Shown: positions 1 through 64,000 of the stretch, in pieces
Layout of the letters: the number at the start of each line of letters is the position of its first letter
Position numbering within the stretch: the first letter of the stretch is position 1
Virus record (IMG/VR): IMGVR_UViG_3300029288_000060
Location: 32,001-96,000 of that record
Direction: 5' to 3' (one strand)
DNA: 64,000 nucleotides
From: a virus
Lineage: Duplodnaviria; Caudoviricetes
Program-made: the position numbers and the translations under genes
The notes under the pieces: model-generated
What the model saw: the letters and a program-made list of their open reading frames with translations, nothing else
Database searches by the model: none
What the model was told of the DNA's origin: nothing

Positions 1-102
1 TGCTTTATGGTTTACAAAGGAATCATACTTCGTCGCCGAAAAACCAATGGAATAGAAACAGAACATAATGACCAATAACGTAAGAGCAATAATTTTTTTC
101 AT
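1..102 (-). CDS. partial secreted/membrane protein (5' end only)
   Basis: ATG at 102 with AGGAG RBS; MKKIIALTLLVIMFCFYSIGFSA looks like a signal peptide; runs off the window. Confidence 0.6.
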   Translation of the reverse strand, partial: MKKIIALTLLVIMFCFYSIGFSATKYDSFVNHKA

Positions 103-150
103 GTTGAATCTCCTTTTAGTTTAATATTATAATTCTAATTTATTTCATAT

Positions 151-162
151 TAATATATATAG
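151..162 (-). promoter_or_regulatory. putative early promoter motif CTATATATATTA
   Basis: Same 12-mer (1 mismatch allowed) upstream of five - strand operons. Confidence 0.65.
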
Positions 163-210
163 TTTTTTACAGGAAAACTAACAAAAAAATAAGAATTTTT
201 GTTAATTAGA

Positions 211-244
211 AGAGTGTGTTATATATAAATATATAACACACTCT
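211..244. terminator. intrinsic terminator hairpin
   Basis: Perfect 15-bp inverted repeat AGAGTGTGTTATATA/TATATAACACACTCT just past the deaminase stop. Confidence 0.75.
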
Positions 245-251
245 ATTTTTT

Positions 252-629
252 TTACTCATACTTTATAACATATGGATATTTATCAATCGTATAAAATATA
301 TTTTTAATACCTGCATACTCAATGTATTTCATACAATTGATGCAAGGTTTACTCAACCTAAGTTGCCCACTTTTATTTATTCTTACAACTAACATGCTAC
401 ATCCCTTTAAATCCATTCTTGCTTTAATAATAGCATCCACTTCTGCATGAACACTATATGGAAATCTTTGGAATTTTGGATGCAATTTTTTTACAGATTT
501 TTGAGACGTATTGTAACCTTTTGATAAAATTGTTTTTTTATCAAATATAATACAACCAACTTTATGTTGATGGTTACTTTTCTTTGCCTCCTCTATTGCT
601 AATTTTATTAATTTATTTGAAATAATCAT
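252..629 (-). CDS. Zn-dependent cytidine/dCMP deaminase family protein
   Basis: HAE and PCxxC motifs (VHAEVDA, SKPCINC). Confidence 0.85.
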   Translation of the reverse strand: MIISNKLIKLAIEEAKKSNHQHKVGCIIFDKKTILSKGYNTSQKSVKKLHPKFQRFPYSVHAEVDAIIKARMDLKGCSMLVVRINKSGQLRLSKPCINCMKYIEYAGIKNIFYTIDKYPYVIKYE

Positions 630-883
630 TTAGCTAATTCCATTCCAAATAAATGAACATGATCACATTCAGGACAACATATAATTTGGTCTCCTGCTTT
701 AGCACTAGGACCTATTAATGACGCTATGATTTTTTCATCTTTGTCAACGAATATAAATTGATTTGGACAAAACATAGATATATTCGGTAAAGCAGAATCC
801 AATTTAAGTTTTTCACCAGGAATTATTTTCTTACATTTATCACATATGTATTTTTTTCCTTTTACAGATTCAGAAAATAACAA
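626..883 (-). CDS. small Zn-ribbon protein
   Basis: CxxC...CPxC; AGGAGG RBS; overlapping stop/start with next gene. Confidence 0.55.
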   Translation of the reverse strand: MLFSESVKGKKYICDKCKKIIPGEKLKLDSALPNISMFCPNQFIFVDKDEKIIASLIGPSAKAGDQIICCPECDHVHLFGMELAK

Positions 884-896
884 CTATACCTCCTGT

Positions 897-1244
897 TTAT
901 CTTAAGAATTCATCAAAATTCCAGAAAAAGCTTTCTGATACACCTCCATTTCTAAGTATGTAATCAAAAACTCCACCAATTAACGTACCGTCTTCATCAC
1001 CAAAAACACAACGTTTTGCTTCTCCTGGTTCAAATTCGATATTATGATCAATTGCACTCTTTATCAGATTTTCTTGAGTATATATCGGATTTGATTTATA
1101 CCAATCATACTCTTCTTTAAAATCCTCAATGAGTTGCGGGTTTTCTTTTACAAAATCAACCAGATCTTTTTTTGTATCTGATTTATTTTTAATTATAAAA
1201 GATGTGCTGCTTGAGTTAGTTACAAAATCCATTTTTATTTTCAT
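897..1244 (-). CDS. MKxKxDFxTNSSS-motif family protein
   Basis: Start re-assigned to 1244 (MKIKMDFVTNSSSTSFII) to match paralogs at 43025, 60572, 60916. Confidence 0.75.
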   Translation of the reverse strand: MKIKMDFVTNSSSTSFIIKNKSDTKKDLVDFVKENPQLIEDFKEEYDWYKSNPIYTQENLIKSAIDHNIEFEPGEAKRCVFGDEDGTLIGGVFDYILRNGGVSESFFWNFDEFLR

Positions 1245-1245
1245 C

Positions 1246-1365
1246 TTATTTTCCTGCGAATTGATCTGCATCACATGTTTTTTTACGAGCAACAAATTTA
1301 TCAGTTACTGAACACTTTTTGTCTTTTCTTTTTTTACAATTTTTACATATTCTTTCTTTGTCCAT
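1246..1365 (-). CDS. 39-aa Cys-rich peptide (not in ORF track)
   Basis: MDKERICKNCKKRKDKKCSVTDKFVARKNTCDADQFAGK; AGGAG RBS; fills gap exactly. Confidence 0.5.
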   Translation of the reverse strand: MDKERICKNCKKRKDKKCSVTDKFVARKKTCDADQFAGK

Positions 1366-1717
1366 TTTTAATCTCCTTTTTCATTTTTTTATGAATTTTC
1401 CATGCTTCTGCTTCATCTTTTTCATATTGAATTTTATCTTTAATTATTTTTTCTTCTTTTAATCTGTAATCATATCCATTTATAAAATCTCCTATACACG
1501 TATGAATATTAAGTAATGTAGTTGTATATTTTGACCAAGATTTATTTAGGACAAAACACCAATTATCAGTATAAGAAATATGCTTATCTGTATTATCTAT
1601 AATTCTGTGGGAACTTGAACTATGTTGTATTAGAGTAAAATCTTTAACTGCTTCAATTTTTAATTTTAAGTTTTCTAAGGTATGACTACTAAATAAAATA
1701 AACTCATTTTCTTGCAT
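1343..1717 (-). CDS. hypothetical protein
   Basis: ORF in tightly packed - strand operon. Confidence 0.55.
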   Translation of the reverse strand: MQENEFILFSSHTLENLKLKIEAVKDFTLIQHSSSSHRIIDNTDKHISYTDNWCFVLNKSWSKYTTTLLNIHTCIGDFINGYDYRLKEEKIIKDKIQYEKDEAEAWKIHKKMKKEIKNGQRKNM

Positions 1718-1982
1718 GAATTACTCTTTCTGATTGTAATCCTTTTTCCCAGGTACTTCCTGATGCTTGAACTTCATCTAAATCTTTTTCTAATTGATGA
1801 TTTTTCATTAATTGATCTAAAGCGATTCTAGCAAATTTAGCCTGTCTGTCAGATCCAAAAGAGCCAAAATTCAAATATTTGTAAATTAATTGCATTGTTT
1901 CTTTAATATCATTACTTTCAATATTTTTTAAGATTTTATCAAATCTTTTATACCATACATAATCCTCAACTCTGTTTTTCAT
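1704..1982 (-). CDS. hypothetical protein
   Basis: ORF with GGAGG RBS in operon. Confidence 0.55.
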   Translation of the reverse strand: MKNRVEDYVWYKRFDKILKNIESNDIKETMQLIYKYLNFGSFGSDRQAKFARIALDQLMKNHQLEKDLDEVQASGSTWEKGLQSERVIHARK

Positions 1983-2142
1983 TCTTTAATCTTTCCTCCT
2001 CCTCTTTTCTAAATCTTTTTAAATAATACGCTGCGCTAGAACGAGTTTCTCCAGTGAGATAAGGTTTACCATTTTTGAATACTGCCCATGAATATAAATC
2101 ATCGCCTTCATATTTTTTCATTGTGTATTTATTTTTTGTCAT
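1966..2142 (-). CDS. 58-aa hypothetical protein (not in ORF track)
   Basis: MTKNKYTMKKYEGDDLYSWAVFKNGKPYLTG...; overlaps next start. Confidence 0.5.
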   Translation of the reverse strand: MTKNKYTMKKYEGDDLYSWAVFKNGKPYLTGETRSSAAYYLKRFRKEEEERLKNEKQS

Positions 2143-2168
2143 TTTTCATCCCCATCTTTAAAATTATT

Positions 2169-2184
2169 TAGAACAAATATTAAA
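2169..2184 (+). promoter_or_regulatory. putative late promoter motif TAGAACAAATATTAAA
   Basis: One of ~10 copies of WGAACAAA-n-TAAA placed upstream of transcription units. Confidence 0.6.
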
Positions 2185-2210
2185 TTTACTTTAGAAAAGG
2201 AAAAATAAAC

Positions 2211-2915
2211 ATGGAACATTATGATGAAAAGGGAATGGTAATTTGTCAAGAATGCAAAAAAGCTTTTCACTTAATAACTAAAAAACATTTAATGAAGCAC
2301 CATAATATTACATTATTAGAGTACAAAGTAAAATATTTAGATTTTCCTACTTGCAGCAAATCTTTCTCTGCAAAACAAAGATTAAAAAATGTAAATGTCT
2401 TTAAAGTACCAACAGATACAAGTGATAAGCTCATAGATGAACCAACTAAAGAAGAAATTAAAATTGAAGATTTTGGGTCTATAGAAATTGATAAAATTCC
2501 TAAAGTACCAAAAGAATATGCAGAAACAGTTTCAAATTTTATAGAAGAAGTTAAAGAATTTACTAAAGATTTTGATTCAACTTATCCAAACCCAAATAAT
2601 ATTATTCATAAAGATAAAATAAAATTTTTGAATTTTTTATTAATGTATTTTGGTAATGATGTAAAAAATTCTTATTTTGTAAACAAAATGACTAAAAATG
2701 GTTCTATAGAAGAAAGATTAGTTACAGATATAGCAATCGTTAGTTTAAAGATTAACTTTGAGTTTCCTGGTACTTTTTGGCACAATATGGATATACCTAA
2801 AGTAAATAGAGATTTTAAACTAAAAACAATGGGGTGGAAAATTATTGATATTCCAGGTCCAAAACCAAGTCTCTCTGATTTTAAAGAAATTCTTAAAAAA
2901 AATAATCTGATTTGA
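2211..2915 (+). CDS. C2H2 Zn-finger plus Vsr/DUF559-like endonuclease (homing-endonuclease-like, possibly degenerate)
   Basis: CxxC...HxxxH N-terminus; C-terminal DIAI..KINFEFPGTFWH...RD..LKTMGWKII pattern. Confidence 0.6.
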   Translation: MEHYDEKGMVICQECKKAFHLITKKHLMKHHNITLLEYKVKYLDFPTCSKSFSAKQRLKNVNVFKVPTDTSDKLIDEPTKEEIKIEDFGSIEIDKIPKVPKEYAETVSNFIEEVKEFTKDFDSTYPNPNNIIHKDKIKFLNFLLMYFGNDVKNSYFVNKMTKNGSIEERLVTDIAIVSLKINFEFPGTFWHNMDIPKVNRDFKLKTMGWKIIDIPGPKPSLSDFKEILKKNNLI

Positions 2916-2977
2916 TTACTTCCATAGAACAAACATTCATATATCAATTACTCTGATACAATTACTGATTTACTTTC

Positions 2978-3007
2978 GGGAGAGATACTTTGTTTAGTAT
3001 CTCTCCC
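2978..3007. terminator. bidirectional terminator hairpin
   Basis: GGGAGAGATACT/AGTATCTCTCCC between convergent genes. Confidence 0.75.
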
Positions 3008-3038
3008 ATTTTACCGGTGTTTTATAAAGTATCATATT

Positions 3039-3548
3039 TTATAATTTCAGTTCAGCACTTTTGTTTTTAAAATATATTTCAGTTTCTTCATTTACTTTAT
3101 CTCTTATATTATAATATTGACTATTTGACTCAGTAGTCATATCTTGAAATTTGTCATATAAGGAATCAATTAAAATATTTCTATAATCTTCGCTTAAATT
3201 TTTTGCTTCAATTTTACCATCTTCATACCATTCTAATATTTCCTGTACATCATTTAAAATATGTAATAATTCGTTTATTATTTTATTATTACAAAAATTA
3301 TTACTATAAAAATATATCAAATCCTCTAATGAACATGAATATTTATTATCATGCCATTGAGTAAAGCCCCCATTATAAACTTGGTTATCTAAGTCATCAA
3401 ATATTACTGCATATAAATAAATCAATCCTAATTCATCTTCCACCAAGTTTAAAAAAGAATAATATTTTAAGTTAGATTCTTTTTCCCATAGTTTATAAGC
3501 TACTTCTCTTAATTGTTTACGAAATTTGAAGCCTTCATTTTCTTGCAC
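3039..3548 (-). CDS. DUF4375/DMP19-like acidic protein (possible DNA mimic)
   Basis: DLDNQVYNGGFTQWHDN motif; strongly acidic helical protein; GTG start with GGAGG. Confidence 0.55.
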   Translation of the reverse strand: MQENEGFKFRKQLREVAYKLWEKESNLKYYSFLNLVEDELGLIYLYAVIFDDLDNQVYNGGFTQWHDNKYSCSLEDLIYFYSNNFCNNKIINELLHILNDVQEILEWYEDGKIEAKNLSEDYRNILIDSLYDKFQDMTTESNSQYYNIRDKVNEETEIYFKNKSAELKL

Positions 3549-3581
3549 TATAAAACCTCCATAACATTATTTTCTATAATT

Positions 3582-3593
3582 TAATATATGTAG
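3582..3593 (-). promoter_or_regulatory. putative early promoter CTACATATATTA
   Basis: Motif copy upstream of 3548 start. Confidence 0.65.
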
Positions 3594-3641
3594 TGGAAGT
3601 ATTAATATCTAATTTGTTTCCATCTAATATTGATAAAAACT

Positions 3642-3657
3642 TAGAACAAAAAATAAA
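3642..3657 (+). promoter_or_regulatory. putative late promoter TAGAACAAAAAATAAA
   Basis: Motif copy at head of the structural operon. Confidence 0.6.
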
Positions 3658-3675
3658 GATATGTAAAGGTGTTAA

Positions 3676-4608
3676 ATGATTAAATGTAAAATATGCCAAA
3701 AAGAATTTGATTCATTAAATTCGTTAGGACAGCATTTAGCACATCCAAAAATTAAAAAAAGCCATAATATAAAAGGAACTAAAGATTATTATGATTTGTT
3801 TTTAAAAAAAGATCAAAATGAGGGTATTTGTAAAATTGAGGGGTGCAACAACAATACAACATACATAAACTTAATAGTTGGATACCTAAAATATTGCTCT
3901 CATAAATGCTATAACCTTGATCCAGAAATTAAAAACATAAGATCTGAGAGTAATAGAAATAGAAAAGTAACAAAAGAAACAAGGTTAAAAATGAGTAGAA
4001 CAAGAATTAAATTATGGAGAGTTCCTAACTCACAATATAAAATGTTGGACCCAGAATTACAAAAAATAAAAGGACAAAAAGTTAAAAATCTTTGGAAGTT
4101 AAGAGATATAGATATGTTTAGTTCATACGGCATGATTTGGTCTATAAAAACAAGTATAAATATGAAAAGAGCCTGGGCCGACCCAAATAGTTTTTGGAGA
4201 AGTAAAGAATTTATAGATAAAGTTACACCAGGAAGAAGAAAGCATATGTTAGATGGTGGGGCGGCATATTGTAATTCATTTATCCAAAATCCATCAAAAC
4301 CTCAAGTAGAATTATATAATCGAATTAAAGAAATATACCCTGCTGCAATTTTAAATTATCCTTGTTATGAATTAAATTATAGTTTGGATATTGCAATTCC
4401 AGAATTAAAATTATGGTTTGAATCAGATGGATCTTATTGGCACAAAGATAAAAAAGAACAAGATTCAAAAAGACAAAAAGAAATTGAAGATTTTTTAGGT
4501 TGGGATTGTATTAGATATATAATAGATTCTATAGGTCAAGTTCCTTGTTTAAAAACAATAAAAGAAGATATAAAAAGTATTAAAACGGAGATTAAAATAA
4601 ATGGCTAA
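3676..4608 (+). mobile_element. free-standing homing endonuclease (Zn finger, NUMOD3-like, Vsr/EDxHD-type nuclease)
   Basis: CxxC..H..H + YYDLFLKK..NEGIC module; ETRLKMS repeat; LDIAIPELKLWFESDGSYWH nuclease motif. Confidence 0.75.
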
Positions 4609-7600
4609 TATTTATCCATTAACAACAACAACTGTAAGCCCATTTGCCGAATATAACAGCAATATTGTAAATCGACTCACGAGAATGGTTACCCTTGGAG
4701 AGAATTGTATTAAAGGGACACATTCATGTGAGGTAGAGATAGATACAACTTCGCCCACAACCTGTTTAACTATTTCTGAAGGCACTTTCTTTAAAGATGA
4801 TTGTATTCATTCAATTGATGCCGAGTTTAGCGTTGATATGTCTGAAGAAGACTTCTATGCTGATCCATCTGGTGGTTATTGGAATGAGGCAGGGTATTAT
4901 TTAATTGCTGCAGATTATACTTATACGAAATCAAAACCCGCACCAAGAGTTTCAATTAAAATTTTTAAACCAACACAATATGCTTTATTAAATACTGGGT
5001 ATTTATTCTTAAAAGCAGTTCTTGTTGCATTTAATGGCGTTGGTTTTGAAATTGTTTCTGTTCATGATTATTTACCAACTAATCCATTAGTTAGAAGAAC
5101 TTATGCAAAAATGTATATTGATTGTGAAGATACTCTTCCTACTTTTGTAACTTCTAGAGATGAAGGCAGAATTATATACACAAGAGATAATGAAGGTATT
5201 TATTTTGGTCAGTCTGGAAGATGGGAAGCAGTTCAAGCAATTAGAGATGAAATTGATACAATAGCATGTACAGTTGGTCAATTAGCTTATTTAGGTTTAG
5301 ATGGTGCAGTTTATCCTGCAATTGCAAATTCAAACGCAACCTTAGCATCTTGTGTAGTTTTACAAGTTGGATATAGATCTGATGGATCAGGTCAGGTCAG
5401 ACTTTATGGTGTTGCTGACAATGTTCCAGTCGAACCTGGAATAACTGTGGTTACTGGAGATGGATGTTATTTATCTTCGAATACACCTGGATGTATTACA
5501 AATCAAATTCCTGCCAATTTTACTCAATATGTTGGTAGGTCTATCACAGATTCCACAGGAACAGATACCGTAACCTTATGGTTCCAACCTGGGTCCGGAG
5601 GTATGTCATCTGGTTCTTCCCTATATGATTATTATCAAGATTTATTAATTACTTCTATTTTCTTAAGAATGTCAATGGATGCTTTTATTAACTCAGATTA
5701 CATAGATTTGGTTAATACCACAGCAGCACTAGACACAGTCAATTATGAAATTGATGGTGAAAATGGAGAAGTATTTCAATCTTTAAATTTGACAGATGTA
5801 AGTTCTGTTGGATATGATGGTACATGTATAACCGCATGTATGGTTTGCGCTCAAGGAACAGTTCAATCAGTCCAAAATTGGTATATAAGTAATAATGGTG
5901 CAGACGCAACCCCAGATTGGGAACAAGTTAGTTTAAATCAAATTCATTATTTCTCAACTGATTATGTAATGGTTACAGGACCATCATCTGGTTCTGGGTT
6001 GACCATTGGAGAATTAGTGGAAGGAGGAACTTCTGGTTTTAGTGGAACTGTAATAATGGATTATTCCACAGATGGAACTCCTCATTTATTAATTTATGAT
6101 ATAACTGGAGCTGGATCATTTACAGTCGGAGAAACTTTAACAGGTTTAAGTTCAGGTGAAACTGTTGTGGTTGCGGCTGGTTCATATAAAAGAGATATAA
6201 ATTATGAAGATTTAAGAGTTAAATGTGAGTTTACAGGAACAGGAACAATTGAAGATTATGGTGTTTTATATGAAATAAACTCGGCAATCGTTGAAACTAT
6301 TCCAGAAAATGCAAGAAATATCGATACACTATACGCAGATTTATATACAATTCCAAGTCAAGACAATGATGGATTAGCAAATTTAACCACCCCAATAGAA
6401 ACATGTAAAACAAATTTACAAATATTTGTTGGTTCTTCTGGAGATTTAGACGCAACTCCATCATATAATAGTCCAGATGGTGGTTACCCATTAATTGTTA
6501 CTCAAGGAAATAGTTTAGAATCTGCAGCTAAACAATTAGATTTACAAGCTTATCAATCATATCTAGATTCTATATATGTTCCTTTACTTAATTCTTCATA
6601 TATGGAAAGATGTTCATATGACGGGTTTGTTGACAATTCACAAATTGATTTAGTATCTTCAGACGCAACTTATAATTCCACGACTCACGCGGTTGATGGA
6701 ACAGCAGGTCAAATACTTATTTCTGATGATATGTATGATACCAGTGCATCATTACCTTATGTTGATGCAACACAAATAAGCGCAGAAGTTAATTTAACAG
6801 CTCCACATACAGCAAATGATTATATTTGGTATTTATCAAATGATGGGGTTAATTATGAAGCCACAGATATAAATACCGTACATTATTTTTCAACTGTACA
6901 ATTACCTGTAGACACAACAGGTGTATTCACGATTGGAGAAATTGTTCTTGGGTTAACATCTGGAACTTTTGGAACTTTTAATGGAATAGCAGCAGACTCA
7001 GTTTCTATTTTATTAAGTGAAGTTGGAGGTTCAGGAACATTTACAGTTGGGGAATATGTTGAAGGACAAAGTTCTGGAGCAATTGCAGACGTTACAGGAG
7101 CTCAAACAAATAGAACTGGAGCTGCATATCAACATTTATACATGATGTGTTTATTTGGAGTTAATGGTGGCCATATAAATAGTTATGGGCTATTATATGA
7201 TATAAATAATTCAATTATCACAACCATTCCACAAAACACAAATAATATATCTCAATTAGCAGCAGATCTATACACAATTCCTAGTTTAGATGATGATGGA
7301 CTTGCAAATCTTCCAGTCCCAATTGAAACATGCAAAAATAATTTAATATCATTTACAGGAAGTTCTGGAGACGCTGACGCTGCGCCAACTTATTCATCAA
7401 GCACAATCGTTACCCAAACTGGAGATTTAGAACAAGCAATTGGTGAATTAGACGTTTCAATTTCTACCACAACTTCAATAATTTCTACGTCAGATGGTGA
7501 CACAACTCCAACAGTTTTAAATGGATCTGGAAAACAAGCAGGAATCTTAGAAACTGTAAATAGCGGAGCTACATCAATCACAACTTTTGATAACGCAAAA

Positions 7601-7771
7601 TCTGGACAAAGAATAATTGTTCATTTTGATGATAATAATACCACATTGGTTAATGGGGCAACTCTTAAATTACAAGGTGGAATAAATTTTCATGCTGCAC
7701 AACATGATATAATAGAATTAATTTCCATAAGCAATGTATGGTATGAAATTGGAAGAAGTATTAATTCCTAA
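4601..7771 (+). CDS. large virion structural protein with internal tandem duplication (fibre/baseplate attachment)
   Basis: 1056 aa, acidic, Gly/Thr-rich; two ~310-aa repeats (WYxSN, HYFST, FTVGE, ADLYTIPS.D.DGLANL..PIETCK.NL). Confidence 0.7.
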   Translation: MANIYPLTTTTVSPFAEYNSNIVNRLTRMVTLGENCIKGTHSCEVEIDTTSPTTCLTISEGTFFKDDCIHSIDAEFSVDMSEEDFYADPSGGYWNEAGYYLIAADYTYTKSKPAPRVSIKIFKPTQYALLNTGYLFLKAVLVAFNGVGFEIVSVHDYLPTNPLVRRTYAKMYIDCEDTLPTFVTSRDEGRIIYTRDNEGIYFGQSGRWEAVQAIRDEIDTIACTVGQLAYLGLDGAVYPAIANSNATLASCVVLQVGYRSDGSGQVRLYGVADNVPVEPGITVVTGDGCYLSSNTPGCITNQIPANFTQYVGRSITDSTGTDTVTLWFQPGSGGMSSGSSLYDYYQDLLITSIFLRMSMDAFINSDYIDLVNTTAALDTVNYEIDGENGEVFQSLNLTDVSSVGYDGTCITACMVCAQGTVQSVQNWYISNNGADATPDWEQVSLNQIHYFSTDYVMVTGPSSGSGLTIGELVEGGTSGFSGTVIMDYSTDGTPHLLIYDITGAGSFTVGETLTGLSSGETVVVAAGSYKRDINYEDLRVKCEFTGTGTIEDYGVLYEINSAIVETIPENARNIDTLYADLYTIPSQDNDGLANLTTPIETCKTNLQIFVGSSGDLDATPSYNSPDGGYPLIVTQGNSLESAAKQLDLQAYQSYLDSIYVPLLNSSYMERCSYDGFVDNSQIDLVSSDATYNSTTHAVDGTAGQILISDDMYDTSASLPYVDATQISAEVNLTAPHTANDYIWYLSNDGVNYEATDINTVHYFSTVQLPVDTTGVFTIGEIVLGLTSGTFGTFNGIAADSVSILLSEVGGSGTFTVGEYVEGQSSGAIADVTGAQTNRTGAAYQHLYMMCLFGVNGGHINSYGLLYDINNSIITTIPQNTNNISQLAADLYTIPSLDDDGLANLPVPIETCKNNLISFTGSSGDADAAPTYSSSTIVTQTGDLEQAIGELDVSISTTTSIISTSDGDTTPTVLNGSGKQAGILETVNSGATSITTFDNAKSGQRIIVHFDDNNTTLVNGATLKLQGGINFHAAQHDIIELISISNVWYEIGRSINS

Positions 7772-7792
7772 TAGATAAGGAGAATTAAAAGA

Positions 7793-9451
7793 ATGTCCCA
7801 ACAAACAGCTCGTCAATCAATTGCAAATTATTATATAGATCCTTTAGCAAGTTCCACAGATCATGGAGATTCATCTGTAAATGGAACCATTGCGTGGGCG
7901 CTTTCTCAATTACCTGTGGGTGGAGGAATTATACAATTAGTACCTGGTGACTATAATTTATTGCAAAGATTAGATATTCCCCGTGATAATGTATCAATTA
8001 TAGGATGTGGAAAAACCTCCAGACTTATATTAGACCAATCTGTGACTGATGACTGTTTTATTGATGTTCAGACAAATTTAAATTTTACATTAAAAGATTT
8101 ACAAATATATGGATCTGGTGGATCTGCTTGTACATTACCAGCAATTATTGGAACATTTAATATTGGAGAATTTACAAATTTAAGAATTGATAATGTATAT
8201 TTTAATGAATTAACAGAAGGTGCAATTGACTTTACTAATTTAACTTTTTCAAATATTACTAATTGTAATTTTGAAAATATTGACTCAACTTCTGCAATTA
8301 TATTAACATCAAGTCTACATAATAATATTATTGATAATAATATCATTACGTATGAAGAAGGTATTTTATTAGATACTTGTCTAAATTGTAATGTAAGTAA
8401 TAATAACATTAAATTTATAGGAAACGGAGCTTTTGGTATTTCTATTCAAAATAATTCTATAGACAATAATGTTACTGATAATAACATTGATGGAAATTCA
8501 CATGATATTACTTTTGGAATGATTTATTGTGAAGGTGGAATTAGTTCAGTAAATTATAATAATTTCTCAAATAATACATTTAGAAATGTTGCTCCGGCAA
8601 CAGGAAATGGAATAACAATTTCCAATGGGATTGAAAATAATATAATTGGAAATATTTTTGATTCATTAACTGGTAATGGGGTTGAATTAGTTGGAACAAC
8701 TCATTATCATAATATAACAGGAAATAATTTTAATAGTTTAATTGGTATATCTATAAAATTGGATCAACTTTCTAATTTTAATAACATAATTGGAAATAAC
8801 ATATCTGGAGTTGCAACAATTGGTATTCAATTAGCAGCAACATCAACATATAATAATATTTCTGAAAATCATATTTCTGGAGCTTCAGGAAGTGGAGTTG
8901 AGTTAACAGCAACTTCAAATTATAATAAAATTACAAATAACGAAATATATACTTTAACAGATGGGATAAAAATAGATGGTAACTCAGATAATAATGTAAT
9001 TTCATTAAACTATATTGCATCAATGGGTGGATCAGGAATTTTAATTAATAATGCAAACTGTAATACAAACTCTGTATTTCAAAATAAATTTCTTTCATGC
9101 ACAACTGCAAATATAACCAACAGTGGAACTGACACTTTACAGGATATGCACTTTCTTTCCAGAGTTGCAGTTTCAGACGCAGATAGGAATACATCAGCTT
9201 TATCAAATGATTATTTAGTTGCGTTTACAGCTTTAACTGCACCAAGAGCATATACAATTTCATCAGAAGATGCCGCACAAACTGGGAGAGTATTTATAGT
9301 TAAAGATGAATCTGGGGATGCAGGAACTCACACAATTACAGTTTCAGTCGAAGCAGGAACTATTGATGGTGCAGCGTCAGTTCCTATAAATGGAGATTAT
9401 TCGAGTATAACATTATATGCAATAGGTGATGGAAATTTATCCATTATTTAA
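7793..9451 (+). CDS. tailspike-like right-handed beta-helix protein
   Basis: Many NosD/pectin-lyase type NNxIxxN repeats; DHGD...G(T/S)IA(W/Y) head motif. Confidence 0.8.
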   Translation: MSQQTARQSIANYYIDPLASSTDHGDSSVNGTIAWALSQLPVGGGIIQLVPGDYNLLQRLDIPRDNVSIIGCGKTSRLILDQSVTDDCFIDVQTNLNFTLKDLQIYGSGGSACTLPAIIGTFNIGEFTNLRIDNVYFNELTEGAIDFTNLTFSNITNCNFENIDSTSAIILTSSLHNNIIDNNIITYEEGILLDTCLNCNVSNNNIKFIGNGAFGISIQNNSIDNNVTDNNIDGNSHDITFGMIYCEGGISSVNYNNFSNNTFRNVAPATGNGITISNGIENNIIGNIFDSLTGNGVELVGTTHYHNITGNNFNSLIGISIKLDQLSNFNNIIGNNISGVATIGIQLAATSTYNNISENHISGASGSGVELTATSNYNKITNNEIYTLTDGIKIDGNSDNNVISLNYIASMGGSGILINNANCNTNSVFQNKFLSCTTANITNSGTDTLQDMHFLSRVAVSDADRNTSALSNDYLVAFTALTAPRAYTISSEDAAQTGRVFIVKDESGDAGTHTITVSVEAGTIDGAASVPINGDYSSITLYAIGDGNLSII

Positions 9452-9474
9452 TTTTTTAAAAGGAGATTTCATAA

Positions 9475-11487
9475 ATGACAATTCAAAATAAAATTGATGT
9501 TGATCAATTGGGGTCAATAATAAATGTTAATGCCACAGATCATGGAGATGTAAATGAAGTTGGATCTATAGCATACGTTTGTGATTTGTGGAGTGGAATT
9601 GATAAAAGTATAGTTCTTGAAAGAGGTACTTATACAATTTCAACATCATTTGAAATACCTTCAAATATTAATTTAAGAATGAATAATGGAGCAATTTTAG
9701 ATATTGTAACTGGTGTAACGGTAACGATAAGTGGAACATTTGAAGCTGGATTATTTCAAGTATTTGATTGGACAGGAACTGGGAAAGTCATGGGTCTTAA
9801 CAGAATACATGTTGAATGGTTCGGTGCTAAAGGTGATTATGACTATGTAACACACACCGGTACAGATGACACAGCCGCATTTCAGAAAACTATTGATTCT
9901 GTAGGAGAAAATGGTGGTGGAGTTGTACTTGCTTATAGCAAGTATTTAATTTCAGAACTTGTTATTGATTGGAGACATGTCACAATTGAAGGCGGGTTGC
10001 CTTCTTTTGATTATACCGTTGATGGAGTTGCCACAGCGGATCCTGATTTAATGCCTCCATCTGCGCTTATATGTAATTCTGGTATTTACGCATTAATGAT
10101 TAAATATTCAGTATTCCCTCGTACAGGTCAAAATACCGGAATAAGAAATATAGCAATTATATGTGATGTTAGTCCATCTGTTGAATATGGAATTGTTATT
10201 TGTTCTGGAATGAGTGTTATGATTGATGTTCTTGTAAGTTCATTCGATTATAATATTACTACTTTTTCACAAAATTCTAATGTTTATGACAGAGTAGCTA
10301 TTTATAATGCTCAAAAAATAGGTTTTGTATGTTCACCAATAGGAGTTGCGCTTGATATTCCAACATATCAACACCCTAATATTGTGGCTTCTTTAGGGAC
10401 TATTATGTCATCAACTATATTTACAATTAAAAATTCTCTTATTAGAGGTAATAAATTTGGAATTGTGTTAATGAATGGTGATACCGCAGAAATCAAAAAT
10501 ACGGTAATAGAAGCTAATTCTATGTCCGGTTTATTAATATACAAGAAGACTGACTATGCGGCGGATAATATTCATTTTCAAAATGTATGGTTTGAACAAA
10601 ATTATGCTGGTTTTATTATAACATACCCTGCAAATTCCTACTCAGTAACTGGAATAACTCCATTAAAGTCATCTAGCACAGAATATTTAAAGGGATCTGT
10701 AACAGGTGAATGGACAAATGATTATGTATTACATTATGATGTTGGTTCTCAAATTTGGATAGGATCAGAATTAGAATCTCATGGAGCTGGTGATATACAT
10801 CAGTCTCCTACAAATATAACTTTTAACAATTGTAAATGGGGTGGGGCTGGGAATAAAGATAAACTTTTATATGGCAGATCCATGGAAAATTGCAACTTTA
10901 TCGACATCGATGTTTCTAATGGTGATAAAGATTTGTTATTTTATTTATCTGAATATTCTAGAGATACTTTAGTAAAAAATATGAGATTTTCCGGTGCTTC
11001 AGCATTACTTTTTGAAGCAACTTATATGACTACTGGCATAACCGCAGGAGGAACAAGAGGTATATATTCATATGATAAAACAGGAGAATGGACTCCAGTT
11101 CTTGAAGGAAGTGTAACGCCAGGATCACAAACATATACTCTTCAAAAAGGTTTTTACACAAGAATAAATAATATTATTTTTATTACTGGATCAATAACAT
11201 TATCTAACTTGGATGTCACAACATCTGGAGATATGAAAATTACTGGATTGCCAGGCGTTTGTACTTGGGTACTTGGTAATGTACCATCTATAAATGTTGG
11301 TTATACTAAGGATATTACTTTGAATATAGCAGGAGGATTTTATTCTTTATCTGGTATTATAGTACCCAATACTTCTGAGATTTTATTACATGAGGTTGGA
11401 AATAATGTTCAATCTGTTCCAATTACTCATGCAGATTTAGGTAATGATACAACATTATATTTTAGTGGTTTTTATATGGTTAATTAA
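9475..11487 (+). CDS. tailspike/depolymerase (pectate-lyase-3-like beta-helix)
   Basis: VEWFGAKGD...DDTAAFQK motif; C-terminal GEWTPVL...YTRINNI tail-fibre domain. Confidence 0.8.
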   Translation: MTIQNKIDVDQLGSIINVNATDHGDVNEVGSIAYVCDLWSGIDKSIVLERGTYTISTSFEIPSNINLRMNNGAILDIVTGVTVTISGTFEAGLFQVFDWTGTGKVMGLNRIHVEWFGAKGDYDYVTHTGTDDTAAFQKTIDSVGENGGGVVLAYSKYLISELVIDWRHVTIEGGLPSFDYTVDGVATADPDLMPPSALICNSGIYALMIKYSVFPRTGQNTGIRNIAIICDVSPSVEYGIVICSGMSVMIDVLVSSFDYNITTFSQNSNVYDRVAIYNAQKIGFVCSPIGVALDIPTYQHPNIVASLGTIMSSTIFTIKNSLIRGNKFGIVLMNGDTAEIKNTVIEANSMSGLLIYKKTDYAADNIHFQNVWFEQNYAGFIITYPANSYSVTGITPLKSSSTEYLKGSVTGEWTNDYVLHYDVGSQIWIGSELESHGAGDIHQSPTNITFNNCKWGGAGNKDKLLYGRSMENCNFIDIDVSNGDKDLLFYLSEYSRDTLVKNMRFSGASALLFEATYMTTGITAGGTRGIYSYDKTGEWTPVLEGSVTPGSQTYTLQKGFYTRINNIIFITGSITLSNLDVTTSGDMKITGLPGVCTWVLGNVPSINVGYTKDITLNIAGGFYSLSGIIVPNTSEILLHEVGNNVQSVPITHADLGNDTTLYFSGFYMVN

Positions 11488-11522
11488 TTAATTAATATAT
11501 TTTTATTATTAAAAGGAAAATT

Positions 11523-13097
11523 ATGTCACATAACTATAAAAAGAATGAATTAACAACTGGATTTACTCTTAAAGGTGGGTCAACCGAAAAAGTTTTAATC
11601 ATAGATGAAGACATAACAATATCTAATTGTTATTCATCTTTGAATAATTCGAATATAAATAATAGTATTCACCAAACAGAGTTAACTTCTGGAACTGTAA
11701 GTTTGACAGTTGCAGATAATGTAAACATAAATCCAGCATTAAGTAATTTTTCATTATCTTGTTGGGCAAAATTACCTAGTTGGTCAGTTGAAACATTGTT
11801 TTTTAGTAAATATCAAGATGCTACAAATTATTGGTATTTTGGTATAGGAGGGGCAGGAAAAATAACATATACACATGCAAAAACAGCTGGAACTACGGTA
11901 TCGTTAACAGCGTCAGCGGCCTTAACTTTAACTGGAGATACTTGGCATCATATTGTTGGGGTAATAACAAGAGAATCAGCTTCCGTGGCTGGAAGTTTAG
12001 ATATTTATGTTGATGGAAAATTATTTGAATCATTAACAATTCCTATTGGAACTCCAGCAGATATTACAAATACAGCAAATTTAAGAATTTTGGGACATGC
12101 AACTCAAAGATATGAAGGAGATGTTTCTAACGCTTTAATATATAATCGAGCATTAACCTCAGATGAAGTTTTTTCTCTGTATCAAAATGGAATTGATTTT
12201 ATTGATATGTGGGGGAATCAAAATGAACTTATTACTACTGATGATGATAGAACTTTTGCATCAGATACAGGTCATTGGATAAAGTCTGGTGGTACAGTTA
12301 CTATTCCTGGTGATGGTTTAGCTCATTTTACAAATAGTCCAAACTCATCTTTTATGTATCTTGCCAGCTTGATTAACCTTAGAAAAATGTACATAGTTAC
12401 ATACACTGTTAGTGGTTATACTCAAGGAGGAATAGCAGCAAAAATTGGAAATACTTTTGGAGCAACAAGATCATTAGATGGAACATATATAGAAGTAATA
12501 ACAGAAAATGCATTAGGTACTGGTAATCCAGATAATTTTTCATTTCAAACTATCGGGTTAACTACATGTAATATTGATAATGTCTCTGTAAAACAAGTTG
12601 GAGCAATTCTTGCTTTAGAACCAGAAGGGATTCAATTAGATAAATGGTATGACAGTTCAAGCAATGGGTTAAGAGCAAGTTATTCAACGACTGCTGCAGG
12701 AGCATGCATAAATAAACTTCCAAATCCTTGTCAAAAACAATTAACCCCAACTGCAAAAACCACAAGCGCAACATTAACAATTGCAGAAATATTAACTGGA
12801 TTTTTAACAGGAACTCATACAGTCGGGGCAACTCAAACATATACATTACCAACTGGAACATTAAGTGAAGCAGGAGGAATATTTGGAATTAATTCATATT
12901 TTGATTGGATATTAATTAATTTATCTGCAGCTGCAGCAGACACAATTACAGTTGCTGCTGGAGCCGATCATACTGTGGTTGGAAATATGGTTGTTCAAAG
13001 TGCTCATGCAACCACAGGTGCCTTATATGGAAATTCAGCAATTTTTAGGACTATGAAAACTGCTTTAAATACATTTGTAACATATAGAATTTGTTAA
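11523..13097 (+). CDS. LamG/concanavalin-like virion fibre protein, paralog A
   Basis: WHHIVG...IYVDG...IYNRALTSDEV LamG signature; N- and C-termini shared with 15646 and 20929. Confidence 0.8.
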   Translation: MSHNYKKNELTTGFTLKGGSTEKVLIIDEDITISNCYSSLNNSNINNSIHQTELTSGTVSLTVADNVNINPALSNFSLSCWAKLPSWSVETLFFSKYQDATNYWYFGIGGAGKITYTHAKTAGTTVSLTASAALTLTGDTWHHIVGVITRESASVAGSLDIYVDGKLFESLTIPIGTPADITNTANLRILGHATQRYEGDVSNALIYNRALTSDEVFSLYQNGIDFIDMWGNQNELITTDDDRTFASDTGHWIKSGGTVTIPGDGLAHFTNSPNSSFMYLASLINLRKMYIVTYTVSGYTQGGIAAKIGNTFGATRSLDGTYIEVITENALGTGNPDNFSFQTIGLTTCNIDNVSVKQVGAILALEPEGIQLDKWYDSSSNGLRASYSTTAAGACINKLPNPCQKQLTPTAKTTSATLTIAEILTGFLTGTHTVGATQTYTLPTGTLSEAGGIFGINSYFDWILINLSAAAADTITVAAGADHTVVGNMVVQSAHATTGALYGNSAIFRTMKTALNTFVTYRIC

Positions 13098-13119
13098 TTT
13101 ATAGGAGAGGAGATAAAAA

Positions 13120-14979
13120 ATGACCATTGCTAATAAAATAAAAACATCACAAATTGATGATAATTCATCTACCTATTGGGATGAATCTAAAGGTGTATAT
13201 TATCCTAAAGTAGATTGTGTAGATCATGGGGATGCTTCGGAAGAAGGAAGTATTGCATGGTTATGTAATACATATATTCATGGGTTAGGTGATCCGGATT
13301 CTCAATTAGAATTAATACCAGGAAATTATGCAATAGGTACGTCATTTATTATCCCCGCTAATATAAGTTTAAATATTAATAATGGAGCTTTATTAACAAT
13401 TGCTTCAGGTGAATATATAGTTATTTATGCTTCAGTTAAAGCTGGTTTATATCAAATATTTTCTCATAATAATTCTGATGGTATTCAATTTGGAAGCTCT
13501 GCAATGACAGAAATATATCCTGAATGGTTTGGAGCTGGAAGTGCAGATGATTCTATTCCTTTACAATCAACAATTTATGCAGCAGGTACAGTTGGAACAT
13601 ATAAACCTAGAATAAGATTTCAAGCTAAAACATATACATATTCAACAAGTCTTACAATTAGTGAAAGAGGAATTGCTTTATTAGGAAATGGAGCTATTTA
13701 TGTAAATAGTCCAACTGGTTTTTACGCTGACGTAACCATACTTTATTATACTGGTTCTTCCGTAGCACTTAGGGTAGATACAGGAATGGGTTTTACAATG
13801 GAGAAGATTTACTTAAAAGGTACATCTTCTGCAACAAATGGATTATATTTAACTCAAGCCGGCGCTGTATTTAGAGATTGTGTTTTTGGACAATTTTCAA
13901 AAGTTACTGCAGCAGGGTGTATTTTAGATTCAACACAATGTAATTCTTTTTATTCTTGCTCATTTATAGATAATTATTATGGATCATATTTAACAAATTC
14001 TACTTTAACTAATACCGTAAACACTTTTTATTCTTGTGTATGGCATAGTAATACTCAAGCAGGACACTTTGAAAGAAGAGCACAAGGTACTTTAATATTA
14101 AATGGAACATTTCAGGGTTCTGCAGGTCAAGGTGGAAGTGCAGTTATAATTGATTGTACTCACGTTGGAAGTGAAGATTCCGCCAATTTTAGAATGATTG
14201 GTGGATATATATCTGGTTGTAATGCAGGAACTGCTGGTTATGAAATTAGTGTAACAGGTCATGATACAGGAACTGCTGAATATTACCCATCATTAATTTT
14301 AAAAGATATATTTTGGGCGTCATCCGGTGCAGCAAGTCTTGGACATTTATACCTAAAAAATACAAGACGAACAGTTTTAGACAATGTTGTATTTCAAGCA
14401 ACTCCGCCAAAAATAGTTGCTCCAGTTGTTGGTGTTGATGCTAATTTAGATTTATCAATTTTAAGTTGGAATCAAAGTTGGGCAGACACATGTATAACTG
14501 ATGGTGCAGGAAATACAGTTCATTGGCCTAAACTTGGTCCAATCCAACCTTATGGATATCAATTTAGAGGAGATGCATTTGAGTTTCTTCAAACAAATAT
14601 TAGTTCATCTCGACAAGTAATTAAATTATCACAAGCTTCAATAGCGAGATCATTTATTGATTTTGCTGGAACTGAACATGCAAGTGCAAATTATAGTATC
14701 AGCAGTTGGACAATGGGCGGAGCAATTAAAGGAATGGTACAAGTTGAAGTAAATGGCGCAGTTGCTTGGATGCCTTATTATTATGAGCCTTTGGGAACAA
14801 GCGTAACAAGTACCACAGCCGCGTTAGATGATAAAACTAATGCAATAAATACTACCGGAAAGACTATCGGAAAACGAGTATGGAATACAAATACAAATTT
14901 ATTTGTAACTGCCACTGGTACAGCAGATACAGATACATGGATTAATGATGGTGGAGTAACTGCTCATACCCCTACATAA
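13120..14979 (+). CDS. tailspike/depolymerase (beta-helix)
   Basis: DHGD head motif, AGLYQIF, YPEWFGA..DDS motif, beta-helix composition. Confidence 0.8.
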   Translation: MTIANKIKTSQIDDNSSTYWDESKGVYYPKVDCVDHGDASEEGSIAWLCNTYIHGLGDPDSQLELIPGNYAIGTSFIIPANISLNINNGALLTIASGEYIVIYASVKAGLYQIFSHNNSDGIQFGSSAMTEIYPEWFGAGSADDSIPLQSTIYAAGTVGTYKPRIRFQAKTYTYSTSLTISERGIALLGNGAIYVNSPTGFYADVTILYYTGSSVALRVDTGMGFTMEKIYLKGTSSATNGLYLTQAGAVFRDCVFGQFSKVTAAGCILDSTQCNSFYSCSFIDNYYGSYLTNSTLTNTVNTFYSCVWHSNTQAGHFERRAQGTLILNGTFQGSAGQGGSAVIIDCTHVGSEDSANFRMIGGYISGCNAGTAGYEISVTGHDTGTAEYYPSLILKDIFWASSGAASLGHLYLKNTRRTVLDNVVFQATPPKIVAPVVGVDANLDLSILSWNQSWADTCITDGAGNTVHWPKLGPIQPYGYQFRGDAFEFLQTNISSSRQVIKLSQASIARSFIDFAGTEHASANYSISSWTMGGAIKGMVQVEVNGAVAWMPYYYEPLGTSVTSTTAALDDKTNAINTTGKTIGKRVWNTNTNLFVTATGTADTDTWINDGGVTAHTPT

Positions 14980-15002
14980 AATAATTAAAAGGAAAAATAA
15001 AA

Positions 15003-15602
15003 ATGAACTATACTTATTACGTGGTTGAAAAAATTTACAAAGGTTTCTTTAGTAAAAAGTTTGTAAGGAATGCTTCAAGTATAGGAATTACTGATCCAAA
15101 AACTGGTGATGGTTTAATATTATTTTATTCTGGATCAACTAAAATTGATGGTAAGAAATTAACAATATTTCTTACTTTAGGATGGGAAGCACAAAGTGCA
15201 GATGAACTTGTACAAAAATTTCCAGATGAGAATTTTATGCTTCTTGAAAAATTACCATCAACAGTTAAAGAAATATTAAATAAGAATATTGATTATTGTA
15301 GCATTAAAGAAATGAAATCATCTACAATTATAAAGGTTGACTTTAAAGAAACAGGAAAATATTTCAAATCTAAAAATAATACATTTTTATATTATGATAG
15401 ATACACTGATTCGAGAGGAAGTCAATATTATGTTTTTATGTCCGACATGGTTTTGAATATAGAAGAAAATGAATTTCCAGAATCTGTAATTGATATGAAT
15501 ACTAAAAAGACTGCAGCAAAAATAGGAGCATTTCAAAATGCTGGAATTTTAAATAAATTAAAATTTAAAACCCATGGTTGGGGAAATATAGAGGAAAAAT
15601 AA
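15003..15602 (+). CDS. hypothetical protein
   Basis: ORF with AAGGA RBS inside fibre cluster. Confidence 0.6.
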   Translation: MNYTYYVVEKIYKGFFSKKFVRNASSIGITDPKTGDGLILFYSGSTKIDGKKLTIFLTLGWEAQSADELVQKFPDENFMLLEKLPSTVKEILNKNIDYCSIKEMKSSTIIKVDFKETGKYFKSKNNTFLYYDRYTDSRGSQYYVFMSDMVLNIEENEFPESVIDMNTKKTAAKIGAFQNAGILNKLKFKTHGWGNIEEK

Positions 15603-15645
15603 AAATGAGTTTTATTAATAAAAAACATAAAAGGATAAAACATTA

Positions 15646-16974
15646 ATGTCTCATAACTACAAAAAGAATGACACTGTAACTGGTTTTATTTTTAAAGGCG
15701 GAGTTACCAATGAAAAAGTTTTAACCATAGACGCAGATTTAACGGTTACAGAGTTATATTCCGAAGTTAATAGTCGAGTAATGAATCAAGGTGTACATAT
15801 GTCAGCTGCAGCTGCAGGGTCAACTGGTATTACTATTGCTAATAATGTAAATATACAGCCTAACACCAAGAATTTTTCAATGTTTTGGACAGGCAATGTG
15901 GCAGATTGGGTTTCCACAGATACATCTTTTGTATATACTTATCAAGATGCAACACATAGAATTGAATGGTATATTTCTGGTGGTGCTATGGTAATTATTT
16001 TAAATGGAACTGCATATTATAATTTAACGCCTACCATTACGTTTGTTAACAATTCATATCATCAATTAAGTGTTGTAGTAACTTATAATTCAAATGTTAA
16101 ATTTTATATGGATGGCCAACAATTTGGAGATACTATTAGTATTGCTGCCAAAGATATGACTTTTACAAGCGCATTATATATTTGTGGTAGTGCAGCAAAA
16201 AGATATCTATCAATTAGTGATTCTTTTTTAATGTATAACCGCGCACTCTCAGATTCTGAAGTCCTTTCTCTTTATCTAAATGGAATAGATTTTGCTGATA
16301 AATGGGGAAGTCAAACTGAACAAACAAGTGGTACTCTAGTTATTGGTAAAAGATATAGAATTAATAATTGGATTACAGATGATGATTTTACAAACGTTGG
16401 TGGAACTAATGAAGATGGAAATGAATTTGTTGCGACTGGGACGACTCCAACAAAATGGACAAACAGTTCAACGGTGGTCCCTGCCGGAGTTACTCTTGCG
16501 CTTGAACCAGAAGGTATTCAACCATCTAAATGGTATGACTCATCTATAAATGGTTTAAATGCAAGTTATCCAGCAGCTGGATTAAGTATAAATAAAATAC
16601 CATCTTTAATCACTAAACAAGTTCCTAACGCAGAAACCACGGGAGCTGTCACATTAACAATTGCAAAACTTTTAAGTGGTTTAATCACAGGAACTCCAAA
16701 TGCAGCAAGAGCTTATACATTGGATACTGGAGCAAATATTGAAGCAACTGGTTTATTTAATATAGGATCATATATTGATTGGATATTAATGAATAATGAC
16801 ACTGCAGCAGCCGCAAATATAATAACTTTAACTGCAGCAGCCGGGCATACAATTGTAGGTAATCCATATGTTCAATCTAATCATGCAACCACAGGAGCCT
16901 TATATGGTAGCTCAGCTCATTTTAGAACTATTAAAACTGCAGCATCCACATATGTAACATATAGGATGGCATAA
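15646..16974 (+). CDS. LamG/concanavalin-like virion fibre protein, paralog B
   Basis: MSHNYKKN start, FYMDG...YNRALS, LALEPEGIQ..KWYDSS, TYRMA end. Confidence 0.8.
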   Translation: MSHNYKKNDTVTGFIFKGGVTNEKVLTIDADLTVTELYSEVNSRVMNQGVHMSAAAAGSTGITIANNVNIQPNTKNFSMFWTGNVADWVSTDTSFVYTYQDATHRIEWYISGGAMVIILNGTAYYNLTPTITFVNNSYHQLSVVVTYNSNVKFYMDGQQFGDTISIAAKDMTFTSALYICGSAAKRYLSISDSFLMYNRALSDSEVLSLYLNGIDFADKWGSQTEQTSGTLVIGKRYRINNWITDDDFTNVGGTNEDGNEFVATGTTPTKWTNSSTVVPAGVTLALEPEGIQPSKWYDSSINGLNASYPAAGLSINKIPSLITKQVPNAETTGAVTLTIAKLLSGLITGTPNAARAYTLDTGANIEATGLFNIGSYIDWILMNNDTAAAANIITLTAAAGHTIVGNPYVQSNHATTGALYGSSAHFRTIKTAASTYVTYRMA

Positions 16975-16982
16975 GAAAATAA

Positions 16983-17147
16983 ATGATTACAATAATAAAA
17001 CCTGATTATTGTATAAATAAAGAATTAGAATGTGAAAAATGTTCGTTTTATTGGCCTGAAGAAAAACTTTGTTCTTTAATATCAAATGAAGAACTTTCAA
17101 ATACAAAAATAAAAAATAAAGAAAAGAATAATTTGGAGAAAAAATGA
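16983..17147 (+). CDS. 54-aa Cys-rich protein (not in ORF track)
   Basis: MITIIKPDYCINKELECEKCSFYWPEEKLCS...; ATGA overlap with 17144. Confidence 0.5.
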   Translation: MITIIKPDYCINKELECEKCSFYWPEEKLCSLISNEELSNTKIKNKEKNNLEKK

Positions 17148-17743
17148 AAGAATGGATTTATAAAAAATATAAAGCTTTCATGACTTGGTTTGGAGATATT
17201 TATTGTGCCTTTAAACCTCCTTTAGTTAGAGCAAATGAAATTCGAAAAACTTTAGATATAATTAAACCTGGAGATGTAATATGTAGAGGATATAATTATT
17301 ATTTAGATAGTTACTTTATTCCAGGTGTATATTCACATTCAGGATTAGTAATTGATAAATCCAATATGATACATTCTATAGCAGAAGGTGTATCTAAAAT
17401 AGATATCATTGACTTTATTAAAGATTGTGATGCTTTTATTATCCTCAGACCAGTTTTAAATGAAAATGAAATAGAAAAAGTTATTAATAGGGCTATGGAA
17501 CATTATAATAATAAAACACCATATGATTTTACTTTTAAAGATCCTAATCATTTTTATTGTCATGAATTTACACAAGATTGTTTAAATTATGGCGGAATTG
17601 AAATATTACCATCAATTGTTGAATTTGGTATAGGTTTATTTAAATTTAATCGTACTATATTCTTAGCTCAAAATTTAATTGATGCTCTTATAACAATCTA
17701 TATGTATAATCCAGAAAAAGGTATTGAATATATTCAGGTTTAA
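17144..17743 (+). CDS. permuted papain-like NlpC/P60 (YiiX/YebB-like) amidase
   Basis: PGDVI...YSHSGL...PYDF...FYCHEF order of His then Cys. Confidence 0.8.
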   Translation: MKEWIYKKYKAFMTWFGDIYCAFKPPLVRANEIRKTLDIIKPGDVICRGYNYYLDSYFIPGVYSHSGLVIDKSNMIHSIAEGVSKIDIIDFIKDCDAFIILRPVLNENEIEKVINRAMEHYNNKTPYDFTFKDPNHFYCHEFTQDCLNYGGIEILPSIVEFGIGLFKFNRTIFLAQNLIDALITIYMYNPEKGIEYIQV

Positions 17744-17782
17744 AGTGTTACATGTAAAATAATTGAATAGAGGAGAACTAAA

Positions 17783-18343
17783 ATGAATTTAGAAAAATTT
17801 GATTTTGTACCTAAAGAAATTTTCTTTACAAAAGGAGCAGGATCTCATAAAGAAGAATTAGGTTCATTTGAATTAGCTTTACGAGATGCTGGAATTGAAA
17901 AATGTAATTTAGTTCAAGTTTCAAGTATTTTACCTCCAGGTTGTAAAGTTATTTCAAAGAAAAATGGATTAAGTAAATTAAAACCTGGAGCTATTACTTT
18001 TTGTGTTATGAGTAGATGTTGCAGTAAAGAACCAAGACATTTAATTTCTGCTTCTGTTGGTTGTGCAATTCCAACTGATAGAAAGTTATATGGATATATA
18101 AGTGAGCATCATGATTTTGGTAAAAGTGAAAAACAGATTGGAGAATATGCAGAGGATTTAGCTGCAGCAATGTTAGCATCTACATTAAATATTGATTTTA
18201 ATATAGATGAAAGCTGGGATGAGAAAAAAGAAATATTTAGAATAAGTGGTAAAATTGTTAGTACAAGAAATATAACAAGATCTTCTTTTGTTAATAAAGA
18301 TAAATACACAACGGTAATCGCTGCTGCAGTTTTTATATTCTAA
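17783..18343 (+). CDS. pdaD: pyruvoyl-dependent arginine decarboxylase
   Basis: SFELALRDAGIEKCNLVQVSSILPP with Ser-Ser self-cleavage site; YGYISEHH; TTVIAAAVF. Confidence 0.9.
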   Translation: MNLEKFDFVPKEIFFTKGAGSHKEELGSFELALRDAGIEKCNLVQVSSILPPGCKVISKKNGLSKLKPGAITFCVMSRCCSKEPRHLISASVGCAIPTDRKLYGYISEHHDFGKSEKQIGEYAEDLAAAMLASTLNIDFNIDESWDEKKEIFRISGKIVSTRNITRSSFVNKDKYTTVIAAAVFIF

Positions 18344-18430
18344 TTAATTATACGATTATTCCCTTAGCTAGTATGAATTAATTGAATTAAATTGAATTAA
18401 TTATGCTAAGAAACAAACTCAAATCAATAA

Positions 18431-18469
18431 AAGACTATGCTTTCTTATAATAGAGGTATGGTCTTTTTT
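18431..18469 (+). terminator. probable terminator
   Basis: G-U-rich hairpin followed by T-run at end of first late operon. Confidence 0.5.
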
Positions 18470-18522
18470 CCCGTTATTATGTGGATATTCTTAGAGAATT
18501 ATTTCTAGATCTAATAAAAATA

Positions 18523-18538
18523 AAGAACAAAATATAAA
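18523..18538 (+). promoter_or_regulatory. putative late promoter AAGAACAAAATATAAA
   Basis: Motif copy upstream of 18594. Confidence 0.6.
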
Positions 18539-18593
18539 ATAGAATCTTTTTCTTTGATAATATATTTCAAGTATTAAAAGGAGATTTTTATAA

Positions 18594-20891
18594 ATGCCAA
18601 TATATAAAAGGACTAATGATAATCAAGGCAGAGTGGAATTAACTGGAGGCGACTTTTATAAAGCCTCTGGAGTTTTAAAAGATGTATTACATATAGTTAC
18701 CGCTGTCGAAGAAGCAAGTAGGATTATAGCCACTGGATTCCGTTATAATTTAGGTATCAATGAGTTAGAAGTATATCTAAATGGACAAGTCTTAAGATGT
18801 AAAGAAAATAAACTAGGAACTGATTATGGGGATTATACAGAGACTACCAATTTTTCAGTTACATTTGAAACTGGAGTTATTCATGAAGATGACCAATTAA
18901 GATTTAGGGTAACAGCAAATGGATATGATACAAGTAGTTCTAATAATGCAAATTTAAATCAATTAGCAAAAGATTTATATGGTAGAGATGTTACTTCAGG
19001 TCTTTTAAGAGGAAATGGTTTATTCTTAGGCGGGTCAGTTATAAATGCAATTACATATGGAAATAATAATGATTCTATTTATGGATATAGACATGAAGGA
19101 ACCATAGAAAATGCTTTAGCAGATATTGGTCTTGTAGATCAAAGAACTTTATATATTCCAAGAGGAACTTGGAGAATTAGTCCAGCAACATTTAATTTGA
19201 CTATTCCATCAAATGTTTGTTTAAAAGTTGATAATGGAACTATATTACAAATTGATAACGCCTGTGTCTTAGAAATTAATGGTCGATTTGATGCAGGTTT
19301 ATATCAAGTATTTGATTGTGTAGGAAATGGAAAAGTAATATTTGGAGCTCAAAGCATAGAAGGAACGTATCCGCAATGGTTTGGAGCTATTGGAGATGGA
19401 ATAACAGATGATTCTGACAGCCTTATTAATACATGTTATTCTGTTTCTGGCATAGAAGGGTTGGTATTGATACCCTCTGGTACAGATCTTAGAATAACAA
19501 AATCTATAACAACTGGGCCTATAAGTATTGTTGGTTTAGGTCAGAGAGGAAGCAGTCGTATAATCGTAGATTTTGACGGAACTGGATTAACAGCTGATAC
19601 ATTAACAAAATTTGAAATAAGAAATATGACAATTGCTGGCGAGAATCTTTCATATACATTACCTACAACTATAAATAAAATAGGTTTATATATAGCAGAA
19701 ACTCATAATTATATAGTAGAAAATTGTTTATTCAATAATTTGAATATTGCAATAGACATTTATGGTGGGTGTTATTTTGGAGTAGTAGAAAAATGTAAAT
19801 TTAGACAAAATTATAAATCATTTCATGCATCATGTCATGCTGGATATCCAGTTAGTGGAATCAATTTCCTATATAACGATATAGACGGTTGGCCTGCATC
19901 AATGGGGGGACCAAGTACTACAATTGGTATGCATATAGAAGGAAACGCATTATGCGGAATAATAAATGCAAAAGTAATTGGGAATGGGTTTCAAAATTTA
20001 AATCAAGGAATATATTTAGTTTATACATATAAATCACTATTTGAAGCAAACTGGTTTGAAGATAATAAGGTTCATATAACCGATGGTGGTGATATACACG
20101 TATTCGGAAATGTAGTATTAGGTGGAGAAATTGCAGACCCAGTTCCAGCACTTATTGCAATAACTGGGGTATCACAATCAAACCCTGCGGTGGTTACGGC
20201 GTCAGTATCTGGGTTAACGAATGGTGACAGAATATTAATTAAAAATGTTAACGGAATGTATCAATTAAATGGAAACACTTATACAGTTGCCAATATAAAT
20301 GTAGGCGCAGGAACTTTTGAATTATCCGGAATAAATAGTACTGCATATGCAGCTTATACAAGTAGTGGTCATTACATGATAAAAAGAATTGATTTTACGC
20401 TTCCATCATGGAATTTAGTAATTGCTCCTACTTGTACAAATACCTATCATGGTATACCAATGACTTTAGGAGAGGATGGTAATTTAAGACTTGGTTATAT
20501 GCAATATTGTGGTTTAATGAAGGAAACATCAGGATTAGGGTTAGCATATGGAAATGATAAAATAGAATTTCAAGTTGCTGATCCAACATTACATCATGGT
20601 TCTTGGAAAATTGAAGGAAGTTATGATACTGGTACTGGTAATCCTCAATTAGATGTTGTTTGTAGGAATAATACTATTCCATTTGCAAGTTATTCTAATA
20701 TTACTATAAAACCCAGAAATATAACCTTCAGAGACTTTTTAGGAACTGAAATACTGTATGGAACTACAAATGGAATTACTGTTCCAAAGTTAGCTGCAGA
20801 TCCTGCCATTCTTGAAGGTTCTATTTATTATAATACAACAACTCATAAACATAGAGGGTGTGATAATGCTGCTTGGCATGATTTATATTAA
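18594..20891 (+). CDS. tailspike/depolymerase (beta-helix) with inserted FCCH-like beta domain
   Basis: YPQWFGAIGDGITDDS; N-terminal ~120 aa shared with 22641. Confidence 0.8.
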   Translation: MPIYKRTNDNQGRVELTGGDFYKASGVLKDVLHIVTAVEEASRIIATGFRYNLGINELEVYLNGQVLRCKENKLGTDYGDYTETTNFSVTFETGVIHEDDQLRFRVTANGYDTSSSNNANLNQLAKDLYGRDVTSGLLRGNGLFLGGSVINAITYGNNNDSIYGYRHEGTIENALADIGLVDQRTLYIPRGTWRISPATFNLTIPSNVCLKVDNGTILQIDNACVLEINGRFDAGLYQVFDCVGNGKVIFGAQSIEGTYPQWFGAIGDGITDDSDSLINTCYSVSGIEGLVLIPSGTDLRITKSITTGPISIVGLGQRGSSRIIVDFDGTGLTADTLTKFEIRNMTIAGENLSYTLPTTINKIGLYIAETHNYIVENCLFNNLNIAIDIYGGCYFGVVEKCKFRQNYKSFHASCHAGYPVSGINFLYNDIDGWPASMGGPSTTIGMHIEGNALCGIINAKVIGNGFQNLNQGIYLVYTYKSLFEANWFEDNKVHITDGGDIHVFGNVVLGGEIADPVPALIAITGVSQSNPAVVTASVSGLTNGDRILIKNVNGMYQLNGNTYTVANINVGAGTFELSGINSTAYAAYTSSGHYMIKRIDFTLPSWNLVIAPTCTNTYHGIPMTLGEDGNLRLGYMQYCGLMKETSGLGLAYGNDKIEFQVADPTLHHGSWKIEGSYDTGTGNPQLDVVCRNNTIPFASYSNITIKPRNITFRDFLGTEILYGTTNGITVPKLAADPAILEGSIYYNTTTHKHRGCDNAAWHDLY

Positions 20892-20928
20892 ATTTAGTTA
20901 TTTTACTTAAATATAAAAAAGGAAAACT

Positions 20929-22611
20929 ATGTCACATAACTATAAAAAAAATGAATTAACAACTGGATTTACTCTTAAAGGTGGAGTTACCAATGAAAAA
21001 ATTTTAACCATAGATGAGAATTTATCATCTGATAATTTAATAACTTCCATTCATTCAAAACAATTAAGTCAAGGAATAACATCCGAAAGATATTCTGCTT
21101 CTTCCGGAACTGGTATTTATGTTCCTGATGATGTAAATGTTGATTTAGGTTCTAGAGATTATACTTTAGTATGGAAAGGAAGTATTCCTGACATTGACTC
21201 AACAAATGATAAAGTTTTAATACTAAAGCATACACCTACAACTTATGCAGATTATTGGTATTTGTCTATATGTCAGGCACCTGGAGTCAATTTAGGTAAA
21301 TTAATGACATATTTTAATGGTTCAACCGTTGCAGTAACATGTTACTCAGATGATGTAGTTCCTTTTCAAGATAATACTATACATGAAATAGGGGTTGTGG
21401 TAGTCAGAGAAATATCTGGAGTTTTTGATGGTTCAATTACATTTTATATTGATGGAATTCAATTTGGAAGCAGCACTGCCATAAACAAATCAATTGCTGG
21501 GGCTGGAGAATCTCTTGATAATACAGGTGATTTAAATACATTAGGTTCAATGGCAAGCCAATGTCAAGGAACTGTTTTACATACTTATATTTTTAATCGA
21601 GCATTAACCTCAGATGAAATGTTAAGTCTTTATCATAATGGAATAGATAATGCCGACAAGTGGGGAAGTCAGACAGCTAAATATACCAGTGATTTTAGTG
21701 CAGGTGTTGATGGTTGGGGAGCTACATCAAATGTAACTATTGATGGAAATATAGATGGTATTGGCGGTGAGGATAATTGGTTAAGAATTACAGGTTCAGC
21801 AGCATTAGGAACACATTATACTCAAAAGAATGGTACATTTGTTATAAATAAACGATATAGAGTAACTGGAACTTATTATTTTCCATCCGGTTTACCTAAT
21901 GCTGATGGAATAGGAATATGTTTTGGAAGTTTAAATGCACCATATGTTAGTGTAATAACTCCTATTTTTGATACAGTAACAAACTTTTGCGTTGAAAACA
22001 TAGCATTCAATATAAATTATCAAATAACAATGTTAAAAAACGGTGCAATATCTTTTACTACCACCACAAGTGATATTATTTATATTAAAAATTTAGTATA
22101 TACTGAAATCGGCGCTACCTTAGCTCTTGAACCAGAAGGAATTCAACATGATAAATGGTATGACAGTTCAAGCAATGGACTAAAAGCAACTTATCCAGCC
22201 GCAGGTTGGGCTATGTTAAAAACTCCGATAAGACATAATAAACAACAAATAACTCCAGCTAATTATGATGCAGATCAAACATTAACCATAGCCGAATTGT
22301 TAAATGGAATAATTACAAGAACTACATCATCTGGAGCAAATATAACATTTACATTACCGACTGGATCATTAACAGAACTTGCAAGTAATTTCTCAATAGG
22401 ATCTTATTTTGATTGGTCCATAATAAATAAATCAACAACTTCTGCAGGTGACACGGTAACTGTTGCAGCAGCCGCAAGTGGACATACAGTCGTAGGGAAT
22501 ATGGTTGTTCAATCTCAACATTCAAGTACAGGTCAAATTTATGGAAGTTCTGGAAGATTTAGAACTGTAAAAACTGCTTTAAATACATTTGTAACATATA
22601 GAATGGCCTAA
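20929..22611 (+). CDS. LamG/concanavalin-like virion fibre protein, paralog C
   Basis: Same conserved blocks as 11523 and 15646. Confidence 0.8.
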   Translation: MSHNYKKNELTTGFTLKGGVTNEKILTIDENLSSDNLITSIHSKQLSQGITSERYSASSGTGIYVPDDVNVDLGSRDYTLVWKGSIPDIDSTNDKVLILKHTPTTYADYWYLSICQAPGVNLGKLMTYFNGSTVAVTCYSDDVVPFQDNTIHEIGVVVVREISGVFDGSITFYIDGIQFGSSTAINKSIAGAGESLDNTGDLNTLGSMASQCQGTVLHTYIFNRALTSDEMLSLYHNGIDNADKWGSQTAKYTSDFSAGVDGWGATSNVTIDGNIDGIGGEDNWLRITGSAALGTHYTQKNGTFVINKRYRVTGTYYFPSGLPNADGIGICFGSLNAPYVSVITPIFDTVTNFCVENIAFNINYQITMLKNGAISFTTTTSDIIYIKNLVYTEIGATLALEPEGIQHDKWYDSSSNGLKATYPAAGWAMLKTPIRHNKQQITPANYDADQTLTIAELLNGIITRTTSSGANITFTLPTGSLTELASNFSIGSYFDWSIINKSTTSAGDTVTVAAAASGHTVVGNMVVQSQHSSTGQIYGSSGRFRTVKTALNTFVTYRMA

Positions 22612-22640
22612 TTTAATCTAAAGTAAGGAGATAAAAATAA

Positions 22641-25145
22641 ATGCCTTTTTTAACTAAAACTACAAACAAGATTCAAGCCACTCCAACTGGTGCAGACTTT
22701 AATAATCCCAGTCCAGTATTAAAAGATATTTTACATATAGTTACTCCCGCTGAAGAAATATCTAAAATTATTGTACTTCCTTTTCAATATGATATTGGGA
22801 TTTATTCTTTAGAGGTATATGTTAATGGGCATTTTAAAAGAAGTATACAAACTATAGATGGAACTCAATATGGAGATTATACTGAAAATACTAATTTTTC
22901 AGTTACCTTTGAAACTGGAGTAATTTTAACAGGTTATCAAGTTAGGTTTAGAGTAACCGCAAATAGTTATGATTATAGTTCAAGAAATAATAATAATATT
23001 GAACAATTATCAAGAACTATTTATGGAAGAGAATCTTCAGAAATGTTAAGAGGCACTGCAGTTGGTTATGGAGTGACTGAAGTTAATGCATTAGCATATG
23101 GAAGTGCATATGATGATGTAACCATACAAGCTGCAATTAATGGAATTGGAAGTGACGAAAGAACTTTAATAATTCCAATCGGAACATGGAGTATAGATTC
23201 TGACATTACAGTTCCTGAGAATATTAATTTAAAGATAGTTAAAGGAGCTATATTAACAATTACAACAGGAATAACCTTAACAATTAATGGATCATTTGAA
23301 GCAGGTTTATATCAAGTATTTGATTGTGTAGGAACAGGAACTGTTTATAATTTAAAATTAGTATATCCTGAATGGTTTGGAGCCTTAGGAGATAATGTTA
23401 ATGATGATTCTGATGCATTTAATGCTTCAAATGATGCTTTACCAACATCAGGTGGAGTTATTCAATTAGAAAGTAGAACCTATTATCTTATTACAAAAAT
23501 GACTGTTACCAAACCTATTTCTATATTAGGAAAAGGTCCAAATAAAACATTTATTAGAAGTGCAAAAAGACAAGCTCCAAATGGAAATTATTCTTCGTCA
23601 ACTGCAATTTATGCAAATGGTATAGATGGACTTAGAATAAGTGGAATTACTTTTGATGGGGATGTTACAACATTTGTGAATGTTGATGCAGATGACTCAT
23701 GGATGCAATCACCAATCGAGATTGTGTCTAGTTCAAATATAATAATTGAAGATTGTAATTTTACTAAATGGTTTTCAGGATTACCAGCAACTATTGCAGA
23801 TGCTACATATAAAGTTGGTGCAATATTTATTTATACTTGTGAACATATTATAATTGATAATGTTGAGCATATTTCAACTATATCAAGTCCTTCTTATGGT
23901 GATTGTTTAATGGCGATTGATGTTGTTGATATTTGTGTTGAAGGACTCACACAAACTTTTGCTACAAATAATGCCACTCCAATAAATATTTGGGGGGAAC
24001 ATACACAAGGTGTTATTATTAAAGATTTTAACATAGAAAATAATGCAGGAAGTGCAATCAATTTAGGCGGTCTGGGGGATTTTCAAATTTTAGGAGGCAG
24101 AATAACTAGTGGCAAAGGAATTGATTTGTCTAACGAATCTATGTGGAGTCAATATCTAACTCATCCAAATATGTATAATGTATTAATACATGGAACATCT
24201 TTTGTAGATTGTGCTGACTCATTTATAGTAATAGGTGATATGAGATCAGGTCAAGCAGTATCAAGTCACGACATTATTGTTTCTGGAGTTACAGTTCGTG
24301 CAACAACTGGTTTTCAACCAAAATATATAGTAGTGGGAAATGCAGACCATGCTTTAATCAATGGTAATAGTCTTAATGGTGGCGGCGTTCAAGTATCATA
24401 TTGTAGAGAAACCACAATTATTGGTAATATATTGAATGGCAGATATTATTCAGGAGCAGGTCAAGAAAACGGAATTAAAATATGGACTAGGAGTGATCAT
24501 GCTGAAGAATTTGATATTTTAATTAAAGAAAATACTATTATGAACTGGGAGGATGGTCCTATTGTAGTAAATACTTTCTTTGATTCTAATTATACAAATG
24601 TTAGTATTATTAATAATGATTTTATTCAACGTATTGCTCCAACATCTGGACAATATATAACAATAGTCAATCCATTATATGCTCTAAATGTATTAACTAT
24701 TATAGGAAATAGAGTAAATAATCTTGATTATGTTCCCATGATTGGAACTGATATTGAAATGTATTATACCACTCTTAACTTGGGAACAGGACAATCTTAT
24801 GTTGGTTCTTTTACAAGAGATATTGCTACAGCATCTGGTAATCAAACTATATCAGGTGTAGGATTCAGACCCAGAATGATATTTTTTCATGTTGCTCAAG
24901 ATGATGGTAATGTAGCATCTTGGGGGTTTTGTGATTCTGCAGCATCAGGGTCTACTTTTAATAAAGACACCGTTTTGGCAGGAACTTTTGGTTATAATGC
25001 AAGTTTAATTAAAGTTGTAAAAGGAGCTGCAGACACATATACTGGTGTATTATCAACATTTAATGATGATGGCTTTGTTATTTCATGGACAAAAGCAGGT
25101 TCACCAACTGGGACAATAACTTGCAGTTATATAGCTATTAAATAG
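22641..25145 (+). CDS. tailspike/depolymerase (beta-helix)
   Basis: YPEWFGALGDNVNDDSDAFN; C-terminal SGNQTISGVGFRPR...DDGFVISWTK domain. Confidence 0.8.
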   Translation: MPFLTKTTNKIQATPTGADFNNPSPVLKDILHIVTPAEEISKIIVLPFQYDIGIYSLEVYVNGHFKRSIQTIDGTQYGDYTENTNFSVTFETGVILTGYQVRFRVTANSYDYSSRNNNNIEQLSRTIYGRESSEMLRGTAVGYGVTEVNALAYGSAYDDVTIQAAINGIGSDERTLIIPIGTWSIDSDITVPENINLKIVKGAILTITTGITLTINGSFEAGLYQVFDCVGTGTVYNLKLVYPEWFGALGDNVNDDSDAFNASNDALPTSGGVIQLESRTYYLITKMTVTKPISILGKGPNKTFIRSAKRQAPNGNYSSSTAIYANGIDGLRISGITFDGDVTTFVNVDADDSWMQSPIEIVSSSNIIIEDCNFTKWFSGLPATIADATYKVGAIFIYTCEHIIIDNVEHISTISSPSYGDCLMAIDVVDICVEGLTQTFATNNATPINIWGEHTQGVIIKDFNIENNAGSAINLGGLGDFQILGGRITSGKGIDLSNESMWSQYLTHPNMYNVLIHGTSFVDCADSFIVIGDMRSGQAVSSHDIIVSGVTVRATTGFQPKYIVVGNADHALINGNSLNGGGVQVSYCRETTIIGNILNGRYYSGAGQENGIKIWTRSDHAEEFDILIKENTIMNWEDGPIVVNTFFDSNYTNVSIINNDFIQRIAPTSGQYITIVNPLYALNVLTIIGNRVNNLDYVPMIGTDIEMYYTTLNLGTGQSYVGSFTRDIATASGNQTISGVGFRPRMIFFHVAQDDGNVASWGFCDSAASGSTFNKDTVLAGTFGYNASLIKVVKGAADTYTGVLSTFNDDGFVISWTKAGSPTGTITCSYIAIK

Positions 25146-25161
25146 AAAGGAATAATTCCAT

Positions 25162-25764
25162 ATGCTAACAAAACTTCAGTCAATATTTCCAGGTACTAAA
25201 ACTTCTGTATTAGAATTATATGTAGATCCATTAATTAATACATTTGATAAGTATGATATTAATACTTCTTTAAGACAGGCTGGTTTTATTGCACAAGTTG
25301 GGCATGAATCTTCTGGTTTAAGAATAATTAAAGAGAATCTAAATTATTCAGCAAGTGGGTTAAAATCTGTCTTTAAGAAGTATTTTCCTGGTGATTTAGC
25401 CTATGAATATGCGAGAAATCCAGAAATGATTGCAAATCGAGTTTATGCTAATAGAATGGGTAACGGAGATGAAGAATCAGGAGACGGATGGAGATATAGA
25501 GGAAGAGGATTAATTCAAATAACAGGAAAGAATAATTATTCTGATTTAGTAAATGAATTTAATATGAATTTAGAAGATGTTCCTGACTGGTTAGAAACTC
25601 CAGAAGGTGCTACATTAAGTGCTGGATGGTTTTGGAATAGTCGAGGATTAAATGAATATGCAGACATGGAAGATATAATTGAGATGACTAAATTAATTAA
25701 TGGTGGATTAAATGGAATAGATGATAGGGAGGCTATTTATAAAAAATCTTTAACTGTTTTTTAA
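25162..25764 (+). CDS. glycoside hydrolase family 19 endolysin
   Basis: FIAQVGHES, ENLNYS, YRGRGLIQITGKNNY, INGGLNG motifs. Confidence 0.92.
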   Translation: MLTKLQSIFPGTKTSVLELYVDPLINTFDKYDINTSLRQAGFIAQVGHESSGLRIIKENLNYSASGLKSVFKKYFPGDLAYEYARNPEMIANRVYANRMGNGDEESGDGWRYRGRGLIQITGKNNYSDLVNEFNMNLEDVPDWLETPEGATLSAGWFWNSRGLNEYADMEDIIEMTKLINGGLNGIDDREAIYKKSLTVF

Positions 25765-25791
25765 AAATTAAATTGGGGGACAATTTAAATT

Positions 25792-25941
25792 ATGATGGGA
25801 TTTTACCAAGAGTTTAAAAAATTAATCTATTTGTTTATTCTAATTCTTATACTTGTTTTTATTCTAGGAGTATTAATGAGTTTAGCTGTTCCAAAATTAT
25901 GGATTATTGTTAAACCAATTATTCATCAATTAACTATGTAG
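25792..25941 (+). CDS. 49-aa single-TM protein, lysis cassette (not in ORF track)
   Basis: MMGFYQEFKKLIYLFILILILVFILGVLMSLAVPKLWIIVKPIIHQLTM. Confidence 0.5.
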   Translation: MMGFYQEFKKLIYLFILILILVFILGVLMSLAVPKLWIIVKPIIHQLTM

Positions 25942-25953
25942 GAGAAATATTAT

Positions 25954-26271
25954 ATGGCATCAAAAACTAAAAAAAATAAGGGTTATATATTTGATAAAGA
26001 ATCACTGACTATACGTGGTTCTGCGGTTAACTTATTTTTCACTGCTGTACTTATTTTTTTGATAGCATATGGTGCATTTAGTGCAAAAGTTGCATCTAAT
26101 CTTAAATCATTAGAAACATTAATTATTGGGGTTTATGCAATTTCTTTTGGAGTATGGCAAGGAAAGAAACTTATTGAAAATAGAACTAATGGAAATTGTA
26201 ATAACAATAATTCAGATGAAGTAGAGAAAATGAGAGAACGAGATAGGAAAGATAGAGGGTTGGAGGATTAA
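25954..26271 (+). CDS. putative holin
   Basis: Two TM segments, charged C-terminus, follows endolysin. Confidence 0.6.
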   Translation: MASKTKKNKGYIFDKESLTIRGSAVNLFFTAVLIFLIAYGAFSAKVASNLKSLETLIIGVYAISFGVWQGKKLIENRTNGNCNNNNSDEVEKMRERDRKDRGLED

Positions 26272-26272
26272 T

Positions 26273-26629
26273 ATGATAGGAAATATTATTAAATATAAAT
26301 GGTTTATATTAGCTGGGGTAATACTAATAGCTTTCATATTTATAGCATATACATATGGTTCTTATCATCCAAGTCCAAATAGTGCGGTAATTCAAGAATA
26401 CGTTAAAACTAAATTAAACGAGGAAAAAACGAAGTATAATGAGTTAATTAAAAAGAAAAATGAGCAAATAATTCAATTGAATAAAGATTTAGAAAAGAGT
26501 CAGAAGGTTGTAAATCAGAAACAAACTGAGATTAGAAATTTAAAAAATCAAATGACTAATATTAAAGCTCCACAAAACTTAACCGAAATTAGACAAAGAT
26601 TAAATGCTTTAGGATACCCAACTAAGTAA
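26273..26629 (+). CDS. putative spanin-like protein (N-terminal TM plus coiled coil)
   Basis: i-spanin architecture in lysis cassette. Confidence 0.5.
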   Translation: MIGNIIKYKWFILAGVILIAFIFIAYTYGSYHPSPNSAVIQEYVKTKLNEEKTKYNELIKKKNEQIIQLNKDLEKSQKVVNQKQTEIRNLKNQMTNIKAPQNLTEIRQRLNALGYPTK

Positions 26630-26641
26630 AGGAGATAAAAA

Positions 26642-27085
26642 ATGTCTTTCAGCCCAGAATTAAAAAGTATATTGGATAAACTTGCTACAAAAATGGCAAA
26701 ATTACATACTACAGATTCAATGGCAGATACACTGAAATTAAAGGTTCAGGCACATTTTTATAGTCTAAAAAATGATGCAATGAAGAAAGGTGATAAGCTA
26801 AGACTCAACAAACTAAAACAGAGAGAAAAAAAGTTTATTGATAGAATTAATAATGGAATAAAAAATAGAAAAATAAAACTTAGTAATGAAATAAATGAAC
26901 TATCTAAGAAAGCTAAAGAAATGTCTGGTAAAGAATTGGCTGCTAAGGTTAAAATGGGAAAGACATCAATGAAAAAACCAGTTCTTATTGGTGCTGGGGT
27001 TATAGCAGCTGCTTTGGCGTCAGCATATGCTTTAGCTAAAGCTAAGCAAAAGAAAAGAATAGAACAATTAAAAAAGAAAAAATGA
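26642..27085 (+). CDS. basic protein with C-terminal Ala/Gly-rich hydrophobic helix
   Basis: VLIGAGVIAAALASAYALAK; resembles N-half of 34495. Confidence 0.55.
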   Translation: MSFSPELKSILDKLATKMAKLHTTDSMADTLKLKVQAHFYSLKNDAMKKGDKLRLNKLKQREKKFIDRINNGIKNRKIKLSNEINELSKKAKEMSGKELAAKVKMGKTSMKKPVLIGAGVIAAALASAYALAKAKQKKRIEQLKKKK

Positions 27086-27507
27086 GGTCAACAAAAATGA
27101 AAACTAATAAACAAATCCTAATAATATTCTTCTTATCTATAATGTTTCTAATTCCTTTTACTATTAATGTTAATGCTCAAAATATTTGTTTTACTCAAGA
27201 AGATAGTAAAAGATTAGTAATTGAATTAGAAAGGGGTAGGTTAATAGAAAAGAATTTAATATTATTAGAACAGCAAAATCAAGAATTGGTAAAGCAAATT
27301 GAGATTCTTAAACAACAGAATCAATTATTACAAGAACAATTTCAAGCTGCAAATGAATTACTAAAGAAAAATGAAGAATTAAATAAACTTAGGATTGATG
27401 GTTTAGAAAATGATTTAAAGGAAGCTAAAAAACCAAGATGGGGAAGTTTATTTAGTTCATTTAGTTTAGGTGCTTTAAGTGCATTTGCAGTTATATTGTT
27501 ATTTTAA
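27082..27507 (+). CDS. signal peptide + coiled coil + C-terminal TM protein (spanin-like)
   Basis: VNA|Q signal cleavage, heptad Q/E/L-rich region, terminal hydrophobic helix. Confidence 0.5.
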   Translation: MRSTKMKTNKQILIIFFLSIMFLIPFTINVNAQNICFTQEDSKRLVIELERGRLIEKNLILLEQQNQELVKQIEILKQQNQLLQEQFQAANELLKKNEELNKLRIDGLENDLKEAKKPRWGSLFSSFSLGALSAFAVILLF

Positions 27508-27524
27508 AAGGAGACTAATATAGT

Positions 27525-28007
27525 ATGAATAAATTTAAATTAATTGTAACTACATTATGGGTTTATTGGTTATGTCCAGCATGGTCATTCATAATTAATC
27601 TGTTTTATTTTATTAAGTATATCAATAAATATAAGTATGTTCAATCTCAAAAAAATATGTTCAAAAAGATGAGTTTAAATCAAGTTATGAATATTTTTAA
27701 ATGGAAAGCAGATAAATTAAAAGATTGGATTCCATGGGTATATAATATAATAGTAAATGATTTATATGATGATTGTGATGGTGCTGCAATAATAGCAAAG
27801 TATTGGTATAAAGAAAATAATATACATTCAAGACTTGGATTTTTATATAATAATGATTTCTCTAAAGGACATTGTATTTGTATAAAAGAAGATAATACTG
27901 AGTTTATTTCTAATAATCAAATAATTAAAATAAAACCTATGTATTGGAAACAAGATATATTACGTTATTTTAATCATGAATATACTATATTATTTGAAAG
28001 ATTTTAA
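27525..28007 (+). CDS. transglutaminase-like Cys protease-fold protein with N-terminal TM
   Basis: DDCDGAA and GHCIC motifs. Confidence 0.5.
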   Translation: MNKFKLIVTTLWVYWLCPAWSFIINLFYFIKYINKYKYVQSQKNMFKKMSLNQVMNIFKWKADKLKDWIPWVYNIIVNDLYDDCDGAAIIAKYWYKENNIHSRLGFLYNNDFSKGHCICIKEDNTEFISNNQIIKIKPMYWKQDILRYFNHEYTILFERF

Positions 28008-28042
28008 ATAATTTTTAAAAACTTCCGATCTTACTATAATTA

Positions 28043-28058
28043 TTGAACAAAAATTAAA
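28043..28058 (+). promoter_or_regulatory. putative late promoter TTGAACAAAAATTAAA
   Basis: Motif copy upstream of 28208 operon. Confidence 0.55.
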
Positions 28059-28207
28059 TCAGAAGTAAACCCCACCAAATCTAATATCCGTAAATAGAGT
28101 TAAACGGATTATATAATATATAAACGGATATTTGTCAAAAAACTATCTATAAATCAAAAACAAACCATACAGTATCAAAAATTTTTTTCTAGGAGATCCA
28201 ACAAAAT

Positions 28208-28519
28208 ATGAAAGACACTAACTTAACAAGTATTAACAGACTTTCAAAAAGAATTTTAAAAGTTATGGAAAGTATCATCAGTGATAAAAATGAAACGTTG
28301 AATATGTTAATTGAAAGGTTAGAGTCTGACAATGATCCAAATCCGTCGGAATTATATTTGTTGGAATCTCTATATCAATTAAGAGAAAAGATATTGTTAA
28401 CTGAATCAAGGATAAATAACTATATTATAAATGAACAAAAAGAAACTCTATTAGGTAATAAATTAGATAACTTATATAAAAATACTCAATCAAAGGGAAC
28501 ATCAATTTTATTTGATTAA
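28208..28519 (+). CDS. hypothetical helical protein
   Basis: AGGAG RBS. Confidence 0.6.
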   Translation: MKDTNLTSINRLSKRILKVMESIISDKNETLNMLIERLESDNDPNPSELYLLESLYQLREKILLTESRINNYIINEQKETLLGNKLDNLYKNTQSKGTSILFD

Positions 28520-28535
28520 TAGAGGAATATAAAAA

Positions 28536-28991
28536 ATGGGCGATGAATTAAGTAAACAAGATTTATTTATATTGATGGATTCTTACAAAAATAATATACA
28601 GTTGAACACTACAATTTTAGAACAACAAAGACAGATATTAATAATGAATGATAATTTTATTGAAAAACAAAAAGATTTATGTGATTCAGTGGATAATTTA
28701 GTTGATAGATTATCGGAATGCTCAAAAATATTAATTGATAATCATGTAGTTTTAAATAGTTCTATAACTCATATGGAAACTTCAATTAGAACAACTTTAG
28801 AAACAATGGTAAATAAATTATTAATAGAGTCAAATACTAATTGTGCAAAATTAACTTTAGACCATTCTAAATTAAGTAATAAGATATATATAGCAATGGG
28901 AGGAATGGTAACAATAATTTTATCTATTATTGGTTTGATGATAACATTTTTAAACAAATTTCACTCACTTGCAATTTGTTCTGTAAAGTAA
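28536..28991 (+). CDS. coiled-coil protein with C-terminal TM
   Basis: IYIAMGGMVTIILSIIGLMITFL. Confidence 0.6.
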   Translation: MGDELSKQDLFILMDSYKNNIQLNTTILEQQRQILIMNDNFIEKQKDLCDSVDNLVDRLSECSKILIDNHVVLNSSITHMETSIRTTLETMVNKLLIESNTNCAKLTLDHSKLSNKIYIAMGGMVTIILSIIGLMITFLNKFHSLAICSVK

Positions 28992-29026
28992 TATTATCTC
29001 TTAAATCGTTTTTTAGTAGGAGAAAA

Positions 29027-29965
29027 ATGAAAATATGTCCTGGAACTAAACCGTATTTAATTTATTTAAACCATAGTAATAAGAAATTTGAAGCCAAATT
29101 AAAAAAAATAATATTAGAAAATATACATAATATTGAAGTTAAAACGTTTAAGGTAAAAAGCGAAATACTTCAAATTGATGATATAATAATGGCGGATTTA
29201 ATTATTACTGATTTACTTTTTTGTGAAAATAGTTTAAATAAATTTCGAAATAATATACATGAGATATATCAAAAACCAATTATAGTTCCATTTTTATTAC
29301 TTACAAAAGGAAATGAGTTTGATTCAGAAAAAATTTCTTTTATTAATGATTTTCCAGATTTGATTTTTGATTTTGTTAATGAAGATTTATTCCATTCATT
29401 TTTATTAATTAATAGAATTAAAGTATTATTAAATATTCCCAGAATAGTAAAAGTGTCAAATGTTAAAGCCGAACATTTACAAATGAACTTATGGAAATTA
29501 TTAGATTATTCTAATTTCTTTGCAATAATTTTAGATAGTAATTTAAAGATTAAAACAATTAATTATCATTTAAGTAAAATACTTGGTTATGGTGATCAAA
29601 GTGCTTTAATAAATGAAGACTGGGTAAAATTTTTAAAACCTACAGAAATAGACGTTATTAAATATGTACATGAACAAATTACAAATAATAATAAAGATTA
29701 TAATGAATTCACAAATGATATAATAGATTCAGATAAAAATATTATTACGGTTAAATGGTTTAATACATTAATTAATCATAATTATAATTGGGTATTTTCT
29801 ATTGGAGTGCCATTAACTAAAGAACCTACTTTAAATGAAGATATAGATAGTATTAGATCATATTTTAGAGATATATTAGAACAAGATAAAACAACAATAA
29901 ATGCTATGAGAGAAGTGGCTAAAAAGAATTCAACTAAATTTTTAAAAGATAATGAAAGGAAATAA
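29027..29965 (+). CDS. receiver(REC)-like plus PAS domain protein
   Basis: Start moved to ATG 29027 (AGGAG RBS); DLIITD + PFLLLT receiver pattern; IILD..KIKTIN...ILGY...W...WFNT PAS pattern. Confidence 0.65.
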   Translation: MKICPGTKPYLIYLNHSNKKFEAKLKKIILENIHNIEVKTFKVKSEILQIDDIIMADLIITDLLFCENSLNKFRNNIHEIYQKPIIVPFLLLTKGNEFDSEKISFINDFPDLIFDFVNEDLFHSFLLINRIKVLLNIPRIVKVSNVKAEHLQMNLWKLLDYSNFFAIILDSNLKIKTINYHLSKILGYGDQSALINEDWVKFLKPTEIDVIKYVHEQITNNNKDYNEFTNDIIDSDKNIITVKWFNTLINHNYNWVFSIGVPLTKEPTLNEDIDSIRSYFRDILEQDKTTINAMREVAKKNSTKFLKDNERK

Positions 29966-30231
29966 TGTATATGTCTAATTTGAATTGTGCTTTTTGTAAT
30001 CCAAAGAAGGTAGATTGGGAAGAATCTGGGTTTTATGGGTATAGGTGCAAAGCATGTCAAGGGCCAACTGCATTTATTTTAAGAAGTGACCACTCAGGTA
30101 ACTTAACAGAGGAAGAGAAAAAACTGGTTGAAAATTTATGCGAAAAACATTATCCAGATTTAAAAATCAAATGGATCTCTGAAAAGAGAAAAAATATGAC
30201 TCATTGGTATGATTTTTTAATACCCAAGTAA
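29965..30231 (+). CDS. small Zn-binding protein
   Basis: CAFC...CKAC...H...HWYD. Confidence 0.55.
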   Translation: MYMSNLNCAFCNPKKVDWEESGFYGYRCKACQGPTAFILRSDHSGNLTEEEKKLVENLCEKHYPDLKIKWISEKRKNMTHWYDFLIPK

Positions 30232-30246
30232 AAGGATAGCTAATTC

Positions 30247-30738
30247 ATGAAACTATACCAAATATATTTAGCAGAAAAAAATACTAAGATACACCCAAAA
30301 TTAAAATCTGGAGCTTCATGGTTTGCAGCAACACCTGCATCTGACGTTGCGTTAGCGGTAGGAATGGGAGGAAAATCATATAGAGCAGGCAAAGCTGCTG
30401 GGCTTGCAGGTAAAACAATTGCAAAAAATGTTACTTTACATACAGCTAAAGGTGCAGCAATAAGTCTCGCTGCGTATGCTGCTTATAGAGTAATTAGATC
30501 TTGGTTTGATAAATGCGAGAAACAATGTGGAAGACTTGAAATAAATACTCCAAAAAGGCAATTATGTAAATTATTATGTAAAAAAGGTTTTTTACAAAAA
30601 TCTATTCAACAATTAAATAAAGAAAAAAATGGAGAAACAGACCCAAAGAAAGTTAATAAAATTAAACAAAAGATTGATAGATTTAATGTTAAATTAATTG
30701 ATACGAATAAAAAGATTGTATTATATAAAAAATTATAA
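30247..30738 (+). CDS. Cys-rich basic virion-type protein, paralog family
   Basis: Hydrophobic helix then YR...FDKCEKQCG...NT.KRQLCKLLCK; matches 33897. Confidence 0.65.
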   Translation: MKLYQIYLAEKNTKIHPKLKSGASWFAATPASDVALAVGMGGKSYRAGKAAGLAGKTIAKNVTLHTAKGAAISLAAYAAYRVIRSWFDKCEKQCGRLEINTPKRQLCKLLCKKGFLQKSIQQLNKEKNGETDPKKVNKIKQKIDRFNVKLIDTNKKIVLYKKL

Positions 30739-30759
30739 CTTTAAAGGAGTTTAAATCAA

Positions 30760-31239
30760 ATGGGACAAGCAACCATTATAGATAGTTTAGCAACAAATAC
30801 TCTTCCTGAATATATAATTGTACAATATCAGGATATAGAAGGAGTGCAAGCAAATTCTGATTCAACTGCATTGATTGAAATTGAATTACTAGGATTATAT
30901 AATACAGAACCTTCATACAGAGAAGCTCCAAGAACAATGTTAACTGGTAAATCATATGCAATAGATTTAGCTGGTATTTCAATTTCTTGCTTGTCTACCA
31001 ATTATGGATTTAGACTATTAAATAGAAATGATATAACTTTAATTAATTCTATTTATGAAGTTATTGCATATACAAATATAAATTTATCAATGAGTGATAA
31101 TTTTTCAAGATTTATAATTAGGAATAGAGATATTGTATTGGATAACAAATTATATTTATACATTTCAAACTCAGGAATAGATACTGGACCAATTAATATA
31201 GAGTTAACTTATTTAAATATTCAAGATAGAGAATTTTAA
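30760..31239 (+). CDS. hypothetical beta-rich structural protein
   Basis: AAGGAG RBS; late operon. Confidence 0.55.
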   Translation: MGQATIIDSLATNTLPEYIIVQYQDIEGVQANSDSTALIEIELLGLYNTEPSYREAPRTMLTGKSYAIDLAGISISCLSTNYGFRLLNRNDITLINSIYEVIAYTNINLSMSDNFSRFIIRNRDIVLDNKLYLYISNSGIDTGPINIELTYLNIQDREF

Positions 31240-31264
31240 ATAGTTTTATTAATATAGGAGAGGT

Positions 31265-33868
31265 ATGAGAATAAAACCAAGATCTCCAGTTTATCCAGGT
31301 GATAATGCAGTTTTTACCTCAGTAGAGTCATCAACTGCAAATATAGATTCTATAACCTTAACTAATCCCTTAGCTATTAATTATGGAGGAACTAATTCTA
31401 AAACAGTAAACTCGGCGCAATCTAATCTATCAATACCAGATATAAGTCATATACATAATACAGGAATAATCGGAGATATAACAATTAGTTTGGTAGGAAA
31501 TGTTATTAATGTTGGTTCTTGTCAGACTTTTATATTTAATAATTCAACTTATATCGGAGTCCCAGAATTATTTACAATTACAGAAAATTCATTTACAATT
31601 CCTTTAAACACAACTAAATATATTGTAATTAATTATAATAGTGGCAATCCGATATATCAAATGGTATCAGATTCTTATGATATAAATGAATCTAATGTCA
31701 TACCAGCTGTAACTGTAATGAATGATGATAATGAATTACATTATCGATCATATGCTTATTGGGGAACAGGTGAATTAAATAAACATAATCAAAGATTAAT
31801 ATATACAAGAAGATTTTTAAGAGAATCAGGATTTTCAATTTCAGAAGAAGCAAATAGAGTTATTATTGTCTCAGCTGGAAGAGTATGGTATGGAATTACT
31901 AGATATACTCTTCCTGAAATTAAAAGTAGTACTTCTAGATTATATTATTGGTATCATGATGAAACCGGAACTTGGATAAATAATGATAGTGATACATTTT
32001 ATGATAATTTACATTATGATAATGCTACATCTGGACTTAAAGATTTAGATGTAGATAAGTATACTGTTAACTGGATTTATAGATTGATTTCAGATGATGA
32101 AGAGTCTGATGAAATTATGTATATACAATCATGTTCTCAATATGATACTCTTGGTGATGCAAGTGACGCAACTATTCCTGCCGCTCCTGAAATGTTATCT
32201 TCTCATTGTTTGTTAGTAGGAAGAATTATTGTTAAAAAAGGTGATGTAGTCGCATCATTAATAGAGAGCGCATTTGACACAACATTTACTGGAAGTCAAA
32301 TTAGTGACCATAATTCATTAACAAATTTACAAGGGGGGAAAGCTTCAGAATATTATCACCTTGAACATACACAACATGATGTTTTAACTGATGGTTCTGA
32401 TGCTGACTCATTACACACACATAATTTAAAAGCTGATAAAGTTGTTGGTGCAACCAATGGTCATTTTGCAAGTTTGGATGCTCTTGGTAATTTAGGTGAT
32501 TCCGGACATAAAGATTCAGATTATGCAGATGCTATTCATACTCATGATGATAGATATTATACAGAATCTGAAAATGATATTTTATTAGCCGGTAAATCCT
32601 CAACTGCTCATTTACATGATGATAGATATTATACAGAATCTGAAACAAACTCATTATTAAACAATAAATTAAATATAGTGCAAAATACTATTAGAGTAAG
32701 CCCAGTTGGTGGAGACTATCAAACATTAAATGAATGTATAACATATCTTAATTCTTTAACAAGTACAGATGGAATAAGAGTTGTTGTAGACGGTGGAACA
32801 TACGATATTGCTTCAACAATTACCATAAATGCCACTATGCCAATTTCAATTGAAGGAAGTGGTATTTCCAATTCTATTTTAAATACTGCTGCTGGTCTTT
32901 TAAATAATAATATGTTTGAAGTTTTGTCTCAAACACATTTTGATAAATTAACTTTTCAGGGAACTGATGCTTGGGTGGCAGGAACAAATGCATCTTTTAT
33001 AAGAATTAATAATAATAATTTATATTGTGAAATTAAAGATTTTATCATGGATAAATGTAAAAAAGGTATTGAAGTTATAAAAGATTCAGAAATATTTGCT
33101 TTTGATTTTATTATTAGTAATGCTACAGTTTCTGGAATTGAAATAAATACTGCTGGAGCTTGTTCTATAGATACAGAAATAGGTAATTTAGAGAATTGCC
33201 AAATAGGAATAAATTTATTACAGTCAAGTTTAGCTAATGTATTTATTGATACTTTAAGATTTATAAACGGTTTAGATAATACTTCAATTATATATACTCC
33301 GGCTAATTTTACATATTATACTTTTACAATTGGTTCTTGTGAATGGAATAATATAGGTACATTTTTGTCTGGTTTTGATTTTACAAATTCAAGAGATGCT
33401 AATATTGAAATAATAAATTGTATTGGTATTGAATCAAAATCACCATTTGCAAAAATTAATTTAGTTGGTAATACTACTGTTACAACATTAAATCAAAATG
33501 TATGGACAAAAGCAGTATATACAAATACATCAATATATGATTGCAAATTCACAATTGCTAATAATAAAATAACTTTTCAACCAGATCATTCAAGAGACCT
33601 TATAATGTATATATCTGGTTCCATTTATATTTCATCAAATGGAACCAGAGAAATTAAATATTCAATTGTTAAAAATGGTGATTCAAGTTCAGTTTATGGA
33701 TTAGGAACTGTAACTGTAGATCAAAATTCTAGAAAATTTACATTTACAACTAATGTTTATTTAGAAAGTGTTGCTAAAAATGATTATTTTGAAATTTGGA
33801 TAATGAACATAACAAACGGTGATGATCCAACAATTTCAGATTTAACATGGACTACAATATCAAGGTAA
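31265..33868 (+). CDS. tail fibre-like protein
   Basis: LAINYGGT, HNSLTNLQGG..EYYHL, two HDDRYYTESE repeats (72-nt spacing at 32543/32615), C-terminal beta-helix. Confidence 0.75.
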   Translation: MRIKPRSPVYPGDNAVFTSVESSTANIDSITLTNPLAINYGGTNSKTVNSAQSNLSIPDISHIHNTGIIGDITISLVGNVINVGSCQTFIFNNSTYIGVPELFTITENSFTIPLNTTKYIVINYNSGNPIYQMVSDSYDINESNVIPAVTVMNDDNELHYRSYAYWGTGELNKHNQRLIYTRRFLRESGFSISEEANRVIIVSAGRVWYGITRYTLPEIKSSTSRLYYWYHDETGTWINNDSDTFYDNLHYDNATSGLKDLDVDKYTVNWIYRLISDDEESDEIMYIQSCSQYDTLGDASDATIPAAPEMLSSHCLLVGRIIVKKGDVVASLIESAFDTTFTGSQISDHNSLTNLQGGKASEYYHLEHTQHDVLTDGSDADSLHTHNLKADKVVGATNGHFASLDALGNLGDSGHKDSDYADAIHTHDDRYYTESENDILLAGKSSTAHLHDDRYYTESETNSLLNNKLNIVQNTIRVSPVGGDYQTLNECITYLNSLTSTDGIRVVVDGGTYDIASTITINATMPISIEGSGISNSILNTAAGLLNNNMFEVLSQTHFDKLTFQGTDAWVAGTNASFIRINNNNLYCEIKDFIMDKCKKGIEVIKDSEIFAFDFIISNATVSGIEINTAGACSIDTEIGNLENCQIGINLLQSSLANVFIDTLRFINGLDNTSIIYTPANFTYYTFTIGSCEWNNIGTFLSGFDFTNSRDANIEIINCIGIESKSPFAKINLVGNTTVTTLNQNVWTKAVYTNTSIYDCKFTIANNKITFQPDHSRDLIMYISGSIYISSNGTREIKYSIVKNGDSSSVYGLGTVTVDQNSRKFTFTTNVYLESVAKNDYFEIWIMNITNGDDPTISDLTWTTISR

Positions 33869-33896
33869 TTTTACAAAAAAGGAGAATAAATAAAAA

Positions 33897-34493
33897 ATGA
33901 AAAAATCAGAATTAAAAATTATGGCAATGGAAACATGTTTCATGTCAGATTTGTCTTCTAAGGATAAAAAGAAACATTTAGATTATATTAAGGAAGCAGA
34001 TACTTATCAATGTATTGGATATATTCTTGATGGTAAATTTTATAATTTAAATGAATCTGGAAAGCAGGAATTAAAGAGAAGATTTGTAAAAGAGCAAACT
34101 GTCAGGAAAACTGTACATAGTGCTATTGGTGCTGTTGCCTCTCTGGGAACATTTGCTATTTATAGAGGATTGAGAGCAATGTTTGATCAATGTACTAAGG
34201 CATGTGGAGTTGTTGGATTAAATACTGTAAAAAGACAATATTGTTTGTTAAATTGTAAAATCAGAGTTAAACAAAGAGAAATATCAGAGGTACAAAAGAT
34301 GATGAGTCAATGTAACCAAACTGGTAATCCTGAAAAGTGTAAACAAGGGTTAATGAAAAAAATGGAGAAGGCTAAAAATCAATTAGCTGGATTAACACAA
34401 CAATTAGCTAAAGCAAAACAGTATATGGTTCAAAAAGGAAAATCAATGGAAAAAGGTGATAATGTTGAACCAGGGAAAACAAAACTAATATAA
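33897..34493 (+). CDS. Cys-rich basic virion-type protein, paralog family
   Basis: YR...FDQCTKACG...NTVKRQYCLLNCK...C...PEKC. Confidence 0.65.
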   Translation: MKKSELKIMAMETCFMSDLSSKDKKKHLDYIKEADTYQCIGYILDGKFYNLNESGKQELKRRFVKEQTVRKTVHSAIGAVASLGTFAIYRGLRAMFDQCTKACGVVGLNTVKRQYCLLNCKIRVKQREISEVQKMMSQCNQTGNPEKCKQGLMKKMEKAKNQLAGLTQQLAKAKQYMVQKGKSMEKGDNVEPGKTKLI

Positions 34494-34494
34494 A

Positions 34495-35175
34495 ATGTTA
34501 ATAAACTGCGAGCAAAGTATTATTGATTATCTAAACAAATATGGATTCTTGTTTGAGAATGATACGTTAATATTATTAGATGATATTAAATTAAATACAA
34601 AAATTGAAAAGATAAAGAGGATTTTTAGAAAAAAGAAAATTGATATAAAGAAAAATCATGAAGAAAAAATAGATAACCTAAAAAACTACGCTAAAGATGT
34701 TGGTGAAGACTTAGGTAAAGATACATTAGATGAATTCACAAAAAAAATTAGAGACAAAAGTAAACGGCTCAGATCTGTATATTTAGCTAGATTAGCAATG
34801 TTAGGAAGAGAAGAAGCTAAAAGAATTGAAAATGTCAGATCTATGTCTAAAAAGGGAGCTGTTTTAGTTTCAGGTTTAAGTTTAGCTGCTATGATTATTC
34901 ATTTATCTTATCAATTGTATAGAGAAGAAAAAAATAAAATAATAAAGTCTTGCTCAGGTAAAGAGGGTAGAGCAAAAGAATCATGTATCAGGGAGAGTAA
35001 AATAAAAGCTATTCAAAAAAGAATTGTTTTTTTAAATAGTTCTACTCTTAAATGTAGATACTCGAAAGACCCTCTTAAATGCAAAGATAAAATCGATGAA
35101 GAGATTTTAGAATTAAGAGAATATTTAAGGAATGAAGGAAGTAAGTTTGGAAAAAAATTAAGGATTGAGTTTTAA
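34495..35175 (+). CDS. Cys-rich basic virion-type protein, paralog family
   Basis: Hydrophobic helix then C...C...KCRYSKDPLKC. Confidence 0.6.
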   Translation: MLINCEQSIIDYLNKYGFLFENDTLILLDDIKLNTKIEKIKRIFRKKKIDIKKNHEEKIDNLKNYAKDVGEDLGKDTLDEFTKKIRDKSKRLRSVYLARLAMLGREEAKRIENVRSMSKKGAVLVSGLSLAAMIIHLSYQLYREEKNKIIKSCSGKEGRAKESCIRESKIKAIQKRIVFLNSSTLKCRYSKDPLKCKDKIDEEILELREYLRNEGSKFGKKLRIEF

Positions 35176-35185
35176 GTATAATCAT

Positions 35186-35224
35186 CTTGGGATTTGATAT
35201 TTTATTTTCAAATCCCAAGTTTTT
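35186..35224 (+). terminator. intrinsic terminator
   Basis: CTTGGGATTTGA/TCAAATCCCAAG plus T-run. Confidence 0.8.
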
Positions 35225-35260
35225 CCGTTGAACTTGAATATTTTATTGAACAAATTAAAA

Positions 35261-35629
35261 ATGAAAGCTAAAGATATAAGGAATTATAGTTTGAATAATA
35301 TCTATCTGGAAGAGTATTTAAAGAAATTAAATAATAATTTAGATAGTTTCCTGTCTAAATATTTAGATGTAATAAAATATGATAAACCAGAAGATATAGA
35401 AAAAGGGTTGTTACGTTTTAAAGAAATTCCAAGAGGAAAAGTATTTTTATTTATTTTACCTAAACAAGAAATATTACATTTTCATACAGTAGGAATGAAA
35501 TTTCCAATTGATATTTATTTTTTTAATTCAAATAAAGAATTAGTATCTTTTTATAAAAATGTTAAATCTGGTATAGAAGATATTAGTTCTAAAAATCCAG
35601 CAAAATATGTAGTAGAGGTACCATGTTAA
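35261..35629 (+). CDS. DUF192-family protein
   Basis: FHTVGMKFPIDIYFF...PAKYVVEV pattern; ATG 35261 preferred over TTG 35228. Confidence 0.7.
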   Translation: MKAKDIRNYSLNNIYLEEYLKKLNNNLDSFLSKYLDVIKYDKPEDIEKGLLRFKEIPRGKVFLFILPKQEILHFHTVGMKFPIDIYFFNSNKELVSFYKNVKSGIEDISSKNPAKYVVEVPC

Positions 35630-36369
35630 ATCAAAATAAAGTATTTCAGATTATAACTGAATTAGAAGATGTTAGTTATAAAACCCCTGAAATAAATAAG
35701 ATGGTTAAAACCAGAGAACGAAATATAGAAAGTTCTAAATTAGTATTAAAGAATGTAGGTATTAATTTAAAAACGTTAGATGACAATTTAAATGATATAG
35801 CAATTAAAATTGTTAGAGGAAAGAATTATAATATTGATAAACAACTAGATATCATGACAGAGGATTTAAAAGAAAAACTAGATAAGATTAATAATAGCAA
35901 ACTTGTAAAAATTGTTATTTTAAATATATTTGTTTATGTTTTTAATTTTATAATTTGGACAATTTTTGAAATTACATTTAAAAGGTTTGGAGTAAAATCA
36001 CCAAAAACATTAGCAACTATTATAACTGGATTTATTGTATCACCCATTACAGATGAGCTTGCAACTAAAATTTCTGAAAAAGGAAAATATGAACAAGGTT
36101 TCTTTTCAAAAGTTGGATCAAAAATTGTAATGGCAATAATACATAAATTATTCTTGATTAGTGGAACAGTAGCTGGAAATCAATTAATAGTATCTTTAGT
36201 TGGTATGGTATTAAATAAATTAAAATGGTTATTTTCAGAAGAATTAGATAATGTTGTAATTGAAAAAATTGTTATGTCAATTAGATCAATTACTTATTAT
36301 TGTTATATAGTAGTTTTTAAGATAATAGAAAAATTGGGAGTATTAATACCAGGTGGCGGAATAAAATAA
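35623..36369 (+). CDS. multi-TM membrane protein
   Basis: Several hydrophobic segments. Confidence 0.55.
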   Translation: MLNQNKVFQIITELEDVSYKTPEINKMVKTRERNIESSKLVLKNVGINLKTLDDNLNDIAIKIVRGKNYNIDKQLDIMTEDLKEKLDKINNSKLVKIVILNIFVYVFNFIIWTIFEITFKRFGVKSPKTLATIITGFIVSPITDELATKISEKGKYEQGFFSKVGSKIVMAIIHKLFLISGTVAGNQLIVSLVGMVLNKLKWLFSEELDNVVIEKIVMSIRSITYYCYIVVFKIIEKLGVLIPGGGIK

Positions 36370-36384
36370 AGAAAGGAATAGCAA

Positions 36385-36945
36385 GTGGACATATTCATTG
36401 AAAAGATTGATGAAATTTTAAAAAGGCACTTAACTCAAAAATCTTTTGATTTATGGGTGGGAATTCGAGAAAAAATAAGCAATAAATGCTGGGAAAAACA
36501 AACTAGTTCTACTGGGAAACATCATCAGAAAGAAGATGGACGAGTACCTTCAGTTTCAGAACACACTTATGAAATGGTCTTTGTGGCGGATAAAATTATT
36601 AGAATGTTTGAAGGTATGTTTAATAAAGATGTAATTTTTCTTTCTTTGGTATTACATGATGCATATAAATATGGATTAGTTAAAACATGTAAACATACTG
36701 AGCAAAGACATGATCAACTTATTGCAGATATAATTAAAAAGAATCAAAAAATATTTACTCAAGCTTTGAGTTTAAATGATACCATTTTATTAGAGGAAAC
36801 TGTTCGTTTTCATACAGGGAAGTGGTCTACTAATGCTCCTGCTGATTTCGACTATTCAAATTATAACCCACTAGTTTTATTTTTAAGTACTTTAGATATG
36901 TTGTCAAGTAGAAATTGTTTAAAAATTATTGAGGATAAAGAATGA
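36385..36945 (+). CDS. HD-domain phosphohydrolase
   Basis: SSTGKHH, H...LHD...H...H...D metal-binding pattern. Confidence 0.8.
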   Translation: MDIFIEKIDEILKRHLTQKSFDLWVGIREKISNKCWEKQTSSTGKHHQKEDGRVPSVSEHTYEMVFVADKIIRMFEGMFNKDVIFLSLVLHDAYKYGLVKTCKHTEQRHDQLIADIIKKNQKIFTQALSLNDTILLEETVRFHTGKWSTNAPADFDYSNYNPLVLFLSTLDMLSSRNCLKIIEDKE

Positions 36946-37541
36946 GTTTATCAGCTACAAAAGTAGTTCCAGATCTTTTATTTTATGCCCAAAACTATGT
37001 TATCAATAGTACGGCAAATAAATTTAAGATTCCTTTTCCGGATACTTTTTCCGTTACTTATTTAGAAGATAACAAATCATTTATTAGATTATTATTTGAT
37101 GAAACCTGGCCTGTAACTTTAACTAGTTATAGACATTTATTTAGAGAACAAACTGATTTAACTAGCGTACCAGAATCTTTAAGAAGAAGAATGATGGTAT
37201 ATCCAAGTAATTCTAAATTTTATATATGTGACTCAGATTCTACTTCAGTTTGTAGCGTAAATATTTTTGGATTAGAACAAGATGATTTCGATATGTTGGA
37301 TAAATTATTACAATACAGAATTGATACTACCTCTTGTGATATAACAACAATTATTTATACTAATTTAACCACCAATCTATCTAAATTAATTTATATTTAT
37401 TTAAAGTTTAAATTAACTAGTGAATATACTTTATTTGATAATACAACCCCATTGTCAGATGATAATAATGTACTTGAAAATTTTTATGAATCATTTATTG
37501 TCGATACTATATTTACTTATTTGAGTTCCTTTGGTACGTAA
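36942..37541 (+). CDS. probable structural (baseplate region) protein
   Basis: Context and composition only. Confidence 0.45.
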   Translation: MSLSATKVVPDLLFYAQNYVINSTANKFKIPFPDTFSVTYLEDNKSFIRLLFDETWPVTLTSYRHLFREQTDLTSVPESLRRRMMVYPSNSKFYICDSDSTSVCSVNIFGLEQDDFDMLDKLLQYRIDTTSCDITTIIYTNLTTNLSKLIYIYLKFKLTSEYTLFDNTTPLSDDNNVLENFYESFIVDTIFTYLSSFGT

Positions 37542-37574
37542 GAATATTTTTCTTTAAAAATAGGAGACAAAAAT

Positions 37575-39332
37575 TTGTTTACAGTAACTGATTTCATTAA
37601 TTTAATGAAATATTTCAAAGGTGAACAAGTAGATGACCTTGATACGAACTTAATCGTTCAAGCTGAGGATTCAAAAGCTAAGTCAACCACTATTTTTAAT
37701 GAAAATATTGATTTAGCATGCCATGCTTCTGATGACTATAAAAGACTAAAAAACTTTTTAATTCCATGGTATGCATCATTAAGAACATTTGTATCAACAA
37801 TGAAAAATGCATCTGATATCAGATCTCTACCAGAAGAACATATAAATGAATTAATAAGAAGTTTTGGTTTTGTTGATAGTTTAGAAGAAATTACTCGTGA
37901 AAATAAAAATGACTTTTTTTATGATTTGGTTAACTTATATAAAATTAAAGGTACACCGGAAGCCCTATTAAGAGTATTAGGATTTTTTGGAATTCCAGAT
38001 ATTGAAATAGCAGAATATTGGTTACAATATGACTCAAATTCAGAGTTAGTTTTTAGACCAGAAACAATCTCAACTACCACAGAAAGTTATAATTTAAAAG
38101 ATATATCTTTTGAAACAATTACTAATCCAGATCCTCATTGGATGTTAAGTAAAGATCAAATTAATCAGTTATTTTTAAATAATAAAATTGCATTTCCATC
38201 TAAAAGTCCTTACTTTGGAATTAGACCTGTTTCACAATTATCAGGAGATGTTATAAATCCTACTATTGCAATTTTATCTAGATTAATTCAAGATCAATAT
38301 TCAGATTATATTTCAGGAAGTCCACCCGATAAAGATATCAGATTAACATTAAAAATTTATGCATCTCTTTTAGATTTGTATTTAGCAGTTTTATATACTT
38401 TTAATCTTATATATGTTAAAACAATTGATTCAACAGATTTATCATTTTTAATTTATAATGGGTCTATGAGTTTAACCAACACTCAGATATATGATTTATA
38501 TGACACTATTACTAAAAGATCAAACTCAACAACAAAAGCAGAATTAGAAGCTAATAGAGTTTTATATTATAATGCATTTACTAGATTAAGATCTACCAAT
38601 TTTATTTCAACTTTTGATACTGCAAAAAATGTTCTTGCTTTAACAAATAGTGACTTAAAAGATCTTATTGATACTTATCATACCGCAGGTAATACAAATG
38701 ATATATTAAAATCCTTGTTAAAAGATCTAAGTAGTTGGATTAAAAATAATATTAGTATTTCTGCTCCAAATTTATTAGTATTAATGTTTGGTTTTTCTTC
38801 TCTTGAATACATTACAAATGTTGTTAAGTTTTTTAAACCATACAGAGCAAGACTTATTTCTGTTGAGCACGTTTATATCATTGATAATCCATTATTAGAT
38901 GCAGAATTAACTTTTGATGTTTTAAAAAGTATTGATATAGAACAAACAATCGTAGATTGGGATACAGCAAATAGTACAGGATGTTGTTGCGCGGATGAAG
39001 ATAACCCAGAACCATGCTTAGATAGTACAGCTTCTATTTATTATTCAAGGGCTACTTATGATTGTGGATCATATTTTGATATTGGAGCTTCTATTGATGA
39101 AGAAGATTATGGTTGTAAAATAGATATAACTCAAGAAGATACTATTATTTATAATTATCATACTGACGATTCGACTGCTTATGTACATACAGAATATACT
39201 GGTGATATAACTGGCGCTACTTATTACGCTTTACAAGATGGCGGTTTCATTGACTTTGATGACGATGGTCTATTTGATGCACCACAAATCTCAGATGTTT
39301 GCGAAATCTATGTTATGCCAGCAGGTCCATAA
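37575..39332 (+). CDS. baseplate wedge-like protein
   Basis: LVNLYKIKGTPEALLRVLGFFG and FFKPYRA motifs typical of myophage wedge proteins; TTG start with AGGAG. Confidence 0.65.
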   Translation: MFTVTDFINLMKYFKGEQVDDLDTNLIVQAEDSKAKSTTIFNENIDLACHASDDYKRLKNFLIPWYASLRTFVSTMKNASDIRSLPEEHINELIRSFGFVDSLEEITRENKNDFFYDLVNLYKIKGTPEALLRVLGFFGIPDIEIAEYWLQYDSNSELVFRPETISTTTESYNLKDISFETITNPDPHWMLSKDQINQLFLNNKIAFPSKSPYFGIRPVSQLSGDVINPTIAILSRLIQDQYSDYISGSPPDKDIRLTLKIYASLLDLYLAVLYTFNLIYVKTIDSTDLSFLIYNGSMSLTNTQIYDLYDTITKRSNSTTKAELEANRVLYYNAFTRLRSTNFISTFDTAKNVLALTNSDLKDLIDTYHTAGNTNDILKSLLKDLSSWIKNNISISAPNLLVLMFGFSSLEYITNVVKFFKPYRARLISVEHVYIIDNPLLDAELTFDVLKSIDIEQTIVDWDTANSTGCCCADEDNPEPCLDSTASIYYSRATYDCGSYFDIGASIDEEDYGCKIDITQEDTIIYNYHTDDSTAYVHTEYTGDITGATYYALQDGGFIDFDDDGLFDAPQISDVCEIYVMPAGP

Positions 39333-39352
39333 AAATATTTTTTTAAACAAAA

Positions 39353-39396
39353 AAATAACAGGGATGAGTGTATCTTAAAACTCATCCCTGTTATTT
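39353..39396. terminator. bidirectional terminator at strand switch
   Basis: 17-bp inverted repeat AAATAACAGGGATGAGT/ACTCATCCCTGTTATTT. Confidence 0.85.
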
Positions 39397-39400
39397 CCGT

Positions 39401-39793
39401 TTACATGGTATCATTTTGATAGATAAAATCCACAGGATCTTTAATATTGATATTATATGTCATTGTTTTTATCGCTGTCGACATATCTGGCTTTACCAAA
39501 ATTGGACAAATGAACACGGTAACTTTTCCAGTCCTTTTTTGAAGAGAAAGATCCGTAGCTAGAGCAAGCATTCGCGGAGGATATATTGTTCCACTTATCA
39601 TTTTAGATTCTCTTGTAAAATCAGTGGATTGTAATATTTTCTCAGCTTTTTCTAGCTTGTCAAACATTATTGCATTTTGAAAAGTTGAAGTCCAATATGA
39701 AACACCTCCGGAAGGATAATCAATTGCGAAGTATTTAACTGCGCCGGCATCGTTTTCACACATCAATACATATTTAATATTTCCGTTGTCCAT
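39401..39793 (-). CDS. hypothetical protein
   Basis: AGGAGG RBS. Confidence 0.6.
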   Translation of the reverse strand: MDNGNIKYVLMCENDAGAVKYFAIDYPSGGVSYWTSTFQNAIMFDKLEKAEKILQSTDFTRESKMISGTIYPPRMLALATDLSLQKRTGKVTVFICPILVKPDMSTAIKTMTYNINIKDPVDFIYQNDTM

Positions 39794-39794
39794 T

Positions 39795-40286
39795 TTAATC
39801 CTCCTTAATTATTTTTTCTAATTCGAGGCAAACTTCATAGTCATTATATCTATCAACAAGAATTTTACCAGGTAAGATGTTTAAATCCACTATATTAACA
39901 AACCAAGAATATTGGTCAACAGGTAAATCCGGAGCTCCGTTTTCTTTGATCTTATTTACCATATTACACGTTAAGTTAAATAATGGACTGGTAACTCCAT
40001 CATTTTTCCAACAACTATCATGGTCTGAAGTGAATCTAAATTTAGCAGTAGAATTAAACTTAAGCGCAGACAAATCATTAGGTCCAACCGCCATTATTAC
40101 CGTAGTATAGTTAGTTGGACGATAGAAAGCAAAGTGAATTGAATTGAAAACTCCATCAACCTTTGTTTTACTATCTCTATAATTAACCGAGACTCTAATG
40201 GTTGCGCATAAAACTTTACCTTCTGTAAATCTGGGCAGAAAATAGTCTACGATTGATATTAACGCAGAACTTAAGTCTATCTTCAT
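39795..40286 (-). CDS. hypothetical protein
   Basis: AAGGAG RBS. Confidence 0.6.
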   Translation of the reverse strand: MKIDLSSALISIVDYFLPRFTEGKVLCATIRVSVNYRDSKTKVDGVFNSIHFAFYRPTNYTTVIMAVGPNDLSALKFNSTAKFRFTSDHDSCWKNDGVTSPLFNLTCNMVNKIKENGAPDLPVDQYSWFVNIVDLNILPGKILVDRYNDYEVCLELEKIIKED

Positions 40287-40309
40287 ATAATTTTTCTCCT
40301 TAATTTAAT

Positions 40310-41398
40310 TTAAGATTCTTTAATTTTCTTTAAATATTCTGTTAGTTTATCATACCCCCAAGCATGAATTCCTTCTTTCCATTTTATTGTATTTTCAGAT
40401 TTAAATAAAACATCATAATCAGAACCATCTGGCCAAATTAATTGAATAACGTTTTTTCTCCACCCGACTGTAAACATCCCAAATTCTGTATCAATTTGGT
40501 ACCATGGTCCTCTCCATGATTGACTTTCATACTCATTTTTAATTGGAACAACTGAGAACCATAACATATTTGATCTATTAAAGCATTCTACGAACTTTTT
40601 AATTGACCAACTGTTAACAAAATTTTGATAACATTTTTTGTGATAATAAGTGGTTACCTCAAATGATATTTCATCACCTTTTTCAATTACATGTGATGTA
40701 TCAGCAATAATTTTATTACCCTTTCGATTGTCTACCCAACCATATTCGTTTATTTTAAGAGTTGGATATTTTGGATCTGGAGTTAAATCAATATATTTAT
40801 CATTTCTTAAAAATATATCATTCGTAACAGACCAAATTGCAGTATGGAGATTTGACCAGTCTTCTTTAATTTGCTCTATTGTATATCCTATGTATAGAGA
40901 CATATTCATTGTTTTAACTTCTGGTTCTTTATGAGAATCAAAACAATTTGATATTGTCCATCCTTTTTTACAAACAGGACAAATTAAATCTGGTCGAGGA
41001 ATTTCTGGATCAAATGAATATGCAATACTCATAGGAAAAGGTCTTTTGTTTGTCTTATAATTAAAATCTTTTTTGCTTATTTCTTCTCTAGATAGAACAT
41101 CAGGATGGAGTGATAAGTCATATTCATGAATTTTTTTGAAAAAATAATCACTTGTCATTAATTTTGGTAAAGTATTAATATAATCTGCGGGAATAAATGT
41201 TACCAACTTCATCATATTTCCACAATTATCAGCCTTCCACTGCCCACCGAAGATGTAAAATTCGTTAAGATTTTCTTTTTCCTCATAGTGAGCATAATGA
41301 CGAGCTTTTATTAATTCATGAAAACCTTCTAAAGTTTTAAGTTTTTCTAAAATATATTTTGGTTGATCATACCAATTAATAGGGTAATTTTCGTTCAT
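40310..41398 (-). CDS. hypothetical phage protein with Zn-ribbon
   Basis: CPVC..GW....C...H..C; PWYQIDTEFG.FTVGWRK..I C-terminal block. Confidence 0.65.
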   Translation of the reverse strand: MNENYPINWYDQPKYILEKLKTLEGFHELIKARHYAHYEEKENLNEFYIFGGQWKADNCGNMMKLVTFIPADYINTLPKLMTSDYFFKKIHEYDLSLHPDVLSREEISKKDFNYKTNKRPFPMSIAYSFDPEIPRPDLICPVCKKGWTISNCFDSHKEPEVKTMNMSLYIGYTIEQIKEDWSNLHTAIWSVTNDIFLRNDKYIDLTPDPKYPTLKINEYGWVDNRKGNKIIADTSHVIEKGDEISFEVTTYYHKKCYQNFVNSWSIKKFVECFNRSNMLWFSVVPIKNEYESQSWRGPWYQIDTEFGMFTVGWRKNVIQLIWPDGSDYDVLFKSENTIKWKEGIHAWGYDKLTEYLKKIKES

Positions 41399-41424
41399 AT
41401 ATTAAATCTCCTTTATTTTATAAT

Positions 41425-41436
41425 AAATATATATAG
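41425..41436 (-). promoter_or_regulatory. putative early promoter CTATATATATTT
   Basis: Motif copy upstream of 41398. Confidence 0.6.
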
Positions 41437-41481
41437 TTTAGAATTTAATATATGATTAAAATGATGAATATATTTTTACAA

Positions 41482-41513
41482 AAAAAATGGACTATATAAA
41501 TAGTCCATTTTTT
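41482..41513 (-). terminator. intrinsic terminator
   Basis: AAAAAATGGACTAT/ATAGTCCATTTTTT. Confidence 0.75.
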
Positions 41514-41538
41514 AAATTTTTGTTTATTAGTTATCTTT

Positions 41539-41820
41539 TTACTTTTCTTCCAATAATTGTTTTTGTTTTTTATTGAAAACTTCATTATTGAAGATAAAGA
41601 ATGGGAATCCCTTATCAAGTTTAACTATTGCAAAAGGTTGGTCCTGGAAAATAATTCCTCCATTATCGCCATTGAATCTTACTCGTTCTGCATATCGAAG
41701 TCCACAAATAACATAAATATAATGAAGAATTCTTCCCATTGAATTATCTTTATAATTCCTATAGAAGCTACCCTTTTCATCAATTGGTGTTAAAACAGTA
41801 TTATATTTCTGCTCGCTCAT
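41539..41820 (-). CDS. hypothetical protein
   Basis: Start likely MSEQKY at 41820 (GGAGG RBS, overlap with upstream stop). Confidence 0.55.
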   Translation of the reverse strand: MSEQKYNTVLTPIDEKGSFYRNYKDNSMGRILHYIYVICGLRYAERVRFNGDNGGIIFQDQPFAIVKLDKGFPFFIFNNEVFNKKQKQLLEEK

Positions 41821-42500
41821 TTTTCCTCCAATGGTGTATACCACTTATCTTCAAAACCAATTGCTGATAAACATGTCCATTTACAATTATTATTATAACC
41901 TTCTTTAAAACAATGCATGTGACCAAAATACCATAATTTTGGTTGATATTTTTCTAATACCAAACTTAATGCATATCTTGATGGGTCACGATAAAAATCC
42001 TCATGATAATCAGGAATTTTAAATTCAATTGGTGCAGTATGACTAATCACAATGTCAATTTTTTCTTCTGGTAAATTGTAAATATCTTGTTGACTGATGG
42101 TTTCTTCTGGGAACCAATCTCGACCTGGCGTTCTATAATCTTTATCGATGGAATAAGCTCCACCTATAAATAAAATTTTTCTACCATCCTCTAATGTCAA
42201 AACTGAGCCTCTTTTCATGTAGAAAACATTCGGAATAACCTCATTGTTTTCTATTTTTTTAATCGAGTCATGATCTTCATGATTACCATCACACCAATAT
42301 ATTTTTACATTATTATTTTGTAATGTATTATTATCAAATCTGTATGGAGTTGAGACATAACCATACCATGACGGATTAAAAAATCTGGGCCAAAAACCGA
42401 AATCGCCACATTGTAAGATAGTGGTGATTTCAGGAGAATCTGAAATAAACTTAGTTACTTGTTTAAACTTACCATGAAAATCACCACATACTACGATCAT
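41817..42500 (-). CDS. calcineurin-like metallophosphoesterase
   Basis: GDFHG, GDFG, GNHE, SHTAP, FGHMH. Confidence 0.9.
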   Translation of the reverse strand: MIVVCGDFHGKFKQVTKFISDSPEITTILQCGDFGFWPRFFNPSWYGYVSTPYRFDNNTLQNNNVKIYWCDGNHEDHDSIKKIENNEVIPNVFYMKRGSVLTLEDGRKILFIGGAYSIDKDYRTPGRDWFPEETISQQDIYNLPEEKIDIVISHTAPIEFKIPDYHEDFYRDPSRYALSLVLEKYQPKLWYFGHMHCFKEGYNNNCKWTCLSAIGFEDKWYTPLEEK

Positions 42501-42518
42501 TAGAAATCTCCTCCTTTT

Positions 42519-43025
42519 CTATGAATGGTTTTCAGTAATGATAATTAAATCTTTTTTAAAAGTTTCCATATTATGACCATTTGCGTGTAGTGCAGAACAT
42601 ATATCATTAGAATCCATAATTCCTTCTCCACCGCTATTTCCAAATTCTACTTCAACTGCGCTATCAAAGTCAAATATTGATATTGCTTGTTTTGCAATCT
42701 CATAATGTAAAAAAGTTTCAAGATAAACTTCATAAATATAATTTACATCTTTTTCTTTTAATAATATTCTTGTTACCTCTCTTAAATCATTAAATAATCT
42801 GTTTTTGACTTCATGAATGTTCTTAATTCTAATTCTTTTTCTGTTAGCTCTTAACACATCTGCAATATCATAACCAGAATAAAATTTATGTTCGCAGTCA
42901 AAATCTTCTATAAACAAGTCTGAATCATTCAAAACTTTATATAAATTTCTTTTTGTATCACCTTTAAATAGAAAAATATAATTTGTGGAAGAAGAATTTG
43001 TAATAAAGTCTGTTTTAATCTTCAT
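42519..43025 (-). CDS. MKxKxDFxTNSSS-motif family protein
   Basis: MKIKTDFITNSSSTNYIF. Confidence 0.75.
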   Translation of the reverse strand: MKIKTDFITNSSSTNYIFLFKGDTKRNLYKVLNDSDLFIEDFDCEHKFYSGYDIADVLRANRKRIRIKNIHEVKNRLFNDLREVTRILLKEKDVNYIYEVYLETFLHYEIAKQAISIFDFDSAVEVEFGNSGGEGIMDSNDICSALHANGHNMETFKKDLIIITENHS

Positions 43026-43037
43026 TAAATACTCCGC

Positions 43038-43316
43038 TTATCTAAGATTATAAATCATTTCGCTGATTTTATATGAATCATCAAATGTAACAATCGCATA
43101 AGAATAACCATTTTTGAATTTATGAGGCATTTCTACTGAGTTGACTGGATGACCCTTCTTAATACAATGGAGGTTGCGTTTCCATAATAACTTACCACTT
43201 TTCTGACAACTTATACATCCGTCATTCCAAACTTGAATAACTACTTTATTTCCAATACTACTTAAAAGTGGGTTATCAACTTTTTTTACAAAGTCTTTAA
43301 TTAAAGATGGTGTCAT
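43038..43316 (-). CDS. hypothetical protein
   Basis: ORF in operon. Confidence 0.55.
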   Translation of the reverse strand: MTPSLIKDFVKKVDNPLLSSIGNKVVIQVWNDGCISCQKSGKLLWKRNLHCIKKGHPVNSVEMPHKFKNGYSYAIVTFDDSYKISEMIYNLR

Positions 43317-43327
43317 ACTTATACCCC

Positions 43328-43747
43328 CTAATTAAGTTTCTTTTTTTCTAAGTTTTTCTCAACTTCTTGATTTAAAAGTTTCAACGTATTTGAAACTGTT
43401 TTATCTATTTCTCCAAAATAATTTTTTGCTGTTTCTGATTGTACAACATCAATACCTTTTTTTGTAATAATTATTTTGATAAGAGTATCTGACGTGGGAA
43501 TTAATATAGCTGACAAGAATGATAATATAAAAGGAAAGATACAAATAATAAACATTTTTTTTGAAAACCTTTTATAAATCAACCTTTCAGCTTCACTTTC
43601 TGGAGTAAGAGGTAATTCTGCAGATATAGCGTAGAGATAAATACATATTGCAAGCATTATTGCTGCAATAGTGACACCAGCAATAACTTCAAAAAGTAAT
43701 TTTATACTGTCAATATTCCAAATAATGTAAGATTCTAACCAAGACAT
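43328..43747 (-). CDS. two-TM membrane protein
   Basis: Two hydrophobic helices, ILIPTS..L motif. Confidence 0.65.
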   Translation of the reverse strand: MSWLESYIIWNIDSIKLLFEVIAGVTIAAIMLAICIYLYAISAELPLTPESEAERLIYKRFSKKMFIICIFPFILSFLSAILIPTSDTLIKIIITKKGIDVVQSETAKNYFGEIDKTVSNTLKLLNQEVEKNLEKKKLN

Positions 43748-43758
43748 ATTTTTCTCCT

Positions 43759-44553
43759 CTATTCTTTAAATTCCCCTAAAAACATTCCATTTTTACCATA
43801 CACTTTGACCATACCTTCTATGGTTGTTATAACAATCACCCCAAGTTTTACCAATTCAAACGCAGGATGATTGATATTTAGCTTCATGAATTTGTTGACT
43901 GCATAATATTCACAAACATAACATTGATTCCAGATCGAACCCCAGATTGAATCACAGACTGAACCCAAGATTGAATCACCGACTGAATTCCAAACTGAAT
44001 CCCAAAATGAATTCCAAACTGAATCCCAGATCGGACCCACGACTGGATTCTTGACTGGATTCTTGACTGAATTCCTGACTGAATTCCAGGGATTCGATCT
44101 GATCGAATCCCTGACCGAACCTTCTATATCTACCAATATCCTTCTCAGCCTTTTTTCATCTGGCATCTTTGTTGCTTTTATGGGATTGATAAATTTATAC
44201 TTTTGCAACCTTGTATAGATATCTTTCGTATATCCCCAGTTAGGAACAACCTTATTAAAGTCCAGCTTTTTACAAAATTCCTCTACTTGTCTAGAATCAT
44301 CAAGTATAAATCCTTCGTTATAATCTACTGCGTTTAATTGATCAATTATAAACTTTTTTGTAAACGGATTATATTCATATTTGTTGGCTTTATCCACTGG
44401 GATTTCACGTCGGAAGTAATCACCAATTGAATCATGAGAATCTTCTGAGTATGATATTTTACCATCACGAATCTGTTGGCGAATATCTTTATCAAAATAA
44501 CGTATTTTACCTTTCCCATTCGATATTAAACTGAAAAAATCGCACATTATCAA
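43759..44553 (-). CDS. protein with SVW(D/N) tetrapeptide repeat
   Basis: MCDFFS start, SHDSI motif, ~16 tetrapeptide repeats. Confidence 0.7.
   Translation of the reverse strand: MIMCDFFSLISNGKGKIRYFDKDIRQQIRDGKISYSEDSHDSIGDYFRREIPVDKANKYEYNPFTKKFIIDQLNAVDYNEGFILDDSRQVEEFCKKLDFNKVVPNWGYTKDIYTRLQKYKFINPIKATKMPDEKRLRRILVDIEGSVRDSIRSNPWNSVRNSVKNPVKNPVVGPIWDSVWNSFWDSVWNSVGDSILGSVCDSIWGSIWNQCYVCEYYAVNKFMKLNINHPAFELVKLGVIVITTIEGMVKVYGKNGMFLGEFKE
43925..44122 (-). repeat. 12-bp degenerate coding tandem repeat
   Basis: Units like GACTGAATTCCA/GACTGGATTCTT repeated ~16 times. Confidence 0.8.
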
Positions 44554-44942
44554 TCTCCCATTAAAATTTTTTAAATGTCAATTGTCCATTAATTATCATC
44601 TTTTTCATTATAATTTTCATTATATATTCTTTCCCAATACCAAATAGATTTAGGAGTATGAGTTAACCATAATCCGTAATAAGCTAGTAATGATGTTGGA
44701 ATAGTCGATACTAATGAAATTAACCAACCTCGTATGACCAAAGAAGAACATTGTTCAATCGCAGTTGGAGAATTAGTCATCGGACCTAAAACTTCACCCA
44801 TTGCAATAAAAAGTAAAATTAGAACACTACAACCTCCAATAGTTAAAACATAATAAATTAATGAGCAAGTAATAAAACAAATTATTTTTTCTAATTATCT
44901 TTATTAAGTAATTATTTCTATACATATCATCCTCTCTTTTAT

Positions 44943-45185
44943 TCATGGGTGAGTTCTAAGTTCATCTAAATGTTTATCTTCCTCTAATTCTTTTAAATAT
45001 TTTTCAGCATCTTCGTAAGTTTCAAAATACTGAGAATCTCTTGATCCTGGTTCTGTAAATTTGAATTCTGGATTGTAATACATTGTTCCAATGTAATAAC
45101 CACATCCGGAGTGACATATTTGTAAATCTGAATAATTTTTTTTATCATAAATATATTCTGCAGCTTCTATCATTGGTGATCTCAT
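44943..45185 (-). CDS. hypothetical phage protein
   Basis: LQICHSGCGYYIG...EPGSRDSQYF motif; AAGGAG RBS. Confidence 0.65.
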   Translation of the reverse strand: MRSPMIEAAEYIYDKKNYSDLQICHSGCGYYIGTMYYNPEFKFTEPGSRDSQYFETYEDAEKYLKELEEDKHLDELRTHP

Positions 45186-45208
45186 ATCTTCTCCTTTTAT
45201 CCAAAAAT

Positions 45209-45382
45209 CTAATTTTTTATTTTAATGGCAGTTAAGCCATTAACTGCCAAAAGTTTATTTAACACTTCAAGATTAATATATCTTGTTCTATTTAATATTT
45301 CCCAACATGAATCACAGATGCAATCTTCGAAACTTTCATTTAATTCCCAACCGCAGTATTTACATATTATTTTCTCTTCCAT
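45209..45382 (-). CDS. 57-aa Zn-finger peptide (not in ORF track)
   Basis: MEEKIICKYCGWELNESFEDCICDSCWE...; GGAGG RBS. Confidence 0.5.
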   Translation of the reverse strand: MEEKIICKYCGWELNESFEDCICDSCWEILNRTRYINLEVLNKLLAVNGLTAIKIKN

Positions 45383-45405
45383 CAAACATTTTCCTCCATG
45401 TTAAT

Positions 45406-45495
45406 TGGGGCAGGAGGTAGGACTTGAACCTACAATTGTTGGTTTCTCGTTTTATCGAGCCGGCTCCCATGCGCTTCCATTAGGCGACTCCTGCC
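45406..45495 (-). ncRNA. tRNA-like RNA lacking a canonical anticodon arm
   Basis: GGCAGGAG/CTCCTGCC acceptor helix, encoded CCA, D arm with GG, T arm GTAGG-TTCAAGT-CCTAC; 36-nt irregular central arm. Confidence 0.8.
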
Positions 45496-45502
45496 ATATT
45501 TA

Positions 45503-46732
45503 TTAACTTTTCTTCCAAGGTTTTACTTCAGTTGAATCTTTTATATTATGAATTGGAATAATTCTATCAAGAATAGTTGCTGTTGGTTCTATTGCTTTTT
45601 CAATTATTTTTGAATCTTTATAAGCATCTGGAGATTCATCTATTGTTGCCATACAAACTGATGTAGAAAATATTCCTTCCATATCATTTTTGAATTTTTC
45701 AATGTCTAAATCCTCTTTAGCTTTTGCTCTAGAATGGTTTCTACCTGCACCATGAGGAGCAGAATAATTCCATTCTGAATTAGATTTTCCTTCACATATA
45801 AGAATTCCATCTCTCATATTAAAGGGGATTAACATTCTTTCTCCAATATAAGATCTAATTGCACCTTTTCTAATTATTCCATCTTTTGGATCAATGTAAT
45901 TATGAATGGTTTCAATTTGATCTTTTATATCTACTGATATTTTTAGATCATTTTTTAAAATACTTATAATTGATTCCATTATGGTTTTTCTATTTAATTT
46001 TGCATAATCTTGACAAAAGTACATATCTTTCAAATAGCTGTCTTTATTATCACCTTCAAGAAAATCTAATGGTGATGGTTTTAATCTTCTTCGTTCATTA
46101 TTAAGTTGTTTAATTTTTTTATCCCATTCTTTTTTAGGATATGTTTCTTTTATTTCTTTTATTGCTATATTTTTATCTGGAAGTTTTCTTATAGAAGCAA
46201 TTTTCTGCCAGTATTCACAAACTTTTTTTCCTAAATTTCTTGAACCTGAATGAATTGTAACCCAAACATCATTATTGGTTACTGACTTTCCTATTTCTAT
46301 AAAGTGGTTTCCTCCACCAAGTGTTCCAATACTATGAACGACATAATCAGAATTAATTCCAAGTTTTTTACATAATTCATAACCTGAATTATGTAAATCG
46401 CTTTTACTTTTTTTATTAATATTCTGCCCCAAGGGTATTGATTGTCTTATTCTTATATCTAATTCTTTATGATTAACAACAATGTCGCCTACATTAAAAG
46501 AAAGCATTCCACAACCTTTATCAACTCCAACTACATTTGGTATAACTTTATCACTTACTGGCATTGTAAATCCAATAACTGATCCTTTTCCATAATGACA
46601 ATCAGGCATAATGATAACTTTGTTTGTAAAAGCTTCATGATTAATCATTTGAATAATTTGACTTATACATGATTCTTCCACTTCATCAATCATTATATAA
46701 GCTGTTGTATATTTACCTATTAAAGGGAACAT
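45503..46732 (-). CDS. rtcB: RtcB family RNA ligase (3'-phosphate/5'-OH)
   Basis: MPDCH.G, VGVDKGCG, GTLGGGNHFIE, IHSGSR, HN, RKGA, SAPHGAGR, DESP.AYK. Confidence 0.95.
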   Translation of the reverse strand: MFPLIGKYTTAYIMIDEVEESCISQIIQMINHEAFTNKVIIMPDCHYGKGSVIGFTMPVSDKVIPNVVGVDKGCGMLSFNVGDIVVNHKELDIRIRQSIPLGQNINKKSKSDLHNSGYELCKKLGINSDYVVHSIGTLGGGNHFIEIGKSVTNNDVWVTIHSGSRNLGKKVCEYWQKIASIRKLPDKNIAIKEIKETYPKKEWDKKIKQLNNERRRLKPSPLDFLEGDNKDSYLKDMYFCQDYAKLNRKTIMESIISILKNDLKISVDIKDQIETIHNYIDPKDGIIRKGAIRSYIGERMLIPFNMRDGILICEGKSNSEWNYSAPHGAGRNHSRAKAKEDLDIEKFKNDMEGIFSTSVCMATIDESPDAYKDSKIIEKAIEPTATILDRIIPIHNIKDSTEVKPWKKS

Positions 46733-46759
46733 AAGATTCTTCCTTTTCTAAAAAATATT

Positions 46760-46930
46760 TTATATATAATGATTTTTGATTCTCTCCATTTGAGCTTCTG
46801 TTAAATTTAGTCCTTTCCAATCAAGAATACCTAGTTCTTTATCAATTTCCCATCGTTCTTGGTCTGACAATTTTAAAAAATTTCTTGGTCTTTCAAATGA
46901 CTTTTCATACATTTCTTCTTGAGTTAACAT
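46760..46930 (-). CDS. 56-aa hypothetical protein (not in ORF track)
   Basis: MLTQEEMYEKSFERPRNF...IDKELGILDWKG...; AGGAG RBS. Confidence 0.55.
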   Translation of the reverse strand: MLTQEEMYEKSFERPRNFLKLSDQERWEIDKELGILDWKGLNLTEAQMERIKNHYI

Positions 46931-47624
46931 GTTTCTTCTCCTTTAAACGTTGAAGGTTATGTTTTTCTCTTAATTCAATTCCATTTTCATGTAGTTTTGC
47001 AACCAATTCCATAATTTTTTCAACGGTTGGTTCTAAAAGATTATGCCCTTTACTATCCGCACCAAGATTGATAAATTCTGGTTTTATGTCAACAATCCAA
47101 TTGCATAAAATATCAACATCAAAATCTAGGATTGGTTCAAGAGTGATAAACTTTCTTTCATTTAATTTCATCATACAAATGGCTCTTTCTTCTGTAGTAG
47201 GTGCATTTGAAATATTGGGTATTAATCTATTAGTTTCTATTGTTGTGCCAAAAATTCTGTGTTCAGGCCAAATATTAAAATAATCTAAAAGTTTTTGAAA
47301 AAGAATTGGATTTTTAGATTGGAAAACATAAGTATTATTTGGCCACATTTTACAATGCATTAAAATATTAAATATGTATTCAATAGGAACATCATTTGCA
47401 AATAAATCATTCATATGCTCAATAAAAATTGTTTTGTCAGTACCATAAATTACATCAAATTCTGCATCAATTATTCTTAGGGGACCTTTAAATCTTTCAT
47501 TTCTTCCAAGGTTTGGATTATCAACATAACAATAAATACATCTATGAGAACACTCACCAGCTAAATGTGAATGCATATGAGTAACCCAATGATACATATT
47601 TCCTTTTGATTTTATTAATGGCAT
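46905..47624 (-). CDS. DUF5131 (Gp37/Gp68)-like radical-SAM-fold protein
   Basis: CSHRCIYCY (CxxxCxxC), MNDLF, QSKNP, GTTIETN, TLEPIL. Confidence 0.75.
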   Translation of the reverse strand: MPLIKSKGNMYHWVTHMHSHLAGECSHRCIYCYVDNPNLGRNERFKGPLRIIDAEFDVIYGTDKTIFIEHMNDLFANDVPIEYIFNILMHCKMWPNNTYVFQSKNPILFQKLLDYFNIWPEHRIFGTTIETNRLIPNISNAPTTEERAICMMKLNERKFITLEPILDFDVDILCNWIVDIKPEFINLGADSKGHNLLEPTVEKIMELVAKLHENGIELREKHNLQRLKEKKHVNSRRNV

Positions 47625-48241
47625 GTTTCTTCTCCTTCTCCTTCTCCTTCTAATGAATTATAATAATGATTTTCTTCTATATATTTCATAATTTTTTCTA
47701 ACGAGTTAAAAACTTTTAATTCATACGTAGAGTGACGTCTTGTTTTCATTAATTTATATATATTCTTTTTGTCATTAAACAAGATAAAATAAACACCATT
47801 TTCATATAATGTGTGTTCAAAAATATCTATGAATTTAAACCCTTTATAGGCGCCTTTTTTAAAAGGTTTTAAAAATGGCGAGATTTCTTTAATACTATCT
47901 ATTATTTTATTAGTGAACTCAGTATTATTTTTTATTAATGCTATTTTAATGCTATTTTGAGAAGTTTCTTGAATGATACCACCAGTCAAAAGATTCCGAC
48001 GTCGCATTTCCTCGCAAAATTTATCATATACTAGTTGTCCACTATAACAATCTAAAAGTACTGTCCAATTTAAAGTTTCAGATAATAAAATTTTTCCTAT
48101 TTCATCTTGAATGCTATCAATTTTTTCACCATTAGATGAAATTTCATCTTCTATTGGTTTTAGAAGCTTATGTAATTCCTTATTTCTTTTTTCTAATTCT
48201 TTTTTCTGTCTGGTTAATTTATTTATTTTTTCTTTATTCAT
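47615..48241 (-). CDS. hypothetical protein with N-terminal coiled coil
   Basis: ORF in operon. Confidence 0.6.
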   Translation of the reverse strand: MNKEKINKLTRQKKELEKRNKELHKLLKPIEDEISSNGEKIDSIQDEIGKILLSETLNWTVLLDCYSGQLVYDKFCEEMRRRNLLTGGIIQETSQNSIKIALIKNNTEFTNKIIDSIKEISPFLKPFKKGAYKGFKFIDIFEHTLYENGVYFILFNDKKNIYKLMKTRRHSTYELKVFNSLEKIMKYIEENHYYNSLEGEGEGEETCH

Positions 48242-48288
48242 TTTTTATCACCAATATATCTCAAAAGTTAGTAAGCCCTCTTATATCC

Positions 48289-48498
48289 TTACTTGTTATT
48301 ATCATTTTTTTCCGTTTCCTCTATTTTTACCTCGAATACTGTCCACATTCCATTTTTTCTTCTAACACCATCTTTCACTACTCTATGAGCTAAATCTCTA
48401 GCCACATAGTTACGGATTTGTAAGATATCTTTAGAATCACCTTCCCACAAAACGCCGTGACCTAAAATGTCATTATCAAACAAGACTCTAATTCTCAT
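48289..48498 (-). CDS. hypothetical protein
   Basis: GAGGTG RBS. Confidence 0.5.
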   Translation of the reverse strand: MRIRVLFDNDILGHGVLWEGDSKDILQIRNYVARDLAHRVVKDGVRRKNGMWTVFEVKIEETEKNDNNK

Positions 48499-48644
48499 CT
48501 TTCACCTCAAATTGAACCTTTACTTAATATTATCCATAACATTTTTAACCTCTATTTACAATAAATGACCGTAAAAAATCCAACACAAATTATAGCAAAT
48601 ATTGTAAACAATATAATCATTAATCTTTTGAGATCAGACATGTT

Positions 48645-49172
48645 TTATCTCCTCTCAGCTCCTTTTATAAAGTTAAAATTATCTGGTTTATCTTCCATTA
48701 AAAGAAAGATTTTTTCTTCTGATATTGGATAATAATTATTATTATCTACTCCAATATCATAACATTTTCCTTGTATTATATCATTTAATCTACCATGTGA
48801 ATGACCAAAGAGCAAAATACTATTATGGTGTGATTTGGGCCAAACTATCATTGCAAAATGACATACAACTATATGATTATTATTAATTCTTCTTTGCCAT
48901 ATTTCATGATAATTTTGATTCATCCATTTATCATGAGAACCTCTAATAAAGAAATGATTTCCGTTTAATTGATCAATAATTTTTTGTGCATCTTGGTACT
49001 TATTTAAAAAAGTAAAATCACCCCCATGAATAACTATATCATTTTTAGTAACAATTTCATTATTTCGTTTTATTAATTCTTTATGCATTTCAGTTAAGTT
49101 TTTAAAAGGTCGATTACAATATTTGATGATGTTTTTGTGATAGTAATGTTCGTCAGCGGTAAAAAAGTACAA
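48645..49172 (-). CDS. calcineurin-like phosphoesterase
   Basis: ADEH, GGDF, RGSHD, CHFA, FGHSH, DIGVD. Confidence 0.88.
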   Translation of the reverse strand: MYFFTADEHYYHKNIIKYCNRPFKNLTEMHKELIKRNNEIVTKNDIVIHGGDFTFLNKYQDAQKIIDQLNGNHFFIRGSHDKWMNQNYHEIWQRRINNNHIVVCHFAMIVWPKSHHNSILLFGHSHGRLNDIIQGKCYDIGVDNNNYYPISEEKIFLLMEDKPDNFNFIKGAERR

Positions 49173-49201
49173 TTATTTACCTCCTCTTAAATTTATATTT
49201 T

Positions 49202-49459
49202 TCAATTGATTTTAGGTAATTTACCTCTACCAAAAGTTACTCTATTAAAAGTATGATGTAATTTTTTTAAATAATTTATAGATGCACCTCGTTGGTGATT
49301 TACAGTTATTATTTCTTCTTCCTCTGTAAGATGCTCAATTTTTTCAGAGTTCACAAATATAACAACTTCCGGAATTTTATGATTAGTAAAAAAGTTATTT
49401 GTTGATTTCCAACCATTACTAAATAAATATTGTTTACACATCTCTTCTACTGATCTCAT
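49202..49459 (-). CDS. hypothetical protein
   Basis: ORF in operon. Confidence 0.5.
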   Translation of the reverse strand: MRSVEEMCKQYLFSNGWKSTNNFFTNHKIPEVVIFVNSEKIEHLTEEEEIITVNHQRGASINYLKKLHHTFNRVTFGRGKLPKIN

Positions 49460-49473
49460 ATTATATTCCTATT

Positions 49474-49830
49474 TTATATTTTAACTCCCATTTTTTTAGC
49501 TTTTTTAACAGCACAATTTGGACATCTAAACTCCGGATCCTTCTCTCTTGTTTTATCATACTTATGCTTTAAAGCAATTCTAAAACCATACTTATAGATG
49601 GTATTACAATCACTACATTTAATATAACTTTTAATTTCCCATAAAGGTTTATAATATTTTACAACGAATATGTATTGGTCAACCCAAAAGAAGATACATG
49701 CTCCAATAAAATTTGCTATTATTGTAAGTATTAGATCATTATCAACTATAACACGTAAATACTTTATACATGCCCAAAGAATAGGTGTACTTAATTGCCA
49801 CCGTACTGCATAATATATAAATTTTTTCAT
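49474..49830 (-). CDS. GtrA-like two-TM protein fused to Zn ribbon
   Basis: RWQLSTP, ANFIGACIFFWVD..IF; CxxC...CPxC. Confidence 0.6.
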   Translation of the reverse strand: MKKFIYYAVRWQLSTPILWACIKYLRVIVDNDLILTIIANFIGACIFFWVDQYIFVVKYYKPLWEIKSYIKCSDCNTIYKYGFRIALKHKYDKTREKDPEFRCPNCAVKKAKKMGVKI

Positions 49831-49861
49831 TAATTGTCCTTTACTTTTCTTGATTTTATAA

Positions 49862-49917
49862 CAAAAAAATATATTCAGGAGTGGGCAAGTAATAGTAAAA
49901 ATCCCTATTACTTGCCC
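49862..49917 (-). terminator. terminator closing the ncRNA
   Basis: 13-bp stem GGGCAAGTAATAG/CTATTACTTGCCC (49883-49917); T-run further downstream on - strand. Confidence 0.7.
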
Positions 49918-49931
49918 TATGGAGGAGGATA

Positions 49932-50232
49932 AATGGTGAAGCAGAACACATTTTTAAAGTTCCAAGTGGCAGCTGGAAGTTGTTAAGATGCTGAGAGAAG
50001 CACAACTTTACCCAGATTTTTCCAATGTCTTCAATCTTTTTATCTTAAATCTTAAATACCCAATATTTTATCTGCGTGGGTATGCAGTCAATCTTTAGTC
50101 TTTAGACTTTAGTCTTCAAATAGGTAGTTGGACAATATCCAACAATCGTTTTATTATCCCAATAGCATAAGTTCATTCATTAACCCAAGAATGTGAGGCT
50201 CTCATTTCTTATTTTTACACCACTGAAACCTT
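49932..50232 (-). ncRNA. structured ~300-nt ncRNA with heptamer repeats
   Basis: No ORF; promoter motif directly upstream; 5'/3' closing helix AGTGGTG/CACCATT; several internal hairpins; 2x4 AAGAYT-like repeats. Confidence 0.75.
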
Positions 50233-50235
50233 GAT

Positions 50236-50251
50236 TTTATATTTTGTTCTA
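50236..50251 (-). promoter_or_regulatory. late-type promoter TAGAACAAAATATAAA on - strand
   Basis: Only - strand copy noticed; points into the ORF-less region. Confidence 0.65.
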
Positions 50252-50275
50252 AAAAAGTAATTAAAAAACTTTTAT

Positions 50276-50806
50276 TTAAGATACTACATCTGTTGTTGCA
50301 TTTAACATTTCAAGATGAGCATCGATAAAGTCAAGTTTATTTTGTAGATCTTTTAAATAATTATTTTTAAATTCTTCATCATAGAGCTGAATCGATATGG
50401 ATTTGCTACCATCCACATTATATTGCATACCTCTCATTAATTTTGAATCAGCTAATGTTTTATTTAAGGCATTAAAAACTGCCTGATATTCTTTATAATT
50501 TAGTTTAAACATAAGAGCTTCCGCAATTGATATTTCTTCTTCTGGAATGATAATACCTTTTGGAATTCTAATTTTTGTTTTGATATTGGTTTGGTCAATT
50601 ATAATTTTTAGCTCTGCTCTTCTTGAAAGAAGGTCCAAGGCTGATTGAATCAAACTCATAACGTAGTTTTTCTGAGTTTTCTCAGAATCAAATGCAGGTT
50701 TTTCTGTTGATGTTATTGATGAGTATTTTTGAATATCTTCAATAACATGAAGGACTTTCTTTTTATTTAACTTCTTTTCTTTTAAAACTTCAATCATTTT
50801 AGGCAT
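50276..50806 (-). CDS. DIP1984/DUF6847-like helical protein
   Basis: K(M/L)xExL start, I..TN..T, SIAEAL, ID..L...N.TT end pattern recalled for this family. Confidence 0.6.
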   Translation of the reverse strand: MPKMIEVLKEKKLNKKKVLHVIEDIQKYSSITSTEKPAFDSEKTQKNYVMSLIQSALDLLSRRAELKIIIDQTNIKTKIRIPKGIIIPEEEISIAEALMFKLNYKEYQAVFNALNKTLADSKLMRGMQYNVDGSKSISIQLYDEEFKNNYLKDLQNKLDFIDAHLEMLNATTDVVS

Positions 50807-50877
50807 AGATTAATCTCCTTTTATATATTTTATAGGATTATTTTAATAATCCTTTCTGCCCAATACAAAATAAATAA

Positions 50878-50915
50878 ATAAAAAAGACTTAGTCGTGTCT
50901 AACACACGACTGGTC
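50878..50915 (-). terminator. terminator/attenuator-like hairpin in leader of 50806 gene
   Basis: GACCAGTCGTGT-GTTAG-ACACGACTAAGTC followed by T-run on - strand, ~45 nt after early promoter. Confidence 0.55.
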
Positions 50916-50960
50916 AAAAAGCAATCTATAGTTAGATTATAATTTGTTTTTCTTAGTAAT

Positions 50961-50972
50961 TAATATATATAG
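50961..50972 (-). promoter_or_regulatory. putative early promoter CTATATATATTA
   Basis: Motif copy. Confidence 0.65.
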
Positions 50973-51004
50973 AGGTTATTTTTAAACATGATTTTTAAAT
51001 TTTA

Positions 51005-51020
51005 TAGAACAAATATATGA
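51005..51020 (+). promoter_or_regulatory. putative late promoter TAGAACAAATATATGA
   Basis: Motif copy, divergent from early promoter. Confidence 0.55.
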
Positions 51021-51034
51021 ATCAACAAAATCCA

Positions 51035-51073
51035 ACCGAGTTAAAAATAAAAAGTGAGCCTACTCGGTGCTCA
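51035..51073 (+). promoter_or_regulatory. H-type pseudoknot leader adjacent to RBS
   Basis: ACCGAGT/ACTCGGT stem plus loop TGAGC pairing with GCTCA. Confidence 0.6.
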
Positions 51074-51090
51074 GTAAAAGGAGAAATATC

Positions 51091-51864
51091 ATGACATACA
51101 ACACAGGATTTGTCGCAGTAGTAAAATGGAATGGAAAGATTTTACGGGAGGATAAGGATTTAGTATTTTTACCTTTTGGATCAGAATATTCTATTCTTTT
51201 AAAAAATCTGAATTCAAGAAAATGTTTAGTTAAAATTTCAATTGATGGACAAGATGTATTAGATAACAATTCCTTGGTATTAGAACCTAATACTGAAATA
51301 GAACTGGAAGGTTTTATGAAAGGAATGAAAGCAAAAAATAAATTTAAATTTATTAAGAAAACTAAAGAAATTTCAGATTATAGTGGTGATAGAATTGACG
51401 ACGGAATTATTAGAATAGAATATTGGTTTGAGAAAATAGTTAAAAGACTACAAATTATAAATGAATACATTTATACTCCCTACTATACTTATGATCTTAT
51501 TTCAAATTCTACTCAATGGCACCAATTACAGTATGGAACACCACTAAAACAAAATACTTTAACAGGTGATAAAGTTTCAAGTAACCTTTCTTCTAGTATT
51601 AATTTAAATTCAGTAAATTTTGTTCAAGATGAAGGAATTACAGTTAAAGGAAGAGAGATTAACCAAAACTTTTCTTATGGGCATTTTGGCCAACCAGAAG
51701 ATTATTCGAATGTTATCATTTTAAGATTAATTGGATCTAAAAAAACTGGAGAAATTATTAAAACTCCTATAACAACAAAAACAAAAAAAATATGTTCAAC
51801 ATGTGGTAAAAAATCAAAATCTAATTTAAAATATTGTAGTAATTGTGGAACATTTTTAGACTAA
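51091..51864 (+). CDS. hypothetical phage protein with C-terminal zinc ribbon
   Basis: Start ATG 51091 after AAGGAG; NGKILRE..LPFGSEYSILLKN; CSTCG...CSNCG. Confidence 0.7.
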   Translation: MTYNTGFVAVVKWNGKILREDKDLVFLPFGSEYSILLKNLNSRKCLVKISIDGQDVLDNNSLVLEPNTEIELEGFMKGMKAKNKFKFIKKTKEISDYSGDRIDDGIIRIEYWFEKIVKRLQIINEYIYTPYYTYDLISNSTQWHQLQYGTPLKQNTLTGDKVSSNLSSSINLNSVNFVQDEGITVKGREINQNFSYGHFGQPEDYSNVIILRLIGSKKTGEIIKTPITTKTKKICSTCGKKSKSNLKYCSNCGTFLD

Positions 51865-51865
51865 A

Positions 51866-51908
51866 AAAATAAGAGAGTGAGATGATACTAATCTCACTCT
51901 CTTATTTT
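51866..51908. terminator. bidirectional terminator
   Basis: 18-bp inverted repeat AAAATAAGAGAGTGAGAT/ATCTCACTCTCTTATTTT. Confidence 0.85.
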
Positions 51909-51910
51909 GT

Positions 51911-52693
51911 TTACATCTTGAGAAACTCTACCTCGGCCGGCGAAAGATTCTTTTGGGAAATGATGAGCTGCTGCACCAGTTTGATCAAGTTGGTCACGTC
52001 AACACTGTTGTCTACCGGCTTAGTTTTCTCCGCCAATAAATTGAAGAGAAAATCAATCGAGGCCGTGATTGATTCAAGTTCTTTCTTGATGTCGATGTCA
52101 GACGGAATTGTAGTTTTGGATCTCGAAGAAACATGTCGTGGTTTACCATCGCGATTTTCCTGATTTTGCTTTAGGAACAAAGCAAAAGCGGTATCTAAAT
52201 CATCATTTGCTTCTGTAGAAGCAAACTTGAATTTAATACCACTTTTAACTTCAGGATTAGGAATTTTTTCAATCACGTTTGGCACCACAGAGGCCATCCT
52301 GGTTGTTGTTGTTCGTATAGAAGCGTCTTTGATCGTCGTTTTTACTTTTTTGAAGTCTTCGACAATCTCATTGTGAGTAGCTTCGCCGCGTCTCTTGATT
52401 ATTGACAAAATGATATACTCGCTTGTCTTTTTTGCTTCGGTAATTTTCATTCTTTCCTCCAACTCCATTATTTTTTTTACTGGATATATTATATCGTTTT
52501 CCTTTTTGAAGAAGGGATTTCCTTTTATAGGATATTTGTATATACTCTTCTTCTTTGAAGTAACATAACCAGAAAAATCTGTAACTACGTTCTTATCCAA
52601 GTAATTACCAAACTCATCCTTCTTTTGGGTGGTATCTTTTTGTTCTTCTTTTACTAAACCATTTCGTACTAACTCCTCCTTTAAAGTTGCCAC
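51911..52693 (-). CDS. early protein, possible winged-helix DNA-binding domain
   Basis: GTG start after AGGAGGGG; ILSIIKRRGEATHNEIVE...SIRTTTTRM pattern. Confidence 0.5.
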   Translation of the reverse strand: MATLKEELVRNGLVKEEQKDTTQKKDEFGNYLDKNVVTDFSGYVTSKKKSIYKYPIKGNPFFKKENDIIYPVKKIMELEERMKITEAKKTSEYIILSIIKRRGEATHNEIVEDFKKVKTTIKDASIRTTTTRMASVVPNVIEKIPNPEVKSGIKFKFASTEANDDLDTAFALFLKQNQENRDGKPRHVSSRSKTTIPSDIDIKKELESITASIDFLFNLLAEKTKPVDNSVDVTNLIKLVQQLIISQKNLSPAEVEFLKM

Positions 52694-52738
52694 ATCCCCC
52701 TCCTTAAAAAAAGTTAATTTCCTTATTATTTCAAAAAT

Positions 52739-52750
52739 TAATATATGTAG
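52739..52750 (-). promoter_or_regulatory. putative early promoter CTACATATATTA
   Basis: Motif copy. Confidence 0.65.
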
Positions 52751-52792
52751 CAATACATTATTAATAGAATTTTTCTAATCTTATGAAATGTC

Positions 52793-52808
52793 TAGAACAA
52801 AAATAAAA
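52793..52808 (+). promoter_or_regulatory. putative late promoter TAGAACAAAAATAAAA
   Basis: Motif copy upstream of 52832. Confidence 0.6.
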
Positions 52809-52831
52809 TATAATAGAGGATTGATTATCAT

Positions 52832-53512
52832 ATGGATCAAAAACAAAAAGACTGTATTATTAAAATTACAGATAAATATGGTGATTGTTTATCTGATAAA
52901 ATGGTTGGAAATTCTTGTAATAAGAGAGATAACCGTCCTCAAGGTTTTGTAGAAATATATGATATATCAATTGATAATAAGAAAGAGTTATTAGGGAAAC
53001 AAAATCTTGTAGTTTATAATGGAAGAGAATGGTTAATATCTAGAGCTTTTAAAGTTAAAAATACTATGATTACCGCTGGTGAAAATGATTTTATTACCTG
53101 GTTTGGAGTTGGTGATGGAGGTTGTCCAATCGGTGATCCTCTAAATCCTACTTCACCTGATAGTACTGATAGTGATTTAAGTAATTCAGTAATGATTAAC
53201 GCTACTGACGCAACATGTGCTGATTATAGGTTGGTTCCGGATGTTGGTTATTATAAACATCCATTTGATAGCGACTTAGAATTTGAACAGGATGGAGACA
53301 ATTATAATTATTGGTTGATTGGAAAAGTTGAAACCACAATATCTTCAGCTGACGCAAATGGTTTTAATTTAAATGAAGCAGGTTTATTTGCTGCAGTAAG
53401 TGATGCAGGTGGATATGGAGGTCCATTTACTTTATATGCTCGTGTTACTTTTCCAACAATTGTGAAAACTGCAGCAAGACAGTTATTATTTGTATGGTAT
53501 GTGTATTTTTAA
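52832..53512 (+). CDS. baseplate/tail-collar type structural protein
   Basis: NLVVYNGRE, GVGDG, ANG..LNEAGLF, ARVTFP.IVKT...W motifs. Confidence 0.7.
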   Translation: MDQKQKDCIIKITDKYGDCLSDKMVGNSCNKRDNRPQGFVEIYDISIDNKKELLGKQNLVVYNGREWLISRAFKVKNTMITAGENDFITWFGVGDGGCPIGDPLNPTSPDSTDSDLSNSVMINATDATCADYRLVPDVGYYKHPFDSDLEFEQDGDNYNYWLIGKVETTISSADANGFNLNEAGLFAAVSDAGGYGGPFTLYARVTFPTIVKTAARQLLFVWYVYF

Positions 53513-53527
53513 TTAAATTTTAAATTT

Positions 53528-53608
53528 TTGGGGACAGGACTGATCATCTTGAGGAAGAACCTATACTTCTTCCTCTAACCCAATTAGAAAATTCTGTATA
53601 GGAGAATT
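53528..53608 (+). promoter_or_regulatory. structured leader (three-way junction, loop complementary to RBS) of HNH gene
   Basis: Two hairpins inside TTGGG/CCCAA helix; loop CCTATAC complementary to GTATAGG at RBS. Confidence 0.6.
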
Positions 53609-53614
53609 ATAAAA

Positions 53615-54472
53615 ATGAGTCTAGTTAAATGTATGATATGTGAAAAAGAATATAAAAGTTTAAAAGGAATTTCAACACACATTATTGTTCATAAGATCAC
53701 AGCTTATGAATATTATGAAAAATTCTTAAAAAAAGAAAATGAAGGTGTGTGTTTAAATCATGGTAAAGTTAAAGATTGTAAAAAAGATACTACATGGATA
53801 AATATGGTTGTTGGTTATCATAAATATTGTAGCGTAAAATGTATGACTAAATCTGACAACTTTAGAAAAATGTCTTCAGAATCAAAAAAAGGTGATAAAC
53901 ACTGGTTAAAGAAAGAAGGTAATATACATCCAAATAAAAATAAAACTTATGAAGAAATTTATGGATTAGAAAAAGCAAAACAATTAAAAGAAAATTTATC
54001 ATGGTTAGGTAAACAATTAACTGGTTTAAAAAATCCATTCTATAATCATAATCATACAAACAAAACTCGTGAAATTCTTAGAAATAACAAACTTGGAAAA
54101 ACAAACATTGAATTATATGGGTGCGATAAAGCAAAAGAAATTAAATTAAAACAATCAAAACCACAGAAAAAACCTTGGTTATCAGAAAACAATCAACTTT
54201 ATACTTCGAAATTTTACAATAAAAAATTTAGAAAACAAATTCTCATAGATCAAAATATGTTATGTGGTTATTGTAGTTGCAAACTGTTTAAGAATTATAG
54301 ACATTTGCATCATATAAATTTCATAAAATGTGATGATAGAAGAGAAAATTTAATTTATTTATGTCCATCATGTCATGGTAAAACAAAAAATAGAGTAATA
54401 TATAAAGAAACCATGAAATTTTTAAATGATAGAAATCAAATGATTTTAGAATCTGTAAACAAGAAAGGTTAA
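53615..54472 (+). mobile_element. free-standing HNH homing endonuclease (Zn finger, NUMOD3-like repeats)
   Basis: EYYEKFLKKENEGVC module; KTYEEIYG, NPFYNHNHT; CGYC...HHIN...D...NLIYLCPSCHGK. Confidence 0.85.
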
Positions 54473-54518
54473 ATCTGAATAGAAAAATAAATAAAACTTA
54501 GAAAAAGGAAAAAATAAA

Positions 54519-56772
54519 ATGTCAAACGTATCACCAGGGGTAGATCTTTAAAAGAATATGCCCTCTTAATAGGAATAGAAAACTATTAAGTAATAAACTG
54601 GGTGAATTGCTGGAACGCTAAATCAATATTTTTTGATATGCCAATCAGCAGCTAAGCTCATCGAATAAGGATTTTTGTAGATGAGAAAGTTCAGAGACTA
54701 GACAGTGAGGATCCTTAAACCAATAATCTGTCAAACAGCGCCCAGTACTCAAACTCTAATAGAGATGAGTAAAGATATAGTCCAAGCTTATAGGAAACTA
54801 TAAGGGATAGAACTAGTATTCAAAAATAATAGATCTCAGTAGCTATGTTCAATCAGTTCCTAGTACAATTGGTTGTATAATGGCATTAACTAGGAAAGGT
54901 AGAGATAATCAGTTTACGTTTGTAGGGTCAAGAGCAGAATTAATTTCTGGTTGGGGCGAACCTAATATTAATGACTATGGTAAAAACTATGGTCAAGGTT
55001 TGTACGAAGCATACAACTTTTTAGGAGAATCTGGAGCTCTTTATTTTCAGAGGTGTTTACCAGACGATGCATCATTTTCAAATATTAAAATTAACGCAGA
55101 TTTAGCGGTTTCTGACGCAACTGCAATTATTTCAGTAACATATGTTGATAGTTTAAATACAATTGATGAAATTCAAACTGCCCTTGTTTCTGCAGGAACT
55201 ACTTATCCAATTTGTATTTTATATCCTATCGGAAGAGGTGAATATTATAATCAGATTGGCGTAAGATTCACTGAATATTCTAACCCTATGATAAGTGGTG
55301 TTTATGTTATGGATATTTATGAAAAACAATCTGATGGAGATGATGTAATCATTGAATCATTTGAAGTTTCATTTGATCCAAAATCTACTGATTCATCTGG
55401 AGATTCAATTTTTATTGGCTACATTTTGGAAATGTATTCTTCAGTTTTAAGATGTGAAATGACATTAGCGTCTGGTGCTTATACATCTGGTTATGAATTG
55501 GTTGCAAAAATTTACGATAAGGATATAGGAAGTGTATCAGTTACTGAAACTACAGCAACCGCAGAGATTAGTGATAATAAACAAGTATTTACAGATTGGG
55601 AAACTACTCCAGAAACTGGTAATGCTACGTATATGGTTGTTGCAAAAGACGGAAAAGGAAATATTTTATATGGTTGGTTAGGAGCAGCAACAGGAACTGA
55701 TTTTGACCATGTTAATGTTTTTGATGGAAGAAATTTGACCACAGCTTCAAGAGGATGGGTAGGAGATACAAGTGCTTTTGATACATCTAGCACAATTACT
55801 TATGAAGTTAAAAAATCTAATTCTTCAATTGCAGATCCTTTTATATCTTCAACTCCAGTTCCTTTAAAGAAAGGGTCAGATGGAACTCTTTTAGATGCAT
55901 CTGGAGACTTAGATACCACAGTTGCCACACAGGTTTTGGCAGAAGGTTATGCAGGAACTTTAACTAATCCTATAACTGGAATTACAGAGGATGCAATTAC
56001 AGATACAGAAAATGTTTATTTTACAATGACTTTTGATGGAGGTTACCCTTCCAGCGTAAAACAACAAATTTCTACGTTAGTTCAAACAAGAAGGGATGGA
56101 GTAGCAATTCTTGATAATGGAGATAACTCTTCATACAATATTGCAATTGCTTCTAGAACAAATACAAATACTTATAATAACTATTACACTGCTCTTTATG
56201 AAGAATATAATAAAGTTTATGATATTTTTACAGGTCAAGATATTTGGGTAAGTCCTGTTTATCATATGGCGTATATTCTTCCAAGAAATGACACTGTTGC
56301 AGAACTTTGGTATGCTGCAGCTGGTTTTAATAGAGCAGCAATTGACACAATTAAAGAACTTAGATTTAATCCAAAATTGGGTCAGAGAGATGGAATGTAT
56401 TTAAAACAATTAAACCCAATAGTGAAATTTAGTAATGGTTATACTGTTTGGGGTCAATTAACAAGTCAGGCAAAACCATCTGCTTTACAGGATTTAAATA
56501 TTGTTAGATTAGTTTTATATTGCAAAAAGAGCATTGAAAATTTTGCAAGATATTTTGTATTTGAAATGAATGACCAAATTACATGGAATAAATTCAATAA
56601 TGAAGTAGTGGGTTTCTTAGAAGAAATTAAGAGAAAAAGAGGTCTTTACTCATTTAATGTTAATACCTATGCCACAGACTATATGAAAAAGACGAAGACA
56701 TTCACTTGCGATATTGAGCTATACCCGGTCCGGACAGTAGAAAAAATTGAATTAAATTTCTTTATTAAGTAA
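54519..56772 (+). CDS. tail sheath protein, split by group I intron (exons 54519-54541 and 54816-56772; 659 aa)
   Basis: Spliced N-terminus MSNVSPGVYSKIIDLS matches sheath SPGVY..IDLS motif; C-terminal WYAAAGFNRA, LNPIV, VWGQLT, LNIVRL, FVFEMND. Confidence 0.9.
54542..54815 (+). mobile_element. group I intron (IA-like, ORF-less, 274 nt)
   Basis: P GAATTGCTGGAA 54604, Q AATCAGCAGC 54643, R GTTCAGAGACTA 54689, S AAGATATAGTCC 54772; P1 U.G, P2, P3 ACTGGGTG/CGCCCAGT, P7.1, P8, P9 with GAAA loop. Confidence 0.93.
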
Positions 56773-56790
56773 TATAATTACTAGCAACTT

Positions 56791-56837
56791 AACTCCCTCT
56801 ATAGAACAAATAATAAATTTTATAGAGGGAGTTTTTT
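56791..56837 (+). terminator. terminator hairpin with embedded late promoter motif
   Basis: AACTCCCTCTATA/TATAGAGGGAGTT plus T-run; TAGAACAAATAATAAA at 56802-56817. Confidence 0.75.
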
Positions 56838-56842
56838 CCGTT

Positions 56843-58924
56843 ATGATACAATGTCAAATATGTAAAAAAGAATTTGAAAAACCATCAAGTTTAGTTTCAC
56901 ATCTAAGTAATCCAAAAGGAAATTGTAAAATTTCAATAAAAGAATATTACGATAAATATTTAAGAAAAGAAAATGAGGGTATATGTCAGGTATGTAAAAA
57001 AGAAACATATTTTGCAGGAATAGTACAAGGTTATCCAACTACTGTTTGTAAATATTGCAAGAGCAAATTAGAAAAAACAAAATTATTAAAAAAGATAAAC
57101 AGCGGCAAAAAAAGAGAAATGTTAGATAAAGAAAAAGAAGTAAAAAAAATAAATGATGGTTACTATGATTTTCCTATTCAATGTGAATTATGTAAGGAAT
57201 CAAACTCAATTTACAAATGTAAAACATATAAAGCTTTATCAACACATTTAAGATTTATTCATCCACAAACAACAATAAAAGAATATTATGATAAGTATCT
57301 CAAAAAAGAAAATGAGGGTATATGTCCAATTACTGGAAAACAAACTAATTTTAAAAATTTAAGAGAGGGGTATTTTGTATATAAAAATAAAGGAACTTGT
57401 GTAAAAGATTCTATTATAATTAAAAAATCTAAAGATACAATTTTTAAAAATCATGGGGTAACTGCCCCAACATATGTAAATACAGAACAAAGAGTAAGAA
57501 ATTATAAAAATACAGTTAAAAAAAGAATTGACTTAAATAATGAAAGAATTAACTTAATTAGTTTACTAAGAAAATTAACTATTGATAAAACAAACAAAAA
57601 CCAATGTCAAATATGTGGAAGAATATTTAGAGATACAAATCAATTAGGCTTGCATATTAAGATTCATAACATCAAAATAAAAGAGTATTATGATATATTT
57701 TTCAAAAAAGAAAATGAAGGGTTATGCCCAATTTCAAATCTAGAGACCAATTTTGATTCTTTAGAAAGAGGATATTTTAAATATCATAAATTATTTATTA
57801 CTTATACTGATGAAATTAAAAATGGAAATAAAAAAAGAAGAATAGATTATATTCAAGAAAAGATAAAAATGTTTGAAAATATATTTGATGTTCAATTTAT
57901 TGATCTAAAAGATATCGAACATATTGGAGATTTAACAAGAATTAAATGTAATAAATGCGGAACTATTTACAAAAATAGATTTACAAATTTAATTTCTGGA
58001 TTTGGAAAATGTGAAAGATGCAATCCAAGAAACAATCATAGATCAAGTCATGAAAAAGAAATGTATGAAACTATAAAAACTTTTATGAAAGATGAAATTG
58101 TTTTAAATAATTGTAAGCAAATAATAAAGAATCCAAATACAGGAAACAATCTTGAATTAGACATATATATTCCAAGTAAAAAAATAGCAATTGAATTTAA
58201 CGGATTGTATTGGCATTCTGAATTGATTTTAAACGAAAAAGCTGAGCGATATCATTTTACTAAATGGAATGAATGTAAAAAAGAGGGAATACAACTTATT
58301 CAAATTTTTGAGGACGAGTGGTATGAAAAGAAAGATATAGTACTATCAATGATAAAACATAAATTAGGTTATAATTCAAACAAAGTTATTTACGCAAGAA
58401 AATGTATAATCAAAGAAATTACGTCAAATGAAAAAAATAATTTTTTAGATTCCAATCATATTCAAGGAAGAGATTTATCTAAAATAAAATTGGGCGCTTT
58501 TTATGATAATAAATTAGTTGCTGTTATGACTTTTGGTTTAGGAAATATTTCTAGGGGTGGCAATCCATATGATTTAGAAAAGTGGGAGTTGTCAAGATTT
58601 GTTACAAAAAAAGAATACCATGTAATTGGAATAGCAGGGAAATTATTAGAATATTTTAAGAAAAATTACCATTGGAAAGAAATTTATAGCTATGCTGATT
58701 TAAGAATTAGTAATGGTAATTTATACAAAAAATTAGGATTTAATCTTATAAAACAAAATCCGCCAAATTATTTTTATGTATGGCAAACTAAACGAATTCA
58801 TAGATTTAATTTAAGGAAAACATTATCAGAACCAGAAAATATTCCAGAATGGAGATTACGCCTAGATCAAGGATATTATAGAATCTGGGATTGTGGTAAC
58901 TTAAAATTTAGTTTAACAAAATAA
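56843..58924 (+). mobile_element. Hef-like homing endonuclease with three Zn-finger modules
   Basis: 3x KEYYD..(L/F).KENEG(I/L)C; ELDIYIP..KIAIEFNGLYWHS; YARKC, NHIQG, WELSRF, SYADLR, IWDCG. Confidence 0.8.
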
Positions 58925-58979
58925 ACAAAAAAATATTCATAGAGTTTGTTTATTCTAGGAATATTTTTTTGTTTTTTTA

Positions 58980-59438
58980 TTATTTTTTAAATTTTTTAAG
59001 GAATTTTTTAAAATTTCGTATTTCATTTTCTCTTTCTCTAAGATCTTGTATTACAGACTTCTCAAAAATTATATCTAACTTTTGTTTTTGTATAAAATTT
59101 ATTCCCTCCGTAGTATTTGAGGCTATAATAACAATTTTTAAGTCATTTATTAAGGTAATTTTATCTGTAAGTTTTAAATATCCATTACTACCTAAATTTA
59201 ACGATGTAATTAAATCATGAAAATATTGGTCTTTTGTTGGTATTAACTCAAAACCTTTCTGGTTATAACGCTTGTTAACTATCCATTTACATCTATTCCA
59301 TATTGTAGAGTTTTCTAAAACATATTTTGCAGACAATATCATCTTTTGTTTTGTTAATATATCAATTTCCTTTATAAGTTTAGATATTATTCTATTTTTC
59401 GTTTTTATTTCACTATCAATTTCTTTTATTTGATCCAT
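58980..59438 (-). CDS. hypothetical protein
   Basis: AAGGA RBS. Confidence 0.55.
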   Translation of the reverse strand: MDQIKEIDSEIKTKNRIISKLIKEIDILTKQKMILSAKYVLENSTIWNRCKWIVNKRYNQKGFELIPTKDQYFHDLITSLNLGSNGYLKLTDKITLINDLKIVIIASNTTEGINFIQKQKLDIIFEKSVIQDLRERENEIRNFKKFLKKFKK

Positions 59439-59456
59439 TGTTATTTTGTCCTTTTT

Positions 59457-59672
59457 TTATTTTAATATAAAACCTACTATTGAAAAAATTACCAATAAAC
59501 TCCAAAACCAAAATCCAAGATCAAATAACTTACATGTGTAAGTTCGACCTTCATACCAATCTTCTAAAGGTAGTTTACGTAATTCAGAGAACATATCTTC
59601 CCAAAAAACTATCCTTATAAGAGTTCTGTTAATTATCCATGTAGGTAAGGCTAAAAATTTTTTAATTAACAT
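59457..59672 (-). CDS. small membrane protein
   Basis: C-terminal TM helix. Confidence 0.55.
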   Translation of the reverse strand: MLIKKFLALPTWIINRTLIRIVFWEDMFSELRKLPLEDWYEGRTYTCKLFDLGFWFWSLLVIFSIVGFILK

Positions 59673-60202
59673 TTAATAGATCCCATAAATGAATTTGTAA
59701 AATTAGAACGATTATCTTTTAGAATACTCACAATTTTTGTTAATATACTTTTAACTTCCTTTTCAGGTTTATTTTCATTTAATAAAATTCTTTCTAGACT
59801 GGATAGGATTAGAAAAACTTTATCCCCGCTTATCATTTCTTTACCCAAACAGAATAGAAATTTTTGAAATATTGGATCAAGTGTTACTAAGTTTTCCTCT
59901 ATAATATTTTCATTCTTTCTGGGTTTAACATCTTTTCTCCAGCTGTTTAAATTAGAACAACAACCAGCTCCTATAAAAAGTTCCTCTTTATATCTTTCAC
60001 TTAAAGTACCTCTATTGCAAAGTTTACAAATATATCTTGTTCCAATCCATTCTAATTCTGGACATCCTTCAATTCCATCACCATATATTCTTCTGGATAC
60101 ATAACATGGAGTTGTTATACAACAATACCCGCACCCAACACACGGTTTAACTGATATACCGTCAATTATTGTTCTCTCATCTTTTTCATTTTTATGAATC
60201 AT
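59666..60202 (-). CDS. CxxCxxCC (YkgJ-like) metal-cluster protein
   Basis: CVGCGYCC...PC...CP.L...CKLC...GCC; start moved to ATG 60202. Confidence 0.65.
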   Translation of the reverse strand: MIHKNEKDERTIIDGISVKPCVGCGYCCITTPCYVSRRIYGDGIEGCPELEWIGTRYICKLCNRGTLSERYKEELFIGAGCCSNLNSWRKDVKPRKNENIIEENLVTLDPIFQKFLFCLGKEMISGDKVFLILSSLERILLNENKPEKEVKSILTKIVSILKDNRSNFTNSFMGSIKC

Positions 60203-60572
60203 ACCATGACTCCTCAATGAATTCAATTTGTTTAACATCAAATCCAAGACTATTTAATTCAAGAAGTATTTTTTCTTTAAATTCTCTTAGGGTTTCATCA
60301 TCTTTTAAATCAGATGCTTTTCCTCCTATATAAATTACATCATCCCATACTTTCCAATCTATAATAATATTTGTGGGCAAATAATCTAAGATTTCATAGA
60401 TATCTACAAAACTTTCAATCGATTCTGTACCATCATATTTAGTTTTATAGTTATCAAAGGCTTTTTTTATTACTTCCTTTTTATCTAATAAATCATTAAC
60501 ATCTAAAGTTATGCCCCATCCTACGAATGAGGTTGAACTTGAATTTGTTATAAAATCAGTCTTAATTTTCAT
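60192..60572 (-). CDS. MKxKxDFxTNSSS-motif family protein
   Basis: MKIKTDFITNSSSTSFVG. Confidence 0.75.
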   Translation of the reverse strand: MKIKTDFITNSSSTSFVGWGITLDVNDLLDKKEVIKKAFDNYKTKYDGTESIESFVDIYEILDYLPTNIIIDWKVWDDVIYIGGKASDLKDDETLREFKEKILLELNSLGFDVKQIEFIEESWYDS

Positions 60573-60916
60573 GGATTCTCCACAATTTCAAGCTTTATGT
60601 TTATAAAACCAAAATCTAATAACAAGTCTGGATATATATTTTGAAAAATTATGACGTATTTCATCCAATTTGGTATATCACTTAAAAAATTATACGCTGA
60701 AGTCCATTGTTCTATCGTAAAGAGATTTTTTCTTATATGGAATATTTTTATATTATTGTCTGCAAATTTATGAGTTTGATAATATTCTTTTTCAAATTTT
60801 TTTATAAAATTTTCCCAAGCTTCTTTAAATCTATCAAAGTCATCTGAAATAAATGTAATGTAAAGAATAAAAGATGCGCTTGATGAGTTTGTTACAAAGT
60901 CTGCCTTAAACTTCAT
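60569..60916 (-). CDS. MKxKxDFxTNSSS-motif family protein
   Basis: MKFKADFVTNSSSASFIL. Confidence 0.75.
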   Translation of the reverse strand: MKFKADFVTNSSSASFILYITFISDDFDRFKEAWENFIKKFEKEYYQTHKFADNNIKIFHIRKNLFTIEQWTSAYNFLSDIPNWMKYVIIFQNIYPDLLLDFGFINIKLEIVENP

Positions 60917-61146
60917 TTAATGCTCCTTCTAACTCTTCTGTTAAAAGTAATCCTATGTTTATACCACCATATCTTACATTCCCAACCTTTTTTCTGAAAT
61001 AACCAATAATCTTCATATGGACATTCCTCTACCCAACCATGAGCTTTTAATCTTTCTATTGTCATATATGCTATTTTTGCAAAATCGCTTAACTTATCAA
61101 ATCTTGCAATTGTTTTAGTTACATCTTCTTTAGGCATAACAAACAT
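60913..61146 (-). CDS. hypothetical protein
   Basis: GGAGGT RBS. Confidence 0.55.
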   Translation of the reverse strand: MFVMPKEDVTKTIARFDKLSDFAKIAYMTIERLKAHGWVEECPYEDYWLFQKKGWECKIWWYKHRITFNRRVRRSIK

Positions 61147-61178
61147 AATTAACCTCCGTTATTTTTTTAATTTTAATT

Positions 61179-61212
61179 ACCATGAGGGATATTTTTATAT
61201 ATCCCTCATGGT
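61179..61212 (-). terminator. hairpin / possible terminator or processing site
   Basis: ACCATGAGGGATAT/ATATCCCTCATGGT; no clear T-run on - strand. Confidence 0.5.
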
Positions 61213-61223
61213 TATAGTCAATT

Positions 61224-61835
61224 TTATTTAAAATCTTTATGTTTTAATTTAGTTATAACTCTTGCTCCACCTCTTGTTAAAAGAGGAACTTCAGGTATTA
61301 ATACTAAACCTTCAGCTAAAAAATCTCCCCATTTTGAAGTAAAACCATTTTTTACTAATTCCTCAGCTTCAAAAAGTGTTCCAGTTCCTACAATTGGAAC
61401 AACAGGAATATTAACTTTTTTAGCTATATCTTCTACATCCTTTCTTAATAACCACCAATCTCCAATTTTTATATCAAACAAAACAAAGTCTTGATGAGCA
61501 GAATAATTTCCTGATCCTTTTGTCATTCCAGCACCATAACCTTCTCCATAAAAGCATATATCAGATAATTCTGCATCTATAAATTTCGATGCTGGAAATA
61601 ATTCTATTAATTTATTTAGCAAGTTTGGAGAAATTATGGCGTTATCTGTTTTTCCACCAAATTCAACAATCCTATCATTCCACATTACTCGTATGTTTGC
61701 TCCATTGACCTTTTCTGTCCATAACCACTTATTATTGTATAAGTATTCAAATTCTGGTCTGGAAAAGTCACCTTTTATAATTTTTTTATTTTTATCTCTT
61801 TTATAAATTGTATGTATTTTGTGGTATTTTATCAT
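61224..61835 (-). CDS. ATP-dependent RNA ligase (Rnl2-like adenylyltransferase domain)
   Basis: Motif I TEKVNGAN, YGEGYG, FVLFDI, EGLVL, KLK. Confidence 0.85.
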   Translation of the reverse strand: MIKYHKIHTIYKRDKNKKIIKGDFSRPEFEYLYNNKWLWTEKVNGANIRVMWNDRIVEFGGKTDNAIISPNLLNKLIELFPASKFIDAELSDICFYGEGYGAGMTKGSGNYSAHQDFVLFDIKIGDWWLLRKDVEDIAKKVNIPVVPIVGTGTLFEAEELVKNGFTSKWGDFLAEGLVLIPEVPLLTRGGARVITKLKHKDFK

Positions 61836-62536
61836 TTGTTTTCTTTCCTTAAAACAGTAAATCCCCAGACTCGAGCTTTACCTATACCTTTTTTAACTTC
61901 AACGCCCCAATCATCAACCGATACTTTTACTAGGGTATTACCATTCGGCCAAATACCAAGCCCAAAGCTATTTTCACAATCTTTTCTCATATCACATTTC
62001 CAATCTTTATAATATCTTCCTTTTTTGTAGAAGATCGTTTTATTATAATTTCCACGACCATAAACATCGTGATTTCGGAAAGCATACAAGAATTCACCGT
62101 CAAATTTAAGATTATGTTTCTTAACATACTCTTTTATTTCTTTAATCTTTTGTTTTTTTGTTTTGGAAATATGAACAACATCATGTAATATGTTGTTAAC
62201 TTTATCTTCAAACTCTTTTATAAATTTTTTAGAGAGTTTTTGATGTTTACTAATATTATCCCAATTAACTTTACCTTTAAACTCCCTTATAAATTTTTGC
62301 GAGAGTTTTTGATATTTACTAATATTATCCCAATTAACTTTACCTTTAAACTCCCTTATAAATTTTTGCGAGAGTTTTTGATATTTACTAATGTAACTCC
62401 AATTAACCCTATTTTTAAACTCGCGTATGAAACCTTCAGAGAGTTTTTGATATTGACTAATGTAATTCCAGTGATGTTTATCCTCAAGTTGTAGCTGTTT
62501 CATTGGTTTTTCTTTATTATTGGTTGAATTTCTCAA
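61832..62536 (-). CDS. tryptophan-repeat family protein
   Basis: Four 23-aa repeats W..IS.YQKLS..FIREF..KV. Confidence 0.8.
   Translation of the reverse strand: MRNSTNNKEKPMKQLQLEDKHHWNYISQYQKLSEGFIREFKNRVNWSYISKYQKLSQKFIREFKGKVNWDNISKYQKLSQKFIREFKGKVNWDNISKHQKLSKKFIKEFEDKVNNILHDVVHISKTKKQKIKEIKEYVKKHNLKFDGEFLYAFRNHDVYGRGNYNKTIFYKKGRYYKDWKCDMRKDCENSFGLGIWPNGNTLVKVSVDDWGVEVKKGIGKARVWGFTVLRKENK
62200..62470 (-). repeat. 69-bp coding tandem repeat
   Basis: Near-identical units, e.g. TATCCCAATTAACTTTACC at 62257 and 62326. Confidence 0.85.
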
Positions 62537-62547
62537 TTTTTCACCTA

Positions 62548-63540
62548 TTATAATTCATATGGACAAGTCATTTGATTATTTTTTAATTTTTCTCTAAACA
62601 TTTGAAAAGCTTCACCATTCTGCCATATTCTTTTAATTGGATTTTCTTCATTAATCGGAGTTCCATACTCATATTTATTACCAAATGAACATGGCATAAA
62701 ACGCATATCCGGTGAAATATAACAACTCATTCTTGATCCTTCACAGGTATCAACAAAGAGTTTTTCTGTTTCATTTAATTCTCTTACTTGACTAACTTTA
62801 TTAATCATGCAAGAATCACAACCAATTTTGAAAATACTTTTTGGTTCAAGTAATTTATCTGAAAATTCTTTGATTTGATTTTTATTTAGGCATAAATACT
62901 TTTTGTCTGCTCCATTTCCTTGAGGTTTAAATAAAAGAAATACAACAGCATTTAGCTTTTCAATAGGAAATCTGCCATACCAAATATCTTCACCATTTAA
63001 AATTCTGATTGCATCACCGAATGTTTCATCTGAAATTACAAAATGAATATTAGTTTTAATTTCGGCATTTATAAACTTATTTAACGCCAAGTATGTATAA
63101 TCATTATTATAGTTCGATACAGCTACAGCACCTACCCATTTTTTTGTAATTTCAACTTCCTCATCAGTGAGTCCATTACCAGAAGTGGTATAATTTGGAG
63201 CCACATTATTTTTCCTGCAATATTCCATAATTTCATTAAAATTTTCATGTTTATTTGGATCCCCTTTGCCACCAAGAGCAACTTGATTGATATGATCTTT
63301 ACATTGATCAATAATCATTTTGAAGTTTTCCAACGTCATATTTGGTTCATTGATACTTCCTTGGTAACATATTTTACAATTATTAAAACAATGTCCCATA
63401 ACTCCAACATCAATCATACTTGGAGCATCAAGAATAAATGGATCAGGATTTCCGTTAATACCAGATAATACTTCAGCTCCAGTTATCCCATTAAACAAAA
63501 TTATATATTTTTCTGTTTCAATCTTTTTAGTAAATATCAT
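62548..63540 (-). CDS. radical SAM protein with SPASM/twitch-type C-terminus
   Basis: CFNNCKICY (CxxxCxxC), ALGGKGDP, YTTSG, GCDSC, CEGSRMSCYISPD...PCSF...CP. Confidence 0.88.
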   Translation of the reverse strand: MIFTKKIETEKYIILFNGITGAEVLSGINGNPDPFILDAPSMIDVGVMGHCFNNCKICYQGSINEPNMTLENFKMIIDQCKDHINQVALGGKGDPNKHENFNEIMEYCRKNNVAPNYTTSGNGLTDEEVEITKKWVGAVAVSNYNNDYTYLALNKFINAEIKTNIHFVISDETFGDAIRILNGEDIWYGRFPIEKLNAVVFLLFKPQGNGADKKYLCLNKNQIKEFSDKLLEPKSIFKIGCDSCMINKVSQVRELNETEKLFVDTCEGSRMSCYISPDMRFMPCSFGNKYEYGTPINEENPIKRIWQNGEAFQMFREKLKNNQMTCPYEL

Positions 63541-63842
63541 ATCTGACCTTTCTTATTTTCTTTTTTTATTTTCTTTTTGGTCGGTTCTTTTTCAATTTTC
63601 ATATTAATTTCAGGTAAATTAGCAATTGAAACATCATTACATGAAGTTTGTGTAAGTTCATTAATAAGCATTATAACAGCTTCAAAACCTCTTGTGAATG
63701 ATGAAGCAATACATTTCATTACTTTTTTATTTATGTCTTTTCTTTCTAAATCCCAGATGTTATATATCTCTCCATTTGGCATATTTACCCAGATTGATAT
63801 ATAACCATCTCTTTCTTTTAGAGTGATTTTTGGTTCATACAT
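63537..63842 (-). CDS. hypothetical protein
   Basis: AGGAG RBS. Confidence 0.55.
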   Translation of the reverse strand: MYEPKITLKERDGYISIWVNMPNGEIYNIWDLERKDINKKVMKCIASSFTRGFEAVIMLINELTQTSCNDVSIANLPEINMKIEKEPTKKKIKKENKKGQI

Positions 63843-63856
63843 TCTAAATCTCCTAA

Positions 63857-64000
63857 TTAATGTTCATTAATTCTAATATGTGGTAGTTTTTCGAATGTGC
63901 CTCCATGTTCCATTTCTCCCCAAAAACTGCCATCCTCATCAGCATAACGATAAAAATAAATAAACCCTTTATCATTTTTAACAATTAATTTTTTTAGCTC
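63857..64000 (-). CDS. partial CDS (3' end), probably another NSSS-family member
   Basis: ...YRYADEDGSFWGEMEHGGTFEKLPHIRINEH*; resembles FGDEDG of 897 and IIITENHS end of 42519. Confidence 0.5.
   Translation of the reverse strand, partial: ELKKLIVKNDKGFIYFYRYADEDGSFWGEMEHGGTFEKLPHIRINEH

Follow-up and report, generated by a model that had tools for sequence, protein, structure and literature searches.

Group I introns end near-universally in a guanosine, which is one of their best-conserved bases because exon ligation requires it to occupy the guanosine site, and established work on the Tetrahymena intron indicates that G-specific sites handle a terminal A very poorly. At the other end of these introns, the cleavage site is defined by a U·G wobble pair. 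The intron Cbu.L1917 of Coxiella burnetii is said to carry an A as its terminal base. The title of Raghavan et al. 2007 (J Bacteriol 189:6572), as cited in PMC3428280 (ref. 20), describes this 23S rRNA intron as being without the canonical terminal G. It lies in a bacterial rRNA gene and so interrupts no reading frame. In phages, group I introns have been described in the capsid and tail genes of Cluster J mycobacteriophages, with the capsid gene of Tuc2009 cited in the same paper; in the relevant parts of that paper, these appear as self-splicing introns in late structural genes of genomes that also carry free-standing HNH genes, and no unusual terminal base is reported there (PMC3706429).

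The window analysed here is a stretch of 64,000 nucleotides from a ~269-kb jumbo-phage record, in which a group I intron interrupts the tail sheath gene. Like Cbu.L1917 as described in that title, this is a natural group I intron that appears to do without a terminal G, but it interrupts a coding sequence of a phage, whose frame would be lost if splicing slipped by a single base to the adjacent downstream G. With the Cluster J introns, as far as the parts of PMC3706429 referred to above describe them, it shares a location in a late structural gene and the presence of free-standing HNH genes in the same genome, whereas those introns and that of Tuc2009 belong to other hosts and other genes. A preliminary description of this DNA had considered an intron in a structural gene to be unusual, a view that we do not uphold: capsid and tail genes with such introns are on record (PMC3706429), and the two insertion sites of the sheath family, at a distance of 21 nt from each other, hold introns in at least eight contigs. 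That a phage structural gene should contain an intron is thus already known and ordinary. The best overall explanation of the locus, which we favour with some reservation from the sequence, is a 274-nt ORF-less intron (54542-54815) that would ligate at a terminal A.

The sheath gene and the required exon junction

Exon 1 (54519-54541, + strand) reads ATG TCA AAC GTA TCA CCA GGG GT, and encodes MSNVSPG plus two bases of a Val codon. This codon 8 (GU/G, with the slash marking the splice site here and below) is split by the intron and completed by G54816, the first base of exon 2 (54816-56772, + strand), which continues as YSKIIDLS... and is intact over 651 codons up to a stop at 56770-56772. As had been pointed out in the preliminary description, the program-made ORF list misses the first 29 residues of the protein, since it opens the gene at ATG 54880. 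The exon 2 product carries the Pfam Phage_sheath_1C C-terminal domain (PF17482; 7.8e-09, above cut-off) and shows distant similarity to the sheaths of phiR1-37, AR9 and PBS1, with the phiR1-37 tail sheath matching the sheath product at 100% query coverage and 26.6% identity. By its C-terminal domain and full-length similarity, the gene encodes a contractile tail sheath protein. No second sheath gene was found in the jumbo-phage record, and since exon 2 of the sole sheath gene is intact over its 651 codons, this gene must be expressed.

Related sheath loci numbered 79, and the intron-less homologues (~75) share the N-terminus M..N[VI]SPGV[YF][ST]KIIDLS. The exons must therefore join as GGG GT? 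TAT TCA and, given that an in-frame TAG at 54814-54816 blocks any more upstream start of exon 2, this exon begins at either 54816 or 54817. Only two joins are then in frame, namely U54541 with an intron ending at A54815, and A54542 with an intron ending at G54816. The former reads GGG GUG UAU UCA (MSNVSPGVYSKIIDLS...) and places the insertion point between CCAGGGGT and GTATTC of the joined-exon sequence. Joining U54541 to U54817, with G54816 as the last intron base, yields GGG GUU AUU CAA AAA UAA and thus a stop. In-frame splicing predicts the N-terminal peptide SNVSPGVYSK.

Other splice sites were considered and rejected. A 3′ site at G54806 creates a stop (GUA UAG), one at G54832 is out of frame, and one at G54839 is in frame but removes the conserved YSKIIDLS that the window still encodes. 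The 5′ sites U54545 and U54548 would add residues found in no homologue, and have no guide pairing in their support.

Identity and fold of the intron

The intron (54542-54815, + strand; 274 nt, 34% G+C, no ORF) matches Rfam RF00028 at 54532-54804 (+ strand) with 100.8 bits (gathering score 50; E 6e-25), covering the whole model (1-253 of 253). Homologous introns were found at exactly the same sheath site in three related phages, i.e. L219 (NCBI JBINOF010002845.1), L220 (ENA ERZ27298648 k119_415527) and L221 (Logan SRR16951079_278), and RNAalifold on the four same-site introns recovered P1-P9 with 60 pairs, 22 of which showed compensatory changes; three pairs in P4 changed on both sides. This is a real group I intron with a conserved fold, and an in-frame UAA (54549-54551) ends translation of the unspliced RNA. 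Its features are the following (all on the + strand).

54537-54564: P1 hairpin, GGGGUA 54537-54542 with UGCCCU 54559-54564 (RNAalifold)
54554-54564: internal guide sequence, within P1
54566-54589: P2 hairpin, UUAAUAG with CUAUUAA
54598-54604: P3 5′ strand, CUGGGUG, pairs with 54739-54745
54607-54651: P4-P5 domain, P4 being 54607-54613 with 54645-54651, and P5 and P5a lying inside
54694-54700: P7 5′ strand, GAGACUA, with bulged A54695 followed by G54696
54701-54732: P7.1 hairpin, inserted between P7 and the P3 3′ strand
54739-54745: P3 3′ strand, CGCCCAG
54746-54771: P8 hairpin (RNAalifold)
54778-54783: P7 3′ strand, UAGUCC, in which C54782 pairs with G54696
54785-54786: J7/9 bases A and G, P9.0 partners of U54814 and C54813
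54787-54804: P9 hairpin, CUUAUAG-GAAA-CUAUAAG
54813-54814: P9.0 3′ strand, C and U, immediately 5′ of the last intron base
54815: proposed last intron base (omega), A, from frame, insertion-site homology, P9.0 and P10
54816-54821: P10, GUAUUC with GAAUAU 54554-54559, 6 bp

The 5′ splice site is marked by the U54541·G54560 wobble in P1, which all four same-site introns have in common, while the P1 pair that follows it covaries (C-G, C-G and U·G in the homologues, A-U in the window). In P7, a bulged A precedes G54696-C54782, which is the usual arrangement and which, by analogy with G264-C311 of Tetrahymena, we take to be the guanosine-binding pair; P7 is identical in the three G-ending relatives. 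Across the exon junction, pairing with the guide runs for 11 positions and includes three G·U pairs. All that the preliminary description had read from the letters of this locus is borne out, including the full group I core in the sheath gene, the U·G splice pair at T54541, the stop that follows from joining at G54816, the in-frame GTG TAT TCA and 11-position guide pairing obtained with an intron end at A54815, and the canonical P7 pair, and the alignment to intron-less homologues that it proposed has now fixed the required junction.

The R/S core, P7.1 and GAAA-capped P9 are shared with T4 td-type subgroup-IA introns having a P7.1, as well as with more than 110 phage introns in IMG/VR that have the P9 hairpin CUUAUAGGAAACUAUAAG in common. 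These relatives also follow the P9.0 rule, by which J7/9 is tied to the two bases preceding the final one, but most of them, unlike the sheath intron, bear P9.1/P9.2 hairpins and end in ...AACAnnnnG.

Evidence for the last base of the intron

The three same-site introns share with that of the window a homologous core (78% mean column identity), the same GU/N insertion in the Val codon after the invariant U·G pair, and a short tail after P9 that is devoid of P9.1 or P9.2. However, whereas they end in AUG/C or AUG/U, the window reads CUA/G, so that the alignment of the intron ends (U54814-A54815/G54816) places an A where all three homologues have a G. The window differs from them in its guide as well, which has U54559 where theirs has G. 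In all four introns, the first exon 2 base pairs with the guide base beside the wobble G (C-G, U·G and C-G in the homologues, and G54816·U54559 in the window).

The P9.0 helix of the window consists of A54785-U54814 and G54786-C54813, and pairs properly only with A54815 as the last base. In L220 and L221, J7/9 ends in AU and AU precedes the last G, so that AG with CU in the window amounts to a two-sided change. The same pairing was examined in the wider intron family that has the same P9 hairpin as the window, with the last base set by a motif-based call. Of the 20 introns here in which J7/9 ends in AG, 14 had CU before the first tail G, against 1 of 92 with other J7/9 endings (Fisher 2e-12), and the observed J7/9-tail pairing was reached by none of 5000 shuffles. 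Use of the last in-frame stop to locate the end of the intron was rejected as noisy, with frames often staying open inside the intron tail, yet even this noisy version of the test beat all 5000 shuffles. P9.0 is nevertheless imperfectly kept, with L219 retaining one of the two pairs and CU being absent from 6 of the 20 tails in the AG class. As the homologues have between 7 and 11 nt in the tail that follows P9, it is pairing and frame, and not length, that determine where the last base is placed.

Frame, site homology, P9.0 and P10 all put the last base at A54815, where the terminal G expected of a group I intron is missing. Since the group I core model is matched in full, we regard this as a variant feature and not as a reason for exclusion. 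A natural terminal A in the sheath intron is, as far as sequence comparison can tell, somewhat the likelier state of affairs. The claim of the preliminary description that the intron ends in A has thereby gained the support of same-site homologues and P9.0 covariation, but it is unproven, as a join one base later encodes the same protein.

Self-splicing with free guanosine, by two transesterifications, is predicted for the sheath intron. The first step would be canonical, with free guanosine bound at G54696-C54782 in P7 attacking after U54541 while the latter is wobbled with G54560. The second step would use a 3′ splice site between A54815 and G54816, leaving an intron that ends in A. This site would be set by two helices, namely P9.0 and the 6-bp P10, with P10 stacking directly on P1, and the product would be an in-frame sheath mRNA reading GGG GUG UAU UCA. 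We infer that the RNA is spliced at A54815/G54816, and fast enough. The G-binding pair shows no change from that of the G-ending relatives despite the terminal A, and we are evenly divided on whether a working intron ligates at A with an unaltered G-specific pocket and a decoy G as the next base, P9.0 and P10 overriding G-binding. G54816 could compete as last base and give rise to a frameshifted mRNA, and a terminal A might be paid for by slow or inaccurate splicing of the transcript for a virion protein that is among the most abundant. That slow splicing might throttle sheath synthesis, as the preliminary description had suggested, is speculation.

Alternative readings of the splice junction

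The deposited sequence might be faulty, in that the true base at 54815 is a G or that a base was lost after G54816, whether because of a mistake in assembly or base calling or because the sequence is that of a non-viable minority variant. The near-invariance of the terminal G, its presence in all three same-site homologues, and a G-binding site that bears no adaptation to A speak for such an error, as does the fact that the terminal A is known from a single metagenomic genome. On the other hand, a second assembly (ENA k141_647901) shows no difference across 4.9 kb, CTAGTATTC included, and the two agreeing assemblies are of unequal length (268,812 and 268,755 bp; the k141_ name belongs to the ENA one), although both may derive from the same reads. 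The context CTAGTAT contains no homopolymer, and a 269-kb assembly should not be dominated by a lethal variant. A base lost after G54816 would moreover put UA before the last base and break the P9.0 A-U pair that is kept in all homologues, while a true G at 54815 is compatible with every point counted here against an error. On balance we consider a faulty sequence rather unlikely. With such a fault, the real intron would end in an ordinary G.

Both splice sites might also be moved by one base, with cleavage after A54542 (paired to U54559) and an intron ending at G54816. The resulting GGG GUA UAU UCA encodes the identical Val-Tyr junction, many intron-less homologues, among them the closest (L003 and L004), use GTA for this Val, the terminal G is retained, and the Watson-Crick A54542-U54559 pair extends P1. 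Cleavage would, however, have to occur one base beyond an intact and invariant U·G pair, after whose U all three homologues cleave, and P9.0 would set UA against AG with no proper pairs. To our knowledge, there is no natural group I intron with an A before its 5′ splice site, and this shift by one base appears very improbable to us. A use of U54541 together with G54816, which a canonical G-binding site should favour, would in turn produce a frameshifted mRNA, so that sheath would have to arise from a -1 slip on CAAAAAUAA (...GVIQKIIDLS) or from ATG 54880, or the gene would be dead. If the Lys-tRNA slipped from A54824-54826 to A54823-54825, before the UAA, the sheath frame would indeed be restored. 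Nevertheless, the canonical slippery heptamer is absent, position 9 is Tyr or Phe in all ~75 homologues, with YSK still present in the sheath frame of the window, and a start at ATG 54880 loses 29 conserved residues and has no Shine-Dalgarno sequence before it. As sheath is a very abundant protein and the record holds one sheath gene only, we consider this frameshift very improbable as well.

These readings differ in the exon junction they predict, which is GGGGUGUAUUCA for the terminal A (U54541/G54816), GGGGUAUAUUCA for a 5′ site shifted by one base with a terminal G, and GGGGUUAUUCA for the frameshifted product.

If the terminal A is true, the sheath intron would join Cbu.L1917 as the second natural example, and would be both the earliest viral one and the earliest in which a reading frame reports splice-site fidelity. 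Natural ligation at an A beside a decoy G in an essential gene would provide a system for studying to what extent P9.0 and P10 can stand in for G-binding in 3′ splice-site choice and at what cost to the phage, for which the G-ending introns at the same site of L219, L220 and L221 are matched natural controls. If the A is a sequencing artefact, what remains is a mobile sheath-gene intron of the ordinary kind.

Distribution of the intron and neighbouring endonuclease genes

An exact search of IMG/VR with the window's own tail GGAAACTATAAGGGATAGAAC gave no match, and scans of viral and genome contigs with AGATATAGTCCAANCTTA revealed no more same-site introns. In phage GenBank, the region had no near match, with only ~60-nt matches to DNA polymerase introns. 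Two further 630-aa sheath ORFs probably carry introns, namely P0013 (Logan ERR4678687 and an 82,952-bp contig in Logan and ENA) and P0085 (Logan SRR28370465).

Two free-standing genes flank the sheath gene.

53615-54472 (+ strand): free-standing HNH endonuclease, 285 aa; several PHROG HNH families, best 6e-08
56843-58924 (+ strand): second free-standing homing-endonuclease-like gene, 693 aa; PHROG 3339 homing endonuclease, 9e-91

In collaborative homing, as modelled on cyanophage psbA, an ORF-less intron is mobilised by a neighbouring free-standing endonuclease, which cleaves alleles that lack the intron at or close to the insertion site, a site that the intron itself disrupts. The sheath locus resembles this model in that its ORF-less intron lies ~70 nt downstream of the free-standing HNH gene, which itself ends 47 nt upstream of the sheath start codon. 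A similar arrangement is seen in L221, where an HNH homologue (55% identical) occupies the same position, and at the second intron of the genome, which is also located within a virion protein gene and where a 404-aa ORF, with no HNH match in PHROGs, ends just before exon 1. This adjacency and synteny suggest that the adjoining HNH gene probably moves or maintains the sheath intron by collaborative homing. In contrast to the psbA model, for which adjacency and synteny are the only parallels here, HNH homologues also precede some intron-less sheath alleles (L056, L058 and L029), so that endonuclease and intron do not always go together. The 693-aa gene, just downstream of the sheath gene, has a Pfam Mom and GNAT-like C-terminus and is syntenic in L221.

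A group I intron splits the only sheath gene of the record

The IMG/VR virus record (268,812 bp, completeness rating 74%; the window spans its bases 32001-96000) carries one sheath gene, and this gene contains the only group I intron found within the window:

54519-54541, + strand: sheath exon 1, a short open frame from ATG 54519 to GGG GT 54541 (MSNVSPG plus two bases)
54532-54804, + strand: group I intron by Rfam, whole model covered (100.8 bits, E 6e-25)
54817-56772, + strand: sheath exon 2 by translation, frame uninterrupted from 54817 (YSKIIDLSSYVQSVPSTIGCIMALTRKG...) up to the stop codon (56770-56772)

The product carries the Pfam sheath C-terminal domain, and its full length could be aligned at ~27% identity to tail sheath proteins of three jumbo phages (phiR1-37, AR9 and PBS1). 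Because the ORF list begins this gene only at ATG 54880, 29 residues are missed, as the preliminary description had claimed. Its view that an intron is unusual in a structural gene fails, since capsid and tail genes with introns have already been described (PMC3706429). The window sheath (54880-56772) is only ~27% identical to that of any isolated phage (the three just named). Its metagenomic relatives number in the hundreds (55-86% identity), pointing to a large uncultured jumbo-phage group.

The protein dictates the exon junction

A scan of IMG/VR yielded 79 related sheath loci, ~75 of which have an uninterrupted gene with the N-terminus M..N[VI]SPGV[YF][ST]KIIDLS. These intron-less alleles, a comparison that the preliminary description had proposed, demand a Val-Tyr junction, so that the window exons must join as GGG GU? 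UAU UCA. Exon 2 cannot start further upstream because of an in-frame TAG at 54814-54816. Intron ends at G54806 or G54832 gave a stop or the wrong frame, and an end at G54839 kept the frame but lost YSKIIDLS, although the window still encodes it. The canonical choice of splice sites, U54541 with G54816, gave GGG GUU AUU CAA AAA UAA and thus a stop, in agreement with the preliminary description. Two joins remain, both yielding the same protein: either the 5' site follows U54541, the intron ends at A54815 and G54816 is the first base of exon 2, or the 5' site follows A54542 and the intron ends at G54816.

Homologous introns at the same site end in G

When the 630-aa ORF of the window served as a protein query, several relatives had precisely its length, suggesting that they share its interruption. 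The same-site introns of three relatives with DNA were compared with that of the window.

Boundaries of the same-site introns (slash, splice site; sheath loci L219-L221 are from related uncultured phages)
Locus; source; end of exon 1; end of intron and start of exon 2
L219; NCBI JBINOF010002845.1; ...CCCGGGGU/; ...UUAAAAAUG/U UAU UCA
L221; Logan SRR16951079_278; ...CCAGGGGU/; ...AAUCAAUG/C UAC AGU
L220; ENA ERZ27298648 k119_415527; ...CCAGGGGU/; ...AGGAAAUG/C UAU UCA
Window (proposed); this record; ...CCAGGGGU/; ...GAACUA/G UAU UCA

The Rfam gathering score was reached in L221 and L220 (by both introns of the latter), L219 falling below it, and all three introns could be aligned to that of the window with a mean column identity of 78%. 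RNAalifold recovered P1, P2, P3, P4, P5, P7.1, P8 and P9 from the four introns, and pairing was kept via two-sided changes in 22 of 60 pairs, indicating that the window ribozyme is under the same structural selection as those of its relatives. In each of the three relatives, the intron divides the Val codon as GU/N after an invariant U.G wobble and has G as its last base. At its last three positions, the alignment shows U-G-C, U-G-U and U-G-C for the relatives against U54814-A54815-G54816 for the window. Since the insertion sites are homologous, the U54541-A54815 join is the right register, with an A where the relatives have their terminal G.

P9.0 and the guide sequence

Group I introns usually have a helix, P9.0, in which J7/9 pairs with the two nucleotides just ahead of the final one. 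J7/9 ends in AU in L220 and L221, with AU ahead of the last G, and in AG (54785-54786) in the window, with CU (54813-54814) ahead of A54815; the A-U pair is therefore retained and U-A has become G-C by a change on both sides. With an intron end at G54816, the two bases ahead of it would be UA, which does not pair with the AG of J7/9.

The P9 hairpin of the window is common to more than 110 IMG/VR introns. For the P9.0 test, a set extended with AG-ending J7/9 introns from IMG/VR and metagenomes was used, in which the first G behind the AAC/AAU tail motif was taken as the intron end, irrespective of J7/9. Both P9.0 pairs were present in 46 of 112 distinct introns (shuffle mean 25.8; 0/5000 shuffles reached 46), and CU accompanied J7/9 ending AG in 14/20 introns and other endings in 1/92 (Fisher 2e-12), figures that are not true probabilities because the introns are related. 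AA/UU, AU/AU, UU/AA and AG/CU pair types were all present.

The exon-guide pairing described earlier was also borne out: GUAUUC (54816-54821) pairs with GAAUAU (54554-54559) of the internal guide, immediately beside P1. The first base of exon 2 pairs with the guide base adjoining the wobble G in all four introns (C-G, U.G, C-G and, in the window, G54816.U54559). The join at A54815 and a missing-base model are separable by P9.0, not by this P10 pairing alone.

A probable terminal A and its alternatives

Of the proposal that the intron ends at A54815, the register is backed by same-site homologues and P9.0, whereas ligation at the A itself is predicted from sequence; on balance, we consider a natural intron with a terminal A probable. 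The guanosine-binding pair of P7 is canonical, as first described (G54696-C54782 after bulged A54695, the same as in the G-ending relatives), and comparison with these revealed no adaptation of the pocket to A. Established work on Tetrahymena indicates that a G-specific site handles a terminal A very poorly. Moreover, G54816 lies as a decoy one base from A54815, and its use would cause a frameshift. If G54816 were nevertheless used, the gene would be dead unless translation began internally or slipped by -1 on CAAAAAUAA; rescue would replace the invariant Tyr, and this is the least probable reading. Shifting the 5' site to A54542 would keep a terminal G, but would disregard a U.G pair that is both intact and invariant, and would lose P9.0, which makes it highly improbable.

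A sequence error or non-viable variant is unlikely, though less so. The terminal A is known from only one genome, a metagenomic sequence, and a second assembly (ENA k141_647901, 268,755 bp), identical over 4.9 kb, may derive from the same reads. However, a dead variant would be unlikely to yield a 269-kb assembly, and the sole sheath gene of the record has an intact exon 2 of 651 codons.

The closest precedent for this unusual end is the Coxiella intron Cbu.L1917, described in a title cited in PMC3428280 as lacking the canonical terminal G. Unlike it, the window intron is viral, has matched natural relatives ending in G, and interrupts a protein-coding gene, so that splicing off by a single base is lethal.

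Neighbouring endonucleases and other introns

Two genes flank the sheath gene:

ending 47 nt before the sheath start: HNH endonuclease gene, 285 aa
56843-58924, + strand: homing-endonuclease-like gene, 693 aa, downstream of the sheath gene

L221 has homologues of both, and HNH homologues also lie upstream of some intron-less sheath alleles; this arrangement would fit collaborative homing. The 693-aa protein strongly matches a homing endonuclease in PHROG and also has several C2H2-like zinc-finger repeats and a C-terminus resembling Mom/GNAT, a mix unusual for a homing endonuclease.

A second intron site at the sheath N-terminus, 21 nt downstream of that in the window (after ...AUC GAU), is occupied in five related loci (L015, L024, L222, L223 and L220):

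L015:2683-3000 and L024:1-279: canonical introns ending in G, with a P9.1/P9.2-like hairpin
L222 and L223, upstream of the called sheath ORF: canonical introns ending in G
L220:879-1439 (ENA ERZ27298648 k119_415527): twin introns in one sheath gene, both reaching the Rfam gathering score (82.5 and 68.4 bits)

In L220, the first intron ends ...GGAAAUG and is followed by a 19-nt exon, CTATTCAAAGATCATCGAT, and the second-site intron. In two further loci (L038 and L039, 3001-5774), the sheath protein match spans 2,774 nt versus ~1,950 elsewhere, implying a ~0.8 kb insert inside the gene, in which Rfam gave no group I match at the gathering score.

Outside the window, the same genome carries a second group I intron at locus L002 (L002:1511-1787; G000:C1, ~104351-104627; 92.4 bits), with J7/9 ending AA and a canonical end (...AAAUUG/GGA). 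Its host gene encodes a virion structural protein, exon 2 matching families of such proteins in PHROG. A 404-aa ORF without an HNH match in PHROGs ends ~16 nt ahead of its exon 1. Finally, a tRNA-like element in the window (45409-45494, - strand; Rfam tRNA 31.7 bits versus a gathering score of 29) has a 29-nt insertion in place of the anticodon arm.
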